This document shows, piece after piece, positions 1 through 64,000 of a stretch of 64,000 bases of DNA (the first letter of the stretch is position 1; every line of letters starts with the position of its first letter). Source of the stretch: a phage; the sequence record PQ724393.1. One strand, 5' to 3'. The notes under the pieces are model-generated. The model worked only from the letters and a program-made list of their open reading frames with translations, searched no databases and had not been told where the DNA came from. Both the position numbers and the translations under genes were made by a program.

Positions 1-1640
1 TGTTGGCCATAAGCTTGTGGGTCGTGGTCCCTGTGGCTGATTATAAAAACATTACTGTCTTCAAGACTATTAAGAATACTTGCAATCGATTTAACAGCCT
101 CAGCGTCAACTGCTCCGTCAAAAACTTCATCCAACACTAATGTACTGATGTGGACCCCACTGACTTTTTCAGCAATATCACGCCAGGTAAAAAGTAGTGC
201 GATATCAATACGTGCTTTCTCACCCTGTGAAAATGAAGCATAACTAAAGTCTTCACGTCCACGTGATTTAATCGTCTCATTGAATTCTTCGTCTAGGGTA
301 AAGACGTAGTCGGCTTCCATAATCTTCAAATAAGAATTTATCTGCTTATTAAAGATAGGAATGTATTTCTTAATAATGGAACCTTTAATACCGGTATCCT
401 TCAACATTTCTGTTAGAATTCCACGATGATATTTTTCCATTACCAATGTGGATTTGGTAGAGACGATTTTATCAAGCTCCGCTTGAAGCGCGGCAATCTC
501 TTCGGCATTACTTACGAACTCAGCAGCGGCTTGGTCGATTAATACTTTAACCTTTTTAGCTTTCTCTACGGCAGTAATGGCTTGTTGCTTATGAGTAGCT
601 ATCTGGGATTTAATAGCCAGCGCTTTATTACGTTGCTCAGTTACTTGGTCTTTAATAAGTTTAAGCTCTTGGTATTGCTCATTAATCTTATCCAAAGATT
701 TTTGAAGCTCAAAGTTTTTATCCTTAATTTTAGTAAGGATATTACCATGCTCTTCTAACCCTTGCATACACGTAGGACAATGGCCACCTGTTTCGTATAA
801 CTTAACCACCTTTGTAAAGGTTGCCATATCATTTTTGATTGCAAATCCTTTATTACTCAGGTCACTCATGGAGTTGCTAGGGTCATCATCTACGATAACA
901 TTGAGTAATTCATCAGTTAGTTTTTCTATATTGCCCTTCGCAGTCCTGGCTTCTTTAACGAGCTCATCATACATTAATTGCAGACGGGCAGCGTTCTCGC
1001 CGGATAATTTACGTTGACGTTCTTCGTTGTCATTATAAATTTTAATCTGTTGGGTAATAGAATCCTGTTTAACGTCTATTACCTGGATTTGGCTATTAGT
1101 CTCACGAATCAGAGATTTGTTCAACTTATCCATATCCGCTAATACAGAAACCTCTAAAAGGTCTTCCACCAGCTTTCGACGCGCTGGGGTTGACAAACCC
1201 ATGAAGGGGGTATACCCTGCCGTGCCAAGAACGACAATCTGTTTGAAGCTTGCATAGGACATTCCGATAAGCTGTTCAAATTCTGCTTGGAAGTCTTTAC
1301 TGCTGGCAGATTCATCAAGACGTTCACCGCCACAAGAGATTTCAAAAACGTTCGGTTTTTGCCCACGTTTGATGTAGTATTCTTTGCCATCATATTCCAT
1401 CCACAGTTCGACCAAAAGGTCTTTCTTGTTACTTGAATTAATCAACTGCCCTTTCTTAACATCGCGAAAAGGCTTACCGAACAGAGCAAATGTTACGGCT
1501 TCAAGGAACGTAGATTTCCCTGCACCATTTTTACCAGTGACTAAGGTCTTTTGGACCTTGTCGAGTTGGATTGTAATAGGCTGTTGGCCCACTGACATGA
1601 TATTTTTATACGTTACTTTCTTTAACTTAAAAGTCTTCAT
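1..1640 (-). CDS. 46: Recombination nuclease subunit gp46 (Rad50/SbcC-like ATPase); C-terminus runs past the window start
   Basis: Minus-strand frame starting at ATG 1640 (MKTFKLKKVTYKNIMSVGQQ...), Walker A GKNGAGKST, long coiled-coil middle, C-terminal ...VFIISHRDHDPQAYGQ at window edge; closely resembles T4 gp46 as I recall it; followed by gene 47 as in T4. Confidence 0.9.
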   Translation of the reverse strand, partial: MKTFKLKKVTYKNIMSVGQQPITIQLDKVQKTLVTGKNGAGKSTFLEAVTFALFGKPFRDVKKGQLINSSNKKDLLVELWMEYDGKEYYIKRGQKPNVFEISCGGERLDESASSKDFQAEFEQLIGMSYASFKQIVVLGTAGYTPFMGLSTPARRKLVEDLLEVSVLADMDKLNKSLIRETNSQIQVIDVKQDSITQQIKIYNDNEERQRKLSGENAARLQLMYDELVKEARTAKGNIEKLTDELLNVIVDDDPSNSMSDLSNKGFAIKNDMATFTKVVKLYETGGHCPTCMQGLEEHGNILTKIKDKNFELQKSLDKINEQYQELKLIKDQVTEQRNKALAIKSQIATHKQQAITAVEKAKKVKVLIDQAAAEFVSNAEEIAALQAELDKIVSTKSTLVMEKYHRGILTEMLKDTGIKGSIIKKYIPIFNKQINSYLKIMEADYVFTLDEEFNETIKSRGREDFSYASFSQGEKARIDIALLFTWRDIAEKVSGVHISTLVLDEVFDGAVDAEAVKSIASILNSLEDSNVFIISHRDHDPQAYGQ

Positions 1641-1861
1641 GTATTGTTCTCACGAATTGTTTGTTCAGCATATTCTAGCATTTCTTCGGAAGAAGCAAAC
1701 ACGTCGTCAAGTTCCATGGCCCATGAAACACCTTCAGAATATTCAGAAGTGACATACATAGTTCCGGTATACCAAGAACCATCCACGTCCCATTCTACAT
1801 TACCAAACCAGCCATCGCCAATATGAAAATCATGTTTATACATTTTCATCATTATAAGCAT
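1637..1861 (-). CDS. Small hypothetical protein (74 aa) between genes 46 and 47
   Basis: ORF with ATG start; stop overlaps gene 46 start (ATGA); T4 also has small ORFs here. Confidence 0.5.
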   Translation of the reverse strand: MLIMMKMYKHDFHIGDGWFGNVEWDVDGSWYTGTMYVTSEYSEGVSWAMELDDVFASSEEMLEYAEQTIRENNT

Positions 1862-2099
1862 CCTTGATGCATGATTCAGCCATATGAATTAATGTTTCTG
1901 GAGTATCATCTACCATTACATTAAAGCTAAATTCCACAGCCCAATCAGTGGCAACATAAACTTTAATAAGCTCGTTGGTATCACGAGTGCTCACGGCTTC
2001 AAACCAGAACTTAATAATACTCGTTTGTCCATCGTCATCAATAACTGTGCAGTCATGCTCCAGTTCAAGTCCTGATTTTTTGAATTCATCTAAAGTCAT
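1836..2099 (-). CDS. Small hypothetical protein (87 aa)
   Basis: ORF with ATG start overlapping gene 47 stop; tight T4-style packing. Confidence 0.5.
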   Translation of the reverse strand: MTLDEFKKSGLELEHDCTVIDDDGQTSIIKFWFEAVSTRDTNELIKVYVATDWAVEFSFNVMVDDTPETLIHMAESCIKDAYNDENV

Positions 2100-3118
2100 C
2101 GTGTAACCTCATTATAAAGTTGTGCAGCCATAGTCTTAAGGGCTTTAACATCGTCTTCAGTGTGGCCATCAGGAAGGGCATCGATATAGTCATACATCAT
2201 ATCCAAGAGGGACTTGACTTCATCCTCCTCTTCAGAATCATCGATATCAACACTATTATCTACCTTAGACACAATACGTAAAGAATGGACGACCTTTTCA
2301 AGCTCTGATTCGAACTTAGTAAGGCCGTCATCAATTTTATCGACTATAACACGAACTGCGATATTTGTAAAATCTTTGTAATCGATAGTCGCGTTAGGAT
2401 AATGAATCTTACGATGCCAACAGGTTTCATTAATGATGAAATCCATTTTATGAGTTTCGGTATCGAAAATCCAGAAACCACGAGGGTCGTTCTCATCACC
2501 TGCAGTCAGGGTCCATGGAGTACCAATGTACTTAACGTTTGCTGCATCAGAAATAGTGTGGAAGTGGCCTGACCAAACTTGCTTATACTTTTTAAGGAAA
2601 TCAGGTTCTAAACCATGGGATTTCATTCCTTTATAGAAATAGAAACCATTTAATTCCCAATGCCCAATACAGAAATCTGCTGTGGTATTTTTGATATGGT
2701 CCATGATATCGGTCGTGTTTTCTTCACACATCCATGGAATCAAATCAATTTCGGTGCCATCAAAGTTAACCGTAGTAGGTTTTTCAATAACCTTGATATG
2801 GTCATATTTACCCAGAACTTCAGAAGCAGCATTAGGAGTCAAGGTATTTTTGTAGTGCATATCATGATTACCAACAACGGTATACATGGTAATGCCATTA
2901 GCTTTAAGCAAATCAGAGATTTCGCGAGCGAATTCCATGCACTTGTGAGTAATTGCTTTACGAACATCAAAGATATCACCGTATTGAATCCATACAGTAA
3001 TGCCATTTGCTTTAGAATAATCAATAGCGTCTTGGATACCTTGACGTTGGATATTTTGTACCCACACATCATCAGCCTTAACTCCAAGGTGCCAGTCACC
3101 TGTGTTTAATATTTTCAT
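2096..3118 (-). CDS. 47: Recombination endonuclease subunit gp47 (Mre11-like phosphoesterase)
   Basis: MKILNTGDWHLGVK..., motifs GDWH, GDIFD, GNHD, GHFH typical of Mre11/SbcD; start set to ATG at 3116-3118 (the ORF-track start at 3145 is TTG). Confidence 0.9.
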   Translation of the reverse strand: MKILNTGDWHLGVKADDVWVQNIQRQGIQDAIDYSKANGITVWIQYGDIFDVRKAITHKCMEFAREISDLLKANGITMYTVVGNHDMHYKNTLTPNAASEVLGKYDHIKVIEKPTTVNFDGTEIDLIPWMCEENTTDIMDHIKNTTADFCIGHWELNGFYFYKGMKSHGLEPDFLKKYKQVWSGHFHTISDAANVKYIGTPWTLTAGDENDPRGFWIFDTETHKMDFIINETCWHRKIHYPNATIDYKDFTNIAVRVIVDKIDDGLTKFESELEKVVHSLRIVSKVDNSVDIDDSEEEDEVKSLLDMMYDYIDALPDGHTEDDVKALKTMAAQLYNEVTR

Positions 3119-3301
3119 AAGCCAAGCACCGTTATCGAAATACAAAATAAAATTATTGAAATGAACCCGTCAGAAGTGGAAAAGAATCCTATCCAACAAG
3201 CTCTTGTGAATGTGTAGAATGCCATGAATAACACGACATATCCTAAAAATAATTCCATATGTTCTCCTCAGTTGGTTCATTTTATCATCCCGAATATAAA
3301 G

Positions 3302-3326
3302 CAAAAAAGGAAGCCCTAGGCTTCCT
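3302..3326 (-). terminator. Rho-independent terminator (minus strand)
   Basis: Perfect inverted repeat GGAAGCC-CTA-GGCTTCC at 3309-3325 followed on the minus strand by a U6 run (plus-strand aaaaaa at 3303-3308). Confidence 0.6.
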
Positions 3327-3489
3327 TTCCAATTAATACGCCATACAGAGGTTCGTGATTAGACCTGAACTTGATAGGCTTATAGGTAATAGTACCTTCA
3401 TTTTCTGCTTTAATACGAGCGGCTTCAAATTGAAGTATCATCTCATTTTTGTCAGATTTAATCTTATCAAAATCCATCGAATTCGTCAT
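3316..3489 (-). CDS. Hypothetical small protein (57 aa)
   Basis: ATG at 3487-3489 preceded by AAGAGG 9 nt upstream; MTNSMDFDKIKSDKNEM...; stop lies inside the terminator stem; below the ORF-track length cutoff. Confidence 0.35.
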   Translation of the reverse strand: MTNSMDFDKIKSDKNEMILQFEAARIKAENEGTITYKPIKFRSNHEPLYGVLIGKEA

Positions 3490-3547
3490 TCATATAACCT
3501 CTTAAACTTTTTCGTATTCGTCATTCATTAGCCTGCAGTCCATGTTA

Positions 3548-3748
3548 TCATCTCTGCCACCACTTCTTAAGTTGATGAGAATCTACCCAAACCTTGGCTA
3601 CGGGCTCAATCTGAAAAATACCATCAGAATATCGGCCCATCATTTTGTATTCGGTTTCGGACTGCTTAATACAGATATTACCGTATGAGCGAAGTCTAAA
3701 GGCGGCTCCAATAAGAAGCCGTTTAAAGGGTTTATTTACCAGAGCCAT
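3548..3748 (-). CDS. Hypothetical protein (66 aa)
   Basis: ORF only; weak. Confidence 0.3.
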   Translation of the reverse strand: MALVNKPFKRLLIGAAFRLRSYGNICIKQSETEYKMMGRYSDGIFQIEPVAKVWVDSHQLKKWWQR

Positions 3749-4043
3749 TGACGATTTCCCAAATTTGTTTGCGGGTGGATTCCCACATCAATTGAACAAG
3801 TTCATCAGTAACAGGTTGACGGTAAATACCACGTAATTTAATTAAAGCGTACTTATATGCTTCAAAGTTGTTTTCAAGTACAGCGCCTTGGGCGTGGAGA
3901 TTTAAACGACGGATTTCACGAGCATTCTTCTTAAGAATCTTAGCCGCTTGAGAATTAGCTTCTTTAATATTGTGCTCTTCTAAACGTTGCTGGGCTTCTT
4001 CAATTTGCTCGTCAGTCAATTGAGAAATGTCATGGCTTTGCAT
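3732..4043 (-). CDS. Hypothetical protein (103 aa)
   Basis: ORF with ATG start; sits where T4 has 47.1/alpha-gt. Confidence 0.45.
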   Translation of the reverse strand: MQSHDISQLTDEQIEEAQQRLEEHNIKEANSQAAKILKKNAREIRRLNLHAQGAVLENNFEAYKYALIKLRGIYRQPVTDELVQLMWESTRKQIWEIVNGSGK

Positions 4044-4044
4044 A

Positions 4045-4311
4045 TTAATCCTTTGGAGTCAATTCGATAGTGAAGTAGAAATTAGCGTTCTCAACATGAT
4101 AACGATAATCTACGTTATTATCAGGAGAAGTGAATTCAATATTCCTGACGTTAAGTGGGTCAATATCAATAGGAAGGCCTTTAACATCCCGTAATATCAA
4201 TTTAATAAAATAAGGGAGTGCTTCGAAGTCTTCCATTCCATCTAAAAGTGGAGTGATATTAATCTGATGTTCCATATAAAAAATCCAGTTCGCCAACTTT
4301 AGGTTCGGCAC
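4045..4311 (-). CDS. Hypothetical protein (88 aa)
   Basis: ORF just downstream of gene 55; N-terminus overlaps the gene 55 3' end, so the true start may be internal. Confidence 0.4.
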
Positions 4312-4816
4312 TCTTATCAGACCCTGGTGCTTTAGTTAAAGAGGTTTCATACTGTGTCATTTTATCGTAGATATCTTGGATAAAGGTTTCATCTGCAATA
4401 CCTACCATATCGTCATCATTACTGTCATAGACATTATGGACGAAGTAGCTATATTTCTTTGCCATTTCTTTACGTTCTTTTTTGATACGCTGAACGAAGG
4501 CATTAAAACAAGCCATAGTGATATATGCATGTGGGTTGTCGTATTTTGTTTCGTCGAAGTTGTGAAGACCTTTAATCGAAGCTTCGATTCCATCAGCAAT
4601 CATTTCTTGCTTCCAGGATTGGGTATATCCGGAGAAGTTGAAACGCTTACTTAGTCCTTCAGCAATGAGCATAATAGCCAACCCTATAGTATCATTTTGT
4701 CTAATGATTTTATTAGGGTCGGTATTTTCTCTAAGCTCTGTTTTCCATTGGGTAATAGCTTTCAGAAGCTCCTTATTATTTACATAGTTATTTTTAGTCA
4801 GTTTAATTTCGGTCAT
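4259..4816 (-). CDS. 55: Late-transcription sigma factor gp55
   Basis: 185 aa, ...[11 protein letters not shown]...[49 protein letters not shown]... matches T4 gp55 closely; SD GAGGT upstream of ATG 4816. Confidence 0.9.
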
Positions 4817-4882
4817 TGTTACCTCAGATAACTCAAATCATAGGTCTATTATATCATAGTATTTGAAGACCCGTTTAAAGCA

Positions 4883-5146
4883 TCAACGGAGTAAGCAATA
4901 AGCCTGAAATACTGTTTCAAGAATTTTTTTGAACTCTTCGAAGGAAGGGGCTCCTTCAAATCCTTGGCTTTGAATATAAAGGCAGAATTGTTGGTAAAGG
5001 ACTAAATATTCGGATTGGTTGTATTTGGAAATATGAGACTTCCACACTTCAGAAGTCTCTCCGCAAATAAACTCAACATTCATATAGTTATCTATTAAGA
5101 AAAATCCTAAGCCTTCATAAGCTAATGTTATGGATACAGGCGTCAT
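4883..5146 (-). CDS. Hypothetical protein (87 aa)
   Basis: ORF in tightly packed minus-strand array. Confidence 0.45.
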   Translation of the reverse strand: MTPVSITLAYEGLGFFLIDNYMNVEFICGETSEVWKSHISKYNQSEYLVLYQQFCLYIQSQGFEGAPSFEEFKKILETVFQAYCLLR

Positions 5147-5409
5147 TGTAGGAATCTGGCTCCTTCTAGTGCATCATCAAGATTATCAAACTCATCAACG
5201 TAATCAATACCGCCGACCTCATCTTTAGCGTATAGCCAGTACTGTTTAAATTCATATTCAATAATAAAGTGGTCACCCTCAATCTGGAGAACCCCATCAC
5301 TATTAAATTGAACTGTATAACCGGTAAAGCGGACATCATTCAAGAGTTCTTCTTTCATAGCAATCATTTCCAAGTTTTTATCGTAATTAGAGAGTTTTAT
5401 TTTAATCAT
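5143..5409 (-). CDS. Hypothetical protein (88 aa)
   Basis: ORF; stop overlaps next start. Confidence 0.45.
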   Translation of the reverse strand: MIKIKLSNYDKNLEMIAMKEELLNDVRFTGYTVQFNSDGVLQIEGDHFIIEYEFKQYWLYAKDEVGGIDYVDEFDNLDDALEGARFLQ

Positions 5410-5650
5410 TTAAATAATCCTCAAATTCATTTAATGTCATGCCTTCGTCCCAAGCTATTTTAGGATCGGGCATTTTCATATAAGTGGTCTTAGAGCTTAT
5501 AGGAAATATCCTGAAATCGCGATGACTTCCACTTAACATATTAGCCGCTTTTATAATAGTTTCACTATTATTCATCATAGGGGTACGTTGGAAACCGGCT
5601 AAAGCTTTAAGGACTATTATAACCGATACATCTTCAGGCAAATTACTCAT
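5402..5650 (-). CDS. Hypothetical protein (82 aa)
   Basis: ORF; overlapping start/stop with neighbours. Confidence 0.45.
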   Translation of the reverse strand: MSNLPEDVSVIIVLKALAGFQRTPMMNNSETIIKAANMLSGSHRDFRIFPISSKTTYMKMPDPKIAWDEGMTLNEFEDYLND

Positions 5651-5976
5651 TTCGCAGCCTTAACAATTTTCAGGTCAACGAATTTTTTCTTACGTTGATT
5701 CTTCATACGACGGATGGTTTTGTCTGTGATTTCACCTGGCTGCCAAGCTTTAGATTCAACACCAAAGGCGGCCACATCAAACTCGTCGAGAATATATTGA
5801 ACCAGGATTTCACGAATACCGTTCTTACCAATTTTTTGGTCTTTAGAGTGCATGATTGGTAACAGTTCAGCAACCCATCGGTCAAGAACCTGAGGAGTTA
5901 CAAAGCCGGTTTTCATCAGTTCGTTAACTTTATCGAAAGCGAAAGAGTTCAGTACGTTTTTAATAGCTTGTGACAT
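5647..5976 (-). CDS. Hypothetical protein (109 aa), N-terminus MSQAI
   Basis: ATG preceded by GAGGAAATTATT; the 23-nt initiation region is identical to that of the gene at 13078. Confidence 0.5.
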   Translation of the reverse strand: MSQAIKNVLNSFAFDKVNELMKTGFVTPQVLDRWVAELLPIMHSKDQKIGKNGIREILVQYILDEFDVAAFGVESKAWQPGEITDKTIRRMKNQRKKKFVDLKIVKAAK

Positions 5977-6046
5977 AATAATTTCCTCAGTTTAAAATTT
6001 ATAATCCATGGGACCATTATACTCTGGTCCCAAGAGTTTGTAAACT
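5977..6046 (-). promoter_or_regulatory. Early-type promoter with hairpin around the -10
   Basis: Coding strand GTTTACA-N17-TATAAT; -10 sits in the loop of GGGACCA/TGGTCCC inverted repeat. Confidence 0.5.
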
Positions 6047-6245
6047 ATTTTTGTGCTAATGCACCTTTCCAACCTTCGTACATCGCCGCAGCCGATATTA
6101 ATATTGCTCCTGCGCATTTTGAATATTTGTTATTCCAAAACCAGTTTAGAAAAACTTCGTCATCAATACCTTGGGCTATCATATTTTCAAAGAATTGACG
6201 ACGAGCTTCAGCAACACGTTGTGATAATTTAGATTCAGGATTCAT
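6045..6245 (-). CDS. Hypothetical protein (66 aa)
   Basis: ORF 6045-6293 trimmed to ATG at 6243-6245 directly after the upstream stop. Confidence 0.4.
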   Translation of the reverse strand: MNPESKLSQRVAEARRQFFENMIAQGIDDEVFLNWFWNNKYSKCAGAILISAAAMYEGWKGALAQK

Positions 6246-6246
6246 T

Positions 6247-6378
6247 TTAAATTTTCCAGTTACCGTTTTCATCAATAAATTTAATCCAGTCATTTACTGA
6301 CCACGTGGTTGTATCGCCCTTTGGACTGACATTTAAAGTATACAACCCTTGCTTAAAAAGCATTCGTTTGATATTCAT
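6247..6378 (-). CDS. Hypothetical small protein (43 aa)
   Basis: ATG at 6376-6378 preceded by strong SD GAGGAAAAT; longer ORF-track version overlaps neighbour. Confidence 0.35.
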   Translation of the reverse strand: MNIKRMLFKQGLYTLNVSPKGDTTTWSVNDWIKFIDENGNWKI

Positions 6379-6385
6379 ATTTTCC

Positions 6386-6679
6386 TCAGCTGTAACGATA
6401 ACATTCGTTTGATTTACGTTTTGCAACTTGATGAGAAGTATTGTAATCAGGTTCATCGTCGTTGTAAACATCTTTTTTCAGCTTTCTCACTTCTTTACGA
6501 AGTTGGCGATTCATTTCATTCTTAACTTCAGAATCAACACCACGCATACGTTTCCACTTGTCAGAACGGAAGATATTTTCCTCAACCAGTTCCTGACTTA
6601 CACCGTCGGGCGCTTTACGGCGTCCGGAATAATAAAAATCTTTTACAGACAATTCTTTACGGCGAATAGTTTTACCCAT
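6386..6679 (-). CDS. Hypothetical basic protein (97 aa)
   Basis: ORF; Lys/Arg-rich. Confidence 0.45.
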   Translation of the reverse strand: MGKTIRRKELSVKDFYYSGRRKAPDGVSQELVEENIFRSDKWKRMRGVDSEVKNEMNRQLRKEVRKLKKDVYNDDEPDYNTSHQVAKRKSNECYRYS

Positions 6680-6681
6680 AG

Positions 6682-6936
6682 TTACCTCAGCAGTTTGTAT
6701 CCAATAAGATGTTTAATGTATTGGACATCTTTGACATCCAAATCTAACTTAATATCTTTCAGGCGTTCGGCCAGAGTAAGAAATGTTACGCGTTTCCAAT
6801 TCTTAACAGGGCAACAATAAGTTTTCGGCCCGTTAGCGATTTCAATATTTTTATCTGTGACGGTGATAAAAATCAAACGTTCATCATCGAGATTAAGGGT
6901 GACGACACTTTTGGTTGAATGTAGTTTCAGGCTCAT
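6682..6936 (-). CDS. Hypothetical protein (84 aa)
   Basis: ORF. Confidence 0.45.
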   Translation of the reverse strand: MSLKLHSTKSVVTLNLDDERLIFITVTDKNIEIANGPKTYCCPVKNWKRVTFLTLAERLKDIKLDLDVKDVQYIKHLIGYKLLR

Positions 6937-7115
6937 AATTTAATTTCCTTAGCTATCGAACAAAACAAACTACGGTCACATACCATCAATGGAATATTTC
7001 TATGGTCTAGTACACGATACCATACGTCTGAATCGCTAGCAGCAATTACACGAACCGCACGCCCATTTACCAAATAATACTGGTCGGCTTTAATTTCTTT
7101 ATCTTGGATAGTCAT
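6933..7115 (-). CDS. Hypothetical protein (60 aa)
   Basis: ORF immediately downstream of promoter cassette 7116-7174. Confidence 0.45.
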   Translation of the reverse strand: MTIQDKEIKADQYYLVNGRAVRVIAASDSDVWYRVLDHRNIPLMVCDRSLFCSIAKEIKL

Positions 7116-7174
7116 AATGTTCTCCTCATGTGTTGATAGGATAGACTATAACACGTGAGGAGAGGAAGTAAACA
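7116..7174 (-). promoter_or_regulatory. Early promoter / stem-loop cassette (diverged copy)
   Basis: Coding strand GTTTAC...CTCCTCACGTG...core...CACATGAGGAG(SD)-ATG; stem arms complementary. Confidence 0.45.
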
Positions 7175-7492
7175 CTAATCTTCAATTAAATCTCGGTCAT
7201 AACCAAGTTCAATCAAAAGTGATTTGAAGGTAGGAATATTTTCTATTTTCTTATTATCGACAAATATGACAGGATAGCGTATCGCCAAGCTCTTGAAGCC
7301 TGCACGTTTGGCCAATGATACTATAAGAGGCTTGTCATATACTGCGCCTGACGGCGTCTGGTTAATCACAGGATAGAAAGTATGTGGGATAGAAAGGGAA
7401 TTTAGGAGCGATAGAACAGCAATGCACCCTGGACAGCGCATGACTGTCTCAGGGATACCATAAATCTCAATTTTAGTTAACTTTTGGTCCAC
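7175..7492 (-). CDS. Thioredoxin/glutaredoxin-fold protein with CxxC (CPGC), possibly NrdH-like
   Basis: 105 aa, KIEIYGIP...CPGC near N-terminus, typical of small redoxins. Confidence 0.5.
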   Translation of the reverse strand: MDQKLTKIEIYGIPETVMRCPGCIAVLSLLNSLSIPHTFYPVINQTPSGAVYDKPLIVSLAKRAGFKSLAIRYPVIFVDNKKIENIPTFKSLLIELGYDRDLIED

Positions 7493-7769
7493 AGGAAATA
7501 ACTCCTTGGTAGTCCCAAGTTTTTAGAACTTCGTCTTCATTAGTTCCGTATGGGACGTAAATCTGGATAAGGAACCCAGTATCATCAAAAGAGAAGTAGA
7601 CGGTAGGTTTAATACCGTGAATCTCTGACAGGGCATAGATGTCCTTGAGGTCGTCTTCCTTACCTTTAAAGAATTCAGGGTTCAGGTCACAGTCATGGAA
7701 GTACCAATCATCACCAAACTTGTCCCATGTGGTCCAATTCAAAGCTACATATTCTTCAAAACGTTTCAT
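7473..7769 (-). CDS. Hypothetical protein (98 aa)
   Basis: ORF. Confidence 0.45.
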   Translation of the reverse strand: MKRFEEYVALNWTTWDKFGDDWYFHDCDLNPEFFKGKEDDLKDIYALSEIHGIKPTVYFSFDDTGFLIQIYVPYGTNEDEVLKTWDYQGVISCGPKVN

Positions 7770-7993
7770 TCTTTCACCTTCATCATTTTTGCTATAACAC
7801 TATGAACAGCCTGGATTCGTTTGTTGAACTCAGACCCTTCAAGACCTTTTTCAGTACTCAGCGCACCAATAATAACGAACAGCAATCCAAATGGGATGGC
7901 CAGGATTAAAAGGCACACGATAAACAGAACTAATGTAATATTGGCCAGGATATCAGAAACAGCATTACGAAATTTATTCATTAAAGAACCCAC
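7766..7993 (-). CDS. Hypothetical small membrane protein (75 aa)
   Basis: Hydrophobic stretch LVLFIVCLLILAIPFGLLFVIIGAL. Confidence 0.45.
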   Translation of the reverse strand: MGSLMNKFRNAVSDILANITLVLFIVCLLILAIPFGLLFVIIGALSTEKGLEGSEFNKRIQAVHSVIAKMMKVKE

Positions 7994-8102
7994 ATATTAG
8001 TTACAACAAATAACCATTGAGCAGGATACTCAACACCCATAATACGCACTGCATCGTTCAGAGATTCAGCTAGAGCATAGAATGTGTAGCCATAAAAATT
8101 AA

Positions 8103-8576
8103 TCATTTAAGCGATTTCCTCAGTTGTTTTTTAAATGAATCGACCATTTGTTTCTTTGTGTCAGATTCATTATAAGTCATTCCATGTGAAAGCATTTCAG
8201 CAATCATTTCTTCCTTACCTAATCTACTGAACTCTTTGGTTTTATCAGTTACAAAAGTAGGGTGAATAGGATTCTTGGAGCAATCATTCTCGAGGTACGC
8301 AACTAGATTTTTAAGACACTCGAGGTAGTCGTTGCCACGACCTTTAAGACCAGAGCGTACAAATTGGTGTCTGCTGCGTCCTTCCCAGGCGTTACAAAGA
8401 TTACAGAGCAACCCACGAACTCGTCCGGCTTGTAGCCCTTCTAAATCATGAGAGTGGTCTAAGTGGTTACTTTGAACATCCGTATTTAGATGTTGTTTAC
8501 ATACTAAACACAAGCCCTGTTGGTCTTTGTACATCTGTTCTTTTTGTTCTTTATAAAGCTTGCCAGTCAACAACAT
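8103..8576 (-). CDS. 49: Endonuclease VII (Holliday junction resolvase) gp49
   Basis: 157 aa MLLTGKLYKEQ..., Cys motifs CLVC and CNLCN, ...EFSRLGKEEMIAEML...KKQLRKSLK; near-colinear with T4 endo VII. Confidence 0.9.
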   Translation of the reverse strand: MLLTGKLYKEQKEQMYKDQQGLCLVCKQHLNTDVQSNHLDHSHDLEGLQAGRVRGLLCNLCNAWEGRSRHQFVRSGLKGRGNDYLECLKNLVAYLENDCSKNPIHPTFVTDKTKEFSRLGKEEMIAEMLSHGMTYNESDTKKQMVDSFKKQLRKSLK

Positions 8577-8613
8577 AATAAACCCTTACCATTATTAGAT
8601 AAGGGTATTTATT
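8577..8613 (-). promoter_or_regulatory. Late-promoter-like box plus hairpin upstream of gene 49
   Basis: Coding strand AATAAATA then CCCTTA-N11-TAAGGG hairpin containing the SD region; same layout as known for T4 gene 49. Confidence 0.4.
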
Positions 8614-8845
8614 ATTTTTCGAATGTACTATAAAACGAGCGATGTAATCGTTTAAATTGACGCATCATCTTTTTGGTAGGTCGAGTGGACAATCCTACAC
8701 ATGTAGCCATAAACTGGTCAACAGGACTTCCTTTGATAAGAAGTTTCCAGACCTTTGCGCCATTTAATTTTTCAGTATAAATCAGTTCAGTTTTCATAGT
8801 AAAACCCAAACTCCATATCGATGAAATCATTGTTTGAAGGTTCAT
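8612..8845 (-). CDS. Hypothetical protein (77 aa)
   Basis: ORF; weak SD, start uncertain. Confidence 0.35.
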   Translation of the reverse strand: MNLQTMISSIWSLGFTMKTELIYTEKLNGAKVWKLLIKGSPVDQFMATCVGLSTRPTKKMMRQFKRLHRSFYSTFEK

Positions 8846-8919
8846 TATACTCTATTTCGGAATCGTTGTAAACAGGTTCCTCTGGCTCGGTAGTTTTCCA
8901 CCGAGCGACATACCATGGC

Positions 8920-9228
8920 TTAACGGTCACACCACCAACTACTTACTTCAAAATCGGGTTCACCGTGTTCCCAGTACCAAGGGCCGATTGGATGCCAATC
9001 GCCATGTTCATCTTCTTCAAATTCTTCAGATTCTAGCCCAACATATTGCCATTGGACTTCATAAGCAGTGCCACCGATTACAACAGTATTCTCGCCATAT
9101 GGGTTAGCCACAACAAAATCAATACCTTCTGCTTTAGCCAACCAAACCATATATTCGTATAGTTTATATTCTAGGTCGTCTTCAGTACCATCGCCTAGAA
9201 AAATGGTTTGTTCATTTAATCCAATCAT
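8920..9228 (-). CDS. Hypothetical acidic Trp-rich protein (102 aa)
   Basis: ORF. Confidence 0.45.
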   Translation of the reverse strand: MIGLNEQTIFLGDGTEDDLEYKLYEYMVWLAKAEGIDFVVANPYGENTVVIGGTAYEVQWQYVGLESEEFEEDEHGDWHPIGPWYWEHGEPDFEVSSWWCDR

Positions 9229-9384
9229 TTAAAGTTCCAGAATGAAGCCCCAACCAGAAATAAAGGCCAACAAATCATAGACGTCAGCCACCAACAAAAG
9301 TCACCGGAATCATCTAATTTAGCTAGAGTCTTAGCATAACCAATACCGATGATAAGATACAAAACGACCAACGATAATTCAATC
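9229..9384 (-). CDS. Hypothetical small membrane peptide (51 aa)
   Basis: ATG overlaps nrdC stop (ATGA); MIELSLVVLYLIIGIGYAK... hydrophobic; below ORF-track cutoff. Confidence 0.35.
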
Positions 9385-9646
9385 ATTTGAAGTATGCTCG
9401 CAGTTGGTCAAAGCCGCCAATAGAAGTTCCGTCCGGAGCAAATACCTGAGGCATAGTCAAACCTACCTGAGATTCACGTCCAAGAGCGGCCAGGAGTTCA
9501 GCAATCTTCTCATCATCAAATACACCTTTTTCAGGCATAACATTGATGAATTCATACGGTTGTTTTTTAACGTCAAGTAGACGTTTTGCATTATCACAGA
9601 AAACACAACGATGAATAGATGAATCATAACCATAAACTTTAAACAT
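9383..9646 (-). CDS. nrdC: Thioredoxin (glutaredoxin-like) NrdC
   Basis: 87 aa MFKVYGYDSSIHRCVFCDNAKRLL..., CxxC motif; very similar to T4 NrdC. Confidence 0.85.
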   Translation of the reverse strand: MFKVYGYDSSIHRCVFCDNAKRLLDVKKQPYEFINVMPEKGVFDDEKIAELLAALGRESQVGLTMPQVFAPDGTSIGGFDQLRAYFK

Positions 9647-9647
9647 T

Positions 9648-9899
9648 TTAAATTCCTAATACTTGTTTGAATGCTTCAGAACGGTCAAGTTCTGTTCCAT
9701 ATTTTTCGAGATGTTCGTATTTTAAATCATACACATCAGATAGTATATTATTATACGAACGAGTTAAAGCAGATTTCAATACTGAATAACTGTCCGGAAA
9801 TTTACCATGCTCTTTATAATAAGCTAGAGTAAGTTCACGAACCGCCTTATCGGCGGCCTCTACATATTCTTTACGCTTTGCCATTTTCGTCTCGCTCAA
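9648..9899 (-). CDS. Hypothetical protein (83 aa)
   Basis: ORF directly upstream of nrdC. Confidence 0.45.
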
Positions 9900-10092
9900 A
9901 TTTGTGCTTACAATGACGGCATTTATACTGAAGAGGGTTATGACGCCAATAAGTCAATTGGACCTGTTCAGTTCCACACATAGGACAGTTCGGAACGTTC
10001 TTAGAAGCTTTTTCACGACGTTCGACAATTTTAATAATGGCATTCCAATCAGGAATACTTTGGTCAATATCGTCAGCTAATTGGTATTTCAT
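9871..10092 (-). CDS. Hypothetical zinc-ribbon protein (73 aa)
   Basis: CPMCG...CRHC paired Cys motifs. Confidence 0.45.
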
Positions 10093-11099
10093 TTCAACAG
10101 CTCCAGAGCTTGTTCAAGACGGTCTAAACGATTGGTAGACTCTTCCCAAAGTTTCTTGGCAGCGGTATATTGCCCGGTCAGTTTTTTGTTAATAGCCAGG
10201 GCATCTTTATATGCTTTTTCTAAGGCAACGACTTCCGGTAACTTGGATTTAGTAATTGGTGTAGGGGCCATGATAGGGCTGTTCAAGTCGTTAATCAAGT
10301 CTTCTAATGTAGCAGGCTCTTTATCAGTATTCACAATTTCCTCACATTTTTCTTGGTAAATTTCAGCGTCAGTTTTTGGAACAGGGCATTTGATTTCGCG
10401 AACTGTTACTAAGACTTCATATCCTTTCCAGCCTAAGTGGTGTTTAACTTCTTGGGTCTCATATTTCTCTACGGTATCCATCAGAGCTAAAGCTTGTTCG
10501 ATAGTATTCAAGGTATCGTAAGCAATATCTTGATACTTTACAACTTCCGCATCATCTTTAGGTTTCCTATTAGGTGACCAAATAACAGAAATAATAGCTT
10601 TTCCTTTATAACTATTTGTTTTAATCATGCAATTAGCCATCGGGTGAATAGTACGACAATCACCGGAAACTATAGTTTTAGAGGCCGCTTTGAGAATTAA
10701 TGCAGAGTTAGCCTTGAATTCGGTAACCCAACGTTGCGGAAATAAACTACTAGGGTCCATACCTTTAATTTTGATATAACCTTTTATGGTATCACCAAAC
10801 CATTTGTAGCTAACAACACGGTTGGAACCTGGATGTTTCTCTTTGCCAAACTCTGAAAGGATGTCCTTATTGACCAGTCGCGAAAGCAGTCGAGAACCTT
10901 TAAATGTTTTAATGATATCATGAATGCACAAACGGCCTGCAATCTTTTCGATTTCAGATTTAAAATACAGTGACAAATCTTCATCAATTTGGTCTACCCA
11001 TTTATTGATATTGGAAACTATCACCTCATACGGGGTTAATGGCGGTGTATTAGCAGTGATATACGTAGTAAAAGCATTGATGTATTCGGTACGGGTCAT
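10089..11099 (-). CDS. Hypothetical protein (336 aa)
   Basis: ATG at 11097-11099 with SD GGAGAATAT immediately downstream of promoter cassette; C-terminal coiled coil. Confidence 0.55.
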   Translation of the reverse strand: MTRTEYINAFTTYITANTPPLTPYEVIVSNINKWVDQIDEDLSLYFKSEIEKIAGRLCIHDIIKTFKGSRLLSRLVNKDILSEFGKEKHPGSNRVVSYKWFGDTIKGYIKIKGMDPSSLFPQRWVTEFKANSALILKAASKTIVSGDCRTIHPMANCMIKTNSYKGKAIISVIWSPNRKPKDDAEVVKYQDIAYDTLNTIEQALALMDTVEKYETQEVKHHLGWKGYEVLVTVREIKCPVPKTDAEIYQEKCEEIVNTDKEPATLEDLINDLNSPIMAPTPITKSKLPEVVALEKAYKDALAINKKLTGQYTAAKKLWEESTNRLDRLEQALELLK

Positions 11100-11158
11100 G
11101 ATATTCTCCTCAGTAGTTGATAAAAGGATTATACTCCATCCGTCCTTGGATGTAAACA
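11100..11158 (-). promoter_or_regulatory. Early promoter / stem-loop cassette (diverged)
   Basis: GTTTACA -35-like box at 11151-11157, SD GGAG, ATG at 11099. Confidence 0.4.
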
Positions 11159-12028
11159 TTATTTTAGAGCTAATAGTGCCGCGCGAAGCTTGTCACGTTG
11201 GGCTTCCATATTCTTGATGCTATTCAGAACGTCTTGAATACTCTTTTTCTCATCTTCAATCTGACCATTTAAACGGTGGATTGATTCCTGAATGCTATCT
11301 GCATAATAGGTCTCAATAGGTTTCATCGTAGGGTTAGTAACCACCAAAGAATTCTCGGGTTTAATTTTCCAATGATACGGTTCAGAATTGAATGGGCCTG
11401 GCACAGCGGTGGTTTTGAATTTGTCATAAGTAGCATACTGACCTACAGGCCCATATGACGCAGTGGAGATTCGACGTTCCATTTGTGGTTCCTTTTGTTG
11501 TGGTTGATAAGGGGCATAAGACAAAAGATATTCACGAGTTAGTTTAACATTAAAATACACTGCATCAGCCCGTCCAGAACAATCAGCATATTCATCTGTT
11601 GTAACCTTATATGATTCTACAGCCTTAATACGAGTCATTGCCTCTCTGAATAAGGTTTCGAATGCTTCACGAATGGCCTTATTGCCTTTTGAGGTAGGAC
11701 GGAAACGAACTTGAATACCGTCAGGCAGAATATTAATGACTAGGTTACGAGCCGTAAAATTAATATTCTTGATATTAACAGGAACCGTAGAAATACGTCC
11801 TGCAGTAGCCAAGAGGTCTTTGATATTAGCTCGTAATGTTGCACCGAACAGGTGGGCCGGGCAACGGCAATAATCGTTCAAAGAACTAATATAAGTCCCT
11901 TTACGTCCTACACCATAAGTATAATTACCATTACAAATATGACCAAAGTCTGCTAACCGGTCAATAGCGATACGACGAGTAGTGTCATGGTCGTATATAG
12001 AGTATTCTTTACGTGTTTTAATGTTCAT
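11159..12028 (-). CDS. Hypothetical protein (~289 aa)
   Basis: Long ORF; start taken at MNIKTRKEY. Confidence 0.5.
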   Translation of the reverse strand: MNIKTRKEYSIYDHDTTRRIAIDRLADFGHICNGNYTYGVGRKGTYISSLNDYCRCPAHLFGATLRANIKDLLATAGRISTVPVNIKNINFTARNLVINILPDGIQVRFRPTSKGNKAIREAFETLFREAMTRIKAVESYKVTTDEYADCSGRADAVYFNVKLTREYLLSYAPYQPQQKEPQMERRISTASYGPVGQYATYDKFKTTAVPGPFNSEPYHWKIKPENSLVVTNPTMKPIETYYADSIQESIHRLNGQIEDEKKSIQDVLNSIKNMEAQRDKLRAALLALK

Positions 12029-12029
12029 A

Positions 12030-12230
12030 TTAAAGTCCAAATAATTTTTCATAGAGTTTAGCTAAAGGCCAAGTCACAATAGAAACTATTCCAAATAAAG
12101 CAAGCACTGGCCAAATAAAGGTAGCGAATACTGCTTCGCCACCTGAGCTAATTTCCATATGTTTGCGGCCAATCAGAACAGTAATGAATCCTAATGCAAG
12201 GTACAGAAGAATAAAACCTGCGATTTCCAT
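12030..12230 (-). CDS. Hypothetical small membrane protein (66 aa)
   Basis: Two hydrophobic segments. Confidence 0.45.
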   Translation of the reverse strand: MEIAGFILLYLALGFITVLIGRKHMEISSGGEAVFATFIWPVLALFGIVSIVTWPLAKLYEKLFGL

Positions 12231-12232
12231 AA

Positions 12233-13078
12233 TTAATCCTTAAGAAGATTTAGGATATCGATATATTTCTGGCGTTCAGCCTTAGCTTTGGCATTCAGAC
12301 CAGAGAGTCGGAAAATCTCATCATCTTGTTGTTGAATTGTAACATTCAAGCAAGTAAGCAAATTGCTAAAATACTCGATTTGAGCTTGGTGTTTCTCATT
12401 GCTGCGCACCGGTACAGGTTCCGGTTTAGGAGCTTGTTCTGAAGGCTCTTCAGCCAGGTCTTTAATTTTATAAAGTTTAATACGCTGACCCACTCCAGTT
12501 TCGGCATCACCGAAACTAAGAACACCGTGCTGTTCTAATTCAGACAAGGCCAATCGGAGATGGAACTTCCAGTTGTCGTATTGACACCCACTGTAATGGG
12601 AAATAGTATACTCATTTTCATTTCTGGGGTGGTTAACAATACTAAAGATAATCCAATCACCTGAACCATTAGTCTTAAAGGTCATTTGTTTATCTTGACC
12701 TTTTGCAAGTCGAGCACCAAGAGCCAGTAGACGTCGTTGGTTGGCATGAAGGTCTTGAACAACTTCGTCAAATGACATCGCCGGGATTAAACGACCATAG
12801 AGGTCGTAGCCTTTGTTATAATTTTTAAGAATAATTTTGGCATTAGCACGAGACAACATACCTGTTTTACGAAGAGTTTTCATGACTCGGTCTTCTAACG
12901 TAAACGAACCTTTAGTCTTGTCAAAGATTTTAGTGAAGTCATCTTTAACAGTACAAACGTTGAACTTGTCCCACATCATATATAGAACCTTTTCAACTAC
13001 TTCTTTAGAACTCGGAATACGACCAAATTTAACAACTTTTTTAACTTCAGAACGAATTTGATTAATTGCCTGTGACAT
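12233..13078 (-). CDS. Hypothetical protein (281 aa), N-terminus MSQAI
   Basis: Long ORF; SD GAGGAAATTATT; preceded by TGGTATAATGG extended -10. Confidence 0.55.
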   Translation of the reverse strand: MSQAINQIRSEVKKVVKFGRIPSSKEVVEKVLYMMWDKFNVCTVKDDFTKIFDKTKGSFTLEDRVMKTLRKTGMLSRANAKIILKNYNKGYDLYGRLIPAMSFDEVVQDLHANQRRLLALGARLAKGQDKQMTFKTNGSGDWIIFSIVNHPRNENEYTISHYSGCQYDNWKFHLRLALSELEQHGVLSFGDAETGVGQRIKLYKIKDLAEEPSEQAPKPEPVPVRSNEKHQAQIEYFSNLLTCLNVTIQQQDDEIFRLSGLNAKAKAERQKYIDILNLLKD

Positions 13079-13141
13079 AATAATTTCCTCAGTAAGTAAT
13101 TAAGAACCTAGAACCATTATACCATCCTTGGTATAAAGCGT
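13079..13141 (-). promoter_or_regulatory. Candidate promoter (extended -10; possible MotA-type middle promoter)
   Basis: Coding strand CGCTTTA (near MotA box TGCTTTA) 12 nt upstream of TGGTATAAT. Confidence 0.35.
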
Positions 13142-13666
13142 TTATGCGAGAACCGTCTTTAAACGCTCTTCAAATTTCTGAAGCAGAGCTTGGCGTTCAG
13201 CTCGTTGTGATTTGTACTGCTCGATACGACCTGAAGTGAGGGCGTACTGTTCGTTTACTGATTCCCGCATGAATTCAGGAATCTCTTTACAAGCTTTGAT
13301 TTCGTCAAACTTATCAATAACAGCTTGTTGTTCAGCAATCAGATTATCGAAATAAGCGATATCAGATTTAACGTTTGCCAGGTCGGATTCAGTAGGCATT
13401 AAACGTTTGTTACGTTCAGCTTGATAAGCTTGATTGGTTTCACGACTCCAGTGAAGAGTACGTTTTTTGTTAGTGTTTTTATAGAGCTCTACAATACCAA
13501 CTGAATCGATGACTGCAATCCAGTTCCAACGGCTTTTGTAAATCTCTCCTCCAGATACGGTAATCTCATTACCACAAGCAACATCGTTAAAGAACTTGCT
13601 TTGTTTTTCAGATTTGAAATTACCGTTGTTGAAATTAATCAGTGAAAAAATATCTTTAGCGTTCAT
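13142..13666 (-). CDS. Hypothetical protein (174 aa)
   Basis: ORF directly downstream of promoter cassette 13667-13722. Confidence 0.55.
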   Translation of the reverse strand: MNAKDIFSLINFNNGNFKSEKQSKFFNDVACGNEITVSGGEIYKSRWNWIAVIDSVGIVELYKNTNKKRTLHWSRETNQAYQAERNKRLMPTESDLANVKSDIAYFDNLIAEQQAVIDKFDEIKACKEIPEFMRESVNEQYALTSGRIEQYKSQRAERQALLQKFEERLKTVLA

Positions 13667-13722
13667 GATAACCTCCAGTAGTTGATAGGTCTATAGTATC
13701 ATTTCTACTGGAGATGTAAACA
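13667..13722 (-). promoter_or_regulatory. Early promoter / stem-loop cassette
   Basis: GTTTACA-N17-TACTAT; stem CTCCAGTAG/CTACTGGAG with compensatory change relative to copy at 23430; SD GGAG in 3' arm. Confidence 0.55.
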
Positions 13723-13723
13723 A

Positions 13724-14065
13724 CTAATAAAAACTTTTTTCACCTGCTTGCCCACTAAACCATGCGGATTGAGTGTTCTCTTTCCGTTGGTGTTTAATAC
13801 GAATAAGGTATTCGTTCCTGATGGCGCAGAGTTCATCTCTGAAGTCGACTGCCAACTTAACCTGCTTACGGTCTAGATTTATTAAGGCCTGCGTCTTCGC
13901 GGCCAAGGCCAGTCTCTTGTAGTCTCCTTCTTCACAATCGGTTTTGTAAACCTTCTCGGCGAATTGGTGTTTAAATTCATTATCATAGTCTTCAATAGAC
14001 TGTTTCATGGCATTAGAGTATTTCAACTCTGCTTTTATAAGGTCATAACTAAATTGTTCGAACAT
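13724..14065 (-). CDS. Hypothetical protein (113 aa)
   Basis: ORF. Confidence 0.5.
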   Translation of the reverse strand: MFEQFSYDLIKAELKYSNAMKQSIEDYDNEFKHQFAEKVYKTDCEEGDYKRLALAAKTQALINLDRKQVKLAVDFRDELCAIRNEYLIRIKHQRKENTQSAWFSGQAGEKSFY

Positions 14066-14075
14066 AATTTCACCT

Positions 14076-15056
14076 TTATTTCAGAAGTGTAACTTCAGCG
14101 ATTTCGCTCCAGTCATTTTTATCGGTGGCAATGAAGTCCGCCAGATAAAGAGCCGTACGTAATGATACGTTACGAAGACGAGATACATTGGCCTTCATCC
14201 AGGACAGTGCTTGATAAGTCTCAGCATCAGTCAGACCTCGATTTTGCAACATATCAGTGGAAAGGATAACGTCTTCAACACGAACCATAATCTCTTCGTT
14301 AGAGTGAACTCCGAGGTCTAAGTAAACTGAACGAGATACTAAAGCCTGGAGGTGTGGAGCAAGTTTAGTGCCACGTTCTAATTCACGGTCAATATCAACG
14401 TTGGTGATGAACACGATGGTGCCTTCATATTCGAATTCTTTATCGATATTTTTATCATCGAGGTAAGAACTTGAAGTGCTCCAGCACACCTTACGTTTTT
14501 CACCGGTATCCAATGCCGCTTTTAACAGGTTCAGGATATCCATATCAGAGAATACATCGACATCATCGATAAGAAGAACACTATTAGGGCCGCGGTTATT
14601 CCAAAGCTGCTCGTAAAGACCGATTCCACTAATCTTTCCGTTGATTGATTTATATTCGATAGTTTCATTTTCGTGGGCATTCTGTAATGCTTTATCCAAA
14701 GAATACGTTTTACCAATACCTGCGGCACCAGAGATGATAAGGGAACGAATTTTACCATCGATGATTCCGTTAGTCATCATGTTCATTACTTTAAAACGTT
14801 TGTTGATGCGATGCTTCATTTCTTCAGCGGATTCAGTAACCATTGCAGGAGCTTCAGCACCTTCCATTTCAACATCACATTTGAACACCCATATACCACG
14901 TTCAACACCATCAATCTGTACGAATACCTTACCATCACCGAGGTGAGCTTCGGATTCATGAATTTTGTTAGGGAACCAGGTTTTACCTGAACTCATGAAC
15001 GTACCAGAGATTTCATTACCGCGATAGATACCTTTGTTGATTTTGATAGTTAACAT
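14076..15056 (-). CDS. AAA+/P-loop ATPase-like protein (326 aa)
   Basis: Walker A GAAGIGKT, Walker B VLLIDDVD; start set to ATG 15054-15056 with SD GGAGAATAT (the ORF-track N-terminal extension overlaps the promoter). Confidence 0.6.
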   Translation of the reverse strand: MLTIKINKGIYRGNEISGTFMSSGKTWFPNKIHESEAHLGDGKVFVQIDGVERGIWVFKCDVEMEGAEAPAMVTESAEEMKHRINKRFKVMNMMTNGIIDGKIRSLIISGAAGIGKTYSLDKALQNAHENETIEYKSINGKISGIGLYEQLWNNRGPNSVLLIDDVDVFSDMDILNLLKAALDTGEKRKVCWSTSSSYLDDKNIDKEFEYEGTIVFITNVDIDRELERGTKLAPHLQALVSRSVYLDLGVHSNEEIMVRVEDVILSTDMLQNRGLTDAETYQALSWMKANVSRLRNVSLRTALYLADFIATDKNDWSEIAEVTLLK

Positions 15057-15124
15057 TATATTCTCCGTTTCACTCAGTAGATTTGATAGGTCCATAATAA
15101 CATGCTCTACGAGGTTGTAAACAC
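15057..15124 (-). promoter_or_regulatory. Early promoter / stem-loop cassette
   Basis: GTTTACA at 15116-15122 on coding strand, conserved core, SD, ATG 15056. Confidence 0.5.
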
Positions 15125-15140
15125 TTTTTTGCACTAAACC

Positions 15141-15163
15141 CAAAAAAGGACCCCGAAGGGTCC
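15141..15163 (-). terminator. Rho-independent terminator (minus strand)
   Basis: GGACCC-CGAA-GGGTCC hairpin at 15148-15163 followed on the minus strand by a U6 run. Confidence 0.7.
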
Positions 15164-15387
15164 TAAATTGCGCTCCAATAATTATGGAAGCGGATATTAT
15201 TGATAGCCCAGTTAATACAACGTCTTATCTGCTTAGTCGTAGGCTTGCATACGTACTTGAAATTGATTCTTCTACCGGTTTCTCTACAAACTACTTCAAG
15301 ATACCAACGACAGGTTTTATGAGGTCTTCCATATGACAGGAAAACCTTGATTTCTTCTTTAACGGTAATAAGAGTTGTGGTTGTCAA
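15163..15387 (-). CDS. Hypothetical Cys/Arg-rich small protein (74 aa), doubtful
   Basis: ORF with TTG start, overlaps 3' end of upstream gene and the terminator. Confidence 0.25.
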   Translation of the reverse strand: MTTTTLITVKEEIKVFLSYGRPHKTCRWYLEVVCRETGRRINFKYVCKPTTKQIRRCINWAINNIRFHNYWSAI

Positions 15388-16369
15388 GATACACCTCTTC
15401 GACGAACTTGTCCCAGAACTTCATGTCCACCTTCGCAGGCATACCGTTCTTAGCAGCCCAGATGGCATTGGTTTCGACTTCGTCTACAATAGCTTCAAGT
15501 TCGGCCTGCACATCTTTAAAAGCATGTAACCCCTGTTTGATTTCAAGGATAAATGGCGCAGTACGTAAAGGGTATTGAAGGTCACCAGTTTGATAGATTT
15601 CCTTCAACTGGTATCCGGCCCTATAAGCATGACTCAGAGCTTTCCAGTCAATACCTTCATTGGCTTCTGCCTTACGAGCACGTTCACCATATTCGGCGTC
15701 AAGCTTATTCAGAGATTGCTTGAGCTCGATTAATGACAAAGTAGTCTGATATTTACGTCCGAGAACAGTATAGAACGTTTGTGGGCCTGTTTTCTCATGG
15801 TTATGGAATACCCATTCACAGAATTCGTTTTCAGGGAGCCGATGTTTGATATCTTCTACCTTAGTGCGACGAAGACGGTCCGGAATTCCTTCTTGATAAT
15901 CAACCCATTGTTCAGGAATCTGGTTGACTATTGCCAATACACCACGCAGAGCAGCCAGTCGAGAACCTTTAACACCATATTTGGAAGCTTGCTTGCGGAC
16001 ATACCCTAAATAGGCTTTCATGTTGGTTGTATAGAACCGTGAACGGTTGTCTTGGATAAATTTCCATACGTCAGGTAAATCGGATTTGACAACCAGGTCA
16101 GCCGGTGTGTGAATCATGTCCAGGGCAACGGTTTCGCCATCGGCTGCCAGTTTAAAGAAATATTTCAGACTATAAAGTTCATGGTCAACATCATCTTTTG
16201 TATTTTTGGTAGCCGTGTTATTCGTGTTCAGGTTTGTATGGTTCATAGCCGTACCTAACAGAATATCACGCGGATGTGGAACAAAGATTTCTTTAAAATC
16301 GATATCAGATTCCGGAGTACTTGTTCCATAAAGGTGGGAGCCAAAATATCCCTTCATAACTGTTCTCAT
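15359..16369 (-). CDS. Nucleotidyltransferase-fold protein (336 aa)
   Basis: N-terminal GSHLYGTSTPESDIDF fits the Pol-beta NTase signature GS-x(9-13)-DxD. Confidence 0.55.
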   Translation of the reverse strand: MRTVMKGYFGSHLYGTSTPESDIDFKEIFVPHPRDILLGTAMNHTNLNTNNTATKNTKDDVDHELYSLKYFFKLAADGETVALDMIHTPADLVVKSDLPDVWKFIQDNRSRFYTTNMKAYLGYVRKQASKYGVKGSRLAALRGVLAIVNQIPEQWVDYQEGIPDRLRRTKVEDIKHRLPENEFCEWVFHNHEKTGPQTFYTVLGRKYQTTLSLIELKQSLNKLDAEYGERARKAEANEGIDWKALSHAYRAGYQLKEIYQTGDLQYPLRTAPFILEIKQGLHAFKDVQAELEAIVDEVETNAIWAAKNGMPAKVDMKFWDKFVEEVYLDNHNSYYR

Positions 16370-17133
16370 TATTCACCTCTTTCATAGTCTTCAATAAATT
16401 GCATAATTAAACGTTGATAGTTGGATTTGGGATATCCTAATTTACTAATATAGGTTCCGAAAGCTCCACGCTTAGGCCTATTTAATTTAACCCATAAAGA
16501 ATAAAGCAAATCATAATCTTGCCAATGTTTCCCTATTCTTTGCTTTGCTTTAGAAGCATCAGATTGCCTCTTTTTAGTCTCTGGATTATTTAGAGATTTC
16601 TTAACAGCATTCGAATGCCTTTCTCTAACATCAGGGCGTTTAAATGCTTCTTTAATAGCTTTAGAAATTTTCTCTTTAACTTCAGGACGGTTTTGAGCTT
16701 CTATTTGAGCCGCCGACATTTTATCTTTTATTTCTGGTAGACTCATAGTTATAGAACGTTTATTTCTATATTCTTCAGTCTTCCATATTTCTTTCATCGT
16801 ATTTGAGTGAATTTCTGAAAATTTTTCTCTAACTAATTGATACCCTCTAGAAGTTAGTTTAAGATTTCTTCCTAAAGAATCCTCGCCAAAGTTATAAAAT
16901 GACCACCAGGCATAAATTAATCCTGAAGAATCAGAATGAATTCTAGCTAGAAGCCAGTGTGCTATAAAATGTTCTCTAGCTGTCAACAGAACCAAATTAT
17001 TAGGTTCATCACTCCCGCCAATACATGACGGGATTATATGATGGGACTCTGTATAAAAATTTAATTTGGATTTGTCTAATCCTCTAAGTTTACCTCTTTG
17101 GATTAGACTATCATAAAGCTTGGTATAATTCAT
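16369..17133 (-). mobile_element. HNH homing endonuclease (Mob/Seg-like), free-standing mobile gene
   Basis: HHIIPSCIGGSDEPNNLVLLTAREHFIAHW HNH motif, C-terminal repeated basic DNA-binding motifs, AT-rich sequence; start at ATG 17131-17133. Confidence 0.65.
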
Positions 17134-17591
17134 TATGGATTTGTTTTGTCCTCGAAGTGGATTACAGGACACATCTTAGATTTACGAGCTTTAATGTATT
17201 GAATAACGATATTTTCTTTAGTTTCTCGGCCTTCACGCTCAGCTTGAATACGTTGCCATTCCTTTTCTTCTCTACGGGCATCATACCATGCGTGTAAATT
17301 CATCGCACCAAATGCCAAACCGATGGATAGTGCAATAATAAGAGCTATTACAATCAACCCTAAAACAAACCCTAGACTCAACAGAACAGGAGTACTTAAT
17401 ACAAAGAAATGCTCTAATACACCAGCTCCTGCAACAGTTAATCCAAAAAGCGTACTACCTGCAACAACAGCACAAGCAAAACAAGCCCAAATCATTTTCC
17501 AGAAATATGCACATAAAGAGTGTGGTCGAGAATGGCTGTCATAAAAACGGTCGTGTAATTTAACGTGCCAAGAGTTTGAATTGATAATCAT
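17133..17591 (-). CDS. Hypothetical polytopic membrane protein (152 aa)
   Basis: Several hydrophobic helices. Confidence 0.5.
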   Translation of the reverse strand: MIINSNSWHVKLHDRFYDSHSRPHSLCAYFWKMIWACFACAVVAGSTLFGLTVAGAGVLEHFFVLSTPVLLSLGFVLGLIVIALIIALSIGLAFGAMNLHAWYDARREEKEWQRIQAEREGRETKENIVIQYIKARKSKMCPVIHFEDKTNP

Positions 17592-17601
17592 AATATTTTC
17601 C

Positions 17602-18162
17602 TTAAGAGTTCATAGTTGGGATAACAGAGTTCAGATAAGAGACTAAAGCCTTAAGCTCGTCCTTAGTAAATACCACTTCATTTTCACCGTCATGTCTTTG
17701 GACAATGGACAACAAATCACGACCCTGATGTTGATACACGGATAATTCGGTATCATAATCCAGTTCTTCTTCATCACCTTCAAATGTTTCACTAGAACGA
17801 ATTACAGCATCTTGTCCAGGGACTTTCCATTCAACTTCTGGCTTGCATTCTTCCTGGAAGAGTTTGAAAATACATTTAAAGAAATTACTAGAATCGCTAA
17901 TGCTTAGGCATTCCGTATCAGTTTCGATATTAAACCCGTTGTCATGGTTATAAATCTGGGCCCACATATCATCATTAATATCAAATACACCTCTAAAACT
18001 ACCATTAAGATATTCGTGTTTGTCCAAAACCTTTAAATCGTAAAGTGGTTTGATATCTTGGATAGTCAGTACGATTTTATCGTCTTCTTGTGAAAGCACA
18101 ATTGCATTATCAACTACTTCAGCGGTCAGGTCACCAAACAGCCCAGATGTTTCAATAATCAT
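17602..18162 (-). CDS. Hypothetical acidic protein (186 aa)
   Basis: ORF; Asp/Glu-rich. Confidence 0.5.
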   Translation of the reverse strand: MIIETSGLFGDLTAEVVDNAIVLSQEDDKIVLTIQDIKPLYDLKVLDKHEYLNGSFRGVFDINDDMWAQIYNHDNGFNIETDTECLSISDSSNFFKCIFKLFQEECKPEVEWKVPGQDAVIRSSETFEGDEEELDYDTELSVYQHQGRDLLSIVQRHDGENEVVFTKDELKALVSYLNSVIPTMNS

Positions 18163-18172
18163 TTTCCGTTCC

Positions 18173-18355
18173 TCATTTCACATTTTGTTTAATAAAATTT
18201 AACAACTCTTTAAGAGCTTCATCTTCTTCTTTAGAAAGCCTGCTGCATTCACTAGCTGGGTAATCATTGCAAAACGCAGTTTCAAATCTAGCAACTGTAC
18301 CTGCATAGGCCTCGATAAGCTCTTCAAGCTTTAAATGCTTTTCTTCGGTTTTCAT
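18173..18355 (-). CDS. Hypothetical protein (60 aa)
   Basis: ORF. Confidence 0.4.
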   Translation of the reverse strand: MKTEEKHLKLEELIEAYAGTVARFETAFCNDYPASECSRLSKEEDEALKELLNFIKQNVK

Positions 18356-18358
18356 AAA

Positions 18359-18625
18359 TCACCGGTTATGTTTTAAAATACTATAAAGCTCTTCGACCTG
18401 GCTCGCATTCAGACAAATCATATCATTTTCTTGTTGGAGCGTAATTCCACCTTTTTCTTCCCAATCTTTAACAAAGATGTCATCGTCAGATTCTTCAACA
18501 TCTGCCAAGAGGACAATAATACCGTCTTCAGAATTACCACTTGGGTCGTATAACATTACAGTTTCCTCGCTAACCATGAAAAGAATAAACCAATTAAAAC
18601 AGGCCCTATAAGCATTGTTAACCAA
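18359..18625 (-). CDS. Hypothetical protein (88 aa)
   Basis: ORF. Confidence 0.4.
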   Translation of the reverse strand: MVNNAYRACFNWFILFMVSEETVMLYDPSGNSEDGIIVLLADVEESDDDIFVKDWEEKGGITLQQENDMICLNASQVEELYSILKHNR

Positions 18626-18675
18626 GCCCAGGGTTCTAAGTAATAAATCATCTCATACTCCTGTGCCATCAGCCA

Positions 18676-18858
18676 TTATGCTTTCAACTCATTAAGATAC
18701 TCAACCAATGCAGCTTTAGAATTAGCCAAATCTCGTTTACACTGCTCTATTCCGGAATATGAATAGCCTTCACAATATTCAACGGCCAGGTCATTGGATG
18801 CGTTTTCAATGTGCTGGGCGAGTTTAAGGATTTGTTCAATCTGTTCAGTAGTTAACAT
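18676..18858 (-). CDS. Hypothetical protein (60 aa)
   Basis: ORF. Confidence 0.4.
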   Translation of the reverse strand: MLTTEQIEQILKLAQHIENASNDLAVEYCEGYSYSGIEQCKRDLANSKAALVEYLNELKA

Positions 18859-18862
18859 AATA

Positions 18863-19099
18863 TCACCAGTATTTGTTGATAGTAGAAATTAATTCTTGGG
18901 CTTGGGTGGTTTTCAGTTTACATCCACAACCCTTTAATGTGTCTTTAAGGAGCCACGGTTCCTTGAGCTCGTCTTTTTCTAGGCGAATTCTATATCCTCG
19001 ATAATCGGCAAAGATACTTCGGTCGTCGAATATCTTAATCTCAAGGATACGACCGTTGATTTCATATTCTAATGAAACCGTAGTACTTGTAAGTTTCAC
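18863..19099 (-). CDS. Hypothetical protein (78 aa)
   Basis: ORF downstream of promoter cassette 19100-19157. Confidence 0.45.
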   Translation of the reverse strand: MKLTSTTVSLEYEINGRILEIKIFDDRSIFADYRGYRIRLEKDELKEPWLLKDTLKGCGCKLKTTQAQELISTINKYW

Positions 19100-19157
19100 A
19101 CCGTTCTCCTCATTAGTTGATAGGTCTATAGTATCACGTTCCTAGAGGATGTAAATA
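19100..19157 (-). promoter_or_regulatory. Early promoter / stem-loop cassette
   Basis: ATTTACA box at 19150-19156, conserved core ttgataggtctatagtatca, SD. Confidence 0.5.
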
Positions 19158-19165
19158 CCTAAACG

Positions 19166-19192
19166 AAAAAAAGGTCCCACCGAAGTGAGACC
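19166..19192 (-). terminator. Rho-independent terminator (minus strand)
   Basis: On minus-strand RNA GGUCUCAC-UUCG-GUGGGACC (perfect with one G-U) then U7; plus strand has a C-A mismatch. Confidence 0.7.
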
Positions 19193-19197
19193 TTTGA

Positions 19198-19581
19198 TTA
19201 TTCTAACGTTAACAAATATTTAGTCTGGTAAAAGACCCCAGTGATATCGTCCAAAGTCGACTGGATGGCCTTAGGAAGGGTATCATAGATTTTATCAGAT
19301 GCTTTAAGAAGCTCGTCAAGGAAATCTACAGGGTCCTTAGGCAAGTCTGAAGCAGACGGTAATGATGCTTTATATTCTTTGCCACTGAATCCAAGATATT
19401 GCTCACTAAATTGGTCCAGCGGTCCTTGAACTTCTACATAATAGAAGTCATACGCTTTGTGTCTTGCATAGCTTTTGGTTTCTAAATGGGCTGACTTAAA
19501 ATAGGCTAAAGAAACCAGTAGCCAACCAATATAAGAATCCACTTCAGACCCTCGACCGGGTACGAAATCATTGAACTTCAT
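19198..19581 (-). CDS. Hypothetical protein (127 aa)
   Basis: ORF directly downstream of rI. Confidence 0.5.
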   Translation of the reverse strand: MKFNDFVPGRGSEVDSYIGWLLVSLAYFKSAHLETKSYARHKAYDFYYVEVQGPLDQFSEQYLGFSGKEYKASLPSASDLPKDPVDFLDELLKASDKIYDTLPKAIQSTLDDITGVFYQTKYLLTLE

Positions 19582-19861
19582 CTTCCACCTTCATTAGTTT
19601 TGCATAACGCTCTCCGATGGCACGACCCTCAATTGAGCACGCTTCTATAGTCCGACAACTTGATATCTTCCAAGAAGCCGTAACATAGGCCCAATAGTCT
19701 TCGGAGGCCTTTATGCTAGGTCTACTCATTTGCGCATAAACAGGCATCGCACTACTAGCAAATGCATCCATCAATTTATCGTGAGTATTATTTGCTAGTG
19801 AAACTGTAGGGCTTAAACATCCCGCCATAAGGATACAAGCCGCTGTACGGAAAATATCCAT
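19568..19861 (-). CDS. rI: Lysis-inhibition regulator RI-like periplasmic protein
   Basis: 97 aa, N-terminal signal-anchor, C-terminal CRTIEACSIEGRAIGERYAKLM resembles T4 RI; located next to tk as in T4. Confidence 0.65.
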   Translation of the reverse strand: MDIFRTAACILMAGCLSPTVSLANNTHDKLMDAFASSAMPVYAQMSRPSIKASEDYWAYVTASWKISSCRTIEACSIEGRAIGERYAKLMKVEDEVQ

Positions 19862-19953
19862 ACAAAAGTCCTTTGTTGTTTTATACTATTTGCCTTTCGG
19901 CCTTAACCGATAGCGATTACCAAAAGCTAAAGCTCTACGGTTAGTATTATTAT

Positions 19954-20232
19954 TTATAGCTTTTTAAGCTTACGACAATAAGAATAGAACACGTCGTTAA
20001 AATTATGCTCAACCCAATTCCTCTGTATAGGCGAGGTAATGGAAAGCATATAATGGGCTTTAATTAAATCCATCCCATTTTTATTAGGACATTCTTTATT
20101 ATTAGCATTATACGTCGCCGCTACAACCTCTATCTCTCTTTTGTAAGCCACATCATCCATGATAGGCGAAAGAACAATATAAGAAATAGCCACAGCGAAC
20201 GCTAGAATTAAAATCTTTGAATTTAGGTCCAT
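19954..20232 (-). CDS. Hypothetical signal-anchored protein (92 aa)
   Basis: N-terminal hydrophobic segment. Confidence 0.45.
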   Translation of the reverse strand: MDLNSKILILAFAVAISYIVLSPIMDDVAYKREIEVVAATYNANNKECPNKNGMDLIKAHYMLSITSPIQRNWVEHNFNDVFYSYCRKLKKL

Positions 20233-20239
20233 AGTACCC

Positions 20240-20812
20240 TCAACTCGTTATTTCTATCCAGTGCTTCCTGCACAATGACACGTAAGAATCGTTGCCACCT
20301 ATAGAAACTTGGGCTCCGTCCTTAATTGCGACACCATCTTGGACCCTAGCAGTCATAGTAGCTTTACGGCCGCAATGGCACACACCTTTGTACTCAACGA
20401 GCTTATCTGCTGTAGCGAGTAATTCAGCAGAGCCAGGAAACAGTTTACCCTGAAAATCAGTTCTTAGTCCATAACACATAACTGGAACATTATAATTGTC
20501 TACTATCTTCGCCAGTTGTTTTATCTGTGCAGGTTCTAAGAACTGTGCTTCATCCACAAATACGCAGTGGATATCTTTTTGAGATTCAGCCCAACGATAG
20601 AACTCGTATAGGTCCATATCCGGAGTCACTGCATTAGCCTCTTGACTAATCCCTATACGAGACGAAATGGTATGGCTTGATTCTCTATTGTCTATCGCAG
20701 GCTTTAAAAGGAGTACGCCCATACCACGTTCTTTGTAGTTATGAGCTGCCGTTAGCAATGAAGCTGTCTTACCTGAGTTCATTGCCGCATAGTGAAACAT
20801 CAAACTTGCCAT
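20240..20812 (-). CDS. tk: Thymidine kinase
   Basis: 190 aa, P-loop NSGKTASLL, VDEAQF, zinc ribbon CHCG...SLCRKHW; very similar to T4 Tk. Confidence 0.9.
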   Translation of the reverse strand: MASLMFHYAAMNSGKTASLLTAAHNYKERGMGVLLLKPAIDNRESSHTISSRIGISQEANAVTPDMDLYEFYRWAESQKDIHCVFVDEAQFLEPAQIKQLAKIVDNYNVPVMCYGLRTDFQGKLFPGSAELLATADKLVEYKGVCHCGRKATMTARVQDGVAIKDGAQVSIGGNDSYVSLCRKHWIEITS

Positions 20813-20821
20813 ATCACCTTC

Positions 20822-21007
20822 TTATTCTGTAATACTTTCCAGATAATTTTCTAAATCGTCTGAAGCCTTATTAAGGGCTTCTAGCGCTTTATAATAGTCT
20901 TCACGGGAGTAATATTCTGTATGAAGTTCTTCGTCGTATTCGCTTTTAGCATCAACAACAGTTTCAATCATATCCAGAATTTTATTTTTCTGTTCTTTAG
21001 TAATCAT
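20822..21007 (-). CDS. Hypothetical acidic protein (61 aa)
   Basis: ORF. Confidence 0.4.
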   Translation of the reverse strand: MITKEQKNKILDMIETVVDAKSEYDEELHTEYYSREDYYKALEALNKASDDLENYLESITE

Positions 21008-21015
21008 AATATACC

Positions 21016-21201
21016 CTAAAGCGTATTCACATAAGCAATTAATTCGTTTTCTTTCTCATCAAATCTATTAGCAAATTCTTCCAGACGTTCGGCATCTATC
21101 GGGCCGTATTCATCGTAAAAAGCGTTTGCTTCGGTATGTTCATCCAAAAGCTCATGAATAAGCTCAAACAATCTACTTTTCTGACTAATACTTAAACTCA
21201 T
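21016..21201 (-). CDS. Hypothetical acidic protein (61 aa)
   Basis: ORF. Confidence 0.4.
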   Translation of the reverse strand: MSLSISQKSRLFELIHELLDEHTEANAFYDEYGPIDAERLEEFANRFDEKENELIAYVNTL

Positions 21202-21425
21202 TTAGGTTCACCATATCGCACAAATTTAGGATGTTCGCAATAACCGGAATGAAAACCTTCACCCTTATGATTAGAACATCCTTTATTAGAACAGTACCAC
21301 CAGTAATCATATTCGCAATTCATTTCATCATTGCATAAAGCTGCGATTACCGGCCATTCACATTTTTCACATTTAGCCGTTTTAAGAATTCTAGCTTGGC
21401 TCATAACCATTGCACCTTTAAGCAA
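21198..21425 (-). CDS. Hypothetical Cys-rich protein (75 aa)
   Basis: Multiple Cys pairs suggest Zn binding. Confidence 0.4.
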   Translation of the reverse strand: MLKGAMVMSQARILKTAKCEKCEWPVIAALCNDEMNCEYDYWWYCSNKGCSNHKGEGFHSGYCEHPKFVRYGEPK

Positions 21426-21613
21426 TATTCTTCTACATGCTGTTTACGTTTATTTTTATCTATAAAAGTATATTCAACATATTCACCGATATACCATTTA
21501 TCAGTGTTGTGTTGACTTTTTATAGGGCATTTAGTTACTCGGGTTTCGGTCCAGCGCCGAATAATTTCAGCTTTATTTTTAGGGTCAAACGGATGCGGGT
21601 AATGTGCTTTCAT
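21401..21613 (-). CDS. Hypothetical protein (70 aa)
   Basis: ORF. Confidence 0.4.
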   Translation of the reverse strand: MKAHYPHPFDPKNKAEIIRRWTETRVTKCPIKSQHNTDKWYIGEYVEYTFIDKNKRKQHVEEYCLKVQWL

Positions 21614-22064
21614 AATCCACCACTATTAAATCAATATCAGGGGTAAACATGTCGATTAATTTAGAAACCTTTTCCCAATCACCGCCAGCAATACCACAAC
21701 CGATGCGAGGAATATAAATTCTTGGTTTAAACAAAAGGGTTTCTGCTTGTAGATTTAATTCTATCATACAGTTTACTAAAGCACCGTAATCAAGATTAGG
21801 GCCGGGTTCGTATTGGGTGTATAAATTATAGCACATTGCAAATCCATTAGGCTTATGTTTAAAAACAATAGACATATCGCCTAATTTATCACGAGAACCG
21901 TATTCAGTAGTGGTCTTATCAATTTCTAAGATTTTAGGATAGGCTCTTGCTAATTGACCGGCCACGCCTGAACCCATAGTATGAAAACAGTTGCACCCAT
22001 GTGCAATAATATTACCTTGGAGAAACAGGGCGACGATATCGCCCTTAATATAATCAATAATCAT
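21585..22064 (-). CDS. Macro-domain protein (ADP-ribose binding/processing)
   Basis: 159 aa; GDIVALFLQGNIIAHGCNCFHTMGSGVAGQLA matches the macrodomain GDIt...NAAN...GGGV signature. Confidence 0.55.
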   Translation of the reverse strand: MIIDYIKGDIVALFLQGNIIAHGCNCFHTMGSGVAGQLARAYPKILEIDKTTTEYGSRDKLGDMSIVFKHKPNGFAMCYNLYTQYEPGPNLDYGALVNCMIELNLQAETLLFKPRIYIPRIGCGIAGGDWEKVSKLIDMFTPDIDLIVVDYESTLPASV

Positions 22065-22417
22065 TTAGAGTTTAATCCTCGGTTGTAGGAGTCAACGAGT
22101 CTGTCTACCATAGACGCGCACATTTCTTTGTACTTTTTATCAGACGGAACACATTCAGTAACGTTTAGACGTTGCTCGTATCTTTTAGAAAGAGTTTTCT
22201 CTTTCATTCGGCGATGCTCGACGTCGTTCTGTCCATCTTTAAAAGCAGCTGTTATTTTTGAACTGAATTCAATAACGCATTCAGTATTACTCGGATGACA
22301 ATAATCTTTTGCTGTACGGGTGGCATACTCAACAATTGAATTATTTGTATCATCAACTTGTGACGCTAATACTCCCGGAGCAATCAACATAAGCGCTATA
22401 GTCATCTGCTTAATCAT
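22061..22417 (-). CDS. Hypothetical secreted protein (118 aa)
   Basis: N-terminal signal peptide MIKQMTIALMLIAPGVLASQ. Confidence 0.45.
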   Translation of the reverse strand: MIKQMTIALMLIAPGVLASQVDDTNNSIVEYATRTAKDYCHPSNTECVIEFSSKITAAFKDGQNDVEHRRMKEKTLSKRYEQRLNVTECVPSDKKYKEMCASMVDRLVDSYNRGLNSK

Positions 22418-22957
22418 TTAATACACCGCCTCAAACATCTTTTTAGATTTTAGATAATTGGCCTTTTCTAGAACTTCAGAAGCATATTTACTGCCTGCTT
22501 TGACGTCCCAGCCCGCATTATAAGAAGCAATCGCTTTTCTCAGGTCACCTTTGTGAACATCAATCCAATAAGACAGTTCAATGTAGGCCCAAGAGGCACT
22601 GTTCTGTCGTTTTTGGACCATACGAATTATTTCTTTGTCTGACATCTTCCAACCTACCTGTTGAACACGACTTCTTAACGTAGGCAAGTAATTTTGGAAC
22701 ATGCCATAAGCATGGTGCTTATCTTTATTTAAACCCTGATTAATTCCGGCGGATGATTCCTGCCATAGTAATCCGGCCATGATATATCCTAATCCTTTTT
22801 GATTAGGGTTTTCTTTGAACTTTCCCGACTTTTGGTATTGTTCACCGAAAGCATACGCATAATGCAAATTGTCGAGTTGCTCACTGTTGAAAGTAGGCTC
22901 TACGCTATAGGCAGACATACTAACTGTCAATAGTAAAGTGGCTAATACTTTTTTCAT
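22418..22957 (-). CDS. Periplasmic lytic-transglycosylase-like (SLT-domain) protein
   Basis: 179 aa, signal peptide MKKVLATLLLTVSMSAYS, motifs LLWQESS, YGMFQ, YNAG reminiscent of SLT family. Confidence 0.5.
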   Translation of the reverse strand: MKKVLATLLLTVSMSAYSVEPTFNSEQLDNLHYAYAFGEQYQKSGKFKENPNQKGLGYIMAGLLWQESSAGINQGLNKDKHHAYGMFQNYLPTLRSRVQQVGWKMSDKEIIRMVQKRQNSASWAYIELSYWIDVHKGDLRKAIASYNAGWDVKAGSKYASEVLEKANYLKSKKMFEAVY

Positions 22958-22969
22958 GAGACCTCATTA

Positions 22970-23429
22970 TTAAAGATAGATTACTTTCGTGCTGGTTTTA
23001 CCTTCTAAACGTTTAGAGTTAACAAATGCCATACGACATTTTAATGAATATCCTTTATCAGGATGTTTACGATCTACGGTCATACCCAACCATAAGGTTT
23101 TATCAGTAATCTCGAGACGCAGCGGACGATACACTTTACCTGGGACAATTTCAGATTCTATGTCAGGAAGAGGCTCCTGGATTAAAAATTCATGGATTTC
23201 TTTAACATGGTTATGGAGTTGCTTGAATAAAGCAAAAACGTATTTTTCGTCAATTTCACGTTGGATAGCACGGTCCAACAAGTGATTAGAGTACTTAATA
23301 AAGAAAGCTGGGACCCCGCTCTTGATGGCGGCTTTTTTGATGGACGCGTTAAGTTCACGAAATTCGGTTTCGAACTGACGACGTAATTTGTTGCGGCGGA
23401 TGAATACTTCTGAATTAATTTCTGACATT
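22970..23429 (-). CDS. regB: Endoribonuclease RegB
   Basis: 153 aa from ATG 23427-23429 (MSEINSEVFIRRNKLRR...HLLDRAIQREIDEKYVF...); strongly resembles T4 RegB; ORF-track N-terminal extension rejected. Confidence 0.85.
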
Positions 23430-23486
23430 TTGTAATCTCCTGTAGTTGATAGGTCTATAGTATCATGTCTACAGGAGATGTAAACT
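23430..23486 (-). promoter_or_regulatory. Early promoter / stem-loop cassette
   Basis: GTTTACA-N17-TACTAT; perfect stem CTCCTGTAG/CTACAGGAG with SD in 3' arm; identical to copy at 25766-25822. Confidence 0.6.
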
Positions 23487-23490
23487 GCTT

Positions 23491-23769
23491 TTAGTATTTT
23501 TCCTCGGGTTGGAAAACAGAACGACAGGCCCACATGGATGCTTCTTTCAAGCGTTCGATTGCCGTACGAATCTGGGTAATGCGTTCATGAGCCTGGTCTA
23601 GTTCTTGTTCAGAAACCTCTTCGGCATCTAAGTTCATATAATAGGTAACATGTTCTTCTTCTAATGCTTTAAAGATTAAGCCTAATCGAACTTCAGCATC
23701 TTTAATGGCATTCACTTTACTGATTTTATCGTCGGTATGTGACTTGTAACCTTTGATATCTTCAATCAT
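23491..23769 (-). CDS. Hypothetical protein (92 aa)
   Basis: ORF; helical. Confidence 0.4.
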   Translation of the reverse strand: MIEDIKGYKSHTDDKISKVNAIKDAEVRLGLIFKALEEEHVTYYMNLDAEEVSEQELDQAHERITQIRTAIERLKEASMWACRSVFQPEEKY

Positions 23770-23984
23770 TTCACTTCCTCATCAGATGCAATATCATATT
23801 CTACAAAACGAAGGCCATCGTATCCACCACTAACAGAGATATACGTAGTCGGGTAAACAATTTCTTTACCATTCCATTGACCGCCGTCCCAACATTCCAT
23901 AAAGCCTTGTTCGCCCTGTTCGTGGAACCAGTCAACAAACATCTTCAGAGCTTCATCAGAGCCTTCAATTGTCAATTTAGACAT
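23766..23984 (-). CDS. Hypothetical protein (72 aa)
   Basis: ORF. Confidence 0.4.
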   Translation of the reverse strand: MSKLTIEGSDEALKMFVDWFHEQGEQGFMECWDGGQWNGKEIVYPTTYISVSGGYDGLRFVEYDIASDEEVK

Positions 23985-24273
23985 ATTTTTTCCAGTCAGA
24001 AATCATATGAATCTCTTGGTCATACGTCAAGAGACTGCGAGTAATAATACCCTTGCACGGCCCAGAGATGAACTCGAGAGTGAAGTAAGGAACCTGTTTC
24101 ATTAATCGGATGCTTGGGGCATGGCATCTAAAACGAGAGCCCTTAAAGGGCCCTGACATGAATACATATTCTAATGGATAGAAATAAGCATATTCGAAAT
24201 TTGCAGTAAGGTCCTCTCTTCGAACCTTACGTGAGAAATAACAGAACTCAAAAAGTTCTTCATCAGTCATCAT
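23977..24273 (-). CDS. Hypothetical protein (98 aa)
   Basis: ORF. Confidence 0.4.
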   Translation of the reverse strand: MMTDEELFEFCYFSRKVRREDLTANFEYAYFYPLEYVFMSGPFKGSRFRCHAPSIRLMKQVPYFTLEFISGPCKGIITRSLLTYDQEIHMISDWKKYV

Positions 24274-24797
24274 TGCATTCCTATCACAAAGAACAGCGGC
24301 AGAGGTTTAGAACCCTGGCACATAAATTTGTTAATCATTACCTGGTAAGCTTCATAGAACTTATCCATCGATGGAAGGCGCATTGGCTCTTCGATAATAA
24401 TCAATAATCGAGTAACTGATAGACCACGATACTTATGGAAGTTATCTTCGTCTAAAAATGATCGCACGGTATCATATACAATAAACCCAGGACCTTCTAC
24501 TTGAAGATGTGGATGAGCCTTAGAAACCCTTTTTATTACATTACAGATTTCGCGTGACCGGTGCGAAGAACTCGACATAACAATCACATCATTACCCTTG
24601 GAAACCCAATCAGCTGCGAACTGGGCAAGGGCACTTGTTTTACCTGTTTGGCGTCCGCCGTCAAGTCGAAGAGTACCAAACTCTTGCATTCTTGAAGTAG
24701 GTTCGTACCAGGTGTATTGGTTTGAGTCTAATCGTTCAATGGCGCGTTCAGCGAAGGCGTGCATTAAGGTTAGATAAATGGGAGTTAAAAATTTCAT
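24270..24797 (-). CDS. Small P-loop NTPase-like protein (175 aa)
   Basis: Walker A GGRQTGKTSA, Walker B-like LLIIIEEP. Confidence 0.5.
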   Translation of the reverse strand: MKFLTPIYLTLMHAFAERAIERLDSNQYTWYEPTSRMQEFGTLRLDGGRQTGKTSALAQFAADWVSKGNDVIVMSSSSHRSREICNVIKRVSKAHPHLQVEGPGFIVYDTVRSFLDEDNFHKYRGLSVTRLLIIIEEPMRLPSMDKFYEAYQVMINKFMCQGSKPLPLFFVIGMQ

Positions 24798-24946
24798 AGT
24801 GGTCTCTTAGTTGTGGGGCCATTCCTTGGCACATAATTCATCCCTTTCTGCATTTACCCATTACCGCACTTGGGCTCGACCTTATTACAGGTTGGTGGGA
24901 GTCCCTCACGGAATTGTGAGGTCCAGGTTGCTCCCATTTTTAAAGA

Positions 24947-25306
24947 TTAAAGATGGTCGAGTGCCGGATTATGAGGCTTTTCTGCTTTAGCAGTATTTTT
25001 GTGCCAATCCGATTTAGAAACACGAATTGCATCCGCACCGTAAGAGCTCTTAAGGAGGCCCTTTTTATTGTAAACACTTATAGAAGTAAGGGTGTCACCA
25101 TTCCAAGTAGCATGGACGAAGTTGGATTTAGATTTAAGTTCTTTAGCCAGGCTCTGGTTGGTAGCCATAGAAGCAAAGTCTTTACCTGTAACTTTAAAAA
25201 CTTCAGATGGGTTCAGCCCTTCTTTAGCCTTAGCCAATTGTTCAGGAGACATAGCTTCGTTAATGCGCTGAGTAGATTCAGTAATAAATTGTTGGTAAGT
25301 TTTCAT
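24947..25306 (-). CDS. Internal-protein-like head protein with capsid targeting sequence (119 aa)
   Basis: N-terminus MKTYQQFITE-S matches the T4 IP capsid targeting sequence ([10 protein letters not shown], prohead protease cleavage after Glu of [IL]-x-E). Confidence 0.6.
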   Translation of the reverse strand: MKTYQQFITESTQRINEAMSPEQLAKAKEGLNPSEVFKVTGKDFASMATNQSLAKELKSKSNFVHATWNGDTLTSISVYNKKGLLKSSYGADAIRVSKSDWHKNTAKAEKPHNPALDHL

Positions 25307-25348
25307 ATTATTCCTTAAGTTGATAGAAGTATTCTACCACGGATTTAA

Positions 25349-25765
25349 TTAAGCGTAAATAGCCTTGCCATAGTGTTTGTACCAGGTAGGACGTTGTGCA
25401 ATTTTTTCATCCAAACGGGTTTGTGAAATAGCGATAGAAGCTTCGTGAGGAGCATAATCACCACGGAATTCCTGAGGAATATCACTAATGTCCTGGACCG
25501 TAGTATCTTTGATATTAAAGCCACGTTTTAAACATTCGGCTATAAGCTCGATTTGACGCTTACGTAAAAATTCAAGCTTATCGTAAAAGAATGTAACATG
25601 GCCTGCGCCAAGGATAAAAGTAGGACTGATTTTGAAATCACGGACACGTTTACCATTAGCAACATGCTTACGAACTGCACCGAAAACACGTGGTAATTCA
25701 CGATATTCAGCCATTAAGTGTTGGTCAGCCAATTCAGATACTAAGGTAAGGTTGATACGAGTCAT
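25349..25765 (-). CDS. denV: Endonuclease V (pyrimidine dimer DNA glycosylase) DenV
   Basis: 138 aa [41 protein letters not shown]...; essentially matches T4 endonuclease V as I recall it. Confidence 0.9.
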
Positions 25766-25822
25766 TTTTAATCTCCTGTAGTTGATAGGTCTATAGTATC
25801 ATGTCTACAGGAGATGTAAACA
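25766..25822 (-). promoter_or_regulatory. Early promoter / stem-loop cassette
   Basis: Identical to 23430-23486 copy over ~55 nt; immediately upstream of denV ATG. Confidence 0.6.
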
Positions 25823-25845
25823 ACTTTTATCAAGTATCGGCTTTA

Positions 25846-26442
25846 TTAATTACCACGGGCTGCATTAGCAACGGCGTAAGCGTACTGAACATTAGCGTCT
25901 TTAAACGTACCTTTAGAGGTATCTATTTCTGCCTTAAAGCCACCTTTAGCCATAACATCAGCAAATTCTTTACGGAAAGCCATTGCATCAAGACCTTTCC
26001 ATGATGATTTGTGCTTGGCAAATTCAAGACCGGCGAAGTTGACAGCCTTAGCCAATTTATTATCAATAGTCCATTTACCTGCTTTAGGTACAACTACCGG
26101 GCCTTTTTGTTTAGAGAACAGTTTTAAATTCCAGCGACGAAGGTCGCCGTCAGCTTTAACAAAAGCTGCGTCCAAGTTACTAGCAACAACATCCTGAATA
26201 TGGCCAAATTTAAGCCCATCAGCTTCAATATTTAGGTCGTTACGCCAGCGAAGTCCTTCCCAGGCGAAAGCTTTAAAGTCAGAAGCTTTTGTAGCTAAAT
26301 ACCGTTCAATAGGAGCTGTTTTAGCGTCAAAACCATTTCCTGGGTTGTCAACGCCATTTCCTCGGTAGGTCCACTCATCTTTATTAATGCCTTGGACCTT
26401 TCCTACAGAAGCTTCGGCGATAAATTCTTTATACGTTTTCAT
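25846..26442 (-). CDS. Internal-protein-like head protein with capsid targeting sequence (198 aa)
   Basis: N-terminus MKTYKEFIAE-A; between denV and e, where T4 has ipII/ipIII. Confidence 0.6.
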   Translation of the reverse strand: MKTYKEFIAEASVGKVQGINKDEWTYRGNGVDNPGNGFDAKTAPIERYLATKASDFKAFAWEGLRWRNDLNIEADGLKFGHIQDVVASNLDAAFVKADGDLRRWNLKLFSKQKGPVVVPKAGKWTIDNKLAKAVNFAGLEFAKHKSSWKGLDAMAFRKEFADVMAKGGFKAEIDTSKGTFKDANVQYAYAVANAARGN

Positions 26443-26525
26443 ACGGGTTCCTTAAAGGTAAATATTTTAATTAGTCTGTTCAATTAACTGTAGATATACT
26501 ATCACAATTCTAGGAGATGTAAACT
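26443..26525 (-). promoter_or_regulatory. Early promoter-like cassette (diverged)
   Basis: GTTTACATCTCCTAG...TAGTAT on coding strand, SD AAGGAA before ATG 26442. Confidence 0.45.
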
Positions 26526-26529
26526 GCTT

Positions 26530-27018
26530 TTATCTATAAGCGGCCCAAGTACCTGTTTTAAATGTTGAAATCACGCGCTTAGCACGGTTAGGGGTTTGCT
26601 TGTACCAACGAGATTGAGCCAGGTTAACTGCCGCATCGTTCCAACGTTTCTGTTGGAGCATACGTAAAGAGTTAGTGAACCCTGCTACACCTGCTTCACC
26701 CATTTGGAAGACCATGTTAATTAAAGCACAACGACGAACTTCATCGAGCACATCATAAACAGGTTTCAATTTAGGATTACGCAGAATAGCTCTACGAGCA
26801 TTATCAACCGACCGGTTAAAGAGTTGTTCTGCTTCAGCCATAGTAATACGACCATTACAAACTCGACCCATAAGCTTATCAAGTTCAGCGCGGGCAACAT
26901 CTTTAGATGGGTTCTTGGTAACTAACTGGCCAATACCAATAGTCCAATAACCTTCAGTGTCTTTATAAAGATTTAAATCAAGACCTTCGTCTTGACGTAA
27001 CATATCAAAAATATCCAT
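26530..27018 (-). CDS. e: Lysozyme (endolysin) e
   Basis: 162 aa [31 protein letters not shown]...; T4 lysozyme catalytic region (E, D, T) conserved. Confidence 0.9.
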
Positions 27019-27048
27019 AATACCTCCTGAGTATAGGAGGTATTTATA
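27019..27048 (-). promoter_or_regulatory. Late promoter TATAAATA plus SD-sequestering hairpin for gene e
   Basis: Coding strand TATAAATA-CCTCCT-ATACTC-AGGAGG-TATT-ATG; first arm between promoter and start, SD is the second arm. Confidence 0.65.
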
Positions 27049-27498
27049 TCAAAAGAGCGAATCTAAAACCTTAAACATCGACGGGCCCATGACATATTTC
27101 CATTGTGGACGTTTAATCAAGGCAAAAGCATCGAATTCAGGAATCGTACGACCATCAGGGAACGTATGGTAAGCTGTACATTTGCAATTCTTGAACTGCT
27201 CGTGTTCCACAGGCACTGTATATAAGAACAGATGTAGATTCTTATTGCTTGAATATTTGAACTCACCTAGGTCTTTCAGGAATGCAGGATCGTATGCCGT
27301 GAATCCAATCTCTTCTTCGGTTTCACGCATTGCGGCTTGAATAGGCTCTTCGCCTGGTTCTACATGACCTTTAGGAATGTCCCATTTATGACGCATGTTC
27401 TCTGGATTACGAGAGCCTGTTACACGACCCATAACTAGTTCTTTATCAACGGTCATGAACAAAATACCGGCAGATAGTTCTTTAACTTTCTTACTCAT
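27049..27498 (-). CDS. nudE: Nudix hydrolase NudE
   Basis: Nudix box GHVEPGEEPIQAAMRETEEEIGF; start at ATG 27496-27498 (MSKKVKELSAGILF). Confidence 0.75.
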   Translation of the reverse strand: MSKKVKELSAGILFMTVDKELVMGRVTGSRNPENMRHKWDIPKGHVEPGEEPIQAAMRETEEEIGFTAYDPAFLKDLGEFKYSSNKNLHLFLYTVPVEHEQFKNCKCTAYHTFPDGRTIPEFDAFALIKRPQWKYVMGPSMFKVLDSLF

Positions 27499-27727
27499 CG
27501 TCTCGTTCCCACGATTGTTTAAAGATATCTTGCATAATAATTTGAAGTCTATTTTCTGATGATGGACTTTCACTATCAGACACTTGAAGCATATAGTCAC
27601 CAATAGGACAGAACATATCCATATCGCTTTCTAAGTCTTCTTTGATTTTCTCTTCTGACGTTCCGGTATCATAGGAATACAGATAAGAATCACATGACTC
27701 AGATTTAATATAAATTGCAATACTCAT
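27491..27727 (-). CDS. Hypothetical acidic protein (78 aa)
   Basis: ORF. Confidence 0.4.
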   Translation of the reverse strand: MSIAIYIKSESCDSYLYSYDTGTSEEKIKEDLESDMDMFCPIGDYMLQVSDSESPSSENRLQIIMQDIFKQSWERDDE

Positions 27728-28317
27728 TTACGGCATTCCTTAATAAACTCATTTAAATTATGTTTGTTTTTACCTTCGTCGTAAAGACGTTGTTGACGAC
27801 GTAAACGCCATGGCATTTCAATAGCCAAGCACCAAATACTTAAAGCAGCGCCAGCTGTGAAAAGATTCATTAATCCGGCGCCAATAATAGTTCGTTCTAG
27901 CGCATCATTCCAGTTAGCATCGATTAAAAATGAACTCAACACTAACATTGGAAGTAAAGTAATAAAATACGCTACAACATATCGTCCGAACGTAAGCCAT
28001 TCAGTATCGATGAGCTTAGCCTTTCCATCTTGGAGACAAATATACTTATCGTCAGTGCGGGTGATTTTCTTTACCGGTTGCCAACCATTTACGATATAAC
28101 CCATTCTGAACTCCTCAATTAAAAGCTGTTTCATTTCGGCAGTACAACCTGACCAATCTATTGTACTGGCTGAAATTCCTTCATCACAGTCATCGATATT
28201 TCGCCAGGACTTTTTAATAATCATATGTTCACCACTTGGGATAATAATTCCAGCATTTTCCGACCGACGGATGAAGTTTGTATCAATACCCATACAACCA
28301 GGTTCATAAAGGGCCAT
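27724..28317 (-). CDS. Hypothetical membrane protein (197 aa)
   Basis: C-terminal hydrophobic helices. Confidence 0.5.
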   Translation of the reverse strand: MALYEPGCMGIDTNFIRRSENAGIIIPSGEHMIIKKSWRNIDDCDEGISASTIDWSGCTAEMKQLLIEEFRMGYIVNGWQPVKKITRTDDKYICLQDGKAKLIDTEWLTFGRYVVAYFITLLPMLVLSSFLIDANWNDALERTIIGAGLMNLFTAGAALSIWCLAIEMPWRLRRQQRLYDEGKNKHNLNEFIKECRK

Positions 28318-29003
28318 TACCAGCCCTCCATAGGAAATTCCAGATATACTTGAGCATTAACGCGGATTTCATTTGTAATCTTTTTAACACGGTCGGTATT
28401 ACGAGACACACGACCAAACCAGCGCCACCCGTTACTTACTGCACGAGAACCTGTATGCCATGTTTGCCAATCAAACTGGAGTAACGTGCGGTCAGGAGCA
28501 TCCCACTTGGTTAATTCATTGGACTCAATTTTTTCCAGAACTTCTTTATGCCACTGGCGATAGATAAGTTCGCCTTCAGGAATCTGACTGAACTGTGCAG
28601 TTCCGGTTGCAAAATGAGTAGGACACACATCAGCATTAACAAGACCAAGAATATGTTCAGAATGGTATCGAGGATTATCATAATCAGGTTGCCCTGCGGT
28701 AATAAAGTGTTGACCCACCGGAATATCTGGACGTGGTACATCATCATGGTGGAAGCCTGGAATTGCAGGGTACCAGCCGGGCATTAACATGTGTACACGG
28801 GAATCAAATACGCATTCAACGGCTTTCCACTCATCAGGGAGATTAGTAATAAAGCTACGAGTAATAGGACCACCATTTTGTGCAGCAAAATTCAAATCAC
28901 AGTTAAAGAACATAGGCTCGTTTTTAATATCATCATTAGAAATATGACCTGCAAAACCACCTACTGCACGAGCTTTAGAATTAAAAGTTTTTGGACCGTT
29001 CAT
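28317..29003 (-). CDS. Hypothetical protein (228 aa) with HHDD metal-site-like motif
   Basis: PGWYPAIPGFHHDD followed by downstream His residues; possible metal-dependent enzyme, unverified. Confidence 0.5.
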   Translation of the reverse strand: MNGPKTFNSKARAVGGFAGHISNDDIKNEPMFFNCDLNFAAQNGGPITRSFITNLPDEWKAVECVFDSRVHMLMPGWYPAIPGFHHDDVPRPDIPVGQHFITAGQPDYDNPRYHSEHILGLVNADVCPTHFATGTAQFSQIPEGELIYRQWHKEVLEKIESNELTKWDAPDRTLLQFDWQTWHTGSRAVSNGWRWFGRVSRNTDRVKKITNEIRVNAQVYLEFPMEGW

Positions 29004-29017
29004 AATATTTTCCTCAC

Positions 29018-29230
29018 TTACTTTTTGTTGAAAAAGTACATTTTACCTTTAGGAGATAAGGATACACGAAGGGCGTTACCAATACCAACTGAACATTTAA
29101 CCAGGTCAGCAGATTTCAATTCACCAAATGCTTGACGAAGGTCTCCATCACGAGTGTTAACCATCAGGCATTTAGCACCAGCTGCACGAACTTCGTTTAA
29201 CATGTTGATTGCTTGGTTAGAAAGTTTCAT
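29018..29230 (-). CDS. Hypothetical protein (70 aa)
   Basis: Start at MKLSNQAIN (ATG 29228-29230) with SD GGAGAATAAA; 5'UTR identical to that of gene at 37528. Confidence 0.45.
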   Translation of the reverse strand: MKLSNQAINMLNEVRAAGAKCLMVNTRDGDLRQAFGELKSADLVKCSVGIGNALRVSLSPKGKMYFFNKK

Positions 29231-29297
29231 TTTATTCTCCATTTCACTCTGTTGTTTTGATAGGTCTATAGTATCACACCTATAGACCTTGTACACT
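29231..29297 (-). promoter_or_regulatory. Early promoter / stem-loop cassette (variant -35 GTGTACA)
   Basis: Conserved core ttgataggtctatagtatca; stem GGTCTATAG/CTATAGACC. Confidence 0.45.
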
Positions 29298-29308
29298 GTT
29301 TTGTGCAA

Positions 29309-30268
29309 TTATTTTTCGAAAGGACGAATTAAATGATGGTTATCTTGGAAACGCTTGATGTAGTCGTTTTCACCTAAAGTCTTATACATATTCACTACAG
29401 CTTGGTAGTTTTCCCAGGCGTACTCGCGGAACCAACCTGAAGTGATTGAGGTACACACTTTCTCAAGAGCCATATAAAAACTTAATGATGGTGAAATATT
29501 GAAGTCATTAGGAACCTGTGAACGTTCTAGTGCCAGGACACAAGTTTCTTCATATACACCAGCCAGTTTAATAGCTTCGGGCAAAGCCTCGAACTTCTCA
29601 CGAGAGGTCATGACTTCAGAACCTTCCTTCATATAAAAGGTATATGCAGGGCGTCCAGCCAATGCTACTGCTTCATGAATAGAGTCATGGTCCAGCGTAT
29701 AAATGGTATCATTAAAGAACGATGATTTGTTTACGTCCAATTTAGGGTGAGAATAGCTCAACGTTTCTTTTTGACGTTGCAACATAATTTCCCGGAGTTC
29801 TTCGTTCAGGGTGATACCTTTATTACGAAGGTATTTGATGTGGGACATAGTTTTCAAGAAGAACGGATTATTCTTCAGGAAACGATGAGAGGTTTTGATA
29901 GCCAGACAGATATCAGGCGTTGCCCAATAGAAACCAGTAAGACGGTCCTTTTTAATATGATTTTCAGCATATTTCAGGAGACGATAACTTGAAGTGAAAT
30001 CTTCGTCTTGAAGCTCGCCAGTAATTTCTCGTACGTTAGTCAGAGCACGGACAATATAAGCTTCAAAATAGGTTTCTTTACCATTGTACATACATTTAAA
30101 GGCCTGGACATCAGGATTATCCACAGGAACATGAGCGCCGAACATCCGGGCTTTAAAGTGATTCCATGAGCCTTGGTCGGCAATGAAATCCCAATCAGAA
30201 TTTTCGATATGCTTACTTTCAATCAGACCAGCGTGGTGCAGTGCACGAGAACCAATAACTAGCATCAT
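29309..30268 (-). CDS. Hypothetical protein (319 aa) with possible nucleotidyltransferase-like N-terminus
   Basis: LVIGSRALHHAG...SDWDFIA loosely fits GS...DxD; weak. Confidence 0.5.
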   Translation of the reverse strand: MMLVIGSRALHHAGLIESKHIENSDWDFIADQGSWNHFKARMFGAHVPVDNPDVQAFKCMYNGKETYFEAYIVRALTNVREITGELQDEDFTSSYRLLKYAENHIKKDRLTGFYWATPDICLAIKTSHRFLKNNPFFLKTMSHIKYLRNKGITLNEELREIMLQRQKETLSYSHPKLDVNKSSFFNDTIYTLDHDSIHEAVALAGRPAYTFYMKEGSEVMTSREKFEALPEAIKLAGVYEETCVLALERSQVPNDFNISPSLSFYMALEKVCTSITSGWFREYAWENYQAVVNMYKTLGENDYIKRFQDNHHLIRPFEK

Positions 30269-30281
30269 AATATTTTCCTCA

Positions 30282-30449
30282 TTAATAAAGACGAGTTACT
30301 TCATATTTACCCAGTTCAGATTTTTTTGCTTCAATACGCGTTGCGGCTAGATTAGCAGCCTCTAGTGAAGAAAATTGGACCACTTGGGAAGTATTCTGCC
30401 TTACGCCACCTTGTGGGTGAGTAACAAAAACAATAAGAACATTATACAT
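30282..30449 (-). CDS. Hypothetical small protein (55 aa)
   Basis: ATG with strong SD GAGGAAAATATT; below ORF-track cutoff. Confidence 0.3.
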   Translation of the reverse strand: MYNVLIVFVTHPQGGVRQNTSQVVQFSSLEAANLAATRIEAKKSELGKYEVTRLY

Positions 30450-30470
30450 AATATTTTCCTCAGAGTAAAC

Positions 30471-30710
30471 TTAAATTTCAGCAACGTAATCGTTATGCAA
30501 TTCCCACATATCATCAGAATTATTCTTAATGATAGGAATTATCTCATTAGAGATTTCTTCTGCATAAGGGTCATTGATACAGTGGGCATCTTCAAAACGA
30601 ACACCGTAATCAGACTTCTTATAGGCAAAGCCATAAATCTTTTTAAACTTGGCACGACTAATTCGTACCGGCTCATCAGACTTATCAGACAATGGAGAGT
30701 AATACCACAT
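30471..30710 (-). CDS. Hypothetical protein (79 aa)
   Basis: ORF. Confidence 0.45.
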   Translation of the reverse strand: MWYYSPLSDKSDEPVRISRAKFKKIYGFAYKKSDYGVRFEDAHCINDPYAEEISNEIIPIIKNNSDDMWELHNDYVAEI

Positions 30711-30753
30711 ATGTTCTCCTCATGTTTGTGTAGGGTAATAGTAACATGATTTT

Positions 30754-31083
30754 CTAGAGTTGTACATCACTTCTGCAATATTCTAAAAATAATTTATCGT
30801 TGTCTACGGTATCCCAACGACGCCAAGATGGGTTCCAGACCAAAGCGTTGTCACCACAATCATTGAGCTTAAAATGGTCGTAGTACATAGCTATATGTCT
30901 GGTTTCGTCACCAGAGAACCCTAGTATAGGCTCACCATGAGTATGATACATATGATGGTGCATTGAGAGGTCGCATTTGTAAAACATCTCACGTTTACCA
31001 CGAATGAACAAGAAAGCTTGACCATTCATATAGAATTCTTTATCTGTTTTCAAAAGATATTTGAATACCGAATCTTTATGCAT
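30754..31083 (-). CDS. Hypothetical His-rich protein (109 aa)
   Basis: Start at ATG 31081-31083 with SD AGGAGGA; HHHMYHTH cluster. Confidence 0.45.
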   Translation of the reverse strand: MHKDSVFKYLLKTDKEFYMNGQAFLFIRGKREMFYKCDLSMHHHMYHTHGEPILGFSGDETRHIAMYYDHFKLNDCGDNALVWNPSWRRWDTVDNDKLFLEYCRSDVQL

Positions 31084-31113
31084 AAGTCCTCCTACCACAT
31101 CCTTGTGGTTAAA

Positions 31114-31341
31114 TTATTTTCCTAACGAAACACGAGTAGGTTTTTTACCAAAATAGTCTTCATAAGACCCATCTAAACGACCTGCTTTAGACCGACAATA
31201 TGAATCGTACTTTTTGTAATAAGTCATCTCGGTATTATAACGCGGGTGTCTATCAGCCATAATAATACTTAACGGCCAACCTTTGGCATAATCGCGAAGA
31301 CCATTTATTTTACGAATGTATCTTTTCTTTAATTTTAGCAT
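31114..31341 (-). CDS. Hypothetical basic protein (75 aa)
   Basis: ORF; start overlaps stop of paralog 1. Confidence 0.4.
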   Translation of the reverse strand: MLKLKKRYIRKINGLRDYAKGWPLSIIMADRHPRYNTEMTYYKKYDSYCRSKAGRLDGSYEDYFGKKPTRVSLGK

Positions 31342-31559
31342 GAGCTCGGATACCAGATTTTACCATCAGAACGAGCAACGAAGGTTCGGCCGGCTTCTTC
31401 GCCGTAACAAGAGCTATTCAGCCAATCTTCAAGACGAACTTCACCATCATAATCATCAAGCTCAACACCAAAATCTTGTGCAGAAGCCATATCTTTTACT
31501 TTCTTATACAGCGCAGCCAGTTCAAGAGCAGCTTTTTCTAATTCATTAATATCAGACAT
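31335..31559 (-). CDS. Small protein paralog 1 of 5 (C-terminal ...WYPSSC)
   Basis: 74 aa; N-terminal helix EKAALELAALYKK; shares C-terminal W-x-x-S-S-x-C with four upstream neighbours. Confidence 0.5.
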   Translation of the reverse strand: MSDINELEKAALELAALYKKVKDMASAQDFGVELDDYDGEVRLEDWLNSSCYGEEAGRTFVARSDGKIWYPSSC

Positions 31560-31568
31560 TTTATTTCC

Positions 31569-31799
31569 TTAGCAAGACATAGAGGAGTTAAACCAGAAAC
31601 CCTGGCCATCATTGATACCGTAATCACTGCGAATCCAGTCATATTCTTCGTATTCTTCGCTAGAAGCCGGAATATAACGCTGGAAACGGTCTGCGGCGTG
31701 TAAATTAAAAATTTCGCCGGTTTTATCGGCCAGCTGCTCACCTTCACAGATTAGTGCACGGATTTGGTCTTCGATTTCTTTAACAGTTTTAGAAGTCAT
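31569..31799 (-). CDS. Small protein paralog 2 of 5 (C-terminal ...FWFNSSMSC)
   Basis: 76 aa; TAAGG stop/SD junction to next gene. Confidence 0.5.
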   Translation of the reverse strand: MTSKTVKEIEDQIRALICEGEQLADKTGEIFNLHAADRFQRYIPASSEEYEEYDWIRSDYGINDGQGFWFNSSMSC

Positions 31800-31808
31800 T
31801 TTATTACC

Positions 31809-32006
31809 TTAGCATTCGTAAGAGGAGGACACCCAAGAGGTACCACTAATTGTAATACAACCATTATAAAGCGTGATATGACGTTCCAGGTCACGAACAC
31901 CGTCGATATAGATATCAGCTTCTTCGCGTTCTTCTTTACAAATCTGGATAACGTTTTCAATAGCTGCGGCTGCAGTACGGATTGCACAATCTAGTTCACG
32001 AGACAT
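31809..32006 (-). CDS. Small protein paralog 3 of 5 (C-terminal ...SWVSSSYEC)
   Basis: 65 aa. Confidence 0.5.
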   Translation of the reverse strand: MSRELDCAIRTAAAAIENVIQICKEEREEADIYIDGVRDLERHITLYNGCITISGTSWVSSSYEC

Positions 32007-32015
32007 AATAATTCC

Positions 32016-32297
32016 TTAACATTCAGAAGAAGAGGATACCCATCCACCATTTTCTAGGCTGGTAGTGTAATCATGTTGGTTTACAATAGCGTACTGAGCT
32101 TCACCGTATTCTTCCCAGTGGGCCAGGTCAGCTTTCAAGGCGCCAGGAGAATAATAGTCACCGCCCATACCGCGAGCAGGGTATATATTAAAATGAGTCT
32201 CATATTTGTTGGCAATTTCCTCGGCACGACGAATAGCTTTATGGATATCATTTACTGCAGCAGCCAGCTCTTTATTTTTACGGTAATCATTCATCAT
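32016..32297 (-). CDS. Small protein paralog 4 of 5 (C-terminal ...GWVSSSSEC)
   Basis: 93 aa. Confidence 0.5.
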   Translation of the reverse strand: MMNDYRKNKELAAAVNDIHKAIRRAEEIANKYETHFNIYPARGMGGDYYSPGALKADLAHWEEYGEAQYAIVNQHDYTTSLENGGWVSSSSEC

Positions 32298-32306
32298 AGC
32301 GTTTCC

Positions 32307-32597
32307 TTAGCACATTGCCGAAGAGGAGACCCAAGCACCAACTGTAACGACGCCATTTTCAACTTCACCACCATTGTTTTCAATTTCATCTTTAAACCAC
32401 TGGGAGCATTCATAACCAACAGGGTAGTATGTACGTCCTGAGCCATAATCACCTGTTCCGAATTGAATACCGTACTTATCGGCAATAGCTTCACATTTGG
32501 ATTCGATGGTATCCACTTTATTCAGAAGAGCATAGATAGCCTTTTCTGCAGATTTCTCGTCATTGTATTCAGGGATTTCAATTTCAATTTTATTCAT
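32307..32597 (-). CDS. Small protein paralog 5 of 5 (C-terminal ...AWVSSSAMC)
   Basis: 96 aa. Confidence 0.5.
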   Translation of the reverse strand: MNKIEIEIPEYNDEKSAEKAIYALLNKVDTIESKCEAIADKYGIQFGTGDYGSGRTYYPVGYECSQWFKDEIENNGGEVENGVVTVGAWVSSSAMC

Positions 32598-32947
32598 GAT
32601 TTACATTCCTTAATAAAGGTTTCAAGGTCATTACGTTTGGTTTGTTTTACATACTCATTATAATTAGCCATCTCTAAAGCATATCTCTTTTTACGTGGCT
32701 TGTTTATTTTATTAGTTTGGGCGATATCAAAGACCAATGGGATAAAGTATCCTATTAAAGCCGGAACCCAAATCCATGCGAGGCTCATATCTTCAAACGG
32801 ATGGCGAGGCATACCATTAATAATCCCGCCGACAAGAAATCCAATTATCCCTGCAACCATACTAGTAGCAATGCCGAGGAATAATGAAATAGAGATATCG
32901 TAATCTGCTAATGCGTAACCAGGGTCGGTTTTACTAGGCTTATACAT
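32594..32947 (-). CDS. Hypothetical membrane protein (117 aa)
   Basis: Start at ATG 32945-32947 (MYKPSK); two hydrophobic helices. Confidence 0.45.
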   Translation of the reverse strand: MYKPSKTDPGYALADYDISISLFLGIATSMVAGIIGFLVGGIINGMPRHPFEDMSLAWIWVPALIGYFIPLVFDIAQTNKINKPRKKRYALEMANYNEYVKQTKRNDLETFIKECKS

Positions 32948-33476
32948 TTTGGACCTCTTTGGCGTATTCGCGGCATTCAGCAATAAAACGATTAAGCTTA
33001 CGTTGTTGTTTACGACTTTCTAATGTGTATTCGTTGGCTAAAATAATAAGCTCATCTTTATCGTAGTTTTTGATATCCGAATAACTCGGGCGACGGTCGA
33101 TCATTCCAAATACATCACCATTTTCTAAAGCTACATAGCATACTAAATGGTAATCATCGTCTGCCATATTAAGAAGCACACAATCAGCGCTCTCGTTTAA
33201 AGAATATACTGAATAACGTAGTCCGGCGAATTCCACTCGTTGAATAGCCAGATTTACGTCAATAATTTCCAAAGCATCTTCAAAAGAAAGGTCTTCAGCT
33301 AAAGCAAAAATAAAAGGTAATTTGGTAGTATCGCCACGGCTAGATGTTCTGCTTAAGAAATCGTTTGAATAGCCTAGGTCTTGGCGAATTCTATAAAGAA
33401 CTGAATTGGTTTCATGGGAAAGACCGCTATTTTTAAACCAATCAATATTGGATATCAAATTATCATATAAGCTCAT
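32940..33476 (-). CDS. Hypothetical protein (178 aa)
   Basis: ORF with ATG start. Confidence 0.5.
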   Translation of the reverse strand: MSLYDNLISNIDWFKNSGLSHETNSVLYRIRQDLGYSNDFLSRTSSRGDTTKLPFIFALAEDLSFEDALEIIDVNLAIQRVEFAGLRYSVYSLNESADCVLLNMADDDYHLVCYVALENGDVFGMIDRRPSYSDIKNYDKDELIILANEYTLESRKQQRKLNRFIAECREYAKEVQNV

Positions 33477-33524
33477 AATATTCTCCTCTCCTCCAAATAG
33501 GGAGACCGAAGTCTCCCAGTAACA

Positions 33525-34118
33525 TTACTTAAGTGAATTAATGTAGTCTTCGATATCAGCAGAAGTCGTATCCATTCCAACTTGCGGGCCTTTAAACGTT
33601 TCTACACGAAGTAGGGTATCTTCAATATCAATCTTAGTCAATGCGGCGATTTCAACAACATCATCGGCAGTAGCAATACCCAGGGCAGCCATATTACGAG
33701 TTTCACGAATGTACTCAAGCTTAACCGCTAGTTCCTGGCGAGAGTCATCAAGTTCCTTGACCTTAAGCTTAATTTCATTACGCATTTCAACATAATCATC
33801 GGCTTTCTTACGAAGTTGAGTAGCCGTACGACGATAAAGGAGGCCAAGTTTAGCATGCACCTGAACATCAGCACCTTCTTTAATCAGTTTACGAATTTCA
33901 CGTTCTTTAGAACTAGCCAGTTGGTCCTTTTCGTTAGCGAGTTCACGAATACGTTTTTCTTCATTCACGGACTTAACATGAGCAGTCTGGAGTTCAGTGA
34001 TTTTATCAATCAGAGTAGAAGCCGCTTTGGTGTATTGGTCTTCGATTGACAGGTTCTGAGACATTGCTGTACCCAGTTTAGAACGGATGAATTCAACGAT
34101 TTTCTTTAAAGTGTTCAT
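33525..34118 (-). CDS. Hypothetical coiled-coil protein (197 aa)
   Basis: Downstream of promoter 34119-34192 with SD GAAGGAAAT; heptad-rich charged sequence. Confidence 0.5.
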
Positions 34119-34192
34119 AGTATTTCCTTCAGTTGGTTAACGTTTTGTAATCCATGAGGACATTATACCCTGTCCTCTGAGGGATGTAAACA
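34119..34192 (-). promoter_or_regulatory. Early promoter with hairpin flanking -10
   Basis: Coding strand GTTTACA-N17/18-TATAAT; GAGGAC/GTCCTC inverted repeat brackets the -10. Confidence 0.55.
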
Positions 34193-34193
34193 T

Positions 34194-34592
34194 TTATTTC
34201 ATTTTTGCGAGGCAAATTTCATTGGCTTCCCATTGAGCTTGCTTAATAATAGCTTTGGATACAGGAGCCCTTTGGCCATAAGTTTTTGACGTTGAGAGAA
34301 CAATACATTTGTTTGCTTCATTATGCCAGCCCCATGATTTTTCGCCATGGGTGCCTTTAACTACAGCTGACACCTCAACAGAGCAACCACCATCAGAAAT
34401 CTTGGTTTCGACAATCCATTCATTTCTCTCAGCAGCTTCAAGTTCCAATCTAGTTTTTTCTTCATACATCGCGGCCCAATCAGTTTTTGCCAAGTTGAAA
34501 GTAAGAGCTTTCTCTAATTCTTTGGCATATTTTTGTTGTTCAGGTGTTAATGAATTATACAACTCTTGCATTTCTTTATCTTCGATATTCAT
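34194..34592 (-). CDS. Hypothetical protein (132 aa)
   Basis: ORF downstream of promoter 34593-34648. Confidence 0.5.
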   Translation of the reverse strand: MNIEDKEMQELYNSLTPEQQKYAKELEKALTFNLAKTDWAAMYEEKTRLELEAAERNEWIVETKISDGGCSVEVSAVVKGTHGEKSWGWHNEANKCIVLSTSKTYGQRAPVSKAIIKQAQWEANEICLAKMK

Positions 34593-34648
34593 TATGATCT
34601 CCTCAAATTATGGGCTCATAATATCTTAATCATGGGCCCATGTAAACG
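34593..34648 (-). promoter_or_regulatory. Early promoter-like element with palindrome
   Basis: GTTTACA-N17-TATTAT; palindrome ATGGGCCCAT and partner TGAGCCCA flank the -10; SD GAGGAG. Confidence 0.45.
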
Positions 34649-34650
34649 TT

Positions 34651-34914
34651 TTATTTCATATTATTGAAATAATCTTCCGCATCAAAATCGTTATCATGAT
34701 AAACTTTGGTAGACAATTTAACATAACCTTCGGCGGCGAACATATTAACCACAACCTTTACAGTATACCATTGTCCATCATCATTACCCATTACTGCATA
34801 GGTTTCAAATATGGGATGGTCATCACCGATAACTTTAATATCGTTAACTGTAGCACCAAATTCTTCAGGAACGCATTTCATAAAGAAATTAAACAATTCA
34901 CCATAATTATCCAT
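34651..34914 (-). CDS. Hypothetical protein (87 aa)
   Basis: Start at ATG 34912-34914 with SD GGAGAG. Confidence 0.45.
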   Translation of the reverse strand: MDNYGELFNFFMKCVPEEFGATVNDIKVIGDDHPIFETYAVMGNDDGQWYTVKVVVNMFAAEGYVKLSTKVYHDNDFDAEDYFNNMK

Positions 34915-34979
34915 TTTACTCTCCTTCACACTGTTGTTTTGATAGGTCTATAGTATCATGTTCTACGAAAGAGTAAACA
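34915..34979 (-). promoter_or_regulatory. Early promoter / stem-loop cassette
   Basis: GTTTAC box at 34973-34978, conserved core ttgataggtctatagtatca. Confidence 0.5.
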
Positions 34980-35001
34980 TCTTTTTTAAACTTTTTAGAA
35001 A

Positions 35002-35030
35002 CAAAAAAGGCCCAACCTTTCGGAAGGGCC
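35002..35030 (-). terminator. Rho-independent terminator (minus strand)
   Basis: GC-rich hairpin GGCCC...GGGCC with CCGAAAGG core followed on minus strand by U6. Confidence 0.6.
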
Positions 35031-35121
35031 TAGAATCAGTTCTTGTAGAACCGGAATGGGTTTATGTGGAAGGCTAACATAGCTTTTATTTTAAAAGTTT
35101 CATATATTTCTCTAAGTTAAC

Positions 35122-35142
35122 CAAAAAAGCCCCAGACGGGGC
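35122..35142 (-). terminator. Rho-independent terminator (minus strand)
   Basis: GCCCC-AGAC-GGGGC hairpin flanked by A6 (plus) / U6 (minus), 6 nt after stop of gene at 35148. Confidence 0.7.
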
Positions 35143-35147
35143 TTTCG

Positions 35148-35612
35148 TTATTTGATTTGTTTAGCAGACCAGATACGGTCTTTGATGATTTTCTGAATAT
35201 CTTCAACATACTCTAAGTCGTGAGCATGCGGATTATCTTTGAAGCTATGTGCTCGTGCCAGTTTCTGGCCTTCTGTTTTGATTACTAAAAGCTCTTTAAG
35301 AATTGCTTCATACTTAGAAATGATTCCTTTAGCGATATTTTTTTCTTGAGCGGCTTTAGGGTCCGCTTTTGACGCAGGTGCTTTACCTGTAGCTTTCTGG
35401 AACAATTCACCTGATGCAGCTAGGCTTTTAAAAACTCGGCTAACAGTATTAGCATTAGTAAAACCTTCGGCTTTAAAATCTTTAATAAAACGGAAACGTT
35501 CTTCATCAGAGGCGTCTTTGTAAGAATATTTACCTGCTTGAATTGCTGCAATCGCGGCGGCTTTTACATCTGAACTAGATTGTTCGGTCAAAAATTCATT
35601 GTAAGTTTTCAT
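35148..35612 (-). CDS. Internal-protein-like head protein with capsid targeting sequence (154 aa)
   Basis: N-terminus MKTYNEFLTE-Q; Lys/Ala-rich; preceded by AATAAATA late-promoter-like box. Confidence 0.55.
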   Translation of the reverse strand: MKTYNEFLTEQSSSDVKAAAIAAIQAGKYSYKDASDEERFRFIKDFKAEGFTNANTVSRVFKSLAASGELFQKATGKAPASKADPKAAQEKNIAKGIISKYEAILKELLVIKTEGQKLARAHSFKDNPHAHDLEYVEDIQKIIKDRIWSAKQIK

Positions 35613-35652
35613 TATTATTTCCTAAGTTAATTAACTTATCTATTTATTATGC

Positions 35653-35680
35653 CAAAAAGCCCCAACCTTTCGGAAGGGGC
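35653..35680 (-). terminator. Rho-independent terminator (minus strand) downstream of tRNA cluster
   Basis: GCCCCAACCTTTCGGAAGGGGC hairpin, near-duplicate of 35002-35030 hairpin, followed on minus by U5. Confidence 0.6.
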
Positions 35681-35731
35681 CATGCCTTGCGGTAACCTTG
35701 TCGGGGTTCCACCTGCTAGGCAAGTGTTTGT

Positions 35732-35823
35732 ACGAAACGCCAGGATTCGAACCCGGTTATTAAGCAGTTGACGCTACTCAATATTTTTAAAAGGCCATAT
35801 CTCGACCATATCCGAACGTTCCG
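35732..35823 (-). ncRNA. tRNA-like element (possible type II tRNA or tRNA-like 3' domain of a small stable RNA)
   Basis: Canonical T-arm CCGGG-TTCGAAT-CCTGG and a 7-bp acceptor-like pairing CGGAACG/CGTTTCG 91 nt apart; D and anticodon arms could not be folded by eye; no encoded CCA. Confidence 0.3.
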
Positions 35824-36062
35824 TCAAAAACGCTACTCGGCTTACGGCAAAGATATTTCCTCGAATCGATAATTAGGTGCGCCGTTTCTGCTGTGATGTA
35901 AGGGGACATTAACAGATCGTAAAGATTTGTTAATGCCAGTCCTTACTCAGGGAACATCAGTCCGACGACTTACCGGTAGCGACCCGGTTTCTTGTTTGTT
36001 GCGCCGGTGAATGCTGGTAATCAGTCTTCATACGACGGCTTGACTATATAATAGTCTTCATT

Positions 36063-36137
36063 TGGTATCCCGCCCTGGGATCGAACCAGGACCGCAAACT
36101 TAGAAGGATCGTATGCTATCCATTACACCAGCGGGAC
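36063..36137 (-). tRNA. tRNA-Arg (anticodon UCU)
   Basis: Minus-strand GTCCCGC...CCTTCTAAG...GGTTCGATCCCAGG-GCGGGAT-A-CCA; anticodon loop CUUCUAA, T-loop, encoded CCA. Confidence 0.75.
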
Positions 36138-36142
36138 ATAGT

Positions 36143-36219
36143 TGGTGACCCGGACCAGATTTGAACTGGTAACCTTTCCCTTATGAGGGGACTGCTGCTA
36201 ACCATTGAGCTACAGGGCC
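36143..36219 (-). tRNA. tRNA with CAU anticodon (Ile2-type or Met)
   Basis: GGCCCTG...anticodon loop CUCAUAA...AGTTCAAATCTGGT-CCGGGTC-A-CCA; T4 encodes a tRNA-Ile at the corresponding position. Confidence 0.7.
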
Positions 36220-36224
36220 TTAAT

Positions 36225-36491
36225 TTAAATTACAAATCCAGCAGGGGCATTATCATCTTTAGCCATGTGCTGAATTGTATGATAAGTCATTTCTTCAGGA
36301 GCAACCAGATAAGCCGCAACGTTAACTAGTGGAATTATTTTTGGTTTAGCGAACGTGCTATCAGAAATTGCCATAAAGGGCTCGCCGTCGGTCTCAACTT
36401 CGCCAAATTGGCACTCGTAAGAAATAGAACAACGTTTGGTGGTGGTTGTCTTGGTTTTAGGGTCATAAAAAGCTAATTTTAATACTAACAT
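36225..36491 (-). CDS. Hypothetical protein (88 aa)
   Basis: ORF directly downstream of tRNA cluster. Confidence 0.45.
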   Translation of the reverse strand: MLVLKLAFYDPKTKTTTTKRCSISYECQFGEVETDGEPFMAISDSTFAKPKIIPLVNVAAYLVAPEEMTYHTIQHMAKDDNAPAGFVI

Positions 36492-36669
36492 AATACCTCA
36501 AATAAAATTAAGTAAAGTAAGTTTGATTAATAGACCTTGTCTATTATGAAAGGCTCTTTGAGGGAAGAACCTTTGGTAATAGAGGGTTACTTAATAATGT
36601 TAGAGTAATAATATCACATTACTCTTAAAGCATATTACTATTTTTAGGAATAGTCTGGTCAAATTTGAT

Positions 36670-36960
36670 TCATTGTGGCCACATATTAATGTAATCAAGT
36701 TTAATAGAAGCAATCTTCAAAGGATTTTTAAAGATGTCGTATTCGACCAATCCATTTTCAGTTGCAGTATAAAAAGTAAAATTAACAGAATTATAACGAT
36801 GACTGTTAACTTTGAGTTTAACGTCGCTTGAACTACGGCCAATATTAACCTGTTGAACATCAAGCACGGCATCTTTGCCAAAGTTGCGAATCAGTAGCTC
36901 TGCTGCAACCTGGTCCGAATTATAGCCATTCTCTGGATTAGTAACTTTAACGTATAGCAT
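36670..36960 (-). CDS. Hypothetical protein (96 aa)
   Basis: ORF. Confidence 0.45.
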   Translation of the reverse strand: MLYVKVTNPENGYNSDQVAAELLIRNFGKDAVLDVQQVNIGRSSSDVKLKVNSHRYNSVNFTFYTATENGLVEYDIFKNPLKIASIKLDYINMWPQ

Positions 36961-37341
36961 TTAACCCTCGTCTACAATAGTGTGGGTATTGGCATTAACA
37001 ATCTGCCACCAGTCAAAACGATTGGAACCATAACAAGGCTTATTCTCGTTTTCTTTAATGATATCGCGCAGTTCATCTTCAGTCGCTGCCTTTGCGATTA
37101 AGTCAGCATAACCGCCACGAGGATAATAGTTATCACCGGCAAAGAGCAAAAAGTTTGTTTTGATATTCTTGAATTCTTCAAGAGTAATAACTGTTCCGCC
37201 AGGTTGAACAATATCTATATAACTATATCCTAATTTCTGTGCTTCATTTACCGCTTCGAGCAGGGTGTCGTGTGCCCACCCAATTTGGCAATCTGGTTTT
37301 TCAGATGGATTTGCTTGATAATCCGCATACACTTTATACAT
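36961..37341 (-). CDS. Hypothetical protein (126 aa)
   Basis: Start at MYKVYADYQ (ATG 37339-37341). Confidence 0.45.
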   Translation of the reverse strand: MYKVYADYQANPSEKPDCQIGWAHDTLLEAVNEAQKLGYSYIDIVQPGGTVITLEEFKNIKTNFLLFAGDNYYPRGGYADLIAKAATEDELRDIIKENENKPCYGSNRFDWWQIVNANTHTIVDEG

Positions 37342-37342
37342 T

Positions 37343-37528
37343 TTACTCACCTTTAGAGATTTTATCCATAACGAAAGAAATTGAACCAATTAAGAATGCC
37401 ACTACTAAAGAAATTATATTCTCGGAAGTTGAAAGCATATCGAGCATGAATCCTGCAAACATACTAAAGCCGAAAGCAGTAACAGCGGCCAGTGCAGTAA
37501 CATTTCTAATTAATTCACAACGTTTCAT
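37343..37528 (-). CDS. Hypothetical small membrane protein (61 aa)
   Basis: Start ATG 37526-37528 with SD GGAGAATAAA; hydrophobic. Confidence 0.4.
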   Translation of the reverse strand: MKRCELIRNVTALAAVTAFGFSMFAGFMLDMLSTSENIISLVVAFLIGSISFVMDKISKGE

Positions 37529-37595
37529 TTTATTCTCCAATCACTCATTTGTTTTGATAGGGCTATAGTATCACCACTAAAGCCCGTTGTAAACA
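37529..37595 (-). promoter_or_regulatory. Early promoter / stem-loop cassette
   Basis: GTTTACA at 37588-37594; core ttgatagggctatagtatca; 5'UTR shared with the copy at 29231. Confidence 0.5.
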
Positions 37596-37596
37596 C

Positions 37597-38543
<947 letters not shown>

Positions 38544-38551
<8 letters not shown>

Positions 38552-39305
38552 TTTTATTTCCTAATAATTTATCAATAGTAGTGTATAGTTCAGAAAGAGT
38601 GCCGTTATTTTCAACAACAACGTCACCAGGTAAAATTGGTAGACCCGCTTCAGTGATGTGCGAGTCTTGTACTTGACCGGTTTCAGCGCGAACTACATGA
38701 ATAATCGTAGCACCCATCGCTCTGAGCGAATCAATTTCGTGTGTTTGACGAACATCAGGTACGACATAGTATTTCGCATCAGAGTATATTTTATCAAAAT
38801 AGTCTAAAGCGAACAACTTAACCCAATACATCTTATCAAATTGGTTAACAATAATATCAGTCCCAAGGGTCTGCATGAGACGACGTACTGACCAATTGTT
38901 ATTTTTATTTATTACTTCAAACAGTTGGTCTTTTGTTTCTTCAGACAGATACTGGACCGGGGTAAGACCATAATGATATGCGGTACGAACATCCATTCCT
39001 GGAATAGGAAGGATATTATTCAGTTTGACAATAGCATTTTCAAAGATATCAATCACATCATATGGTTTTAAAGGAAGGATTTCTTCACGGTCGTAACCGA
39101 TACCTTCAAAACAGTTAAAATCGAGTTTAGGCATATAACTACGGTCGAATACAGGGTCATCAGAGATGTATTCATAGGCTTCAGCCAGATACTTTTTAAT
39201 AGGACCTGCTAGCTGAAATTTTACCGAATCCATATTTTCGATTACATAGTTAGCAACGGTATCCTTACCGCTACGTTTGATTCCTACAATTGATATTAGT
39301 TTCAT
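38544..39305 (-). CDS. 1: Deoxynucleoside monophosphate kinase gp1
   Basis: 253 aa; P-loop GIKRSGKDT; ...WSVRRLMQTLGTDIIVNQFDKMYWVKLFALDY... as in T4 gp1. Confidence 0.85.
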
Positions 39306-39895
39306 TATTTTCTCATAGATGGATGCATAGACATACGAGCCACACGTTGTTCGGCGTACGAATCAATTTGTGGACGACCTGTAACTATTGTACCATCTAT
39401 TTCTACAGCAAACGATTTGAAGTTGAATGTTGCTGTAGCGATTATCGCAGGGTCAGAATCTTCTTTATACGAGTACTGGATTTCCGAGAGGTCAGAGGGC
39501 CAACCGCCGTAGTAATGAATGCTCATTACGATTTTCTGTTTGTTGTTATCAAGGATGTGGAGCGTAATTGCTTCAGGTAAGCCTTTAGGATGCCAGGCTT
39601 CTGAATCATGGGTTACGTAGTTGTTTAATGATAACATCCACTTATAAACGTCAAGCCATGATTTCAATTCTTTGTCCACAAGAAAGTTCACGACCAATGG
39701 GTCGAATTCTACAGTAGAACCTGGCAGCTTAGCACGATGTATGCCCTGGGTCGATCCTGGGACGTCTGAGATCGGAATATGGATACCAGGTAGTGTTACA
39801 TCTTGTACGTTCAATTTGAATGACTGTGTCATTCCTGAGTCACTAACCTCTAAGATAAAGTTAGTGGTGTTAGTTTGGTTAAATAAACCGTTCAT
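39305..39895 (-). CDS. 3: Tail completion / sheath stabiliser gp3
   Basis: Synteny (1-3-2-4) and size; start set to ATG 39893-39895 to avoid overlap with gene 2. Confidence 0.65.
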   Translation of the reverse strand: MNGLFNQTNTTNFILEVSDSGMTQSFKLNVQDVTLPGIHIPISDVPGSTQGIHRAKLPGSTVEFDPLVVNFLVDKELKSWLDVYKWMLSLNNYVTHDSEAWHPKGLPEAITLHILDNNKQKIVMSIHYYGGWPSDLSEIQYSYKEDSDPAIIATATFNFKSFAVEIDGTIVTGRPQIDSYAEQRVARMSMHPSMRK

Positions 39896-39977
39896 AAGGT
39901 TCCTATATTGCTTAAGTCCCGGACAGTGTATAATGGTCCTAGGTCTGTTCCATTCAATAACTGGCTGGGATAATAGA

Positions 39978-40814
39978 TTATGAATTCTTCCATACTTTCT
40001 GAGCTGAGTAACGCTTACCTTTAGACATAAATTGCTGAAGTGGAAGCATGACCACATTAGCCCAATCAGCAGGTTTTATCTCTACTAAAGGGCCCTTGAT
40101 ATTTCCAGGGATATAAGCCTTAATCATCACGTCTGCACCAGCGAATCCTTTTACCTTACTCCAATCGATTTTTAATTTAGTCGAGTTAGTAATGGTAGGC
40201 GTACTCGCGTATTGCTTCAGCAATTCTTCCAGAAATTGTTGACGTGCTTTAGGTGGAATATAGTGTAAGTTCAGTCCGTACATTAAATTATGCTTACCTA
40301 ACCCAAGATAAATGATTAAAGGATATTTGTCCCAGTATGGTAGGGTATCCTTGTGCTTGGCGTCATAGATATAAGCATAAAGCTTACCAGGAGATGGTTT
40401 AGATACCTGGTGTCCACGAATTCCTTTCTTTAATGTTTCTGTAAACCATTTAGCTGATTTATTGTTTACAGCGGCGCCTTCGTTAGCAATCTTATCACGA
40501 ATACTCTTTCTAAAACTATTCACCAAAATTAATTGACGTTCGGCTTTGGTTAATTTATTGCCAGGTTTATTCTGAAGTTTTTCAACCTGTACAGCAGTTT
40601 TAATTCGACTCGAGTATCGAGACATCGCAGATGTAAAGCTAGAATACTTAATGCCTTTATCTTCAGCGAATTTCTTAGCCGAGACACCTTTAGCCTTAGC
40701 CTTGGCATATTCAACGCCTAAAGTTATCCATTGTTGTTCTGAACGAGTAGGCTTGGAACCTTTTGTGGTTTCAGTAGCCTCATTGATGTAGGAAAATATA
40801 CTCATCCTTTCCAT
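39978..40814 (-). CDS. 2: DNA end protector gp2
   Basis: 278 aa basic protein; synteny and size match T4 gp2. Confidence 0.7.
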
Positions 40815-41251
40815 CCTAATTTTTTCAGTGAATGTTCGGTAATCAATCTAAAGGTGATACCCATTTTATCTGCTGTAGCTTTAGCTGCTTTCCACTTATC
40901 AGTATTAACAGACCAAGTATAGTGTTCGTTGATATATCTCTTTTTAGCAGCCGTAGTCATTTTAACAGGCACCGCAGGAGCATGGGTTTCTTTAAAAGGT
41001 TTGACTTCAAAAAAGAATTGTTGGCCTGTATCAAATTTAACCCAGAAGTCCATAAAATATCGTCTTTTCTTTCCTTCGGCATTGCAAAAGTATGGGATAA
41101 CCACCTCTTCTGAATTCCACTGGACTACATTAGGATGGTTGTCAAGCCAACGCATAAACCATGCTTCCCAAGAGGAACGATATTGGATTTTCTTCCAATC
41201 ACCTTTATATTTTTGTAAGTTTGTAGGTTTAAATTTCCCTGAGTAAGCCAT
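40802..41251 (-). CDS. 4: Head completion protein gp4
   Basis: 149 aa; synteny and size match T4 gp4; divergent from gene 53. Confidence 0.7.
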
Positions 41252-41262
41252 AGTTGCCTCCT

Positions 41263-41270
41263 TATAAATA
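41263..41270 (+). promoter_or_regulatory. Late promoter (TATAAATA) for gene 53
   Basis: Exact T4 late promoter motif 28 nt upstream of gene 53 ATG. Confidence 0.65.
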
Positions 41271-41277
41271 TTAATAT

Positions 41278-41285
41278 TATTTATA
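41278..41285 (-). promoter_or_regulatory. Late promoter (TATAAATA) for gene 4
   Basis: Minus-strand TATAAATA ~27 nt upstream of gene 4 ATG. Confidence 0.55.
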
Positions 41286-41297
41286 CTCGGAGGCCCT

Positions 41298-41900
41298 ATG
41301 CTCTTCTCATTTTTCGATCCTATCGATTACGAATCAAAAACAGTCAAGCCGGATTCAGGCTCATTAACAAATGCCGATGTACTGAGCGTGCCGATGACTG
41401 ATATATTTAGAAATTATAAAGAATATTTTGATAAAGTGGCTAAAAACTATACACTAAAGACTTATTATATCAACGGGGCCCCTCGTCCAGAAGAATTGGC
41501 TAATCAACTTTATGGTAATGTCCAATTATATTGGGTTTTATTGATGTGTAATAATATATACGACCCTTATTACGGCTGGATTACAGGCCAAGAAGTTGCA
41601 TATCAAGCGGCAATCCAAAGATATTCTACTGCAGGTGGCAATCAAGTTCTTTATCATGTTAATGAAAAGGGTGAGAAATTCTGGAATCTTGTTAATACTC
41701 CAGAAAACCCATATACTTGGTATGATAAAGGTGATACAGAAAAACGTTATCCTCAATATGAGGGCCCTTTGGCTGCAGTAGATATTTACGAGGATGCTAT
41801 TCGTAAAAATGAATATAAGCGCGAAATAAAGATTGTGGACCCTAATGATATTGAGTCCTTTATTTCTGCCCTTATTCGCGAAATGGAGAAAGCCCTCTAA
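41298..41900 (+). CDS. 53: Baseplate wedge protein gp53
   Basis: 200 aa; first late gene after divergent promoters; synteny with T4 53-5-6. Confidence 0.8.
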   Translation: MLFSFFDPIDYESKTVKPDSGSLTNADVLSVPMTDIFRNYKEYFDKVAKNYTLKTYYINGAPRPEELANQLYGNVQLYWVLLMCNNIYDPYYGWITGQEVAYQAAIQRYSTAGGNQVLYHVNEKGEKFWNLVNTPENPYTWYDKGDTEKRYPQYEGPLAAVDIYEDAIRKNEYKREIKIVDPNDIESFISALIREMEKAL

Positions 41901-43687
41901 TGATTAACATGTCTGATAATGTAAGTTGGTTCGTCGGTGTAGTTGAAGACCGAATGGACCCGCTCAAACAAGGCCGAGTACGTGTACGCGTATGGGGTAT
42001 GCATCCCTATGAAAAGGTACAAGGCCCTGTAAAAGGTCTTCGTACAGAAGATTTACCATGGATGTCGGTATTAATGCCTACATCTTCGGCCTCTGTTTCA
42101 GGTATACAAACCGCTATGACCGGTATGGTCCCAGGTACACAAGTTTATGGCCACTTTCTTGATAAGTGGAAATTAAACGGACTTGTCCTCGGTACATACG
42201 GTTCTGCATCAAAACAAAAAGCAAACCCTAATGAAGGTTTTAGCGACCCAACAGGCCAATATCCACTTTATTTAGGTAACGATGCCGCTGCACTAAACCG
42301 AGGTGGTGAAGTTGGATATGATGCCACTTCTAACGTAATCCAGGATTCTAACCTAGATTTAGGTATTAATCCTGACGGTTTAGATTTAAGTCAAGTCAAG
42401 CCTGACGATAATCCTAATTTCACAATAGAAAACATGCTTCACCGTGATGAAGGGCTTCGACTGAAGGTATATTGGGACACCGAAGGTTATCCTACTATCG
42501 GTATAGGTCACCTTATTACGCCACAACCTATTAGAGATATGAACCAAATAAACAAAATATTGTCTAAACAAATAGGTCGAGAAGTTAAAGGTAACCCTGG
42601 CGCAATATCAATGGATGAGGCTTCTAAATTATTCCAAGAAGACCTTAAAAAAGTCCAAAGCGATATAGGTCGACATAGTGTTGTGGGTCCGGTTTACAAT
42701 AAAGAAAACCGTTCAAGACAAATGGCTCTTGAAAACATGGCTTTCCAAATGGGTTTAGGTGGGCTTGCTAAATTCCGTGGTATGCTCAGTGCTATGCTAA
42801 TAGGCGATTATAAAAAGGCATTTGAGGAAGCTCGTAATTCAGTGTGGTTCAACCAAACTAAGGGCCGTGCATCAAGGGTATCAATGATTATCCTTACAGG
42901 TAACATGGAATCATACGGTATTATGGCCCCTAAAGAAAGGTCATTTAAAGGGCGTTCGTATAGAATGATTCAAACTTTTGCCGCACCTGCAAATTCAGAC
43001 CCAGCCGACCCATGGACCCCAGAAGATACAAGGATTCTGTTTAAAGAGCCAGAATCAAGTTACAAGGGCGAATATCCTTACGTGCAGACAATGCAAACTG
43101 AAGGTGGGCATATCCAAGAATTCGATAACACCCCAGGGCAAGAACGTTATCGTTTAATCCATCCTACAGGTAGTTATGAAGAAGTTGCTCCTGATGGCCG
43201 CAAAACTTCTAAGACGGTAGCCGATGGTTATTATATGACCCAAGGCGATTCTAATACTTATGTCGGCGGTAATAATAAAGTCAACATAGGCGGTGATGAA
43301 ACATATTATAATATGGCTAACGTTCGCCGTCAGACCGACGGAAACGAAAGCATTCATATTCGAGGGAATGAAACCAAAACTGTAGAAGGTAATGGAACTC
43401 TGCTTGTTAAAGGAAATGTTAAAATAGTTATTATGGGTACTGCTGATATAACTGTTGAACAAGAAGCATATATTACGGTTGAAAAAGATACAACAGTTAA
43501 TGTCAACCAGAATGCAGATATAAGCGTTAAACAAAAGGCCACAATAAATGCTCAAAATATGGATGTAAATGTCGAACAAGATTTAAATTTTGCAGCGACG
43601 AACATTAATTTAAACGCATCAAATACTGTGCATATGGATGGCGGTTCATTAGCTAAAGTATCTGGTGGCAACGTACAGGTCGGTTAA
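41900..43687 (+). CDS. 5: Baseplate hub / tail lysozyme gp5
   Basis: 595 aa; N-terminal ...WFVGVVEDRMDPLKQGRVRVRV...; central lysozyme domain ENMLHRDEGLRLKVYWDTEGYPTIGIGH; C-terminal beta-helix repeats. Confidence 0.9.
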   Translation: MINMSDNVSWFVGVVEDRMDPLKQGRVRVRVWGMHPYEKVQGPVKGLRTEDLPWMSVLMPTSSASVSGIQTAMTGMVPGTQVYGHFLDKWKLNGLVLGTYGSASKQKANPNEGFSDPTGQYPLYLGNDAAALNRGGEVGYDATSNVIQDSNLDLGINPDGLDLSQVKPDDNPNFTIENMLHRDEGLRLKVYWDTEGYPTIGIGHLITPQPIRDMNQINKILSKQIGREVKGNPGAISMDEASKLFQEDLKKVQSDIGRHSVVGPVYNKENRSRQMALENMAFQMGLGGLAKFRGMLSAMLIGDYKKAFEEARNSVWFNQTKGRASRVSMIILTGNMESYGIMAPKERSFKGRSYRMIQTFAAPANSDPADPWTPEDTRILFKEPESSYKGEYPYVQTMQTEGGHIQEFDNTPGQERYRLIHPTGSYEEVAPDGRKTSKTVADGYYMTQGDSNTYVGGNNKVNIGGDETYYNMANVRRQTDGNESIHIRGNETKTVEGNGTLLVKGNVKIVIMGTADITVEQEAYITVEKDTTVNVNQNADISVKQKATINAQNMDVNVEQDLNFAATNINLNASNTVHMDGGSLAKVSGGNVQVG

Positions 43688-43688
43688 T

Positions 43689-45752
43689 ATGAATTACTAC
43701 GATAAAGTTGATGAAGTGGTAGGGACTGTAACAAGTCCCTGTGATGACGCAGTAGGACCTGGTGAATATCGCCGGGTTAAATGGGAATTATATAACCCAA
43801 CAGGTGCTTTTATTCAACCCGGGAATGGCGTTGAATGGGATACCGAGATTATTCCACTAGCTACACATTTATACACACAAAATCCATTTGGTAATAAGTC
43901 CGAAACTTTTCCTGCACCTCCCCCGCCGGAAGATGGAACAAGTCAAGGTATCTGGTGTGCTAAACTCGGAATATTCTTTATTACGCAATTGGATTTAGAA
44001 AATTATGTAGAATCGATTGGTGCAACTCTTTTGCCCGGTAATGATTGGTACGGCGCTGATTTATCAAAATCTGTATTGTATAAAACATCTATTGAATATG
44101 ATATGTATCGCATCGAAAACTGTGGCGGTGTATGGACGTCACAAGGCCCCAGAATGGACCCCAGGACGATGATTGCAGTTACGGCTGATTATCATATGTA
44201 TGTCAACTTTAACGGCCTTGGTGACTCCCGCAGGGCTTATTTGAAGTACTATGAGACAAAACCTTGTACTTATGTTGGACTGGTATTAAATCTAGATGTT
44301 GATATGAGTATCCCAGGAACTCCGATTCCAGGACCAGTATCCATCGGGTCTTTACCACCAGAAATAACCGGGCGAGCCAGGGCAATAAGCTGTGTTCCTT
44401 TTACAGCGGAATTCCCTTACAACGGATTGACCAATGCGATTATGGCTTCATGGAATACATCTAGGAATTCATTCAAATTATATTGGGATATGCTCCCTGG
44501 ATGGCCATCATCTGGTGGAACCGATTGGGAAAAATTCTTCGATTCCGGTTATAGTAAGCTATCGGTCGCAATGGAAGAGCTAGGCAACTCAGCTGTTGCT
44601 ATGTGTCAATATGTTCAGCAAATGGCTTTTCTTGCATTTAAAGATGCCATATCACAGGTCTTGGATATTGTTGGTGGTGGGTGGGACTTACTTAAAAGCT
44701 TTTTACCCTCGATTACTATTATGGGCATGACTATTGACCTGGAAGACCTCTGCACTTCAGGTGATGGTGTACAGAAATTAAAAGAAGCATGGAAAAACTT
44801 TAATTTAGAAGAAACCATCCAATCGATTTATTCTGCCATTGGGTCGGCATACGATTATTCGGTTGAACGCGTCAAGATGTATTCGCGTGACCTTATTGAT
44901 GCAATTACAGACTTGTATGACTGGGCCTGGTCTCAATTGCTTATGGCTGGTGTTGCATTATCAAAACTGTGTGTAGACCTCGCTCAAATATGGAGTATGC
45001 CTCCTATAGTTCCGAACCCAGTTTGGAGCGTTATTACTGCGGTCAAGGAAATGATGAAGCAAGTTAAACCACTGGACATGATAATGAGCGGTAACTTTCC
45101 AGGATTCACGGCATCAGATGTTTATCAAATGGTTATGGAAAAGGTAGACCAGAAAATAGACGAAGCTTATGCAATGATTGAGGCTCTTAAAACCCAGGCA
45201 CTCAATCTGTGGAATGAGATTAAGCTCAAAAAGCAAGAAGTACAAAAACAAGCTATTGAATTTAAACAATATCTTTCAGGAATGTACGAAAAAGTTACAG
45301 ACGAGCTAACTGCTCAGAAGGAAGCCGCATTAGCACAAGCTGAAGCTGCACTTGAACTTTTAAAGAATAAATATAAACAGATTAAGAACTCTATTACCGA
45401 AAGTCAAACCTCCGTTTCTGATGTATTAGATATGGCTTTAGAAGAATTCAAAAAACTTCCTATTGTGGCTCAAATGGAAGAACTTCTCGGTATGCTCGGA
45501 GCTACTGTAGATGATATCATGGTTATATACGAGAACTCAGTAACTAAAGCAAAATCTTTATATCACGAATTTACTGATGGTTCCAGGTCAATGAAAGACT
45601 TGTGCAAATCAATGTATAACCAAATATCAACATTATCCTTAAGTAAGGTGGTACAATGGATTAATAAGATGCTGGGAATATTCGGTTTAACGATTGCATT
45701 TCCATCCCTTTCCATTTGCATACCTTGTTTAGAATCTCCTACTAGGAATTAA
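43689..45752 (+). CDS. Large uncharacterised protein (687 aa) between genes 5 and 6
   Basis: ATG 43689 one nt after gp5 stop, ends 2 nt before gene 6; N-terminal Pro/Gly-rich half and C-terminal coiled-coil half; no product recognised. Confidence 0.7.
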   Translation: MNYYDKVDEVVGTVTSPCDDAVGPGEYRRVKWELYNPTGAFIQPGNGVEWDTEIIPLATHLYTQNPFGNKSETFPAPPPPEDGTSQGIWCAKLGIFFITQLDLENYVESIGATLLPGNDWYGADLSKSVLYKTSIEYDMYRIENCGGVWTSQGPRMDPRTMIAVTADYHMYVNFNGLGDSRRAYLKYYETKPCTYVGLVLNLDVDMSIPGTPIPGPVSIGSLPPEITGRARAISCVPFTAEFPYNGLTNAIMASWNTSRNSFKLYWDMLPGWPSSGGTDWEKFFDSGYSKLSVAMEELGNSAVAMCQYVQQMAFLAFKDAISQVLDIVGGGWDLLKSFLPSITIMGMTIDLEDLCTSGDGVQKLKEAWKNFNLEETIQSIYSAIGSAYDYSVERVKMYSRDLIDAITDLYDWAWSQLLMAGVALSKLCVDLAQIWSMPPIVPNPVWSVITAVKEMMKQVKPLDMIMSGNFPGFTASDVYQMVMEKVDQKIDEAYAMIEALKTQALNLWNEIKLKKQEVQKQAIEFKQYLSGMYEKVTDELTAQKEAALAQAEAALELLKNKYKQIKNSITESQTSVSDVLDMALEEFKKLPIVAQMEELLGMLGATVDDIMVIYENSVTKAKSLYHEFTDGSRSMKDLCKSMYNQISTLSLSKVVQWINKMLGIFGLTIAFPSLSICIPCLESPTRN

Positions 45753-45753
45753 A

Positions 45754-47712
45754 ATGGCTACTCCTACGAATTACCAATTAACAAGAACCGTTAACGCTAT
45801 CCCAAAAGTATTTGTGGGAGCTACGTTTGAAGAAATTAAAAAGAATATTATAGACTGGCTTTCTAGCCAGGACGAATTTAAGGATTATGATTTCGTTGGT
45901 TCTCGAATGAATATCCTTATTGATATGCTTGCTTATAATACCCTTTATATGCAGCAATTTGCTAACACCGCTTTATACGAATCTTTTATAGGAACTGCAA
46001 ACCTTCGTTCTTCGGTTGTCCAGGCTGCACAAGATAATGGATATCTTCCTAGTTCTAAATCCGCGGCAAAAACTTCCGTAATGCTTACGTGTACTCAGGC
46101 TCTTAATGAAAAGAATATTCGTATTCCACGTGGTACTAAATTCTTGGCTTATGCTCGTGATACTTCAGCCGATCCATATGCCTTTGTGACCACTGATAAC
46201 GTTATTGCAGTGCGTGACGTTAATAACCAGTACTGGCCCATTGTTTCTCTGGCTCAAGGACGTATTATTCGTACCGAACTTAAATACGACCCTAAAACTC
46301 CTATTCTTATTCGTGACCCGGATATTGATAGACAAGAAGTTAAACTTTATGTTGATGGGGCAGAATGGATTAACTGGACCGATAAATCAATGGTTCACGC
46401 TGGTAGCACCTCGACAATTTACTATATGCGCGAAACCGTAGATGGTAATACCGAATTCTTCTTTGGTGAAGGTGAAGCCGAGAAATCTGTTGCAGGCGGA
46501 GTATTAGAAGCTAATTATATCGGCGGTCTAAAACCTGTTAAAGATTCTACCATTGTTATAGAATACCTTCGTACAGACGGTGAAGTTGCAAACGGTGCAG
46601 TTGACTTCAGTTATGCTGACTCCTTGGCTTATATTACTGTAGAAAAAATTACTGAAAACTATAACGACGACCCTGATTATGTCGGTGCTGATGGTGGTGG
46701 TGACCCTGAAGATATCGAACGTATTCGTGAATTGGCCGTAGTTAAGCGTGAAGCGCAGATGCGTGCTGTAACAGGAACCGACTATGATACATTCGTATCT
46801 GAACGTTTTGGCTCTATTGTACAAGCAGTACAAACCTTTACAGACCCAAATAAACCAGGTTATGCTTTTGTCACCATTAAACCTAAATCAGGGCTATATT
46901 TGACAGCCGTCCAACGTGAAGACATCCAAGACTACCTAAAAGAATTTAACTTAGCCCCTATTACCGCTTCTGTTATTTCTCCTGATTATTTGTTCTTAAA
47001 GCATAAAATTAAGGTATCGTATGCCTTGAATAAATTACAGGAATCTGAACAGTGGCTGTCGGCTCAAATTCTTTCTCAGATAGACCGTTATTATATTAAC
47101 GAAGTAGAAATTTTTAACCATGGATTCGCTAAGTCAAAAATGCTGACTTATATTGATAATGCTGACCATAGTATTTTAGGCTCCTCTGCTACCGTAACAA
47201 TGGTTCGTGAGGTATTGAACTTTTTCAAAACCCCTGAATCAGGTATTAAATACTATAATCAATACACTAACCGTTCTGTGGTTTCTAGTGAATTTGAGTT
47301 TGTCCCTACTATCGTTTCTGAAGACAGTCCTGCGTATAATGTCAGAATTGCCGCTACAGATAAAGACGAACGTGGTGATGGTAAAATGGTTATTGGTCCT
47401 TTCCGTCCAGGAGATGTAATTGAAAACCAATATATTAAACCATATACAGGAAATGACTTTGATAAAATGCCTGCTCCTGCAGACCAATCCGTTTATTACG
47501 TTATAGGTGAAATTGATTATTATTCAGATTTCATTTTCTGGGACATTGCGGCTATCGGTTTAACGTCCGATCGTTTTGAAGTTCAATCTATAGAACTTTA
47601 TGCGGGACCTGACCAAGACAACATCTTTACAAAAGACGGTTCGTTAATCGTATTTGAAGATGACCTCCGCCCTCAATACACGACCATTGAATTAGAACCT
47701 ATTACAATATAA
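45754..47712 (+). CDS. 6: Baseplate wedge protein gp6
   Basis: 652 aa MATPTNYQLTRTVNAIPKVFVGATFEEIK...; T4 gp6-like. Confidence 0.85.
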   Translation: MATPTNYQLTRTVNAIPKVFVGATFEEIKKNIIDWLSSQDEFKDYDFVGSRMNILIDMLAYNTLYMQQFANTALYESFIGTANLRSSVVQAAQDNGYLPSSKSAAKTSVMLTCTQALNEKNIRIPRGTKFLAYARDTSADPYAFVTTDNVIAVRDVNNQYWPIVSLAQGRIIRTELKYDPKTPILIRDPDIDRQEVKLYVDGAEWINWTDKSMVHAGSTSTIYYMRETVDGNTEFFFGEGEAEKSVAGGVLEANYIGGLKPVKDSTIVIEYLRTDGEVANGAVDFSYADSLAYITVEKITENYNDDPDYVGADGGGDPEDIERIRELAVVKREAQMRAVTGTDYDTFVSERFGSIVQAVQTFTDPNKPGYAFVTIKPKSGLYLTAVQREDIQDYLKEFNLAPITASVISPDYLFLKHKIKVSYALNKLQESEQWLSAQILSQIDRYYINEVEIFNHGFAKSKMLTYIDNADHSILGSSATVTMVREVLNFFKTPESGIKYYNQYTNRSVVSSEFEFVPTIVSEDSPAYNVRIAATDKDERGDGKMVIGPFRPGDVIENQYIKPYTGNDFDKMPAPADQSVYYVIGEIDYYSDFIFWDIAAIGLTSDRFEVQSIELYAGPDQDNIFTKDGSLIVFEDDLRPQYTTIELEPITI

Positions 47713-47731
47713 GCCTCTTAGGAGGCTTTGA
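47711..47731 (+). promoter_or_regulatory. Intergenic hairpin upstream of gene 7
   Basis: AAGCCTC-TTAG-GAGGCTT inverted repeat followed by SD GAGGAG. Confidence 0.3.
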
Positions 47732-47740
47732 GGAGATTTA

Positions 47741-50700
47741 ATGTCTGTGCAAGCGCCTTCCGTTACTAGTTTGAGAATTGATAAACTCTCGGCTAACCAT
47801 GTAAGTATTCTTTGGGATGACGTAGGCGCCAATTTCTATTATTTCGTAGAACTGGCCCAAACCAAGGATGCGGGTGAATCTATACCCGATGATAAGTTAT
47901 TTTGGAGAAATTTAGGTTACACCCCGAACAATAACTGGTTCGAAGAAAGATTTATTTCTCCTAATTCGTTTTATAAAATGCGTGTCGCTGTAGCTGCTCA
48001 AGGATTTGAACAATCTGAATGGGTTTATACAGAAGAATTCGAGACATTTTCTACTAACGCATATACCTTCGAGCATATGCGTGAATTTACTTTATCCAAT
48101 AAATTCATTGAAGAAAAATTTACCAAAAATAACCAGAGTTACGTGGATTTTAATAGTGACGCTATTATGGCCTCTATGATGTCCGAAGATTTTACTTGGA
48201 CTCCGGCATATTCACACCTTTCTTCAATTTCTAATTATGTATTAAAGGCTGACCGCTTCCATGAGATTCAAGGAAGTATCCAAGCTGTTTGTAAAGACCC
48301 TAATCGTTCCATTTTAATGGAGCTTGGTGGTGTACTTTACCTTTTAGAAAGATTCCAGAACACAGCTAAGGTATCCAATGATAAGGCCCAGAACTGGCAT
48401 TATATCCGTTTGTTTAATGACCGAGTAGGTAATCCAGTTTCACGTACGGCTCATTATCAAACAGACACCACAACTTATGTTTTAGGTTATGACCGTATAT
48501 TTTACGGACGTAAATCGAGCGATATCAGATGGTCTGCTGATGATGTACGTTTTAGCTCACAAGACGTGACATTTGCTAAAATTGGTAGTGATATCGACCT
48601 TGATTTTGAAATTGAAATTTTTGGTTCTTATGCACGTTTGCCATTGGCTATTTCTACTATCGCAGAAGCTATGTGTGCTTCGGATGATTTTATTTACGTT
48701 GCAGCCCGTGACAGAGTTTATAAAGCAAAAACTACTGATGCTCCTATTGACACCGACCCAGGTTCTCCTACTTACGGTGAAAAAATATTTGAAAGCGGAT
48801 ATTCGACCATAACCGGTAACCCTAAAGCAGTTTGTTATAAGTTAGACTCAATCCAAGGAAATACCTTTGCCTTAATTACAGGTGAAGTTAAAGAAGAAAG
48901 AATGGACCCTACTAAAGAAGAAAACGTGGTTGATTCTGAATCTAAAGGTGTTTATTGGTTGGATGCCGAAACCGATACATGGACCAGAGTATTTGGTAAC
49001 ACTGAAGAAGAGAGACGTCGTATTGAGCACGGGTACACTAGCATGTCTACCGATGGCGAAGAAATATTCTTTAGCTCAAGTAACTTCAAATATGAAGTAG
49101 AAGTTGATAACGAATTACCTTTAGAATACCCTATTGTGGCCTCAGCGGTAAAATATGTTAAGGACGAACAGTGGATTCACGATAAACATTATCTGATGAT
49201 GAGCTTTAGAGCTAACAGTAAGTCAGATTTTAAAGAATTCAAACCTGGTCGAATGGGCTATTATGCTGAACCATTCTTTAGTTGGTCTAGACGCGACGGG
49301 ACCCGTTCTTGGATTACCACAAGTAATCATGCAATGGTTGTTTATAACGATGCCTTATACCAGAAAATTATTGATTTAAACAGTGGTTCTTCTCCTGAAC
49401 GTATTATTCGTGAAATTTGGGATAAAGGCTTTTGTACCGTAACATGTCCTAATATCGAATTCAATGGATTTAAAAAATACTCTTCAGGTATAATGATTCA
49501 CAAATCATCAGGTGAATTGGTTGGATATTTCGAGTTCGACTACCGAGTTCGAGATGAAGTTAAAATAATTTGGAAGCCTAAAGAAATAATGTTTACGGCT
49601 GAACTCCAAAACCAAGAGCATGAAATTCCATGGACCCCTAAAGAGGAAACTGGTGAACAAGACCCTGATTTGCGTCCTTTATTGGTTAAAATGGTTCCCG
49701 ATAGTTATTTGCTTCAAGATTCTAACTTTGAAAAATTCTGCGAATATTATCTCCAGTTTATTAGTGATGGCTCCGGTACCCATTATAATAATCTATTAAA
49801 TCTTATTCGTAACCAATATCCTAGAGAAGAAGATGCATGGGAATACTTATGGTCTGAAATCTATAAACGCAATATCTATTTGTCTAAAGAAAAACGCGAC
49901 GAAGTAGTTCGTTTCTTCCAAGCAAGACAATCGGATTTCTGGTCTACAAAAGGTACCGAAGCTTCATATAAATTCCTGTTTAAATTACTTTATAACGAAG
50001 ATGTTGAAATTGACATCGAGTCCAAGAACTCGATTGAATATGATATCATCGTAGAATCTGACAATATCAGTGAAGATATCGTGGGCCAAACGATTTATAC
50101 TCCTACAGGAAGAAGTAATGTTACTTATATAGAACGAAATTACAAAGAGGGTAAATTGCAATGGCGTTTAACCATTCACAATCTTTTAGGCCGTTTTATA
50201 GTAGGACAAGAGATTAAATCTGAACGCACCTCATTTAAAGGTATGATAGTGCAGGGTGTACGCGGTAAAGAATTGTTAAGTAACAATATCGATTATATTA
50301 ACCGTAACCGTTCTTATTATGTTATGACTATTAAATCCAACCTCCCTACTTCTCGATACCGTAATGACGTGTTGAGATTTGTCCACCCTGTAGGATTTGG
50401 CTTTATAGGGATTACGTTGCTTTCTATGTTTGTTAACGTTGGTTTGACATTAAAGCACACGGAAACCATTATTAATATACTTAAGAACTATAAGTGGGAC
50501 TCAGGTCTTCCATCCGAGTGGTACGATAGAGTTGCTGTAATCGGATTTGATGGTAATATAGAAAGAGACCCTAGAACAGGACTTCCGGTTTATAACGTTG
50601 GGCCTAAAGCAGGCGAACCGTTCCCTATTCCTAATGATTATGATGCAGAAAATGATTTCTCTGTATTCCAAGGTCAATTACCTCATGAACGTATTAAAAA

Positions 50701-50833
50701 GCATAGTCCTTTATTTGACCAAAGTGCAGTAACATTTTCAAAATGGCGCGCTTTAGTTGACGATAGGCTTAAAGCTGATATTGGAAACCCTAGAGACCCG
50801 CAAGACCCAACTCAGGTAAAAATTGATGATTAA
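47741..50833 (+). CDS. 7: Baseplate wedge protein gp7
   Basis: 1030 aa, size and position as T4 gp7 (1032 aa). Confidence 0.85.
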   Translation: MSVQAPSVTSLRIDKLSANHVSILWDDVGANFYYFVELAQTKDAGESIPDDKLFWRNLGYTPNNNWFEERFISPNSFYKMRVAVAAQGFEQSEWVYTEEFETFSTNAYTFEHMREFTLSNKFIEEKFTKNNQSYVDFNSDAIMASMMSEDFTWTPAYSHLSSISNYVLKADRFHEIQGSIQAVCKDPNRSILMELGGVLYLLERFQNTAKVSNDKAQNWHYIRLFNDRVGNPVSRTAHYQTDTTTYVLGYDRIFYGRKSSDIRWSADDVRFSSQDVTFAKIGSDIDLDFEIEIFGSYARLPLAISTIAEAMCASDDFIYVAARDRVYKAKTTDAPIDTDPGSPTYGEKIFESGYSTITGNPKAVCYKLDSIQGNTFALITGEVKEERMDPTKEENVVDSESKGVYWLDAETDTWTRVFGNTEEERRRIEHGYTSMSTDGEEIFFSSSNFKYEVEVDNELPLEYPIVASAVKYVKDEQWIHDKHYLMMSFRANSKSDFKEFKPGRMGYYAEPFFSWSRRDGTRSWITTSNHAMVVYNDALYQKIIDLNSGSSPERIIREIWDKGFCTVTCPNIEFNGFKKYSSGIMIHKSSGELVGYFEFDYRVRDEVKIIWKPKEIMFTAELQNQEHEIPWTPKEETGEQDPDLRPLLVKMVPDSYLLQDSNFEKFCEYYLQFISDGSGTHYNNLLNLIRNQYPREEDAWEYLWSEIYKRNIYLSKEKRDEVVRFFQARQSDFWSTKGTEASYKFLFKLLYNEDVEIDIESKNSIEYDIIVESDNISEDIVGQTIYTPTGRSNVTYIERNYKEGKLQWRLTIHNLLGRFIVGQEIKSERTSFKGMIVQGVRGKELLSNNIDYINRNRSYYVMTIKSNLPTSRYRNDVLRFVHPVGFGFIGITLLSMFVNVGLTLKHTETIINILKNYKWDSGLPSEWYDRVAVIGFDGNIERDPRTGLPVYNVGPKAGEPFPIPNDYDAENDFSVFQGQLPHERIKKHSPLFDQSAVTFSKWRALVDDRLKADIGNPRDPQDPTQVKIDD

Positions 50834-51830
50834 TTCAACAGTAATATATCGTTCTATTGTTACTTCTAAATTTAGAACGGAAAAGATGTACAACTTTTAC
50901 AGAACAATCGGTGATGGTGAAGACCAGAACACGATGTATGTATCTTTCGGGAGAGCCCAACCATGGGCTCCTAACGAAAACGACCCAGGCTTTGCTCCAC
51001 CTTATCCTGTAGATGATTCTGAGGGCGTAGAAGACGTCTGGACAAACATGATGGGTTGTGTTAAGGTTTATAAGAGTATGCTGGATTGTGTTGTTCCTCG
51101 CAAAGACTGGGGCGATACCTCTTATCCTAACCCTTTCACTTTCCAAATCGGTGAAATTGTAGTGGCTAACAGCCAACCTCAAAACCGTACTGATGTTGGT
51201 GCGGGTTGGATGGTTTATCGTTGTGTAGACGTGCCTGAATCAGGTGCATGTTCTATTTTGTCCCTTGATAATAAAACCGAGTGTATTAAACTTGGCGGTA
51301 AATGGACTGCTAATGTTCCTTCAGTTAAAGCTCCAGCAGGACAAGGCGATACGGAAGGTATGGTAGACACCGGTGATGGTTACCTTTGGGAATACCTTTA
51401 TGAGATTCCACCTGATGTAAGTATCAACCGTTGTACTAATGAATATATTGTAGTTCCATGGCCAGAAGAAATTGCTGAAGACCCTGAACGTTGGGGATAC
51501 GAAAACAACTTAACTTGGCAGCAAGACGATTATGGTTTAATTTATCGTATTAAAGGCAATACTATTCGTTTTAAAGCATTCTTAGATTCGGTTTACTTCC
51601 CTGAATTTAGTCTGCCTGGTAACAAAGGGTTTAGACAGCTTTCGATAATTTCTAACCCGTTAGAAGCTAAAGCTCACCCATCCGATCCGATCATTAAAGC
51701 CGAAAAAGAGTACTACGATGTTATAGACCTCTCCCACCATTCAGGTGAAATGATTTATATGGAAAACCGTCCTCCGGTTATTCGTTCCATGGACCAAACA
51801 GAAGAAATTAACATTATCTTCGAATTCTAA
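50826..51830 (+). CDS. 8: Baseplate wedge protein gp8
   Basis: 334 aa; ...VIYRSIVTSKFRTEKMYNFY... closely resembles T4 gp8; ATG 50826 (ORF-track start 50823 is TTG). Confidence 0.85.
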   Translation: MINSTVIYRSIVTSKFRTEKMYNFYRTIGDGEDQNTMYVSFGRAQPWAPNENDPGFAPPYPVDDSEGVEDVWTNMMGCVKVYKSMLDCVVPRKDWGDTSYPNPFTFQIGEIVVANSQPQNRTDVGAGWMVYRCVDVPESGACSILSLDNKTECIKLGGKWTANVPSVKAPAGQGDTEGMVDTGDGYLWEYLYEIPPDVSINRCTNEYIVVPWPEEIAEDPERWGYENNLTWQQDDYGLIYRIKGNTIRFKAFLDSVYFPEFSLPGNKGFRQLSIISNPLEAKAHPSDPIIKAEKEYYDVIDLSHHSGEMIYMENRPPVIRSMDQTEEINIIFEF

Positions 51831-51833
51831 TAA

Positions 51834-51852
51834 GGGCCGCAAGGCCCTTTCG
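51834..51852 (+). terminator. Hairpin terminator candidate after gene 8
   Basis: GGGCC-GCAA-GGCCC followed by TTTCGGGGG. Confidence 0.45.
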
Positions 51853-51856
51853 GGGG

Positions 51857-51864
51857 TATAAATA
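51857..51864 (+). promoter_or_regulatory. Late promoter (TATAAATA) for gene 9
   Basis: Exact motif 27 nt upstream of gene 9 ATG. Confidence 0.65.
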
Positions 51865-51890
51865 CAGTATATCAATAATGAGGCATACCT

Positions 51891-52751
51891 ATGATTAAGC
51901 AAACTGGTAAGTTACTAATTGACGTCGGTGAGATTGGTAATGCTAGCACCGGCGACATTCTTTATGACGGTGGCGTTAAACTGAACACCGACTTAAACAA
52001 CATCTATAATACTTTTGGTGACCAACGTAAAACAGCCCTTACGGGTGAAACCACCGGTCAAAAATTACATGCCACTGGATACTATCAAAAATTCGGCGAT
52101 ACCGACCAAGCGGGTTCTGTTGATTTAGGCTCTTTGGTGGATGTCGATGCTTCTACCGGTTCTATAGTTTTAACAACCGTAAAAGGAGCTGTAGGTGAAG
52201 GTATTGAAATAATTAACTCTAATGGAAGTATTTCAGCTACTAACTATCTTGAAATCCGTATATTGGATTCGTTTTTGAACCATCCTACATCGGCCTTAAG
52301 AATAGTAACTCCTTATACTCGAGTTCTTTTATGGTGTGTAAGCGATATAAACGGTATAGCTGTATGGGATTATTCTATTGAGAGCATGTTTGGTGACAAA
52401 CGAGTACCATTAAATAGAACATATAACATTTCCAACGTACCTAGAGATATACCGGTGGTTTATTCAGGTCAATATTCTTTAGTTAAGCTTTTGGTTACGG
52501 CAGTAAATGCCAATGAAACCGTTTATAAAGCTTCTGAATATCTTTTGTTTATGGATAACCAAGCTAAAAAAATATATTCCACGGAATATGCTGTTATCCG
52601 TCGTGGACAAGCCACTGATGAAGACGAAATTTACAATCTCGATTTTAAATTTGATGCATCCAACTATATAGTGGCTACGGCATCATCTGAAACCCCTATG
52701 AGATTAGCAATTAAAGTCGTAGATACCCAAACTATTGGAGTCCCAGTATAA
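51891..52751 (+). CDS. 9: Baseplate protein gp9 (long tail fiber socket)
   Basis: 286 aa; ...LIDVGEIGNASTGDILYDGGVKLN... matches T4 gp9. Confidence 0.85.
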   Translation: MIKQTGKLLIDVGEIGNASTGDILYDGGVKLNTDLNNIYNTFGDQRKTALTGETTGQKLHATGYYQKFGDTDQAGSVDLGSLVDVDASTGSIVLTTVKGAVGEGIEIINSNGSISATNYLEIRILDSFLNHPTSALRIVTPYTRVLLWCVSDINGIAVWDYSIESMFGDKRVPLNRTYNISNVPRDIPVVYSGQYSLVKLLVTAVNANETVYKASEYLLFMDNQAKKIYSTEYAVIRRGQATDEDEIYNLDFKFDASNYIVATASSETPMRLAIKVVDTQTIGVPV

Positions 52752-54562
52752 TGAAACAAGAATTAAAAATCGGCCAGGCCGTTGATGATGGCTCCGGAGA
52801 TTACCTGCGCGCAGGTGGTCTAAAAATCAATAATAACTTTAATGAGTTATACTATCAATTAGGTGACGGAGATAATCCTCACGCTGCTGGTGCCTGGAAA
52901 CAATATTCTACTGCAGACGGTCCTTTACTTAATGCTGTTATGGGTCATAGCTATACATTGAATACCCAAGGTGGAAGGATTAACGTTCAACTTCCTAAAG
53001 GCACTCCATCAGAATATAACTTTGTAATTCGTTTACGTGACGTTTATTCTTCTTGGCAAGCTAACCCTGTGACTATTATACCAGCCCCAGGTGATACAAT
53101 TAAAGGTTCCGCTGTACAGGTTGAAATAGCTCGTAATTTTGCCGACCTTGAACTTGTTTACTGTGCCCCGGGACGTTGGGAATATGTTGAGAACAAGCAA
53201 GTTAACCGTATTCCAAATAACGACCTCGCTACTGTAGCAACTAAACAGTTTATTGCTACTGAAGGTCAAACTGATTTCTTGGATATTTTCCCAGGCCTAA
53301 CCTATAATATTTCAAGTCTTAGCGTTATCCAACGTGGTAACACCTTGTTCTACGGGGTGAATGATATATTTGATGAAGCTACTTCTGAGTTTGGTAGCCC
53401 AGGTACAAACCCAGGCGAATTGGTTGAATTGAACGGTAAAGATATCCGTTTGAAATATCCTTGTGAAGCCGGCGATACGGTAATTATTAAATCGTATAAC
53501 GATGGATTGGCCCAATGGCGCAGTTCTTATAATCGTCGTGATATTACTATTTTAGATACGACCCTTACCCATGAAACCACAGTTAACGGTTCTAAAGTAG
53601 TATTAGACCTTTCTACCGTACAGACTATTACATCAGCAGAATTAAATGTTTCTCCTACAAGCCCTATTAACCCTAATGCTTGTCAGGTAATGCTTAATAG
53701 TACTTTATTGCACCAAGCTGGTACTGCCGGATTCCCTGCTTTCTATTGTGAAGGTGTTGATACGGATGATGCAGGCCTTTGTGCAGATTCAGGTGGTGTA
53801 TGGACCCAATCTAAATCCGATTATATTTTGAATATTGCAGATGACGATAAAATCGAGTCATTTGAATTTGGACGTAAACTGGAACATGGTGATATCCTTA
53901 CTGTAATTTGGTATAACAATGATATTGGTACCACTATGACTATTGATGAGATTTTAGATACCACAAATGATATCTATATTTCTCAAGGTCCTTCAGTATC
54001 TTTAACCGGTCGGGTTCGTATTACTGATGTGGATAATCCATTTTCTCCTAACTTTGAACCTGTAGCAGAATCTGAAGTTTCTATTAATACGGCAGCAGTG
54101 ATGTTTGATTTGTTCCACCCTATTGGAACGATTTATGAGAACACCGTGAACCCTAATAACCCTGCAACTTATATGGGTATGGGTAGTTGGAAAAGACTGT
54201 CTGATAGTTTCCTTGTAGGTTGGTCTCCGGACGCCGATTCATTGTTCAATGCGAACAATAACGATTTAGATTCTGGCGGTGCTCCTAAATCTACTGCAGG
54301 TGGTACGGGTGGTTCTCATAATATTTCCATTAAATATGAAAACGTTCCTGAACTTAATACAGATGACAAGGTATTAGTTGCCGATGATAACGGCCCTATT
54401 GTTATTGGCGGATGTTTGGTAGACCCGGATGCCCAAGGCCCGGCTTATACAAAATATCGTGAAGATAAAGCTACGATAAACAAACAGCAATCTACAACGC
54501 CTATTCCTATTGGCACTTTGCCTCCATATACAACCGTTTATCGCTGGGTGAGGATTGCGTAA
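52751..54562 (+). CDS. 10: Baseplate wedge protein gp10
   Basis: 603 aa; size and synteny. Confidence 0.85.
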   Translation: MKQELKIGQAVDDGSGDYLRAGGLKINNNFNELYYQLGDGDNPHAAGAWKQYSTADGPLLNAVMGHSYTLNTQGGRINVQLPKGTPSEYNFVIRLRDVYSSWQANPVTIIPAPGDTIKGSAVQVEIARNFADLELVYCAPGRWEYVENKQVNRIPNNDLATVATKQFIATEGQTDFLDIFPGLTYNISSLSVIQRGNTLFYGVNDIFDEATSEFGSPGTNPGELVELNGKDIRLKYPCEAGDTVIIKSYNDGLAQWRSSYNRRDITILDTTLTHETTVNGSKVVLDLSTVQTITSAELNVSPTSPINPNACQVMLNSTLLHQAGTAGFPAFYCEGVDTDDAGLCADSGGVWTQSKSDYILNIADDDKIESFEFGRKLEHGDILTVIWYNNDIGTTMTIDEILDTTNDIYISQGPSVSLTGRVRITDVDNPFSPNFEPVAESEVSINTAAVMFDLFHPIGTIYENTVNPNNPATYMGMGSWKRLSDSFLVGWSPDADSLFNANNNDLDSGGAPKSTAGGTGGSHNISIKYENVPELNTDDKVLVADDNGPIVIGGCLVDPDAQGPAYTKYREDKATINKQQSTTPIPIGTLPPYTTVYRWVRIA

Positions 54563-55227
54563 TGACTTTAACAGAAATGAAAAGCGGGTTAAAATCCCGC
54601 CTTGCCGACTTTTTAGAATTTTCTTTTACAACTAATCAACCTGCCGCAGTGGCAGGTCAACGCCCTATTGGTGGTCCATCGGCAAACCAAACCCAAAAAG
54701 GTGTTTATTACCCTACGGTCCAAAGTGCTATTGATGATATTGCTTTCCGTGCAGAACTTCCTGTCAATGCAGTGGTAACTACTACTGAAAACAGGGCACC
54801 TGGCTTTATTCAACAATCAGATAAATTAACTTTCTCCGGCTCCATTTCTTCTGGTGGCGAATTAGGCGATACGGTTATTATTAAGGTATTCGGTTTGCCT
54901 GTTGAAGTTATTGTGGGTGATTCTTCGGTCCTGGTTGCTTCTAAAGTTAACGATGCTTTTATAAGCGCTATTGCCGATAGTTATATTTTGGCAGAAACGT
55001 CTATCGACCCTCTAGACCAGTCTACTTTAAACATTAAATATAACGACTACCAAAACCATATTTTTGAGCCATTTAAACAAGCAGGATGCACCATTTCTCA
55101 GACTATAGTTCAACAGCCTCGCGCAGGTTATGGATACTGGGAATATTTAGGTTCTACTACAGAATCTATGACAGGTGGAACCGTAAATGGAACAACAACC
55201 TTATATCACTATAAGCGAGTAAGTTAA
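54562..55227 (+). CDS. 11: Baseplate wedge protein gp11 (short tail fiber attachment)
   Basis: 221 aa; synteny. Confidence 0.85.
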   Translation: MTLTEMKSGLKSRLADFLEFSFTTNQPAAVAGQRPIGGPSANQTQKGVYYPTVQSAIDDIAFRAELPVNAVVTTTENRAPGFIQQSDKLTFSGSISSGGELGDTVIIKVFGLPVEVIVGDSSVLVASKVNDAFISAIADSYILAETSIDPLDQSTLNIKYNDYQNHIFEPFKQAGCTISQTIVQQPRAGYGYWEYLGSTTESMTGGTVNGTTTLYHYKRVS

Positions 55228-56759
55228 TGTCTACAAATACACTAAAACACATAAGTGATAAATCAGAATTTAAAACATTCGACCCTACCGGGTCGAATTT
55301 TGACCCCTCTATTACTAATGTCCAGGATGCATTGGCGTCTATTTCCGCTATAGGTGTTACAGGTAATATACCTTCGGCTTCTGAAACAGAACAGGGTATT
55401 ATTAGATTAGCGACCCAACAAGAAGTTATTGATGGCACCGATACTTTCTCTGCAGTAACTCCGGCCACTTTAAAAGGCCGTTTAGATATTCCTACTCAAG
55501 CAACAGAAACTTATGTAGGTATCACCCGTTATGCCACTAATGGTGAAGCCATTGCTGGAACAGAAACCCAGGCTGCAATCGTAGCATCGTCTTTGAAAGC
55601 TACTATAGATTATACATTCACCAATCGTTTAGCCACAGAGAACACTACAGGCGTACTCAAGATTTCAACCCTGCCGGCCGCTCTAGCAGGTACAGATGAT
55701 ACGACGGCAATGACACCGCTGAAAACCGCCCAGGCAATTGGCGCTGCTACATCGGCATTACCGACTTATGCCAGTGCTACTCAAACTACTGAAGGTATTG
55801 TTAGAATCGCAACAAATGCTGAAGTGGCAAATGGCACATTGACTAATGGTGTGGCAATTTCTCCTTCTGGGTTAAAATCTTTAACTTCTACCCAAGGACG
55901 GGCAGGTATTATTAGATTAGCCACTCCACAAGAAGCTTCTGCTGGCAGTGATTCTAATATAGCTTTATCTCCTTCAACTCTTCTTTCTCGTACTGGTACT
56001 ACCGGAAGAGTGGGCGTTGTTAAATTAACAACTACGGTCGGTTCTGGTGATGGAAGCACTGCATTGGCATATAATGCTAACGTTATTTCTACCACAGGCG
56101 GCACCATTAATGGTACTTTAAACGTTAACGGTACTTTACGTCGCAATGGGCGCGATGTTGTTACTATCGACCAATTAAAAGATTCTGTCCCTATCGGTAC
56201 TATTGTTATGTGGGGTGGCCAGATTAATAATATCCCTGCAGGTTGGGCCGTTTGTGATGGCGGTAACTCTGGTGAACAAGGATTCCGAAATGTAGTTGGT
56301 AGTAAATGGGGTTCAACTGGAGCACGTCCTGACTTCCGTGGATTATATCCTAGAGGTGCAAACCAGACTAACGACGGTGGATTAAGAGAATGGGATGCCA
56401 ACGTTAGAATTAGAGATGCCAAAGGTAATGATGCCAAAGGTAAACCTAAATTAGGCGTGGGTTGCGGTTCATATGGCCATGGTACTGTACAAGCCCAGCA
56501 GCTTCGTTTCCATAAACACGCTGGTGGTTTTGGCGAACACGACAACGCAGGTGCATTTGGTAATACCGTTCGTTCCAACTTTGCCGGTACTCGTAAAGGG
56601 CTGGACTGGGATAACCGTTCCTACTTTACAAACGAAGGATATGAAATTGACGGTTCTGGTTCACGAGATTCAAGAACTACTCTAAACAGTGAAGGGTTGG
56701 TTGGTAACGAAAACCGTCCTTGGACTATGTCCATCCTATTCATTATTAAAGTTGCTTAA
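55227..56759 (+). CDS. 12: Short tail fiber protein gp12
   Basis: 510 aa; Ala/Thr/Gly-rich repeated segments; C-terminal receptor-binding-like part. Confidence 0.85.
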   Translation: MSTNTLKHISDKSEFKTFDPTGSNFDPSITNVQDALASISAIGVTGNIPSASETEQGIIRLATQQEVIDGTDTFSAVTPATLKGRLDIPTQATETYVGITRYATNGEAIAGTETQAAIVASSLKATIDYTFTNRLATENTTGVLKISTLPAALAGTDDTTAMTPLKTAQAIGAATSALPTYASATQTTEGIVRIATNAEVANGTLTNGVAISPSGLKSLTSTQGRAGIIRLATPQEASAGSDSNIALSPSTLLSRTGTTGRVGVVKLTTTVGSGDGSTALAYNANVISTTGGTINGTLNVNGTLRRNGRDVVTIDQLKDSVPIGTIVMWGGQINNIPAGWAVCDGGNSGEQGFRNVVGSKWGSTGARPDFRGLYPRGANQTNDGGLREWDANVRIRDAKGNDAKGKPKLGVGCGSYGHGTVQAQQLRFHKHAGGFGEHDNAGAFGNTVRSNFAGTRKGLDWDNRSYFTNEGYEIDGSGSRDSRTTLNSEGLVGNENRPWTMSILFIIKVA

Positions 56760-56768
56760 GGAAATAAA

Positions 56769-58313
56769 ATGATTGACAAACTGAGTATTAAAGAACTTCC
56801 GTTTGTCGATGGTGTACCCGATGCATCCCAAGAGCGTATCCGTTGGATACGCAATGGAGAATGTATTGAAGGAGCCACGACTAAATACGGTCACGACGGT
56901 AATTTGAATGCCCCTGCTTTAGGAGTACAAACCAACGTAGTTAGATTAGAAGAAAACAGTATAGCTTCTAAAGACAAAATTAACGAGCTTGTGGATAACG
57001 TTAATTTGATTAATGAAGCCCTAGATATTTCTACTGATACGGGTGTTATTCAGCAAATTGAAAAGAACCGAGTTGATATACTGGCTGTGGATGCAAAGGC
57101 TTCCGAAACTAAACAAGAATTAGGTGATTTAACCGTTAATTTTAATTTTTTAGAAGAAGATGTAGGTTATTACGACCCGTCTTTAGATGGCCCATATCTC
57201 ACTGTCAGAGAAAATATAAATCTTCTTAAATCTGAAATTGGTCATTATGCGAACCAGGATATAAACAGCCAACCGCTTCCTCCAGGTGAAACTTCTGAAG
57301 CCACCGGCATGAAACGACGCATTATGGATAATACCAGTGCTATTGTCGACCATTCACAACGTATAGATACCCTTGAAAAGAATTACGAAGATTCCGATGT
57401 AGGGCAGCTCGGGCTTAAGATTAACGAAATTCGTGAAGAACTAGGTCCTCATATCGATACCGTAGGTAAACAACCAACGTATACCAGGATTTCTACTCTT
57501 GAAACTGCTGCTGTAAGCTTTAACGAATCAATAGATTCTATCAAAACCAGTATAGGTTTTAATAAAGGCCCTATTGATACAAGAGTAACCACGCTGGAAA
57601 CTAAAACTTCCACTTTAGAAAACACTGTTAATAACGGTTTGACCCCTAGAGTTACTGCAGTGGAAACCGCTATCGGCGAGGCAGGTACCCCTACTTCTAT
57701 TAATGGTAGATTAGGTGGCTTACGTACTGATGTTAATGAACTAAAAACTATAGTAGGTGCCAGTTCGTCTGAAGGGCTTCGTTTCCAGGTTTCTGATATT
57801 GACCGTAAAATTGGCGCCGATGTAAGTCCGGCTGCAGGAACAATTAATAAACGTTTGAATGACCTTACGACTCAAGGTAATACTTCGGCCTCAACTATTC
57901 AGGATTTACAGGCTGAAATTGGTAATAACCAAACCGGTATTAAAGGTTCTATTCTTAAAATTACCAACCAAATTGAAGGAACAAACCCTAACGGTAGCAC
58001 TGTAGAAGAACGAGGGTTAATAAACTCTGTTAAAGGCCTTGAAGCTCAAATGCCTACTAAATTGGGCGATGCCCCTGCTGATGGTAAATTGTACGGGCGT
58101 AAAGATGCTGCATGGGCTGAAATCCTTGGCACTACAGAAATTGATACGGTCAAAGCTTCTTTATTGGAGGCTGAAGGTAAAATCACTGCACTAGAAACTG
58201 AGTTGGCTAAACGCCCTCCTGTTGCTCCTGCGGCTGATGGACTCCCGTATGTTCTGGTTGATAACGCATGGGTGCTATTGTCAGATTTTGTGACTTTAAA
58301 CCCGGCACCATAA
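56769..58313 (+). CDS. wac: Fibritin (whisker antigen control, wac)
   Basis: 514 aa; repetitive coiled-coil segments; C-terminal foldon-like DGLPYVLVDNAWVLLSDF. Confidence 0.85.
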   Translation: MIDKLSIKELPFVDGVPDASQERIRWIRNGECIEGATTKYGHDGNLNAPALGVQTNVVRLEENSIASKDKINELVDNVNLINEALDISTDTGVIQQIEKNRVDILAVDAKASETKQELGDLTVNFNFLEEDVGYYDPSLDGPYLTVRENINLLKSEIGHYANQDINSQPLPPGETSEATGMKRRIMDNTSAIVDHSQRIDTLEKNYEDSDVGQLGLKINEIREELGPHIDTVGKQPTYTRISTLETAAVSFNESIDSIKTSIGFNKGPIDTRVTTLETKTSTLENTVNNGLTPRVTAVETAIGEAGTPTSINGRLGGLRTDVNELKTIVGASSSEGLRFQVSDIDRKIGADVSPAAGTINKRLNDLTTQGNTSASTIQDLQAEIGNNQTGIKGSILKITNQIEGTNPNGSTVEERGLINSVKGLEAQMPTKLGDAPADGKLYGRKDAAWAEILGTTEIDTVKASLLEAEGKITALETELAKRPPVAPAADGLPYVLVDNAWVLLSDFVTLNPAP

Positions 58314-58315
58314 TA

Positions 58316-58337
58316 AAAGGGCTTCGGCCCTTTTTTG
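58316..58337 (+). terminator. Rho-independent terminator after wac
   Basis: GGGC-TTCG-GCCC hairpin followed by T6. Confidence 0.75.
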
Positions 58338-58338
58338 C

Positions 58339-58346
58339 TATAAATA
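58339..58346 (+). promoter_or_regulatory. Late promoter (TATAAATA) for gene 13
   Basis: Exact motif 22 nt upstream of gene 13 ATG. Confidence 0.65.
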
Positions 58347-58367
58347 CGGTTATTAGAGGAATAAAAC

Positions 58368-59300
58368 ATGGCAAGCGAATCATTTAACCCTAAGCAACTC
58401 AAGGACGCTATTCTGCGCCGCCTGGGTGCACCGATTACAAATATTGAAGTAACTACAGACCAAGTATACGATTGCATCCAGCGCGCTCTAGAGCTCTACG
58501 GTGAATACCATTATAACGGGTATAACAAAGGTTATCAGGCTTTTTATATCGGCCATGACGATGAAGAAAAATTCCGTAATGGTGTATTTGACCTTAAAGG
58601 CCGTAATATATTTGCGGTGACACAAATTTTGAGAACCAATGTAGGTTCTTTAACATCTATGGATGGGCAAGCAACTTATCCATGGTTTACTGATTTTGTA
58701 TTAGGCTTAGCTGGTATTAATGGTGGGCTTGGGTCTTCATGTAACAGTTTTGGACCTAATGCCTTCGGCGCCGACCTTGGTTATTTTACCCAACTAATGC
58801 AATATCGTTCTATGATGCAGGACCTTTTGGTTCCACTACCTGATTATTGGTATAACGATGCCACTGAACAGTTGAAGGTAATGGGTAACTTTGTTAAAGG
58901 CGATTTTATTGTAATCGAAGTTTATACTCGTTCTTTTAATGGAGTCGATTCTATGGTAGGAAACACCGTAGGCTATGGTTATGCTTCGGCTTGTGGTGAA
59001 AACGAATGGAGCCCAGGTGCTATTTGGGATAACCCGGCGCGTCGTATTTCCGGTATGCGTGTAGGCGAGGACCTTGGTCTTCAAGACGGTGCATATAATA
59101 ACCGTTGGGTTAAAGATTATGCCACGGCATTGGTTAAAGAAGTCAATGGCAATATTCTAGCCAAACACCAAGGCATGCAACTTGCAGGTGGAACCACCGT
59201 AGATGGTATTCGATTGATTGAAGAAGCTCGTTTAGAAAAAGAACGACTTCGCGAAGAATTGGATTTGCTCGACCCACCAACACCTATTTTAATTGGATAA
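58368..59300 (+). CDS. 13: Neck protein gp13
   Basis: 310 aa; synteny and size. Confidence 0.85.
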
Positions 59301-59302
59301 TT

Positions 59303-60076
59303 ATGGCTACTTTCGATTCGAGTTTATTCGCTAAGCTAGAAGATAATACTGGCTATGCTAACACGAACGAAACTGAAATAATGAACCCTTTCGTCAACTT
59401 TTATCGCCATGAGAATACCCAAACCTTGGCTGATGCTTTAGTTGCTGAGTCTATTCAGATGCGTGGTATTGAGCTTTATTATATACCACGTGAATATGTT
59501 AAACCGGACCAGCTATTTGGCGAAGACCTTCAGAACAAATTTACTAAAGCCTGGAAGTTTGCAGGTTATTTGGATTCCTTTGAAGGTTATTCCGGTGACA
59601 ATACTTATTTCAGTAAGTTCGGTATGATGGTTAATGATGAAGTAACAATCACAATTAACCCTAACCTTTTTAAACATCAATGCAATGGCACTGAACCTGT
59701 TTCAGGCGATTTGATTTATTTCCCAATGGATAATAGCTTATTTGAAATTAACTGGGTTCAACCTTATGACCCATTCTATCAAGTGGGTGCTAACGTCCAG
59801 CGTCGAATCACTGCTACCAAGTTCATTTACAATGGTGAAGAACTTCGTCCTGAATTACAGAGAAATGAAGGTATTAATATTCCTGAATTTAGTGAGCTTG
59901 ATTTAATGCCTATTAAGAATATCGACGGATTGGCTGACGTCTCCGACATTCAATATGAAGAGGTCAATGAGATTAATTCTGAAGCGGCGGAATTCGTACA
60001 TCCTTATGTTGTGATTAATGGACGAGGAGAGGATGCTCCTCCTACAGCATTTGATGATGCTTTTTTAGATGATTAA
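59303..60076 (+). CDS. 14: Neck protein gp14
   Basis: 257 aa; synteny and size. Confidence 0.85.
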
Positions 60077-60083
60077 ATAATAC

Positions 60084-60102
60084 ATGGCGCATGGTGCGCC
60101 AT
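60084..60102 (+). promoter_or_regulatory. Intergenic hairpin upstream of gene 15 SD
   Basis: ATGGCGCA-TGG-TGCGCCAT inverted repeat directly before AGGAGG. Confidence 0.35.
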
Positions 60103-60114
60103 TTAGGAGGTTTG

Positions 60115-60977
60115 ATGTTTGGACATTGGTATAATAGTTCGCTACGTCGCTATATTGTTTTGATGGGTGATTTATTTTCCCATGTTCAAGTAGCACGTCA
60201 AAGAGAAGATACAGGACTTAAATTTATTAAGGTTCCTATTACATATGCTTCTAAAGAAAGATTTATGGCTAACTTAGGTAAATGGACGGCAGTACAGAAT
60301 ATTCCAAACCCTAATATGACAGCTAAAGAACGGGCCGAACAAAAAGCTAAAGTGGAAACAGTTCTTCCGCGTATGAACCTCCAAATGGTTGATATGCTTT
60401 ACAACTCACAATATAAAACGGCCCTTCAAAACAGAACACAAATTCAATTTGAGAATGGCGACCCACGTAAGCGTGTCAGCCAATATTCTCCTACTCCGGT
60501 TAAAATGATTTTCGAACTGGGTATTTACACTAGAACCCAAGATGATATGTTCCAAATTGTAGAACAGATTATGCCTTATTTCCAACCTCACTTCAATACA
60601 ACTATCACTGAACTCTATACAAACGAAATTAAATTTGACCGTGATATCCGTATTGTGTTCCAATCTATAGCAATGGATGAACAATTAGAAGGTGATACCA
60701 CTTCTAGACGTCGCTTAGAGTGGTCTATGATGTTTGAGGTTAATGGTTGGTTATATCCTCCTGTGAAGGAAATGGAAGGCGAAATTAAAACCATTTATCT
60801 TGATTTCTTTGCCAACTCAAAGGAACTCGCTCCTGAAGGTAATTTCGAATCGGTTGATAGCGAAGTGGTTCCTAGAGGTGTAGAAGAAAAAGAATGGGAT
60901 GGAAGTTCTGTTCAAACATATTCACAAGATATTCCAGTGCCTGTCGAGCCAGCGCCTCCAGCACCAAGGAGAAACCC

Positions 60978-60981
<4 letters not shown>
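60115..60981 (+). CDS. 15: Tail sheath stabiliser / terminator gp15
   Basis: Start ATG 60115 (MFGHWYNSS...) with SD AGGAGG; ...[14 protein letters not shown]... as in T4 gp15. Confidence 0.85.
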
Positions 60982-63291
<2,310 letters not shown>

Positions 63292-63320
63292 ACAATAAAG
63301 CATAACCAAGAGGATTCAAA

Positions 63321-64000
63321 ATGTCTTTATTATCACCGGGCATTGAGCTCAAAGAAACGTCCGTACAGAGTACTGTCGTTCGTAACGCAACGGGTCGTGC
63401 AGCGCTGGTTGGTAAATTCCAGTGGGGCCCTGCTTTCCAGGTAACTCAAATTACTAACGAAGTTGAACTGGTGGATTTGTTTGGAGGTCCTAACAACGAA
63501 GTGGCAGATTATTTTATGTCTGGTATGAACTTCCTCCAATATGGTAACGACCTTCGTACTGTTCGTGTTGTTAACCGTGAATTCGCTAAAAACGCATCTC
63601 CTGTTGCAGGCAATATCGAAACCACTATTACTACGGCTGGTTCTAACTATGCAGTAGGCGATAAAATTAATATCAAGCACAACCAAACTGTTGTTGAATC
63701 TGAAGGTCGTGTGACTTCTGTAGATACGGATGGTAAAATTCTTTCCGTGTTTATCCCATCAGCAAAAATTATTGCTTATGCACGTTCTTTAAACCAGTAT
63801 CCTACCCTGGGCCCGGCTTGGACGGCTGAAGTTACTTCCGCTTCTTCTGGTGTTTCCGGTACTATTACCGTAGGTAAAATTGTTACGGATTCAGGTATTC
63901 TTTTAACTGAAGCAGAGAACAGTGAAGAAGCTATTACTTCCCTGGAATTCCAAGCATCTCTTAAGAAATTTGCTATGCCAGGCGTAGTTGCTCTTTATCC
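63321..64000 (+). CDS. 18: Tail sheath protein gp18, N-terminal part (continues past window end)
   Basis: MSLLSPGIELKETSVQSTVV...FMSGMNFLQYGNDLR...; matches T4 gp18 N-terminus; no stop before 64000. Confidence 0.9.
   Translation, partial: MSLLSPGIELKETSVQSTVVRNATGRAALVGKFQWGPAFQVTQITNEVELVDLFGGPNNEVADYFMSGMNFLQYGNDLRTVRVVNREFAKNASPVAGNIETTITTAGSNYAVGDKINIKHNQTVVESEGRVTSVDTDGKILSVFIPSAKIIAYARSLNQYPTLGPAWTAEVTSASSGVSGTITVGKIVTDSGILLTEAENSEEAITSLEFQASLKKFAMPGVVALY

Follow-up and report, generated by a model that had tools for sequence, protein, structure and literature searches.

What occupies the 149 nt that separate two minus-strand genes of the phage in sequence record PQ724393.1, and from which strand does it act? 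We analyzed a 64,000-nt stretch of this record (hereafter, the window), in which the gap spans positions 24,798 to 24,946. The window phage is T4-type and falls in the Dhakavirus/JS10 group (best matches: Ec2-ASingh, WG01, and JS10), and the genes around the gap, all on the minus strand, follow the order nudE, e (lysozyme), ipIII, denV, an ip-like gene, the gap, a vs.8 homologue, and vs.7 (Table 1). These neighbors agree with an initial annotation of the stretch, which had named an internal-protein gene and a P-loop gene, with the reservation that the P-loop/AAA matches of the vs.8 homologue are all sub-threshold; no informative relative of vs.8 was found in Pfam, NCBIfam, or PDB. In T4 and in VR5-type relatives, the ip-like gene does not lie in between and denV directly abuts the element described below.

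Gene content of the gap
The same annotation had stated that the gap contains no ORF. Mechanical ORFs of 23–59 aa do traverse it (e.g., a 27-aa minus-strand ORF with an ATG start, 24854-24937, and a 59-aa plus-strand ORF with a TTG start, 24811-24990), so the statement holds in the sense that none of them is conserved: the ORFs of 27, 23, and 59 aa were interrupted or lacked a start in T4, VR5-type, and other relatives. The 27-aa frame, for example, meets a stop after 7 codons or is missing its ATG in T4 and most relatives. With its frames broken in relatives, a small protein gene was rejected. A promoter and terminator scan called no site on either strand between 24798 and 24946, and ARAGORN found no tRNA or tmRNA in the gap; its only calls in the window were tRNA-Arg and tRNA-Met at 36063-36219, so that the nearest tRNA lies 11 kb from the element.

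Table 1 Features in and around the gap, listed in the direction of minus-strand transcription
Feature	Position	Strand	Basis or remark
ip-like gene	24947-25306	-	phrog_3966; 119 aa; MKTYQQFITE leader at its start; inserted between denV and the element
T-run	24937-24941	+	Five T; an A-run 5' of P0 on the minus strand
P0 nested hairpin	24896..24936	-	Inverted repeats, MFE fold, alignment of form-A relatives
P0 outer stem	24931-24936 with 24896-24901	-	TGGGAG/CTCCCA inverted repeat
P0 internal loop CAACCUGGA	24922-24930	-	
P0 inner stem	24916-24921 with 24904-24909	-	CCTCAC/GTGAGG inverted repeat
P0 loop AAUUCC	24910-24915	-	
Core domain closed by Px	24856..24896	-	Pairs A24893-U24860, C24894-G24858, C24895-G24857, A24896-U24856; G24859 bulged
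Near-invariant 37-nt core AACCUGUAAUAAGGUCGAGCCCAAGUGCGGUAAUGGG	24857..24893	-	T4 comparison, phage record search, covariance model
P1, candidate hairpin ACCU-GUAAUA-AGGU	24879..24892	-	Stem invariant; first G and last A of loop invariant
Junction segment CGAGC(CCAAGU)GCGGUAA	24861..24878	-	All substitutions in 31 sequences within the proposed hexaloop or G-U compatible
Variable linker (form-A type)	24835..24855	-	Unrelated sequence in form-B phages; ~2 nt in Mosigvirus EP32B
Second conserved box AUGUGCCAAGGAAUGGCCCC	24815..24834	-	T4-like-specific; just 5' of the next gene's ribosome-binding site
Shine-Dalgarno-like AAGAG and vs.8 start codon	24804-24808; 24795-24797	-	Direct reading; ORF list
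vs.8 homologue	24270-24797	-	phrog_1488; matches JS10 and T4 annotation; follows the element in nearly all T4-like phages

A nested hairpin selected on the gene strand
The nested inverted repeats reported by the initial annotation are present exactly where it had placed them and form a hairpin, P0, that starts 1–10 nt past the upstream stop codon. Folded by itself, P0 reached −16.9 kcal/mol (z = −2.15), a value equaled by 4 of 200 shuffles, but the entire 149-nt gap was as stable as its shuffles (z = +0.09 on the minus strand and −0.43 on the plus strand). Relatives were more informative. In an alignment (A2) of 14 phages that carry the same type of 5' module (form A, below), 97% of the P0 cells were paired and compensatory change was found at three pairs (A-U to G-C, C-G to U-A, and U-A to C-G). 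It is this compensatory change, not stability, that takes the hairpin beyond chance.

The alignment also indicates the strand. A U-G pair closes the outer stem in 11 of the 14 form-A relatives and lies within the inner stem in three, and these wobbles pair on the minus strand only, the plus strand having A-C mismatches. The five T that follow the hairpin on the plus strand are likewise there, as first noted; the run is missing in T4, which reads TAAGGGAAC, and is variable among other relatives. From wobbles that are valid solely on the minus strand and a T-run that relatives do not keep, we conclude that it is the gene-strand structure that is under selection and that the T-run on the plus strand is incidental.

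This bears directly on the proposal that hairpin and T-run make up a plus-strand intrinsic terminator or the end of a small antisense RNA, to which we give scarcely any credence. TTTTT does follow the hairpin in the window and the whole-gap fold is slightly more stable on the plus strand (−42.2 versus −36.2 kcal/mol), but the loss of the run in T4, the conversion of U-G pairs into A-C, the lack of any called terminator-like site, and the lack of a nearby plus-strand promoter or of a gene needing termination all speak against it, and we abandoned this part of the initial annotation. A minus-strand intrinsic terminator was rejected as well. P0 is like such a terminator in being a GC-containing hairpin beside a T-run on one strand; it is unlike one in that the minus strand 3' of P0 reads CCAACCUG / CCAACCUGUAAUAAGG and thus offers no U-tract on the transcribed side, and none was called there by the scan.

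A near-invariant core closed by a covarying helix
The most conserved part of the gap is not P0 but the 37-nt core that lies 3' of it on the minus strand, and which the initial annotation had overlooked. By direct reading, 36 of the 37 core positions are identical in T4, whereas T4 identity is 57% in the vs.8 CDS and 92% in denV; the difference between the core and vs.8 suggests that the core is under purifying selection. A covariance model (R1) derived from the core matched positions 24843-24905 of the minus strand with 77 bits (E = 3e-19), its next best match in the window scoring 12.8 bits, and by this model the element is single-copy in the 64-kb window.

The core is closed by a short helix, Px, with one bulged nucleotide. 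In an alignment (A3) of 31 distinct sequences from at least six phage lineages, Px covaries at four pairs, with up to five pair types at a single pair: AU/UG/UA/CG/GC, CG/UA/GC, CG/GC, and GU/AU/GC/UA, in the order in which the pairs are given in Table 1. The changes span T4-like, rV5-like, PsgM04F-like, Karam/Winklervirus, and EcoPhCCP1 sequences. For example, the entire helix is replaced in Winklervirus and Karamvirus (CUGG.U / A.CCAG), and EcoPhCCP1 has CGCGG / C.CGUG. The covariation score of Px was 0.285, compared to 0.088 in shuffles (0 of 500 reached the observed score) and at most 0.085 for slid partners, where the signal comes from a small number of independent lineages and the shuffles take no account of phylogeny. 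An unbulged register of the helix scored more poorly.

Candidate folds inside the core
Within Px, the sequence may fold into a hairpin, P1, in whose loop positions 2–5 alone vary among the 31 sequences. Because the P1 stem is the same in all of them, covariation speaks neither for it nor against it, and a pattern scan in which P1 was left free found no member with an altered P1 stem. As an alternative to P1, ACC/GGU pairing with 24863-24865 may form. The junction segment may in turn make a 2-bp mini-hairpin (GC/GC, mini-P2) that has a variable hexaloop and lies between the invariant CGA and GGUAA, as suggested by where its substitutions fall. P1 and mini-P2 are candidate folds, to which the invariant interior lends no covariation support.

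Several competing folds were considered and set aside. RNAalifold, applied to the copies found in RNA arrays (array forms, below), favored the helix CUAACCUG/CNNGGUUAG; the one variable pair of this helix is uncompensated in the array forms, whereas Px is compensated. The MFE fold predicted for the core uses a helix (G18-A20/N38-C40) that has an A-C mismatch at A20:N38 in about one third of the sequences. Visual inspection of the array forms, EcoPhCCP1, rV5, and the rV5-like contig L011 suggested that the P0 loop forms a pseudoknot with the tail that follows Px, and this pairing beat shuffles in 1 of 10 lineages; by RNAduplex it reached p ~0.002 in EcoPhCCP1 and a marginal 0.06 in rV5, with nothing for T4 or the window. 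Three short resemblances to rRNA (GCGGUAAU to the 16S 530 loop, GUAAUA to the 23S H44 loop, and CGAxCxCAxAGUG to 5S helix III) were dropped as chance-level: the loop of P1 is variable, and the gap had no match to an rRNA model of Rfam.

Module structure in T4-like phages
Every T4-like genome examined has the element immediately 5' of either vs.8 or an ip gene, a position that is fixed across at least eight genera. Three kinds of 5' module precede the core. Form A is the nested hairpin of the window and T4; form B is a longer region found in JS10, Mosigvirus, Jiaodavirus, Kanagawavirus, Moonvirus, Karamvirus, and Winklervirus; and a third kind, represented by EP32B, has no recognizable 5' module. 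The start of form B, AACCUGGACCUC (seen in Karamvirus and Winklervirus), is common to form A. In form-B relatives such as JS10, a promoter-like site (TTTACA-16-AATTAT) comes right after the core; no promoter-like site was found in the gap of the window or of T4.

Downstream of the linker, T4-like phages share a second box (consensus AUGYGCCAHGGAAYGGCCC, 24834-24815) that precedes the Shine-Dalgarno sequence of vs.8 or of an ip gene and ends 7–20 nt 5' of it. Form A, form B, and the short form of EP32B all have the box; the rV5-like and array forms lack it. A hairpin within the box was not supported, as a U-to-C change in the putative GCCA/UGGC stem is uncompensated.

The modules recombine. Chimeric copies join a form-A 5' module to a form-B or Karam-type 3' module; for example, RPN187 has a form-A 5' part joined to a form-B 3' part. 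In Jiaodavirus pzk-kv4, two element copies flank an ip gene, the second being a chimera whose Px is unable to pair, and some Karamvirus-like contigs have a tandem second copy. Homology between the window and VR5-type relatives ends at position 24935, the 5' edge of P0. Since homology ends at this edge and the modules recombine, the element is also a module boundary, and the initial suggestion of a mobile-element remnant survives to this extent: the 5' edge is a recombination or module boundary. Neither mobile-element machinery nor host copies were found.

Distribution across phages
Matches to a 181-nt query over the element region came from 974 phage records; with a 40-nt query that includes the core, 1061 of 50,697 records (~2%) matched. 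The annotated features beneath the matches were mostly "none", and BLAST placed the element at one place per record in most genomes. About 1000 phage genomes thus keep the gap, which, together with the compensatory pairs of P0, bears out its initial description as a structured non-coding element and gives a positive outcome for conservation in relatives, part of the test by which that description was to stand or fall. The further option of a small RNA is upheld as far as a conserved, structured non-coding element on the minus strand is concerned; the remainder of that reading is a prediction from sequence.

The core was found in T4-like, rV5-like, PsgM04F/DE16-like, and Pylas-like phages and in small siphoviruses, always co-oriented with the neighboring genes, promoters, and tRNAs. 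Nearly all carriers infect Enterobacteriaceae, with one carrier reported on Pseudomonas. A BLAST search of both strands of the core found no copy in 5,426 complete E. coli genomes, and we therefore rejected mimicry of a host sequence and an antisense target in the host. Pattern matches in bacterial genomes and several in metagenomes lacked the AACCUG 5' half and were regarded as chance.

Outside the T4-like phages, no vs.8 homologue was found near the copies, and same-strand tRNA genes were present within ~1.3 kb in 15 of the 17 loci that could be evaluated. In rV5-like Vequintavirinae the core lies ~0.5 kb upstream of a tRNA cluster, and in contig L011 it sits between two near-consensus sigma-70 promoters (11/12 and 10/12 matches). 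In the ~150-kb group of PsgM04F, DE16, and phiWec188 it is inside the tRNA cluster. The core also occurs in the 70-kb Klebsiella phages Pylas and KpCHEMY26 and, directly after the endolysin gene, in the 44-kb siphovirus EcoPhCCP1. In contigs of 46-48 kb the element is one unit of a promoter-driven array, the units of which are bounded by imperfect stems (GUGCUCUUWYCGUUGUGR ... YCACAAC..AACAGGUAAGAGCAYUG). The preceding array unit has a tmRNA-like tag frame (ANEEMYLAVA*) and matches tmRNA_permuted with 26 bits, below the gathering threshold, and the following unit has T-arm-like hairpins, after which come tRNA-Arg(UCU) and tRNA-Met. A sister array unit shares 95% identity with the HK620 pR'-to-S leader. 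Many phages have tRNA islands that hold further unannotated structured RNAs, the tmRNA-like unit among them.

Comparison with described RNAs
Searched with Rfam 15, the gap had no match at the gathering threshold, nor at E<=10, where SAM-II was the only match in the window, outside the gap and with 15.8 bits against a gathering threshold of 44. No tRNA-clan model matched the gap even at E<=10. Among related loci, five were searched at gathering and three at E<=5, with nothing on the element. A literature search by sequence, locus name, and topic, partial in its coverage, returned no prior description. Judged by these comparisons, the gap holds one copy of a widespread, unannotated family of putative structured phage RNAs that matches no Rfam family.

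The stable RNAs of the T4 tRNA region known as species 1 and 2, or RNA C and RNA D, are an obvious point of reference. The roles of RNA C and RNA D are unknown, and T4 has no functionally characterized riboswitch or trans-acting sRNA (PMC3014915). The element is like them in that they are small structured phage RNAs found alongside tRNAs, as are its non-T4 copies in tRNA-linked arrays. It is unlike them in having no sequence similarity and in that the T4 copy lies outside the tRNA cluster; in T4-like phages denV or an ip gene precedes the element and vs.8 follows it, and a discrete stable transcript of it is a prediction.

The array forms also recall rrn-type processed RNA operons, which combine boxA antitermination with processing stems on either side: a long imperfect stem bounds the array forms, which belong to multi-RNA transcripts that include tRNAs and are not translated, and the 5' strand of this stem (GUGCUCUUU/A) bears an apparent resemblance to the boxA consensus. 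The window copy differs from such operons, having neither bounding stem nor boxA-like sequence and lying in mRNA between two translated genes.

Proposed function and alternative explanations
We consider it reasonably likely that the element is a minus-strand structured RNA that binds a host factor shared by its carriers. The two parts of this statement deserve separate weights: we regard a functional, structured minus-strand RNA as highly probable and put forward tentatively an action in trans or by way of a host factor. The element would be transcribed within the ip-to-vs.8 message and might be trimmed out. It has three parts, namely the lineage-variable P0, the core domain of ~41 nt, and the T4-like-only second box abutting the ribosome-binding site. 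In the core domain, the short covarying Px with its one bulged purine closes a near-invariant interior (candidate P1 and the 18-nt junction). This interior would be the surface that a conserved host factor recognizes, and that factor probably has to do with translation or the metabolism of tRNA; a defence aimed at the translation/tRNA machinery is also a possible target. The element would act as RNA (decoy, recruiter, or processed stable RNA), not through DNA.

The reasoning rests on three observations. The core is shared without its flanking genes, the hosts are largely enterobacterial, and the company it keeps is tRNA- and tmRNA-like, from which we infer recognition by a host factor, since such a pattern points to a factor common to the hosts and not to the phages. 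That a non-coding domain is far better conserved than the neighboring genes also points to a shared RNA–host interaction. More doubtfully, the core could represent a new compact class of functional RNA that at least five unrelated enterobacterial phage lineages would have independently kept or exchanged, and that the over-long vs.8 annotation would have hidden in T4. Such an RNA could be a small ribozyme, or else a host-factor decoy or aptamer whose target is an anti-phage defence or the translation/tRNA machinery.

The strongest competing explanation has the element act in cis on the cistron that follows it in T4-like phages, as a 5'-UTR or intercistronic element of vs.8 or the ip gene (a translational operator, a riboswitch-like sensor, or a determinant of processing or stability). 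Its constant place immediately 5' of these genes, the closeness of the T4-like-specific box to the Shine-Dalgarno sequence, and the start of P0 just after the upstream stop, as expected of an mRNA 3'-end stabilizer, all fit such a role. We nevertheless think it rather unlikely as the whole explanation, since an identical core also occurs without any ORF after it, as in rV5-like phages, where it sits between promoters, and within tRNA arrays, and the downstream gene itself varies (vs.8 or ip). As regards a riboswitch, the conserved core is aptamer-like with a covarying closing helix, and what lies downstream is varied (vs.8, ip genes, a promoter, or tRNAs); no conserved alternative pairing that would sequester the Shine-Dalgarno sequence or AUG was found, nor any Rfam riboswitch match. 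Host-factor and cis roles are not exclusive, and the second box may serve the latter. A related idea is that the core itself is catalytic or binds a ligand, as a new class of self-cleaving ribozyme or aptamer that would process the arrays or sense a metabolite. An invariant interior within a freely covarying closing helix, variable loops, and a junction-like layout would suit this, as would its place in multi-RNA precursors that need processing. We allow it a slim chance: no ribozyme or riboswitch of Rfam 15 matched even at E<=10, we could name no cleavage-site signature, no consistent gene association hints at a ligand, and the pseudoknot lacked statistical support.

Other explanations place the function, or the cause of conservation, in DNA. 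PeSL (promoter-early stem-loop) and PmSL cassettes of T4-like phages were described by Comeau in 2014 (PMC4122927) and reportedly by Arbiol in 2010. A PeSL is a stem-loop with an early promoter, TTTACW-N17-TAYWAT, directly downstream, and is dispersed in many copies (PMC4122927). The element is similar in being a stem-loop in a hyperplastic region by ip genes, at boundaries of indels and replacements, with a Shine-Dalgarno sequence and start codon next to it. The form-B relatives resemble the PeSL layout (PMC4122927) further, with their promoter-like site after the core, and the homology break at 24935, the two copies flanking an ip gene in Jiaodavirus, and the chimeric copies would suit a homology patch for shuffling ip and accessory genes. 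Nevertheless, a recombination cassette of this kind appears improbable. The window and T4 copies have no promoter, and the window has just one copy of the element where PeSLs would be repeated and dispersed, so that of the PeSL traits compared (promoter, copy number, and location) only the location at indel or replacement boundaries recurs. Moreover, the element has a 37-nt invariant core and a covarying closing helix; compensatory changes and strand-specific G-U pairs are unexpected of a patch of duplex DNA, and the element is common to non-T4 phage families, unrelated to T4, in which T4-type shuffling is irrelevant. Very improbable is a non-autonomous mobile DNA element (MITE/PATE-like or a ssDNA hairpin) whose conservation reflects recent horizontal transfer and not function. 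Near-identical sequence in unrelated phages and the imperfect inverted repeats around the array forms would agree with it, but the E. coli genomes contain no copy, each phage genome has a single copy save for local duplications, no transposase or target duplication was seen, and the position across T4-like genera is fixed and always co-oriented with transcription. The flanks and the closing helix have also diverged while the interior is fixed, which argues for selection and not for recency. A purely DNA-level recombination role, a mobile remnant, and the plus-strand terminator are each disfavored by covariation, orientation, and copy number.

The T4 copy and the start of vs.8
T4 is among the most thoroughly studied genomes, yet it carries the element unannotated. 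Its copy, the sole match in T4, lies at 64,819-64,938, right after the denV stop codon, and with the locus defined to the nucleotide, the host-factor reading is open to direct testing by T4 genetics. The T4 reference annotation begins vs.8 at an ATG in the hairpin loop and so buries the element in a CDS. In the window, a stop closes the 44-codon extension that T4 vs.8 has by this annotation, and the conserved start is MRTFLTGPY / MKFLTPIY, which suggests that the annotated start of T4 vs.8 is probably 44 codons too early.

Reading frames overlapping the RNA element

The annotated T4 vs.8 gene begins at an ATG within the loop of the nested hairpin (P0) of the structured RNA element, and the resulting 44-codon extension overlies the conserved RNA. 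The frame of this extension is closed off by a stop in the window, and the extension is not conserved. We consider it likely that the true T4 vs.8 start lies about 132 nt further downstream (MRTFLTGPY). A 27-aa ATG-initiated ORF of the window (MGATWTSQFREGLPPTCNKVEPKCGNG), which spans the hairpin and the near-invariant core, is confined to this phage; in T4 and close relatives the frame is cut short or has no start codon. In the window, GGUCGAG of the core is also linked to the final codons of the upstream internal-protein gene (CUCGACCAUCUU) by an imperfect inverted repeat of 12 nt with 83% complementarity. This repeat is probably due to chance, because the internal-protein gene is missing from relatives.

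Coordinates of features in the window and in related phage loci (L-numbers, loci cut from phage records)
Feature	Locus	Position (strand)
27-aa ORF	Window	24854-24937 (-)
12-nt inverted repeat	Window	24875-24886 with 24950-24961
tRNA-Met(CAU) and tRNA-Arg(UCU)	Window	36063-36219 (-)
Annotated T4 vs.8	NC_000866 (L002)	64253-64912 (L002 1527-2186)
Promoter-like site	L001 (JS10)	3134-3161 (-)
Two element copies	L052 (Klebsiella phage pzk-kv4)	125-161; 648-684
Duplicate element copies	L070, L073	
RNA-unit array	L012	1721-2620
RNA-unit array	L007, L010, L014, L019, L030	
First array unit, tmRNA-like	L012	1737-1844
Array-unit match	HK620 AF335538 (L039)	15992-16103 (L039 2501-2612)
tRNAs with CUA or four-base anticodons (ARAGORN)	L008	9535-9610
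	L022	4505-4594
	L021	2501-2599
	L062	2579-2677

Element copies and a promoter-like site in relatives

In Jiaodavirus, an internal-protein gene is flanked by two element copies, the second of which is chimeric: it joins the form-A (nested) hairpin to a 3' strand of Karam type, and its closing helix is unable to pair. In some Karamvirus-like contigs the element recurs in tandem about 120 nt downstream. Relatives with the longer 5' region (form B) have a T4-early-type promoter-like site (TTTACA-16-AATTAT) directly after the core, a layout resembling the promoter-early stem-loop (PeSL) cassettes of T4-like phages, whereas the window and T4 lack it.

RNA-unit arrays and tRNA genes

In several 46-48 kb phage contigs, structured RNA units form an array driven by a promoter and ending in tRNA-Arg(UCU) and tRNA-Met(CAU). 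Each unit is delimited by stems GUGCUCUUWYCGUUGUGR ... AACAGGUAAGAGCAYUG, and the 5' ends of the units look like boxA. None of the units has an Rfam entry. The first unit includes a reading frame for a tag like that of tmRNA, GCAAACGAAGAAATGTATCTGGCAGTAGCCTAA (ANEEMYLAVA*); this unit scored 26 bits against Rfam tmRNA_permuted, below the gathering score of 47, and received no ARAGORN call. In the P22-like phage HK620, the interval from the late promoter pR'/qut to the holin gene holds a sequence 95% identical to one array unit, which is distinct from the core and also occurs in ZCEC13-like 48-kb phages. This points to the late-leader RNAs of temperate phages as members of the same world of units.

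The sole tRNA genes of the window, tRNA-Met(CAU) and tRNA-Arg(UCU), stand side by side 11 kb from the element; in most of the 46-48 kb contigs, the same two tRNAs come after the element. In Pylas, one tRNA called by ARAGORN has the amber-reading anticodon CUA; Pylas-like and rV5-like loci gave calls with the four-base anticodons gtac and atcc. A GenBank record annotates one of these unusual-anticodon tRNAs as tRNA-Lys.

Follow-up and report, generated by a model that had tools for sequence, protein, structure and literature searches.

The region that we have studied extends from 27491 to 34914 of the window, i.e., the complete stretch of 64,000 nucleotides of phage DNA that was analyzed (sequence record PQ724393.1). 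It is flanked on one side by nudE (27049-27498) and on the other by the gene of an internal protein with a capsid-targeting sequence (35148-35612), past which come homologs of the T4 RNAs C and D and then the genes of tRNA-Arg and tRNA-Met (36063-36219). The listing of open reading frames and the annotation of phage fDHCT2, which is 98.4% identical to the region at the DNA level, both give 19 protein genes, all on the minus strand, and not the ca. 25 small genes that had been estimated in an earlier reading made from the sequence alone (the sequence-only reading). Matching DNA is present in 333 phage records, and in 45 of them a single match spans at least 80% of the query. The region could be matched gene for gene to JS98, RB69 and T4 and is, with very little doubt when its identity and its promoters (see below) are considered jointly, the hyperplastic region between e and the tRNA genes in a T4-like coliphage of the JS98 type (Dhakavirus), its 19 genes being non-structural and read leftward.

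The segment had been described as an accessory island, and its character as a variable accessory region, predicted from its sequence to be transcribed early, has held up, whereas its novelty has not, since it equals the stretch from ORF130c to e.8 of RB69 and from e.2 to e.8 of T4, found in both phages on the same strand and in the same place between nudE and the tRNA genes. The layout of RB69 is almost gene for gene that of the window. The comparison with T4 that the sequence-only reading had proposed shows that e.2, an e.3-like gene, e.6 and e.8 have been kept, that the slots of e.5 and e.7 contain other, unrelated genes, that e.4 is absent from the window, and that T4 lacks both o78 and a block of 12 genes (o228 to p96, 28317-32597) located between e.2 and e.3 and largely common to RB69. 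In JS98 the place of the internal protein is taken by two different genes. All the features singled out in that reading were found (the membrane protein pair, the HHDD, 319-aa, His-rich and coiled-coil proteins, the five-paralog array and the promoter cassettes). Its statement that nothing could be assigned to T4 is right for function and wrong for homology, the four T4 counterparts being themselves uncharacterized. Each gene matched only families of unknown function in PHROGs, Pfam added only two DUFs, the NCBIfam and PADLOC searches gave no matches (thus none to a known anti-defense family in PADLOC), and the public annotations found for these genes all read "hypothetical protein". The expectation that this was the likeliest site of anti-defense functions thus found no backing, as no gene could be linked to one.

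Several of the genes are small, and some of them are narrowly distributed, as judged over the 80 viral loci that contain homologs of the nucleotidyltransferase-like gene o319 (see below). The first, o78 (27491-27727; 78 aa, very acidic, pI 4.1; phrog_2900), has a homolog in ORF130c of RB69 (62% identical) and no match in T4, and its homologs are also found 1.1–1.7 kb upstream of the nucleotidyltransferase homolog in jumbo-phage loci (L046, L052-L054, L057 and L058). The basic o70 (29018-29230; 70 aa, pI 9.9; phrog_6001), which has its own early-type promoter, is present in just six of the 80 loci and o55 (30282-30449; 55 aa; phrog_20278) in three. The acidic o79 (30471-30710; 79 aa; phrog_3723) is a homolog of RB69 ORF135c (41% identical). 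The His-rich protein o109 (30754-31083; phrog_9796), with the sequence SMHHHMYHTH, is confined to Dhakavirus-type phages (7/80 loci) and had no match in the PDB. Next to it is the strongly basic o75 (31114-31341; 75 aa, pI 10.0; phrog_7065). In the e.7 slot, o132 (34194-34592; 132 aa; phrog_8232) is not homologous to T4 e.7 and gave no match in T4 or the PDB, and the last gene, the acidic e.8 (34651-34914; 87 aa), is an ortholog of T4 e.8 with 85% identity.

A pattern of the T4 early type (T[TG]TAC[ATC] N16-18 TA[ACT][ACT][AT]T) was searched on the coding strand between 27000 and 35200 and gave six matches. All of them are at or within gaps between genes, although such gaps amount to just about 8.5% of the region. 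A generic sigma-70 scan detected 31 sites against 28.3 expected from shuffles, i.e., no excess, and therefore the argument for promoters depends on the T4 pattern itself and on where its matches lie. On these grounds, the region is predicted to contain no fewer than four to six T4 early promoters of the sigma-70 type, all on the minus strand. Three of the six keep the position that they have in T4 and RB69, phages with early promoters at the same junctions. They are located upstream of e.8 (34950-34977, TTTACT N16 TACTAT; position kept in both phages), of o132 (34618-34646, TTTACA N17 TATTAT; position of the T4 e.7 promoter), of e.6 (34162-34190, TTTACA N17 TATAAT; 11 of 12 consensus positions, kept in both phages) and of o70 (29268-29295), with a weaker match upstream of o79 (30738-30766, TGTACA N17 TACTAT) and another (30441-30469, TTTACT N17 TATAAT) whose -10 element falls inside the first codons of o55 and that would serve o319. 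The o70 promoter overlaps a promoter/leader cassette of 27 nt (29249-29275), an exact copy of which lies upstream of e.8 (34931-34957), where a terminator hairpin (35003-35030) precedes the promoter. Two of the promoters are predicted to be built as terminator/promoter/leader cassettes similar to the published PeSLs (Arbiol 2010, PMC2839356; Comeau 2014, PMC4122927), in which a stem-loop terminator is followed by an AT-rich stretch, TTTACW N17 TAYWAT, a Shine-Dalgarno sequence and the start codon. The window agrees with this architecture, also in that the cassette is repeated inside the hyperplastic region, and differs in that terminator and promoter are found together only at the e.8 cassette.

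Two genes code for membrane proteins with two transmembrane segments each. The e.2-like protein (27724-28317; 197 aa from the first ATG; phrog_2203, "membrane protein") is 40% identical to T4 e.2 (E = 1e-27), with a family profile that begins at residue 32, and only 52% identical to its JS98 counterpart. The e.3-like o117 (32594-32947) has 22% identity to T4 e.3 (E = 2e-9). It is also a mosaic hot spot, with 77% identity to fDHCT2 against 99–100% in its flanks, and 56% to JS98; both o117 and e.2 showed this mosaic divergence between near-identical phages. The C-terminal motifs of the two proteins are FIKECRK and FIKECKS, respectively. A similar ending, FIAECRE, is the sole part that o178 (32940-33476; phrog_8788), an acidic and soluble protein that occupies the slot of e.5, has in common with T4 e.5, BLASTP covering only the 15 C-terminal residues. 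There was no match of o178 in the PDB.

The coiled-coil protein e.6 (33525-34118; 197 aa, 74% identical to T4 e.6) is, with considerable confidence, a divergent and short member of the PspA/IM30/Vipp1 proteins (ESCRT-III superfamily), as judged from profile comparisons. The profile of its family, which has a uniform length of 195–205 aa, matched Vipp1 in the PDB with E = 9.1e-5 (residues 1–140 on 1–141) and PspA with E = 2.6e-3, and hhalign gave a probability of 90.7%. Two homologs from T4-like contigs, P0309 (39.0 bits) and P0303 (35.1 bits), exceed the curated Pfam cutoff of PF04012 (33.9) over profile positions 2–143. Coiled-coil composition can inflate profile scores, and the likeness could be an artefact of this kind, e.6 being an unrelated helical protein: single members of the family weakly match many unrelated coiled-coil families of Pfam, the identity to Vipp1 is just 18%, and the e.6 of the window itself gave no direct PspA match in Pfam. 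We consider this quite unlikely given that Vipp1 and PspA dominate the PDB matches, with alignments co-linear from residue 1 that include the N-terminal amphipathic helix, and given the two members above the cutoff and the uniform length. A protein of this type would coat or repair the inner membrane and would help to maintain the proton-motive force during perforation and loading of the membrane by the phage. The small membrane proteins encoded nearby may serve as its anchor, a LiaI-like role for these two-segment proteins that is only an analogy.

The HHDD motif noted in the sequence-only reading belongs to o228 (28317-29003; 228 aa), a homolog of RB69 ORF132c, and corresponds to the HxD that binds iron in Fe(II)/2-oxoglutarate-dependent dioxygenases, the enzymes to which o228 is predicted to belong. 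By sequence o228 had no match in Pfam or the PDB. It has the fold of these enzymes and an invariant HxD...H...RxS, and the assignment is highly probable. The protein is unusually conserved (the best 120 of the listed homologs are 68–93% identical), and its homologs also stand alone in early regions of temperate prophages. It would hydroxylate or demethylate a widely conserved cellular target.

The 319-aa protein o319 (29309-30268; DUF7277 and DUF7275) had been credited with a loosely nucleotidyltransferase-like N-terminus, and structural comparison bears this out. It has a nucleotidyltransferase core of the Pol-beta type, in which 59 homologs keep G6-S7, D25-x-D27 and E69 without or almost without change, followed by a helical C-terminal domain that is very conserved and contains invariant Cys, His, Asp and Glu residues. 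On the same strand and upstream of it are the five tandem paralogs (31335-31559, 31569-31799, 31809-32006, 32016-32297 and 32307-32597; phrog_899 and phrog_4882), with four unrelated genes in between. They code for small acidic proteins (65–96 aa) that end in W-x-x-S-S-x(0-2)-Cys-COOH, the W, both S and the C being invariant in the alignments. Four of the five junctions of the array are 9-nt spacers with the stop codon overlapping the next ribosome-binding site (TAAGGnA). Only these five among the 541 open reading frames of the window have the motif. The sequence-only reading had kept array and o319 apart; they form a single conserved module. In 74 of the 80 viral loci, tail-motif genes were found within 4 kb upstream of the o319 homolog and on the same strand, the Ser-to-Cys spacing ranging from 0 to 3 residues, and the same linkage appears in all five MAG contigs and in annotated genomes of Phapecoctavirus, Otagovirus and Menderavirus with unrelated flanking genes. 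Elsewhere, only about seven such genes were detected among the 12,483 open reading frames scanned (ca. 1.6 Mb). Six loci have no upstream copy by the strict motif; in one of them the tail is a near-variant (NWDSSTC), and in four a copy lies on the opposite strand some 6–6.6 kb away. Tail-motif genes were absent beside all four examined o319 homologs that lack the nucleotidyltransferase N-domain. No account of this module was found.

It is therefore likely that o319 is a nucleotidyltransferase functionally coupled to the tail proteins, and the two would act together. In the mechanism that we prefer, the linkage being observed and the chemistry inferred, the conserved tail would dock in o319 and one invariant serine or the terminal cysteine would be nucleotidylylated, so that the small proteins would be substrates or target-specific adaptors. 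The covalent modification is put forward tentatively, as the linkage would also fit an adaptor or a non-covalent regulator of the kind that MenA1 is to MenT1. In that pair the gene of MenA1 is directly upstream of that of MenT1. The tail proteins could regulate, in the manner of antitoxins, a tRNA nucleotidyltransferase that is toxic and MenT-like, and two independent searches gave the toxin MenT1 as the closest solved structure to o319. MenA1 is a helical protein of 7.4 kDa that neutralizes MenT1 by inducing its auto-phosphorylation through an N-terminal helix (PMC11375011). The phage proteins are likewise small, acidic, upstream on the same strand and, by sequence pattern, helical at their N-terminus. 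We regard this regulation, in which the tail proteins would bind o319 unmodified or trigger its auto-phosphorylation and so time or restrain what o319 does to the 3' ends of host tRNAs, as rather doubtful. Up to five distinct and anciently diverged paralogs per enzyme would be unusual for an antitoxin, conservation peaks at the C-terminal tail rather than at the N-terminal helix, neither MenA1 nor MenT showed any likeness in sequence in PDB profile searches, neither Pfam nor PADLOC gave a DUF1814/AbiEii match, and tRNA genes were located within 10 kb in just 14 of the 51 loci checked.

Small multi-copy tandem genes directly upstream of an enzyme would also suit precursors of products that are made by the ribosome and modified after translation. 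In such a scheme o319 would nucleotidylylate a tail serine and, after elimination, attack by the terminal cysteine would close a lanthionine-like C-terminal ring. The invariant S-S...C spacing fits small thioether rings, and the second, very conserved o319 domain with its invariant residues also speaks for the scheme. Both the precursor role and this chemistry are very unlikely, since the number of residues between Ser and Cys varies, no known lanthipeptide enzyme family was detected, no protease or exporter is consistently near the loci, and the small proteins, with 60–160 aa that can be aligned along their full length, look like folded domains rather than leader-plus-core peptides. Finally, inherited gene order without functional coupling, in an island of unrelated morons, is highly improbable, for although most of the 80 loci are from T4-like phages with broadly conserved gene order and four other genes separate array and o319 in the window, the linkage survives entirely different flanking genes and is kept in 18 of 18 lineages (60% identity level), and the tail-motif family, essentially absent elsewhere in the DNA scanned, is the sole neighbor family shared across loci, any other reaching 35 of the 80 at most. 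The composite picture, i.e., region, promoters and the readings of e.6, o228 and the o319 module, is probable as a whole, and three genes formerly "hypothetical" (e.6, o228 and o319) receive predicted roles that can be tested.

Compared with known systems, o228 would share with the Fe(II)/2-oxoglutarate dioxygenases of the PhyH, EctD and EasH type the double-stranded beta-helix and the HxD...H...RxS ligands, in a compact protein of 228 aa. Beside PspA, IM30 (Vipp1) and LiaH, e.6 is shorter and its last 55 residues are unmatched, and no homologs of PspB, PspC, PspF or LiaI were detected; while those proteins protect bacterial membranes, e.6 is a gene of a lytic phage under an early-type promoter. 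The o319 module resembles MenT/MenA (DUF1814/AbiEii-type) in fold, in the G-S, DxD and E motifs and in the small protein encoded upstream on the same strand. It differs in sequence, in the large additional helical domain (DUF7275) and in its partners, between one and five paralogs whose invariant tail (W-x-x-S-S-x-x-C) has no equivalent in any MenA, and, in contrast to MenT/MenA, it is essentially found only in phages.

The place of the island (27491-34914, all genes on the minus strand) on the T4 map is fixed by its flanking genes. On one side are denV, internal proteins that begin with a capsid-targeting MKTY.EF sequence, lysozyme e and nudE, and on the other tRNA-Arg(UCU) and tRNA-Met. The 7.6 kb around it are 98.4% identical to Escherichia phage fDHCT2 and 90-95% identical to JS98, QL01, WG01, MX01 and other Dhakavirus phages. 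This 7.6-kb query matched 333 phage records, 45 of which had a single match covering at least 80% of it. We found 19 genes in the island, instead of the ca. 25 of the sequence-only reading, and consider them real because each has a plausible ribosome-binding site and they have homologs in other phages. All the features that had been named are present, i.e., the HHDD, 319-aa, His-rich and coiled-coil proteins, the five paralogs and the two membrane proteins (two hydrophobic segments apiece). The e.2-e.8 genes of T4 have long lacked an assignment, and a BLASTP search against the T4 proteins retrieved counterparts for e.2 (40% identity, E=1e-27), e.3 (22%, E=2e-9), e.6 (74%) and e.8 (85%). Therefore, the earlier statement that no gene could be assigned to a T4 function is true of function and untrue of homology. 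The genes in the e.5 and e.7 slots are unrelated to those of T4, and o78 (island ORFs are designated by their length in amino acids) together with a block of 12 genes (28317-32597) that runs from o228 to p96, a paralog of the array, had no counterpart among the T4 proteins. The arrangement in RB69, from ORF130c to e.8, matches that of the island. Genes for internal head proteins with the T4 capsid-targeting start MKTY(Q/K/N)(E/Q)F were detected at 24947-25306, 25846-26442, 35148-35612 and 37597-37887, the third of which is not conserved in JS98 (26% identity).

The public names that we encountered for the island proteins were all "hypothetical," and the PHROG matches were all of "unknown function," with the exception of a generic "membrane protein" for e.2. 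Pfam, NCBIfam and PADLOC scans gave nothing beyond two DUFs, and for about ten proteins (o78, o70, o55, o79, o109, o75, o178, o132, e.8 and the e.2/e.3-type membrane proteins) there was no match beyond their PHROG family. Single-sequence and profile searches of PDB sequences returned nothing significant for o319, o228, o178, o132, o109 or the paralog family. The ten island proteins scanned with PADLOC had no significant match to defence-related models; an anti-defence role for island genes, as had been expected, is no more than plausible. As a whole the island is not new, but an ordinary, known hyperplastic early region that has been sequenced repeatedly. Within it, three genes gain structural or functional readings, and one of them reveals an apparently undescribed two-part module.

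Since generic scans for sigma-70 promoters (31 sites vs. 28.3 in shuffles) and for terminators gave no excess over shuffled sequences, the T4-specific early pattern T[TG]TAC[ATC] N16-18 TA[ACT][ACT][AT]T was searched on the coding strand. It has six matches, all of them in or at intergenic gaps (ca. 8.5% of the region), in agreement with the promoter cassettes proposed before. Of the predicted early promoters, those preceding e.8, e.6 and the gene in the e.7 slot have positions in common with T4 and RB69. Upstream of e.8 (minus strand) there is a hairpin (35003-35030), an AT-rich stretch, the promoter (34977-34950), a Shine-Dalgarno sequence and the ATG. This is the architecture of the PeSL, described beside variable genes of a hyperplastic region as a stem-loop, an AT-rich stretch, TTTACW N17 TAYWAT, a Shine-Dalgarno sequence and the start codon (PMC4122927); the five other sites consist of a promoter, accompanied or not by a local hairpin. 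A promoter/leader cassette of 27 nt has two exact copies, at 34931-34957 and 29249-29275. These copies, and the mosaicism of e.2 and o117 between near-identical phages (see below), are at most an indirect hint that PeSL cassettes may act as recombination junctions in the exchange of genes. Near-identical terminator hairpins (35003-35030 and 35654-35681, minus strand), GGCCC(C)TTCCGAAAGGTTGGG(G)C(C)TTTTT, lie on either side of an internal-protein gene. There are two terminators in the 233-nt gap before e.8, a gap that may be the scar of genes still found in JS98 (orf135/136). Between the stop codon of e.6, which it directly follows, and the ribosome-binding site of o178 there is a perfect UUCG-tetraloop hairpin (GGGAGAC-UUCG-GUCUCCC, 33500-33517, minus strand). 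The only copy of the T4 late-promoter motif (TATAAATA) on either strand of 27000-36500 is at 27048 (minus strand), upstream of e, which fits late expression of this lysozyme gene and an island devoid of late promoters.

The Rfam scan detected two tRNAs only. Between the internal-protein gene and tRNA-Arg there is a non-coding stretch of 450 nt that folds far better than its shuffles (z = -5.1), and a 263-nt segment of it, at 35731-35992 (minus strand), is 93.5% identical to the stable RNAs C and D (species 1 and 2) of T4, or 95% in the case of RB69; Rfam has no family for these RNAs. Among the other loci fetched, ARAGORN predicted a tRNA of the ochre-suppressor type (anticodon UUA) in a Mosigvirus-like one (L017, 4381-4474) and permuted tmRNA-like genes beside the tRNA clusters of two other phage contigs (L094, 10047-10421; L101, 7547-7862).

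The first of the three genes (33525-34118) encodes the coiled-coil protein e.6. By exhaustive HMMER searching we obtained 36 cluster representatives, with full-length members of 195-205 aa, and a profile of 26 of these proteins matched Synechocystis Vipp1 in the PDB (8qfv, E=9.1e-5, profile 1-140 over chain 1-141), PspA/Vipp1 6zvr (E=2.6e-3) and further Vipp1/PspA chains to E=7e-3. All the matches are co-linear from residue 1, the similarity taking in the N-terminal helix alpha0 as well as the region of the alpha1-alpha3 hairpin, and hhalign aligned the family with Vipp1 residues 1-145 at a probability of 90.7%. The e.6 of the window had no match to Pfam PF04012 (PspA_IM30); when family members were scanned singly four of them matched, P0309 (39.0 bits) and P0303 (35.1 bits) above the curated cutoff (33.9) and P0306 and P0308 at ca. 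22 bits. For the PF04012-matching homologs the similarity to e.6 has E=1.5e-5 and 2.4e-9, and P0309 and P0303 come from T4-like contigs with UvsX, a gp41-type helicase and DNA ligase. From these profile comparisons we conclude that e.6, and thereby T4 e.6, is a putative short and divergent PspA/IM30 homolog. Such a protein would stabilise the inner membrane during infection, and the small membrane proteins encoded nearby might anchor it, by analogy with LiaI, which anchors LiaH. Our literature search on T4 e.5, e.6 and e.8 and on phage-encoded PspA found nothing relevant. The assignment provides the testable hypothesis that the phage carries its own membrane-stabilising protein, and bears on the resealing and potential of the membrane in infected cells, after injection and during lysis inhibition.

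The mosaic spots within Dhakavirus are the two membrane-protein genes, e.2 (27724-28317) and the e.3-like o117 (32594-32947), with only 52 and 56% identity to JS98, respectively. Even with fDHCT2, o117 is only 77% identical, and its neighboring genes are 99-100% identical. This mosaicism points to an exchange of cassettes or to diversifying selection. A C-terminal F-[IV]-x-E-C-[RK] is shared by otherwise unrelated proteins of the window (27724-28317, 32594-32947 and 32940-33476), by e.3, e.4 and e.5 of T4 and by RB69. The carriers, two to four per genome, are in some cases membrane-bound and in others soluble. ORFs with this ending are found within 3 kb of e.6 in 23 of 34 e.6 loci and are nearly confined to these, being present in two of the 49 loci without e.6. 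The tail may be a docking helix for e.6, in an association that is inseparable from common ancestry. Just downstream of e.2 in T4 there is an unannotated ORF of 51 aa (ca. 67491-67651 of the record, C-terminus ..NLNNFITECRKLK) that matches the C-terminal end of e.2 as it occurs, in full length, in JS98, RB69 and the window, and thus the annotated T4 e.2 of 102 aa looks split or frameshifted.

The second gene, o228 (28317-29003), has 1322 detectable homologs, the best 120 of which are 68-93% identical. Its HHDD motif, already pointed out from the sequence, turned out to be part of a classical HxD...H...RxS signature, with H85, H86, D87, D88, H183, R198 and S200 invariant in 45 sequences of the family. 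In the AlphaFold model, which is confident (pLDDT 89.2), the conserved residues are on or after strands 82-85, 182-185 and 192-201 of a predicted double-stranded beta-helix. They would provide the HxD/E...H iron triad and the basic residue (RxS) for the 2-oxoglutarate carboxylate, i.e., the ligands of an Fe(II)/2-oxoglutarate dioxygenase. A homolog 71% identical appears solitary in temperate-prophage-like early regions, adjoining a cI-like repressor, ERF, RusA and YopX, and also in a 612-kb bacterial contig. An obligate pairing with o319 was rejected, given that o228 is present at only 24 of 80 loci carrying o319 homologs and is solitary in the prophage early regions. Its solitary presence in prophages and strong conservation indicate an independent, mobile and strongly constrained predicted enzyme; conservation across T4-like phages of several host genera, along with the temperate-prophage-like context, points to a conserved cellular target. 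In each of these temperate-prophage-like and bacterial loci (L004-L006) the o228 homolog is followed by an overlapping ORF of 79-83 aa.

The third gene, o319 (29309-30268), has DUF7277 and DUF7275 as its sole Pfam matches. The loose nucleotidyltransferase-like N-terminus noticed earlier proved to have the motifs and the alpha/beta core fold of the Pol-beta type in a confident model (pLDDT 92.5). Over the 59 sequences of the family D25, D27 and E69 are invariant and G6 and S7 at least 90% conserved, and G[ST]...DxD/E is kept in 78 of 80 viral homologs. The motifs of the superfamily are hG[GS] and, in strand 2, [DE]h[DE]h, with a third carboxylate contributed by a later strand, and in the model they are where expected (strand 2-5, helix 6-12, strand 26-31 and strand 64-73). 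The C-terminal domain holds most of the invariant residues and has no solved match beyond a MenT-like part. There was no match to DUF1814/AbiEii in Pfam at E<=0.1 or in PADLOC, and the family profile reached no MenT chain of the PDB at E<=10. For lack of a sequence link to DUF1814/MenT we classify o319 as a predicted nucleotidyltransferase (NTase) with a MenT-like core and not as a MenT member. A literature search on DUF7275/DUF7277 found nothing relevant. By tblastn, 735 phage records have a homolog of o319, near full length in 559 cases, whereas Tequatroviruses such as T4 are without it in the region corresponding to the island. A general link between tRNA genes and the NTase was unsupported (tRNA genes nearby at 14 of 51 loci).

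The five paralogs of the array (31335-32597) share little sequence (15-31% identity), and in a homology-based alignment of 33 members of their family the W, S, S and terminal C of the tail are invariant. We took 80 viral loci with o319 homologs (41-98% identity; T4-like phages, Aeromonas phages and jumbo contigs of 355-371 kb) and searched the whole set of 12,483 ORFs for proteins ending in W..SS.{0,3}C. From one to five such ORFs were found within 4 kb upstream of the NTase and on its strand at 74 of the 80 loci, with about seven elsewhere, four of them in loci lacking an upstream copy; one further locus had a near-variant tail. In an unbiased clustering of neighbors, the tail-motif family alone was common across loci (73 of them, with two sister clusters besides), and the neighbor that came second was present at 31-35. 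The linkage is kept in all 18 lineages defined at 60% identity and in 26 of 27 at 70%, in five of five MAG contigs (from a scan of 185,579 species genomes), and in annotated genomes with unrelated flanks (three upstream copies in Phapecoctavirus Schickermooser and two in Otagovirus REC). Menderavirus IME-SM1 has a single copy, located downstream of the NTase gene and not upstream. In four homologs without the NTase N-domain that we examined (Streptomyces, Mycobacterium, Gordonia and Vibrio phages) there were no tail-motif neighbors. Within the 64-kb window the five paralogs alone carry the motif, and p96 (32307-32597) has homologs in 379 phage records by tblastn. The genetic coupling of o319 and the tail-motif genes is thus well supported, and the paralog array and the nucleotidyltransferase-like protein, listed apart in the sequence-only reading, can be joined as one conserved two-part module, which turns hundreds of "hypothetical" genes into a defined system.

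Two other genes occur around the module. Homologs of o78 (27491-27727) are found 1.1-1.7 kb upstream of the NTase, beside tail-motif genes, in jumbo loci L046, L052-L054, L057 and L058, and o78 may be a third component. A calcineurin-like metallophosphoesterase (lambda-phosphatase/NinI type) is directly downstream of the NTase at 13 of 80 loci (e.g., L046, 10967-11746) and 2.7 kb upstream of it in Schickermooser (L092, 1534-2277); it could be a reversing enzyme or a coincidence.

As to how the two parts relate, we favor the small proteins being substrates or adaptors of o319 that would act via the tail. The main rival, by analogy with MenA1-MenT1, is that the small tail-motif proteins control o319. 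A RiPP or lanthipeptide system is unlikely, as no recognised modifying-enzyme family (LanB/LanC/LanM/LanKC, YcaO, radical SAM etc.) was detected beside the small genes. A more specific form of the substrate relation, which we put forward as a tentative and rather doubtful possibility, is that o319 covalently nucleotidylylates or otherwise processes the invariant tails of up to five effectors with different host targets, in an undescribed phage-specific enzyme-plus-substrate system. Large phages would have a new route of action on their hosts if the small proteins proved to be processed effectors, and if the enzyme-plus-substrate relation is true, a new form of post-translational effector maturation would be found among large lytic phages of many families. 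Among known systems the closest precedent for a small protein paired with an NTase is MenA1-MenT1, where a 7.4-kDa partner controls the enzyme (PMC11375011).

Follow-up and report, generated by a model that had tools for sequence, protein, structure and literature searches.

Small phage proteins with a conserved Trp-Ser-Ser-Cys tail form a two-gene-family module with a predicted nucleotidyltransferase

We found that five adjacent small genes of a JS98-like Dhakavirus belong to a phage protein family whose one nearly invariant feature is its C-terminal tail (Trp, two residues, Ser-Ser, and a final Cys either directly or after two more residues). Together with a highly conserved, predicted nucleotidyltransferase of the Pfam families DUF7277 and DUF7275, this tail family makes up a two-gene-family module, and the linkage points to an undescribed two-part phage system. 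The window analysed is a stretch of 64,000 nucleotides of phage DNA (sequence record PQ724393.1), in which the array lies within the e-tRNA hyperplastic region (Table 1).

Table 1. Features of the array and of its surroundings in the window.
Feature	Coordinates	Strand	Description
MotA-type middle promoter, putative	32657..32683	-	MotA box TATGCTTTA, 12 nt, TATAAT; T4 consensus match only
Paralog 5	32307..32597	-	96 aa ORF, canonical tail-family member; …DYGSGRTYYP… GAWVSSSAMC-COOH
Paralog 4	32016..32297	-	93 aa ORF, canonical tail-family member; …RGMGGDYYSPG… GGWVSSSSEC-COOH
Paralog 3	31809..32006	-	65 aa ORF, minimal subtype: helix, hairpin and TSWVSSSYEC-COOH; without Gly-rich Tyr loop
Paralog 2	31569..31799	-	76 aa ORF, canonical-like; …GFWFNSSMSC-COOH
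Paralog 1	31335..31559	-	74 aa ORF, two motif copies: internal DWLNSSCYGEE and terminal KIWYPSSC-COOH
Four intervening small ORFs	30282..31341	-	75, 114/109, 79 and 55 aa; between array and enzyme gene; no tail motif
Partner gene	29309..30268	-	319-aa DUF7277+DUF7275 protein; predicted pol-β-fold nucleotidyltransferase; G6-S7, D25-x-D27, E69, K125

An earlier note, made from the sequence alone, had described a minus-strand array of five genes with a common C-terminal motif, and we recovered all five ORFs at exactly those positions. In a census of the 64-kb window, which has 541 ORFs of 30 aa or more, they alone end in W..S[ST].{0,2}C. The N-terminal helix attributed to the proteins is borne out by the 96-aa paralog, where residues 14–42 form a long predicted helix. 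It is also true, as had been suggested, that no T4 family carries the signature: such an ORF is absent from the complete T4 genome, which contains neither the tail family nor the enzyme. T4 e.3 and e.4 were rejected as homologs of the paralogs; they are membrane proteins and resemble (by eye, unscored) the upstream window ORF 32983–32594. T4 e.5, likewise rejected, has a C-terminal stretch in common with ORF 33476–32940 (again by eye and unscored), and T4 nrdC.3 (308 aa) and nrdC.11 ('nucleotidyltransferase') gave no HMM signal as homologs of DUF7275. The subtype represented by paralog 1 is kept in other T4-like genera. The ortholog of paralog 2 is unannotated in the JS98 RefSeq record. The putative middle promoter lies inside the preceding gene, 86 nt ahead of the ATG of the first paralog, and is found in 7 of 9 Dhakavirus loci; its pattern occurs four times in the window, each time on the coding strand, versus 0.58 matches expected from shuffles.

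All five paralog genes share a single reading frame. Each stop, written TGC-TAA, had been said to run straight into GGA-AAT-AAA-ATG of the next gene. Four junctions do run from TAA to ATG across exactly 9 nt (GGAAACGCT, GGAATTATT, GGTAATAAA and GGAAATAAA), but GGA-AAT-AAA is literal at only one of them, and paralog 4 ends in TGT-TAA. TAAGGA or TAAGGT at the junctions is a Shine-Dalgarno-like element, and the 9-nt TAAGGA junctions make translational coupling within the array plausible. The last stop of the array overlaps the ATG of the next gene (ATGCTAA). It could be argued that the shared protein ending is only a repeated DNA cassette of stop, ribosome-binding site and initiation region, as TAAGGA and the 9-nt spacer are common to the junctions and a 38-nt direct repeat is present at three of them. 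However, the three copies of the repeat are just 68–74% identical, and thus do not amount to a cassette. Paralog 1 lacks such a junction and, as had been noticed, encodes its Ser-Ser differently (AGC TCA, versus TCC TCT or TCT TCT in the other four), while the motif is also kept in single-copy homologs and in phages with other junctions. Together with dN/dS values far below 1, the tail conservation, profile matches and locus survey described below effectively refute a nucleotide-level artefact.

We analysed selection on the five genes and their similarity outside the tail. Among Dhakavirus orthologs dN/dS was between 0.08 and 0.25 for all five (0.17, 0.20, 0.085, 0.25 and 0.08 for paralogs 5, 4, 3, 2 and 1, respectively), indicating purifying selection. 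The proposed constraint at the protein level is thus supported by dN/dS, by conservation of the tail in unrelated phages, and by matches of trimmed proteins to the family profile. The last of these bears on a doubt raised in the earlier note, that the similarity might not reach beyond the final residues: after the last 10 residues were cut, three paralogs still matched a profile built from distant members (58.7 bits for paralog 5, 55.2 for paralog 4 and 41.6 for paralog 2). Similarity past the tail, where canonical members have the helix, an F-x-F strand and a Gly-rich Tyr loop, is supported by these scores for the 96-, 93- and 76-aa paralogs; the 65- and 74-aa paralogs are divergent subtypes with weak similarity outside the tail. 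The 65-aa protein aligned to canonical members with hhalign over 59 columns (83.7% probability, E 8e-6; E 1e-3 with the tail trimmed) and matches PHROG 4882 (E 2e-36). Support for the 74-aa protein comes mainly from its match to PHROG 899 (E 4e-10), which paralogs 5, 4 and 2 also match (E 9e-24, 6e-20 and 5e-15, respectively). The five genes are paralogs that have diverged within a single family, specific to phages, of small acidic folded proteins, and two of them are subtypes with weak resemblance past the tail.

The family is catalogued, as PHROG 899/4882, but unnamed, and is widespread outside T4. Our exhaustive search gave 167 clusters (50% identity) at E<1e-3, and the tail stands at the C-terminal end in 137 of the 148 cluster representatives inspected, which come from unrelated phages. 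Among the 139 sequences ending in Cys, W is at −7 in 135, S at −4 in 137 and S at −3 in 138; Thr in place of Ser at −4 was never seen in the family. The nearly invariant positions are A39, Y57, W89, S92, S93 and C96. Members have about 50–150 residues and a median net charge of −8. The terminal Cys is the sole Cys in 84 of 150 members, and an internal W-x-x-S-S duplicate occurs in 14 of 150 (1.35 expected). The AF2 model of the 96-aa paralog (pLDDT 90.2) places W89 within a β-strand, with the last six residues at pLDDT ~78, and found no fold match among PDB structures, MenA1 included. The family sequence profile retrieved only designed helical proteins from the PDB, and neither the five paralogs nor 150 family members had a meaningful match in Pfam, NCBIfam or PADLOC. 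The idea that the tail is portable across unrelated scaffolds, prompted by tail ORFs of 139–159 aa without an HMM match, was dropped, as these ORFs have the helix-hairpin-tail core plus extra N-terminal parts. Of the module in phage phiR1-RT, the small orthologs g126–g128, though not the enzyme g125, were included in a screen of non-virion proteins without known function and were non-toxic in E. coli (relative CFU 0.94, 0.69 and 1.08; PMC6893735 supplement).

The partner gene lies on the same strand about 1 kb downstream of the array, outside the region covered by the earlier note. Its product scores 259 and 93.1 bits against DUF7277 and DUF7275, respectively (gathering cut-off 27). The motifs of pol-β nucleotidyltransferases are invariant in the enzyme family and comprise hG[GS], [DE]x[DE] and a third carboxylate on a β-α-β core, as in the rest of the superfamily; S7 of the G-S motif is invariant too. 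The fold matches the MenT, ANT and LnuA nucleotidyltransferases, with MenT1, TglT/MenT3 and MenT4 as the best PDB matches; a match of the enzyme profile to RNase L (E 0.44) was weak and judged noise. C272 is near-invariant, and three distant homologs not linked to the tail have V or I instead, a suggestive co-variation with the tail Cys at n=3. A second cysteine, C243, varies among the lineages that are linked to the tail, with Y, M or L in its place, and the proposal of two invariant co-varying cysteines was given up. That DUF7275, given its His/Asp-rich invariant residues, might be an HD-type removal domain is only a guess. The enzyme gave 734 tblastn matches in public phage records and falls into ~2,000 protein clusters. 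Existing annotations call the members of both families only 'hypothetical' or, mistakenly, capsid or tail proteins, and our search of the literature for the motif strings, the PHROG and DUF accessions and phage nucleotidyltransferases found no description of either. The window proteins are bona fide HMM members of PHROG 899/4882 and of DUF7275/DUF7277; these bins are unannotated, and their entries neither connect the two families nor record the tail.

The association of the two families is close. One to six tail ORFs are found upstream of the enzyme in 75 of 80 viral loci anchored on DUF7275, on the same strand in essentially every case and no more than ~2.5 kb away, and one further locus was rescued by inspection. 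Conversely, 36 of 39 loci anchored on the tail family have the enzyme downstream, the other three ending at contig ends. After de-replication at 60% enzyme identity, the pairing is kept in 36 of 37 lineages, and no neighbour but the tail family is widely shared (34/37 lineages, versus 6/37 for the next family); a third conserved partner, including any protease, transporter or known RiPP maturase, was not found among the neighbours in these lineages. The pairing holds across differing genomic contexts and phage groups: we saw it in Dhakavirus, Mosigvirus, Karamvirus, Klebsiella Stephanstirmvirinae, Pseudomonas Otagovirus and jumbo contigs of more than 350 kb, and in Aeromonas Tulanevirus, where the module adjoins nrdD. 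The module is frequently near phage tRNA genes. The enzyme occurs without a nearby tail ORF in one lineage (L067, L068, L070 and L082) and in L030, and Streptomyces, Gordonia and Vibrio phages have distant DUF7275 homologs with no tail ORF close by.

We considered whether the small proteins might act independently, as factors for host takeover or anti-defence whose tail binds a host target or a metal, with the enzyme merely a co-inherited neighbour in an early or middle transcription unit. The hyperplastic region is rich in small accessory genes, many phage inhibitors are likewise small acidic proteins, and some enzyme-bearing lineages lack nearby tail ORFs. However, no other neighbour is co-conserved, and it is difficult to see how a linkage could persist through relocation of the module and its transfer between unrelated phage groups if the two families were not functionally connected, which leaves independent action unlikely.

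We judge the chances about even that the tail is an element recognised by the downstream enzyme, through covalent modification or docking. Enzymes with the pol-β nucleotidyltransferase fold act on hydroxyl groups; those of the GlnD, GlnE and MntA type modify that of Tyr. In the mechanism we prefer, the tail would insert into the active-site region of the enzyme, where the two invariant Ser hydroxyls, and possibly the terminal Cys, would be nucleotidylylated or phosphorylated; another possibility is that a metal site would be completed by the terminal Cys together with its carboxylate. If the enzyme recognises the tail, one conserved enzyme could therefore service the one to six variable-bodied small proteins of each phage, which would be made early or in mid infection as non-structural factors for host takeover or counter-defence. 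As in GlnD/PII, GlnE/glutamine synthetase and MntA/HepT, a predicted pol-β enzyme is coupled here to a small protein with a short conserved element, in this case a candidate acceptor. The acceptors in those systems are loop tyrosines, whereas the candidate here is the C-terminal Ser-Ser…Cys tail; in addition, the HEPN Rx4-6H motif of HEPN-MNT (MntA-HepT) pairs is absent from the tail family, which has no conserved Arg or His. MenT enzymes can themselves phosphorylate an active-site Ser/Thr (PMC11375011).

Several observations speak against recognition of the tail. Four unrelated ORFs (~1 kb; PHROGs 7065 and 9796, of unknown function, among them) part the array from the enzyme gene in the window, and are outside the conserved module, and the tail-less enzyme loci and distant homologs described above exist. 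The tail is predicted to belong to the folded domain (W89 falls within a β-strand, and the final six residues have the pLDDT given above), so that its access to an active site may be more restricted than that of a disordered tail. The strict Ser at −4 would also exceed the needs of most acceptor sites. A more ambitious form of the proposal, which we regard as possible but tentative and would sooner doubt than expect, is a hitherto unrecognised phage system for protein tagging: a MenT-like enzyme would covalently modify (by nucleotidylylation or phosphorylation), or clasp through a metal, a portable C-terminal W-x-x-S-S…Cys-COOH tag on arrays of fast-diversifying small acidic effectors. In hundreds of large virulent phages, a single conserved enzyme would in this way arm several effectors against differing targets or defences of the host.

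Variable-bodied paralogs with one short invariant terminal motif, next to one conserved enzyme gene, also recall sortase/LPXTG, exosortase/PEP-CTERM and RiPP maturase systems. The phage enzyme is, however, a predicted nucleotidyltransferase, neither a peptidase nor a RiPP maturase, and the small proteins, which are cytoplasmic and acidic, lack both a signal peptide and a transmembrane anchor. The tail could in principle be the core peptide of a RiPP-like precursor, modified (by Ser dehydration or Cys cross-linking, for example) and released as a bioactive peptide. Several precursor-like genes beside one conserved enzyme, and an invariant terminal peptide with Ser and Cys, would fit such a scheme. 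Yet the proteins are predicted to be well folded, tail included (pLDDT 90), and no conserved protease, transporter or known maturase is nearby. RiPP precursors have a conserved leader and a variable core; here it is the terminal motif that is constant and the body that varies, and we find this origin highly improbable.

The main rival to tail recognition, which we nevertheless hold to be rather unlikely, is by analogy with MenA: the paralogs would be antitoxin-like regulators, small acidic proteins that bind a MenT/AbiEii-type enzyme through the long N-terminal helix and the tail. The enzyme would extend tRNA 3' ends or alter RNA otherwise, and the paralogs would block or tune it, in a graded manner or staged in time. 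There is a precedent in MenA1, a 68-aa helical protein encoded upstream of MenT1, which blocks the MenT1 active sites (PMC10435456) and induces phosphorylation of its motif-I Thr (PMC11375011). Like MenAT/AbiE, the phage module combines a pol-β nucleotidyltransferase fold with a small helical protein encoded upstream on the same strand, an identical gene order, and the invariant Ser of its G-S motif (S7) is at the position auto-phosphorylated in MenT enzymes. The acidity of the family and the frequent proximity to tRNA genes are also in keeping with this view. However, searches of the 319-aa enzyme against Pfam at E up to 10 returned DUF7275/7277 only, with no DUF1814/AbiEii, and no PADLOC model matched, AbiE included. 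The phage enzyme is further set apart by a highly conserved C-terminal extension of ~170 residues (DUF7275). The fold of its partner is unrelated to MenA1 and unmatched in the PDB, and the one to six diverged copies per enzyme, often parted by other genes, are atypical of toxin-antitoxin pairs. Simple steric blocking would not need the invariant Ser-Ser…Cys-COOH tail. The phage module, moreover, is found in virulent phages rather than bacterial chromosomes.

What is new here is the near-exceptionless link of the DUF7277+DUF7275 enzyme to the tail family, both of which are conserved in many large virulent phages, namely those of Enterobacteria, Aeromonas, Acinetobacter and Pseudomonas, as well as in contigs of jumbo phages. 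Seen as a module, two anonymous DUF/PHROG bins become a testable enzyme-partner pair in which a predicted contact element and the catalytic residues are defined. Should the enzyme modify the tail, the result would be a protein tag of a new type and a new role for the MenT-like fold; should the small proteins instead regulate a tRNA-modifying enzyme, the module would count as a relative, carried by phages, of the toxin-antitoxin nucleotidyltransferases. Both possibilities would be relevant to host takeover and, since many JS98-, RB69- and phAPEC8-like phages have the module, to candidates for phage therapy.

The five consecutive minus-strand genes described in the earlier note were recovered at exactly the same coordinates from the ORF listing and the reverse-strand sequence. 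The C-terminal pattern W..S[ST].{0,2}C ends 5 of the 541 window ORFs of at least 30 aa, these five paralogs only. All array stop codons are TAA (reverse-strand sequence), all five paralogs share one reading frame, and each of the four junctions consists of TAA, exactly 9 nt and ATG, with a TAAGGA/TAAGGT element; the final stop overlaps the ATG of the next gene. Apart from a 38-nt repeat (68-74% identity), no DNA-level repeat was present at the junctions. The in-frame spacing is consistent with tandem duplication of a spacer-containing unit as the origin of the array. A like arrangement, in one frame with a single TAA and 9 nt between genes, was seen in the Dhakavirus/Mosigvirus arrays L010 and L017. 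The ortholog of paralog 2 (window 31569-31799) is unannotated in the RefSeq record of phage JS98 (NC_010105, locus L001, 6470-6680), which leaves a gap from orf126 to orf127; an intact ORF is present there (69 aa, …FWFSSSMSC in the compared locus L012).

Tail-bearing paralogs of the array
Feature	Length (aa)	Coordinates	Strand	C-terminal end	Source
Paralog 5	96	32597-32307	minus	GAWVSSSAMC	ORF listing
Paralog 4	93	32297-32016	minus	GGWVSSSSEC	ORF listing
Paralog 3	65	32006-31809	minus	TSWVSSSYEC	ORF listing
Paralog 2	76	31799-31569	minus	GFWFNSSMSC	ORF listing
Paralog 1	74	31559-31335	minus	KIWYPSSC	ORF listing

The Ser-Ser pair is encoded by AGC TCA in paralog 1 and by TCC/TCT codons in the other paralogs, the difference from which protein-level constraint had been argued; among Dhakavirus orthologs, dN/dS was indeed 0.08-0.25 for all five (0.17, 0.20, 0.085, 0.25 and 0.08 for paralogs 5, 4, 3, 2 and 1). 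Four paralogs matched PHROG 899 and the 65-aa paralog PHROG 4882, both of unassigned function. Similarity beyond the tail was analysed with a profile from 139 distant family members, the last ~10 residues being cut from both sides. It stood for the 96-, 93- and 76-aa paralogs (58.7, 55.2 and 41.6 bits, respectively), but not for the 65- and 74-aa paralogs, which did not score. In profile–profile comparison with canonical members, the 65-aa subtype was linked at 83.7% probability (E 8e-6, 59 columns; weak when tail-trimmed) and the 74-aa subtype weakly. As read from the sequences, diverse members have in common a minimal architecture of N-terminal helix, β-hairpin and tail, extended in canonical members by a Gly-rich loop (A-Y-G-M-G-G-T-Y-Y-P) and in the 74-aa subtype by a second, internal copy of the motif (D-W-L-S-S-S-C-Y-G-E).

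Searched exhaustively by HMM, 1.84 billion representatives yielded 167 family clusters at E<1e-3, nearly all of 50-150 aa, with the match extending to the final residue. The tail was C-terminal in 137 of the 148 clusters inspected, and among 139 Cys-ending sequences W(-7), S(-4) and S(-3) were kept in 135, 137 and 138, respectively. The family is acidic (median net charge -8, median pI 4.46); the terminal Cys is the sole Cys in 84/150 members, and extra internal W-x-x-S-S motifs occur in 14/150, against 1.35 expected from shuffling. By tblastn the family was present in 390 records of phages of Escherichia, Aeromonas, Enterobacter, Klebsiella, Serratia, Pectobacterium and other hosts, and a canonical query added Providencia and Pseudomonas phages. 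No relatives were found in Pfam, NCBIfam, PADLOC or PDB sequences. In non-T4 phages, an array can hold as many as six tail-bearing genes (Klebsiella phage KP13-26, L007, 3144-5312; loci L083 and L121), some of them coding for proteins of 139-159 aa that have an additional N-terminal domain and tails like AWCSSSMSC or DWDSSSMYC; one KP13-26 ORF ends …GWISSSICW, one residue past the Cys.

In the annotated loci inspected from five very different phages, a gene for a ~300-320-aa DUF7277+DUF7275 protein (PHROG 2141) follows just downstream each time; window ORF 30268-29309 encodes a protein of the same kind. We counted this linkage in both directions on viral contigs. Among 80 enzyme-anchored contigs, 71 had an HMM match to the small family and 75 a tail ORF; these ORFs directly precede the enzyme gene on its own strand, in 1-6 copies. 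Of the five misses, one carries a W-D-S-S-T-C tail outside the search pattern, and the rest are one related lineage and one T4-like genome. Conversely, the enzyme lay downstream in 36/39 contigs anchored on canonical small proteins, and the other three stop at the contig edge. After de-replication of the enzyme at 60% identity, a tail ORF lay between -3.5 and +3 kb of it in 36/37 lineages, and the small family was the only widely common neighbour (34/37 lineages versus 6/37 for the next family). The pairing is kept at other genome positions, such as adjoining nrdD in Aeromonas phage Aes012, and in non-T4 groups (Stephanstirmvirinae, with six tail genes, Otagovirus and jumbo contigs). The two families form a module with near-obligate linkage.

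The enzyme family is large (2,033 clusters, 734 phage records) and highly conserved: members from Pseudomonas phages are about 45% identical to those from E. coli phages, and dN/dS is 0.06. Judged by its sequence, the enzyme carries an intact nucleotidyltransferase active-site signature; invariant residues include G6-S7, D25-x-D27, E69, K125/S127/H128/R129 and, further on, H174, D193-H194-D195-x-x-H198, E248-R249 and C272/S274/R281. Fold matches include TM1012, LnuA and other pol-β nucleotidyltransferases; no convincing structural match was found for the C-terminal ~170 residues. Membership of DUF1814/AbiEii was excluded at the sequence level. Our literature search found no mention of DUF7275, DUF7277 or the PHROG numbers. 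No tail ORF lies near the more distant DUF7275 proteins of Streptomyces, Gordonia and Vibrio phages, which also differ at E69, R129, H174, C272 and R281. Short distant homologs lie between polynucleotide kinase and RNA ligase genes in Streptomyces phage Wakanda (L127, 3851-4597) and beside a tRNA cluster in Gordonia phage Engineer (L128, 3809-4600), each followed by a conserved ~98-aa gene; because of these neighbours, the actinophage homologs hint at an RNA/tRNA-end function of the wider enzyme family.

The only invariant element of the small family is the strictly C-terminal W-x-x-S-S…C, which the enzyme may recognise. Pol-β enzymes act on hydroxyl groups. MenT, the enzyme of the MenA/MenT toxin–antitoxin pair, can move phosphate onto active-site Ser/Thr (PMC11375011). 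For these reasons we favour a mechanism in which the tail Ser hydroxyls and/or Cys would be covalently modified by the enzyme, or would form a metal-mediated clasp. Three further points favour it. A single enzyme combined with many variable proteins that all end in the same short motif is typical of tag-and-enzyme systems; the motif is sometimes duplicated; and the Cys, which nothing replaces and which has to be the last residue, suggests a role in chemistry or metal ligation and not just in packing. The main rival is a MenA/MenT-like regulator–enzyme pair (PMC10435456), with the same gene order and enzyme fold as the phage module; such a pair, however, would leave unexplained why there are several divergent copies that all keep an unvarying Ser-Ser…Cys-COOH.

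The region matches Escherichia phage fDHCT2 at 98.5% identity and JS98 (Dhakavirus, T4-like Straboviridae) at about 89%. In JS98 the array lies in a hyperplastic region, all genes of which are on a single strand, between the e/nudE/e.2 and e.6/e.8/tRNA sides. A putative T4-type middle promoter, a good match at the level of the consensus only (TATGCTTTA, 12 nt, TATAAT), is found 86 nt upstream of the first paralog, and no terminator-like site was found on the coding strand from the array through 29309. The pattern [AT][AT]TGCTT[TC]A, 11-13 nt, TAnnnT has three further matches (36634, 16510 and 3305), all on the minus, coding strand and none on the other (shuffles, 0.58 per window). Two phage tRNA genes, for tRNA-Arg(TCT) and tRNA-Met(CAT) (36063-36219, minus), are transcribed in the direction of the array and lie ~3.5 kb upstream of it.

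In T4, e.2 adjoins e.3 directly, and a whole-genome scan gave no tail-bearing ORF, in line with the earlier note, whose author knew of no T4 protein family with this signature, and no homolog of the partner enzyme. The annotated T4 nucleotidyltransferase, nrdC.11 (L134, 5936-6946), has no HMM similarity to DUF7275; T4 thus has a different nucleotidyltransferase and no tail family. By eye, from unscored translations, the two genes upstream of the array have likely T4 counterparts: window 32594-32983 (minus) resembles the T4 membrane proteins e.3/e.4, and 32940-33476 (minus) resembles e.5, with a common C-terminal …ECREY… stretch. If these matches are right, the block of array and nucleotidyltransferase would be inserted at what in T4 is the e.2-e.3 junction.

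Some public records (MK295203, MW250787, vB_KpnM-VAC36) label the small ORFs 'tail completion protein', 'major capsid protein' or 'prohead assembly scaffold protein', the last name being given in some to the nucleotidyltransferase too. Our analysis gave no support for such names for the counterparts of window 31335-32597 and 29309-30268, and they look like annotation-transfer errors. The only experimental data we found on module proteins come from the T4-like Yersinia phage phiR1-RT, in which, by our assignment, g125 encodes the enzyme and g126-g128 encode the three tail proteins. A screen that expressed 94 non-virion proteins of unassigned function in E. coli covered g126, g127 and g128 and showed no toxicity for them (relative CFU 0.94, 0.69 and 1.08, cut-off 0.4); g125 was outside the screen (PMC6893735).

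The observation and interpretation of the earlier note hold; the feature is no artefact, and other phages have it too. The small family was already catalogued, though unnamed; what is new is its genetic coupling to a predicted MenT-like nucleotidyltransferase lying beyond the coordinates first reported. The module is defined well enough for decisive experiments.

Follow-up and report, generated by a model that had tools for sequence, protein, structure and literature searches.

What is encoded in the stretch without open reading frames that adjoins the two tRNA genes of phage record PQ724393.1? An initial annotation, made from the sequence of the 64,000-nucleotide stretch analysed here (the window), had recognised only two clear tRNAs, versus eight in T4, and had proposed that the adjoining interval 35700-36062, described as lacking an ORF, encodes either counterparts of two small stable RNAs of T4 or a degenerate type II tRNA. 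ARAGORN called exactly two tRNA genes over the window, Rfam model RF00005 called the same two, and the homologous T4 locus has eight, in agreement with the first of these statements. The second also held: neither strand of 35700-36062 carries an ORF of at least 60 aa, the longest being 40 aa. The region is more stably folded than shuffled sequences (z = -4.9; 0 of 100 shuffles as stable). ARAGORN labelled tRNA(CAU) as Met. Its sequence identifies it as the ortholog of T4 tRNA-Ile, and by analogy with T4 it is presumably read as isoleucine after lysidine modification of the anticodon.

Phage T4 encodes two small stable RNAs, rnaD and rnaC, that have been known since the 1970s. A megablast search matched 758 phage records, and the T4 records under the match annotate either rnaC and rnaD or "species 1 RNA" and "species 2 RNA" (NC_000866, X03016). 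The ORF-free stretch aligns base for base with the rnaD and rnaC genes of these two records, with identities to T4 of 136/139 (97.8%) for rnaC and 104/117 for rnaD, alongside 75/75 for tRNA-Arg. For the flanking protein Trna.2, identity to the T4 counterpart is just 48%, and conservation is thus far higher in the RNA genes than around them. The arrangement beyond rnaD and rnaC (gene order, trailer and terminator) is also that of T4. Both RNAs are orthologs of already known T4 RNAs, as the initial annotation had suggested. Its interval requires adjustment at both ends: the last 30 nt (35700-35730) are a conserved 3' trailer that is part of neither RNA, and approximately 66 nt adjoining tRNA-Arg have no T4 counterpart, a feature that had been missed.

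In this Dhakavirus-like T-even phage, the locus makes up the distal portion of a minus-strand tRNA operon of the T4 type (Table 1). We are highly confident of the overall explanation, in which the operon runs tRNA-Ile(CAU), tRNA-Arg(UCU), rnaD ortholog, rnaC ortholog, trailer hairpin and intrinsic terminator, and which takes in the proposals on biogenesis, function and the extra element made below, each at its own strength. No late-promoter motif TATAAATA was found within 5 kb upstream of the locus, and matches to sigma-70-like promoters at the locus were at chance level only. Neither rnaC nor rnaD matches any Rfam family, and a literature search for a function of either RNA found none. In T4, the species 1 and species 2 RNAs accumulate late and are visible on northern blots (PMC9697503), the species 1 RNA being stable at approximately 140 nt.

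Table 1. Features of the tRNA and small RNA locus, given as positions in the window.
Feature	Position	Strand	Evidence or detail
tRNA(CAU)	36143-36219	-	ARAGORN; RF00005 50.9 bits; one substitution relative to T4 tRNA-Ile
tRNA-Arg(UCU), CCA encoded	36063-36137	-	ARAGORN; RF00005 48.8 bits; identical to T4 tRNA-Arg
Extra element without T4 counterpart	35998-36059	-	66-column T4 gap in alignment
Hairpin GACUAU-UAU-AUAGUC in extra element	36042-36056	-	Fold
Hairpin GCCG...CGGC in extra element	36003-36039	-	Fold
rnaD (T4 species 2 RNA) ortholog	35876-35991	-	T4 alignment; covariance model R1, 142.9 bits; RNAalifold and pair counts
rnaC (T4 species 1 RNA) ortholog, 139 nt	35731-35869	-	T4 alignment; RNAalifold; pair counts; complementary loops
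rnaC acceptor-like stem	35862-35868 with 35733-35739	-	Fold
rnaC long hairpin	35792-35861	-	Fold; loop UUGACG at 35822-35827
rnaC 10-bp hairpin	35758-35783	-	Fold; loop CGUCAA at 35768-35773
rnaC T-arm CCGGGTTCGAATCCTGG	35740-35756	-	CCGGG-UUCGAAU-CCUGG; loop agrees with consensus GTTCRANYC
Conserved 3' trailer hairpin, between rnaC and terminator	35685-35726	-	T4 alignment; fold
Intrinsic terminator GGCCCCUUCC-GAAA-GGUUGGGGC, then UUUUU	35654-35681	-	Local fold approximately -18 kcal/mol

The terminator, which the initial annotation had placed at 35653-35680, was recovered as a hairpin followed by a U-run (35654-35681). It is homologous to a T4 stem-loop annotated as a potential terminator in X03016, and a simple scan missed it because its stem contains two U.U mismatches. 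In phages without rnaC the trailer hairpin lies directly 3' of rnaD (loci L067, L070, L071, L073 and L074).

The canonical T-arm and 7-bp acceptor-like pairing reported in the initial annotation belong to rnaC alone, an assignment that it had not made. The T-arm stands as described. The acceptor-like pairing (CGAUUCG/CGUUUCG) does span seven positions, but only five are Watson-Crick pairs and the two central ones are U.U mismatches. The predicted fold makes rnaC a four-way junction that resembles a tRNA without being a cloverleaf; its acceptor-like stem and T-arm together reproduce a tRNA top half. The stem ends in U-ACA here and in U-CCA in Marfavirus, where the 3' end is encoded as ...CGUUCCG-U-CCA.

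The initial annotation had named covariation across related phages as a check, and this analysis, using 21 distinct rnaC sequences from several phage genera, backed the fold. RNAalifold returned 46 pairs, 21 of them with compensatory changes. Across the 21 sequences 91% of cells were paired, compared with 37-47% when the partners were slid, and 26 of 52 pairs were changed on both sides, compared with 16.5 +/- 1.9 in shuffles and 5-10 after sliding. The changes include an acceptor pair that is A-U in one lineage and G-C in another. T4 rnaC (NC_000866, 70908-71046) occupies the same position after rnaD and has the same predicted fold. Of the three substitutions that separate the orthologs, two fall within stems without breaking standard pairing (U-A to U.G and G-C to G.U) and one turns a G.U pair into G.C; none is expected to alter function.

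These data bear directly on the degenerate type II tRNA, which would be a decaying pseudo-tRNA no longer under selection. The T-arm, the seven-position acceptor-like stem with its U-ACA or (in Marfavirus) U-CCA end, the location in a tRNA cluster and a hairpin that adjoins the T-arm on its 5' side, in the place of a long variable arm, would all fit such a relic. However, neither ARAGORN nor Rfam, at the gathering threshold or with E up to 10, places a tRNA or tmRNA model over 35700-36062; thus the earlier failure to fold a complete cloverleaf was correct, and no tRNA accounts for the T-arm. A hairpin of approximately 60 nt stands where a D-arm would be, and in place of a 5-bp anticodon stem with a 7-nt loop there is a 10-bp stem with a 6-nt loop. 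Moreover, the 97.8% identity to T4 (against 48% for the flanking protein), the compensatory changes in half of the pairs and the conservation of both loops and both U.U mismatches across genera indicate purifying selection on a specific non-tRNA fold, not decay. We consider a decaying tRNA very improbable, and that part of the initial annotation is not supported. A tmRNA was likewise rejected, as it was called by neither program and there is no tag reading frame.

Among non-decoding RNAs, tRNA-like domains are found in tmRNA, in the tRNA-like structures of plant viruses and in YrlA, a bacterial Y RNA. As in these molecules, the acceptor-like stem of rnaC, stacked on the T-arm and with its NCCA-like 3' end, would present a tRNA top half to RNase P or to the CCA-adding enzyme. 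rnaC differs from them in having no sequence or model match (ARAGORN tmRNA search, Rfam) and no tag frame, in the two conserved U.U mismatches of its acceptor stem, and in a body made of two hairpins with complementary loops.

The loops of the two rnaC hairpins, UUGACG and CGUCAA, are exact complements and can form 6/6 Watson-Crick pairs in all 21 sequences. They are invariant except in Marfavirus (phages F48 and Marfa), which was found by a distant blastn search of the phage collection and where they read UUGGCG and CGCCAA. This joint change of both loops argues for loop-loop pairing in rnaC; the basis is exact complementarity together with an event in a single lineage, the other five pairs never varying and hence being uninformative. 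Scans of IMG/VR (uncultivated-virus contigs) and of metagenomes for further variants returned invariant loops only, and an rnaC-specific pattern had no match in 185,579 bacterial and archaeal genomes. Kissing interactions are well known from the 6-nt loops of TAR-TAR* and from ColE1 RNA I/RNA II. Likewise, rnaC has two 6-nt loops that are fully Watson-Crick complementary and show a compensatory double change. In contrast to these complexes, both loops lie in one 139-nt molecule, and the pairing is predicted, with one covarying lineage. It could also be intermolecular instead of intramolecular.

Read 5' to 3', rnaD consists of a hairpin (ACCGG/CCGGU), a 7-bp basal stem (GUCGUCG/CGGCG(C)AC), an invariant internal loop (GACUGA/GAAA) and a variable central hairpin, before a 3' end reading ...GGCGCACC. 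The fold is supported by a U-A to A-U swap at columns 36/106, in addition to other changes. An alternative register for the inner stem (CUGAUG/CAGCAG) was rejected, since covarying columns 36 and 106 fit the register given by RNAalifold. Model R1 also finds diverged rnaD-like RNAs at 18.7-30.8 bits in Marfavirus, in Enterobacter phage ZX14 (Kanagawavirus) and in three uncultivated-virus contigs. Their alignment has 95.7% paired cells, with changes on both sides in 13 of 22 pairs; these figures lean towards the modelled structure because the alignment was fitted to the model. A candidate pairing between an rnaD loop and rnaC (CGCUAC/GUAGCG) was also discarded, as the match is no more than a 6-mer and its rnaC half is not preserved in EcS1, Kosakonia 305 and L059.

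T4 rnaD (NC_000866, 71053-71171) has the same 5' hairpin, basal stem, internal loop and 3' segment, and follows tRNA-Arg in the same order; 13 of 117 aligned positions differ, all within the central hairpin. The two genes also differ at their ends. The 3' end here is ...CACCU, whereas T4 encodes ...CACCA. At the 5' side, 66 nt separate the CCA of tRNA-Arg from the conserved GAAACCGGG, compared with one or two nt after the CCA in T4, and the mature 5' end of rnaD may differ from that of T4 because of this intervening element. Elsewhere among the phages rnaD comes after another tRNA-Arg or the stop codon of an ORF, so a 5' end next to the CCA of tRNA-Arg is not universal.

The intervening element is present in only 27 of approximately 805 related phage records, always between tRNA-Arg and rnaD. 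Its sequence suggests that it may be a shortened second copy of rnaD that has lost the central domain and decayed. When the rnaD covariance model was run over 2 kb, the element was the second-best match (10.4 bits, E approximately 0.02), in a full-length alignment with 76 central positions skipped; this E value is roughly calibrated, and unrelated matches in the same scan had E values of 0.04-0.14. The blocks AAGYCGUCG, GACUGA, CAGCA and CGGCGCA occur in the element in the order in which they occur in rnaD. Pairwise scores exceeded those of shuffled sequences against the rnaD core alone, at z = 0.8 to 4.3 over three gap settings, with values of 3 to 4 only under the looser settings and the comparison being post hoc.

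The element may instead have no kinship with rnaD and be a scar left by recombination, or else some small mobile or filler sequence. We take this reading seriously without favouring it. The covariance-model match is marginal, and in local alignment with full-length rnaD the element did not beat shuffled sequences (127/1000 and 171/2000 scored at least as high). A 9-nt direct repeat (ATGAAGACT, at 36053-36061 and 36023-36031) suggests slippage or illegitimate recombination. The element is also recent, being near-identical in 27/27 records, too little variation for a covariation signal. Set against a scar are the extended order of parts, which follows rnaD throughout (GAA, hairpin, AAG, CGUCG, GACUGA, CAGCA, CGGCGCA, tail), and the rank of the element as the best non-self match of the rnaD model on either strand. 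Furthermore, it sits exactly at the rnaD 5' junction, the complete rnaD that follows it retains the AAACAAGAAACC leader of other lineages, and its 3' tail, GCAAC, is that of a diverged rnaD-like RNA (locus L051).

Both RNA families lie inside or adjoin tRNA clusters in several Tevenvirinae genera. EcS1 has rnaC between tRNA-Phe and tRNA-Trp; in Melville and COW86c the neighbours of rnaC are tRNA-Trp and tRNA-Gly, and in ZX14 it lies 3' of tRNA-Met. In PSTCR6, rnaD is found between tRNA-Arg and tRNA-Ile. Some phages precisely lack rnaC. The records of F48, Marfa, NM4.3 and Ursula place a "hypothetical protein" CDS on top of rnaC, and many T4-like records have one across the region.

Several GenBank records thereby imply that the stretch encodes small proteins, a proposal to which we give practically no credence. 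Such CDS features over homologous sequence, and ORFs of 27-40 aa on both strands, are what can be said for it. Against this, genera differ by paired substitutions in stems and by the exchange of whole hairpins while loops stay invariant, and the T4 records annotate RNA species, which northern blots detect (PMC9697503). Many of the "hypothetical protein" annotations over these RNA genes are flagged here as spurious.

For two RNA genes within a tRNA operon, we propose that the host tRNA-processing machinery would cut rnaD and rnaC out of the polycistronic tRNA precursor. RNase P would cleave at the 5' end of rnaC and thereby free the 3' end of rnaD, to be followed by 3' trimming and possibly CCA repair. 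The two loops of rnaC would then kiss, locking the body of the molecule, and the resulting compactness would explain the stability of the RNA. The extra element could be released as an RNA of approximately 65 nt, or could remain as a 5' extension, making rnaD approximately 185 nt.

Any function of rnaC and rnaD would be accessory, since some phages lack rnaC and the T4 tRNA region is not essential for phage development (SegB paper, PMC2330249). Our preferred conjecture on function, although we think it somewhat unlikely, makes rnaC a tRNA mimic that takes no part in decoding and instead titrates or recruits some protein that recognises the top half of tRNA; the effect on fitness would depend on the host. 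In rnaD, the invariant internal loop and the basal stem would be the active parts. A fuller version is decidedly unlikely as it stands: rnaC, with its two invariant U.U mismatches and an intramolecular 6-bp kissing lock, would serve together with rnaD as a decoy or adaptor for a host tRNA-handling factor (such as a defence nuclease that targets tRNAs, or a processing enzyme), giving an advantage that depends on the host strain, and the Dhakavirus clade would add a centrally deleted rnaD paralogue as a third small RNA.

Alternatively, the two RNAs may have no role in trans and act in cis, as structural modules of the tRNA operon that direct processing or protect the precursor's 3' end against exonucleases, persisting only as by-products. 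The constant association with tRNA clusters upstream of a terminator, the clean loss of rnaC in some phages and the non-essential T4 tRNA region (PMC2330249) agree with this proposal, which we nevertheless judge unlikely. Protection requires a stable fold only, yet from genus to genus the stems change and certain unpaired or loop nucleotides never do: UUGACG, CGUCAA, the AAAAU junction and the tandem U.U in rnaC, and GACUGA/GAAA in rnaD. In EcS1, Melville and COW86c, rnaC lies between tRNAs and not at the 3' end of the operon. In addition, when phage BW1 was evolved on E. coli ECOR34, a single rnaD SNP arose in all populations (PMC12685909), and this convergence during host adaptation suggests a phenotype.

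Sequenced decades ago (X03016), rnaC and rnaD belong to the longest-standing puzzles of T4, and their occurrence in this phage is in itself ordinary. The comparison yields covariation-backed folds for both RNAs, a candidate loop-loop pairing in rnaC and a range that extends over several Tevenvirinae genera. It also brings together natural variants, namely phages without rnaC, rnaD central domains of three unrelated kinds and a putative truncated extra rnaD-like element. Combined with the convergent rnaD mutation (PMC12685909), these variants could guide work with deletions and compensatory mutations.

The stretch 35700-36062 encodes counterparts of the two small stable RNAs of T4, rnaD (species 2 RNA) and rnaC (species 1 RNA). 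Its longest ORF on either strand is 40 aa, in agreement with the initial annotation, which had described it as ORF-free; it folds more stably than shuffled sequence (z = -4.9), and a permissive Rfam scan (E up to 10) returned no known RNA family. The anatomy previously read there was also recovered, namely a canonical T-arm (CCGGGUUCGAAUCCUGG), a 7-position acceptor-like pairing (CGAUUCG with CGUUUCG, interrupted by two central U.U mismatches) and a terminator consisting of a hairpin and a U-run, so that the initial observation holds in all its details. When the region was compared with 50,697 phage records by megablast, 758 matched; almost all were enterobacterial T-even phages, with Escherichia phage fDHCT2 the closest (99.8%). 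T4 records annotate the matching stretch as rnaD and rnaC, base-by-base alignment with exact mapping gave the identities tabulated below, and the terminator and the trailer (the segment between rnaC and the terminator) are common to the window and T4. The leading idea of the initial annotation, counterparts of the T4 RNAs, is thus right, and the region is a rediscovery of known RNAs. Its alternative of a degenerate type II tRNA is unsupported; tRNA likeness is confined to the top half of rnaC, which has neither a D-arm nor a 7-nt anticodon loop. The relatives with exactly the same arrangement belong to Dhakavirus (WG01, KIT01), a genus other than that of T4.

Features of the distal tRNA operon and its surroundings (window coordinates)
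Feature	Position	Strand	Remarks
96-aa ORF	37597-37887	(-)	10-residue motif close to start
Trna.2 homolog	36670-36960	(-)	48% identity to T4 Trna.2
88-aa ORF	36225-36491	(-)	phrog_14864, function unknown
tRNA(CAU)	36143-36219	(-)	ARAGORN; Rfam tRNA model; T4 tRNA-Ile with one substitution
tRNA-Arg(UCU)	36063-36137	(-)	ARAGORN; Rfam tRNA model; 75/75 identical to T4
rnaD	35876-35991	(-)	104/117 identical to T4; all differences in central hairpin
rnaC	35731-35869	(-)	136/139 identical to T4
rnaC acceptor-like stem	35862-35868 with 35733-35739	(-)	7 positions
rnaC AGG/CCU stem			3 bp, running on into long hairpin
rnaC 10-bp hairpin			immediately 5' of T-arm
rnaC T-arm	35740-35756	(-)	canonical
Trailer	35685-35726	(-)	hairpin; conserved with T4
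Terminator	35654-35681	(-)	hairpin and U-run
154-aa ORF	35148-35612	(-)	directly downstream of terminator

The minus strand carries every gene of the locus. As initially counted, there are only two tRNAs: ARAGORN found two genes over the whole 64-kb window and the Rfam tRNA model agreed (48.8 and 50.9 bits). Missing relative to T4 are six tRNAs (Gln, Leu, Gly, Pro, Ser, Thr) and segB, a homing endonuclease gene, the latter from between the window's two tRNAs; variation of this kind is documented for T-even tRNA regions (PMC2330249). The 88-aa ORF, which replaces the T4 Gln-Leu-Gly-Pro-Ser-Thr subcluster, showed no similarity to T4 Trna.2. The Trna.2 homolog itself lies upstream of it and is only 48% identical to its T4 counterpart, so conservation is far stronger in the RNA genes than around them. 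Past the terminator, where the first T4 gene is e.8 and no counterpart is annotated, the window has the 154-aa ORF, which matches phrog_2280 (a family of unknown function) strongly and the PHROG 'internal virion protein' (phrog_7857, E = 7e-4) weakly at its N-terminus. This N-terminus, MKTYNEFLTE, is similar to the sequence that targets T4 internal proteins to the capsid. The motif of the 96-aa ORF matches that same targeting sequence, and this ORF therefore probably encodes an internal protein of the IPI type, with translation truly starting at the internal ATG.

The fold of rnaC was derived from 21 distinct sequences from Tequatrovirus or Dhakavirus, Kagamiyamavirus (EcS1), Kanagawavirus (ZX14, Kosakonia 305), Karamvirus (PS49), Moonvirus (NM4.3), Gelderlandvirus (Melville), Marfavirus (F48, Marfa), Edwardsiella phage PEi20 and uncultivated viruses. 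RNAalifold on 17 of these predicted 46 pairs, with compensatory changes in 21. Across all 21 sequences, a 52-pair structure had a standard pair in 91% of cells, compared with 37-47% when partners were slid, and 26 double-sided pair changes, compared with 16.5 +/- 1.9 after shuffling and 5-10 after sliding. The predicted structure of rnaC is a four-way junction. In its acceptor-like stem the third pair alternates between A-U and G-C, and the long hairpin has an unrelated replacement sequence in one group of genera. The two adjacent mid-stem U.U mismatches are invariant in 21/21 sequences while a neighbouring pair covaries, and from this pattern they look like a selected recognition feature. ZX14-type RNAs (Enterobacter phage ZX14, L005:1200-1339, and loci L013, L043, L051 and L083) have the T-loop UGCAUGC rather than the canonical UUCGAAU, and their T-stem and remainder are conserved despite the altered loop; this lineage therefore has no strict need of a tRNA-like T-loop. 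Marfavirus rnaC ends in ...CGUUCCG-U-CCA, whereas T4 and the window have ...CGUUUCG-U-ACA, and the encoded CCA fits a tRNA-like 3' terminus.

The loops of the long hairpin (UUGACG) and the 10-bp hairpin (CGUCAA) are exact reverse complements, an outcome with a chance of 4^-6 for two given 6-mers in one register. Both are invariant among the 21 sequences outside Marfavirus, even where the stems are wholly rewritten. In Marfavirus, the sole exception, they read UUGGCG and CGCCAA, such that an A-to-G change in loop 1 is matched by U-to-C in loop 2 (pair 46-103: 19 A-U, 2 G-C); the loops were read directly in F48 and Marfa, among 24 records at least 96% identical to F48. Since this covariation is one lineage event, it is suggestive rather than conclusive of loop-loop pairing, which could be either an intramolecular kissing interaction or dimerisation.

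For rnaD, the fold rests on 18 distinct Tequatrovirus-type sequences. All have the same 5' hairpin (ACCGG-GUCGCUA-CCGGU), a basal stem in which GUCGUCG pairs with CGGCG(C)AC, and an invariant internal loop that sets GACUGA across from GAAA; in their short inner stem, U-A is swapped for A-U. At least three versions of the central hairpin (alignment columns about 46-93), none of which can be aligned with another, occur in rnaD genes that are nearly identical elsewhere (L017/L071/L082, L026/L067/L073 and window/T4), suggesting that this domain may be replaced like a cassette. With a covariance model built from the Tequatrovirus-type sequences, diverged rnaD-like RNAs were detected in two annotated phages, Marfavirus F48 and Enterobacter phage ZX14 (Kanagawavirus), where they lie upstream of rnaC, and also in uncultivated-virus contigs L008, L032 and L051, at 18.7-30.8 bits. 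In the combined alignment, which was fitted to the model and so favours the structure, 95.7% of cells pair and 13/22 pairs show double-sided change.

rnaC and rnaD are independent modules. In Providencia phage PSTCR6, rnaD lies between tRNA-Arg and tRNA-Ile and no rnaC was seen within the surrounding 2.5-kb region. Five T4-like IMG/VR contigs (L067, L070, L071, L073, L074) are natural rnaC deletion variants, with rnaD followed directly by the trailer (…GGCGCACC-GAA-CACUUGCC…) and rnaC precisely absent. The trailer hairpin, retained in these phages, could serve in processing, as a site for it, or could belong to the terminator region.

The window carries an insert of ~66 nt, absent from T4 and predicted to form two hairpins, that separates the tRNA-Arg CCA from the conserved GAAACCGGG of rnaD. 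Among about 805 related records, just 27 contain this insert, at a constant position and with nearly identical sequence. The insert is also carried by rnaC-less L070 and L071. Its blocks (GAA, hairpin, AAG-CCGUCG, GACUGA, CAGCA, CGGCGCA-AC) follow the order of rnaD minus the central domain. When the rnaD model was run over 2 kb on both strands, the insert was its best non-self match (10.4 bits, E about 0.02), aligning full-length with 76 central positions skipped. Support for this link is weak: unrelated matches in the same scan reached E 0.04-0.14, and plain alignment with full-length rnaD was no better than with shuffles. Alternatively, the insert could be a recombination scar, as its 9-nt direct repeat (ATGAAGACT) would allow. 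We lean towards a decayed extra copy of rnaD.

Many rnaC/rnaD homologs lie under 'hypothetical protein' CDSs in GenBank, including L085:616-753 (Klebsiella phage F48), L091:318-455 (Marfa), L088:242-415 (NM4.3), L089:262-372 (Ursula), L007:1232-1360 (Kosakonia 305) and many Tequatrovirus records, some with annotated ribosome-binding sites. Given the covariation within the RNAs, such gene calls are very likely spurious.

The comparisons establish orthology, boundaries and folds, and show linkage to tRNA clusters in several genera. A maturation route can be proposed from this anatomy and from the processing of T4 tRNAs, in which RNase P cuts dimeric and multimeric precursors (PMC11143913). The tRNAs and rnaD/rnaC would share one transcript; RNase P would recognise the acceptor and T-arm of rnaC and cut at its 5' end, thereby releasing the rnaD 3' end. 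Exonucleases would then trim to the structured cores, whose compact folds would confer stability.

Both RNAs are classed as late (PMC9697503), and the literature assigns them no function (PMC3014915; PMC9697503). The sole functional clue, a hint, comes from a T4-like phage evolved on E. coli ECOR34, in which a single rnaD SNP arose in every population (PMC12685909). Tentatively, rnaC might mimic a tRNA without decoding, binding some factor that recognises the top half of tRNAs and bringing a host-dependent benefit; we rate this as our best guess, though at well below even odds. That the RNAs serve only as cis-acting processing or stability modules seems less probable still, and unpaired nucleotides that stay invariant from genus to genus count against a purely structural role. 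The rest of the probability falls to something not yet imagined. The covariation-backed folds, candidate kissing loops, wider distribution and truncated extra rnaD-like element added here leave the category of the RNAs unchanged, and serve anyone reopening the old question of what rnaC and rnaD do.
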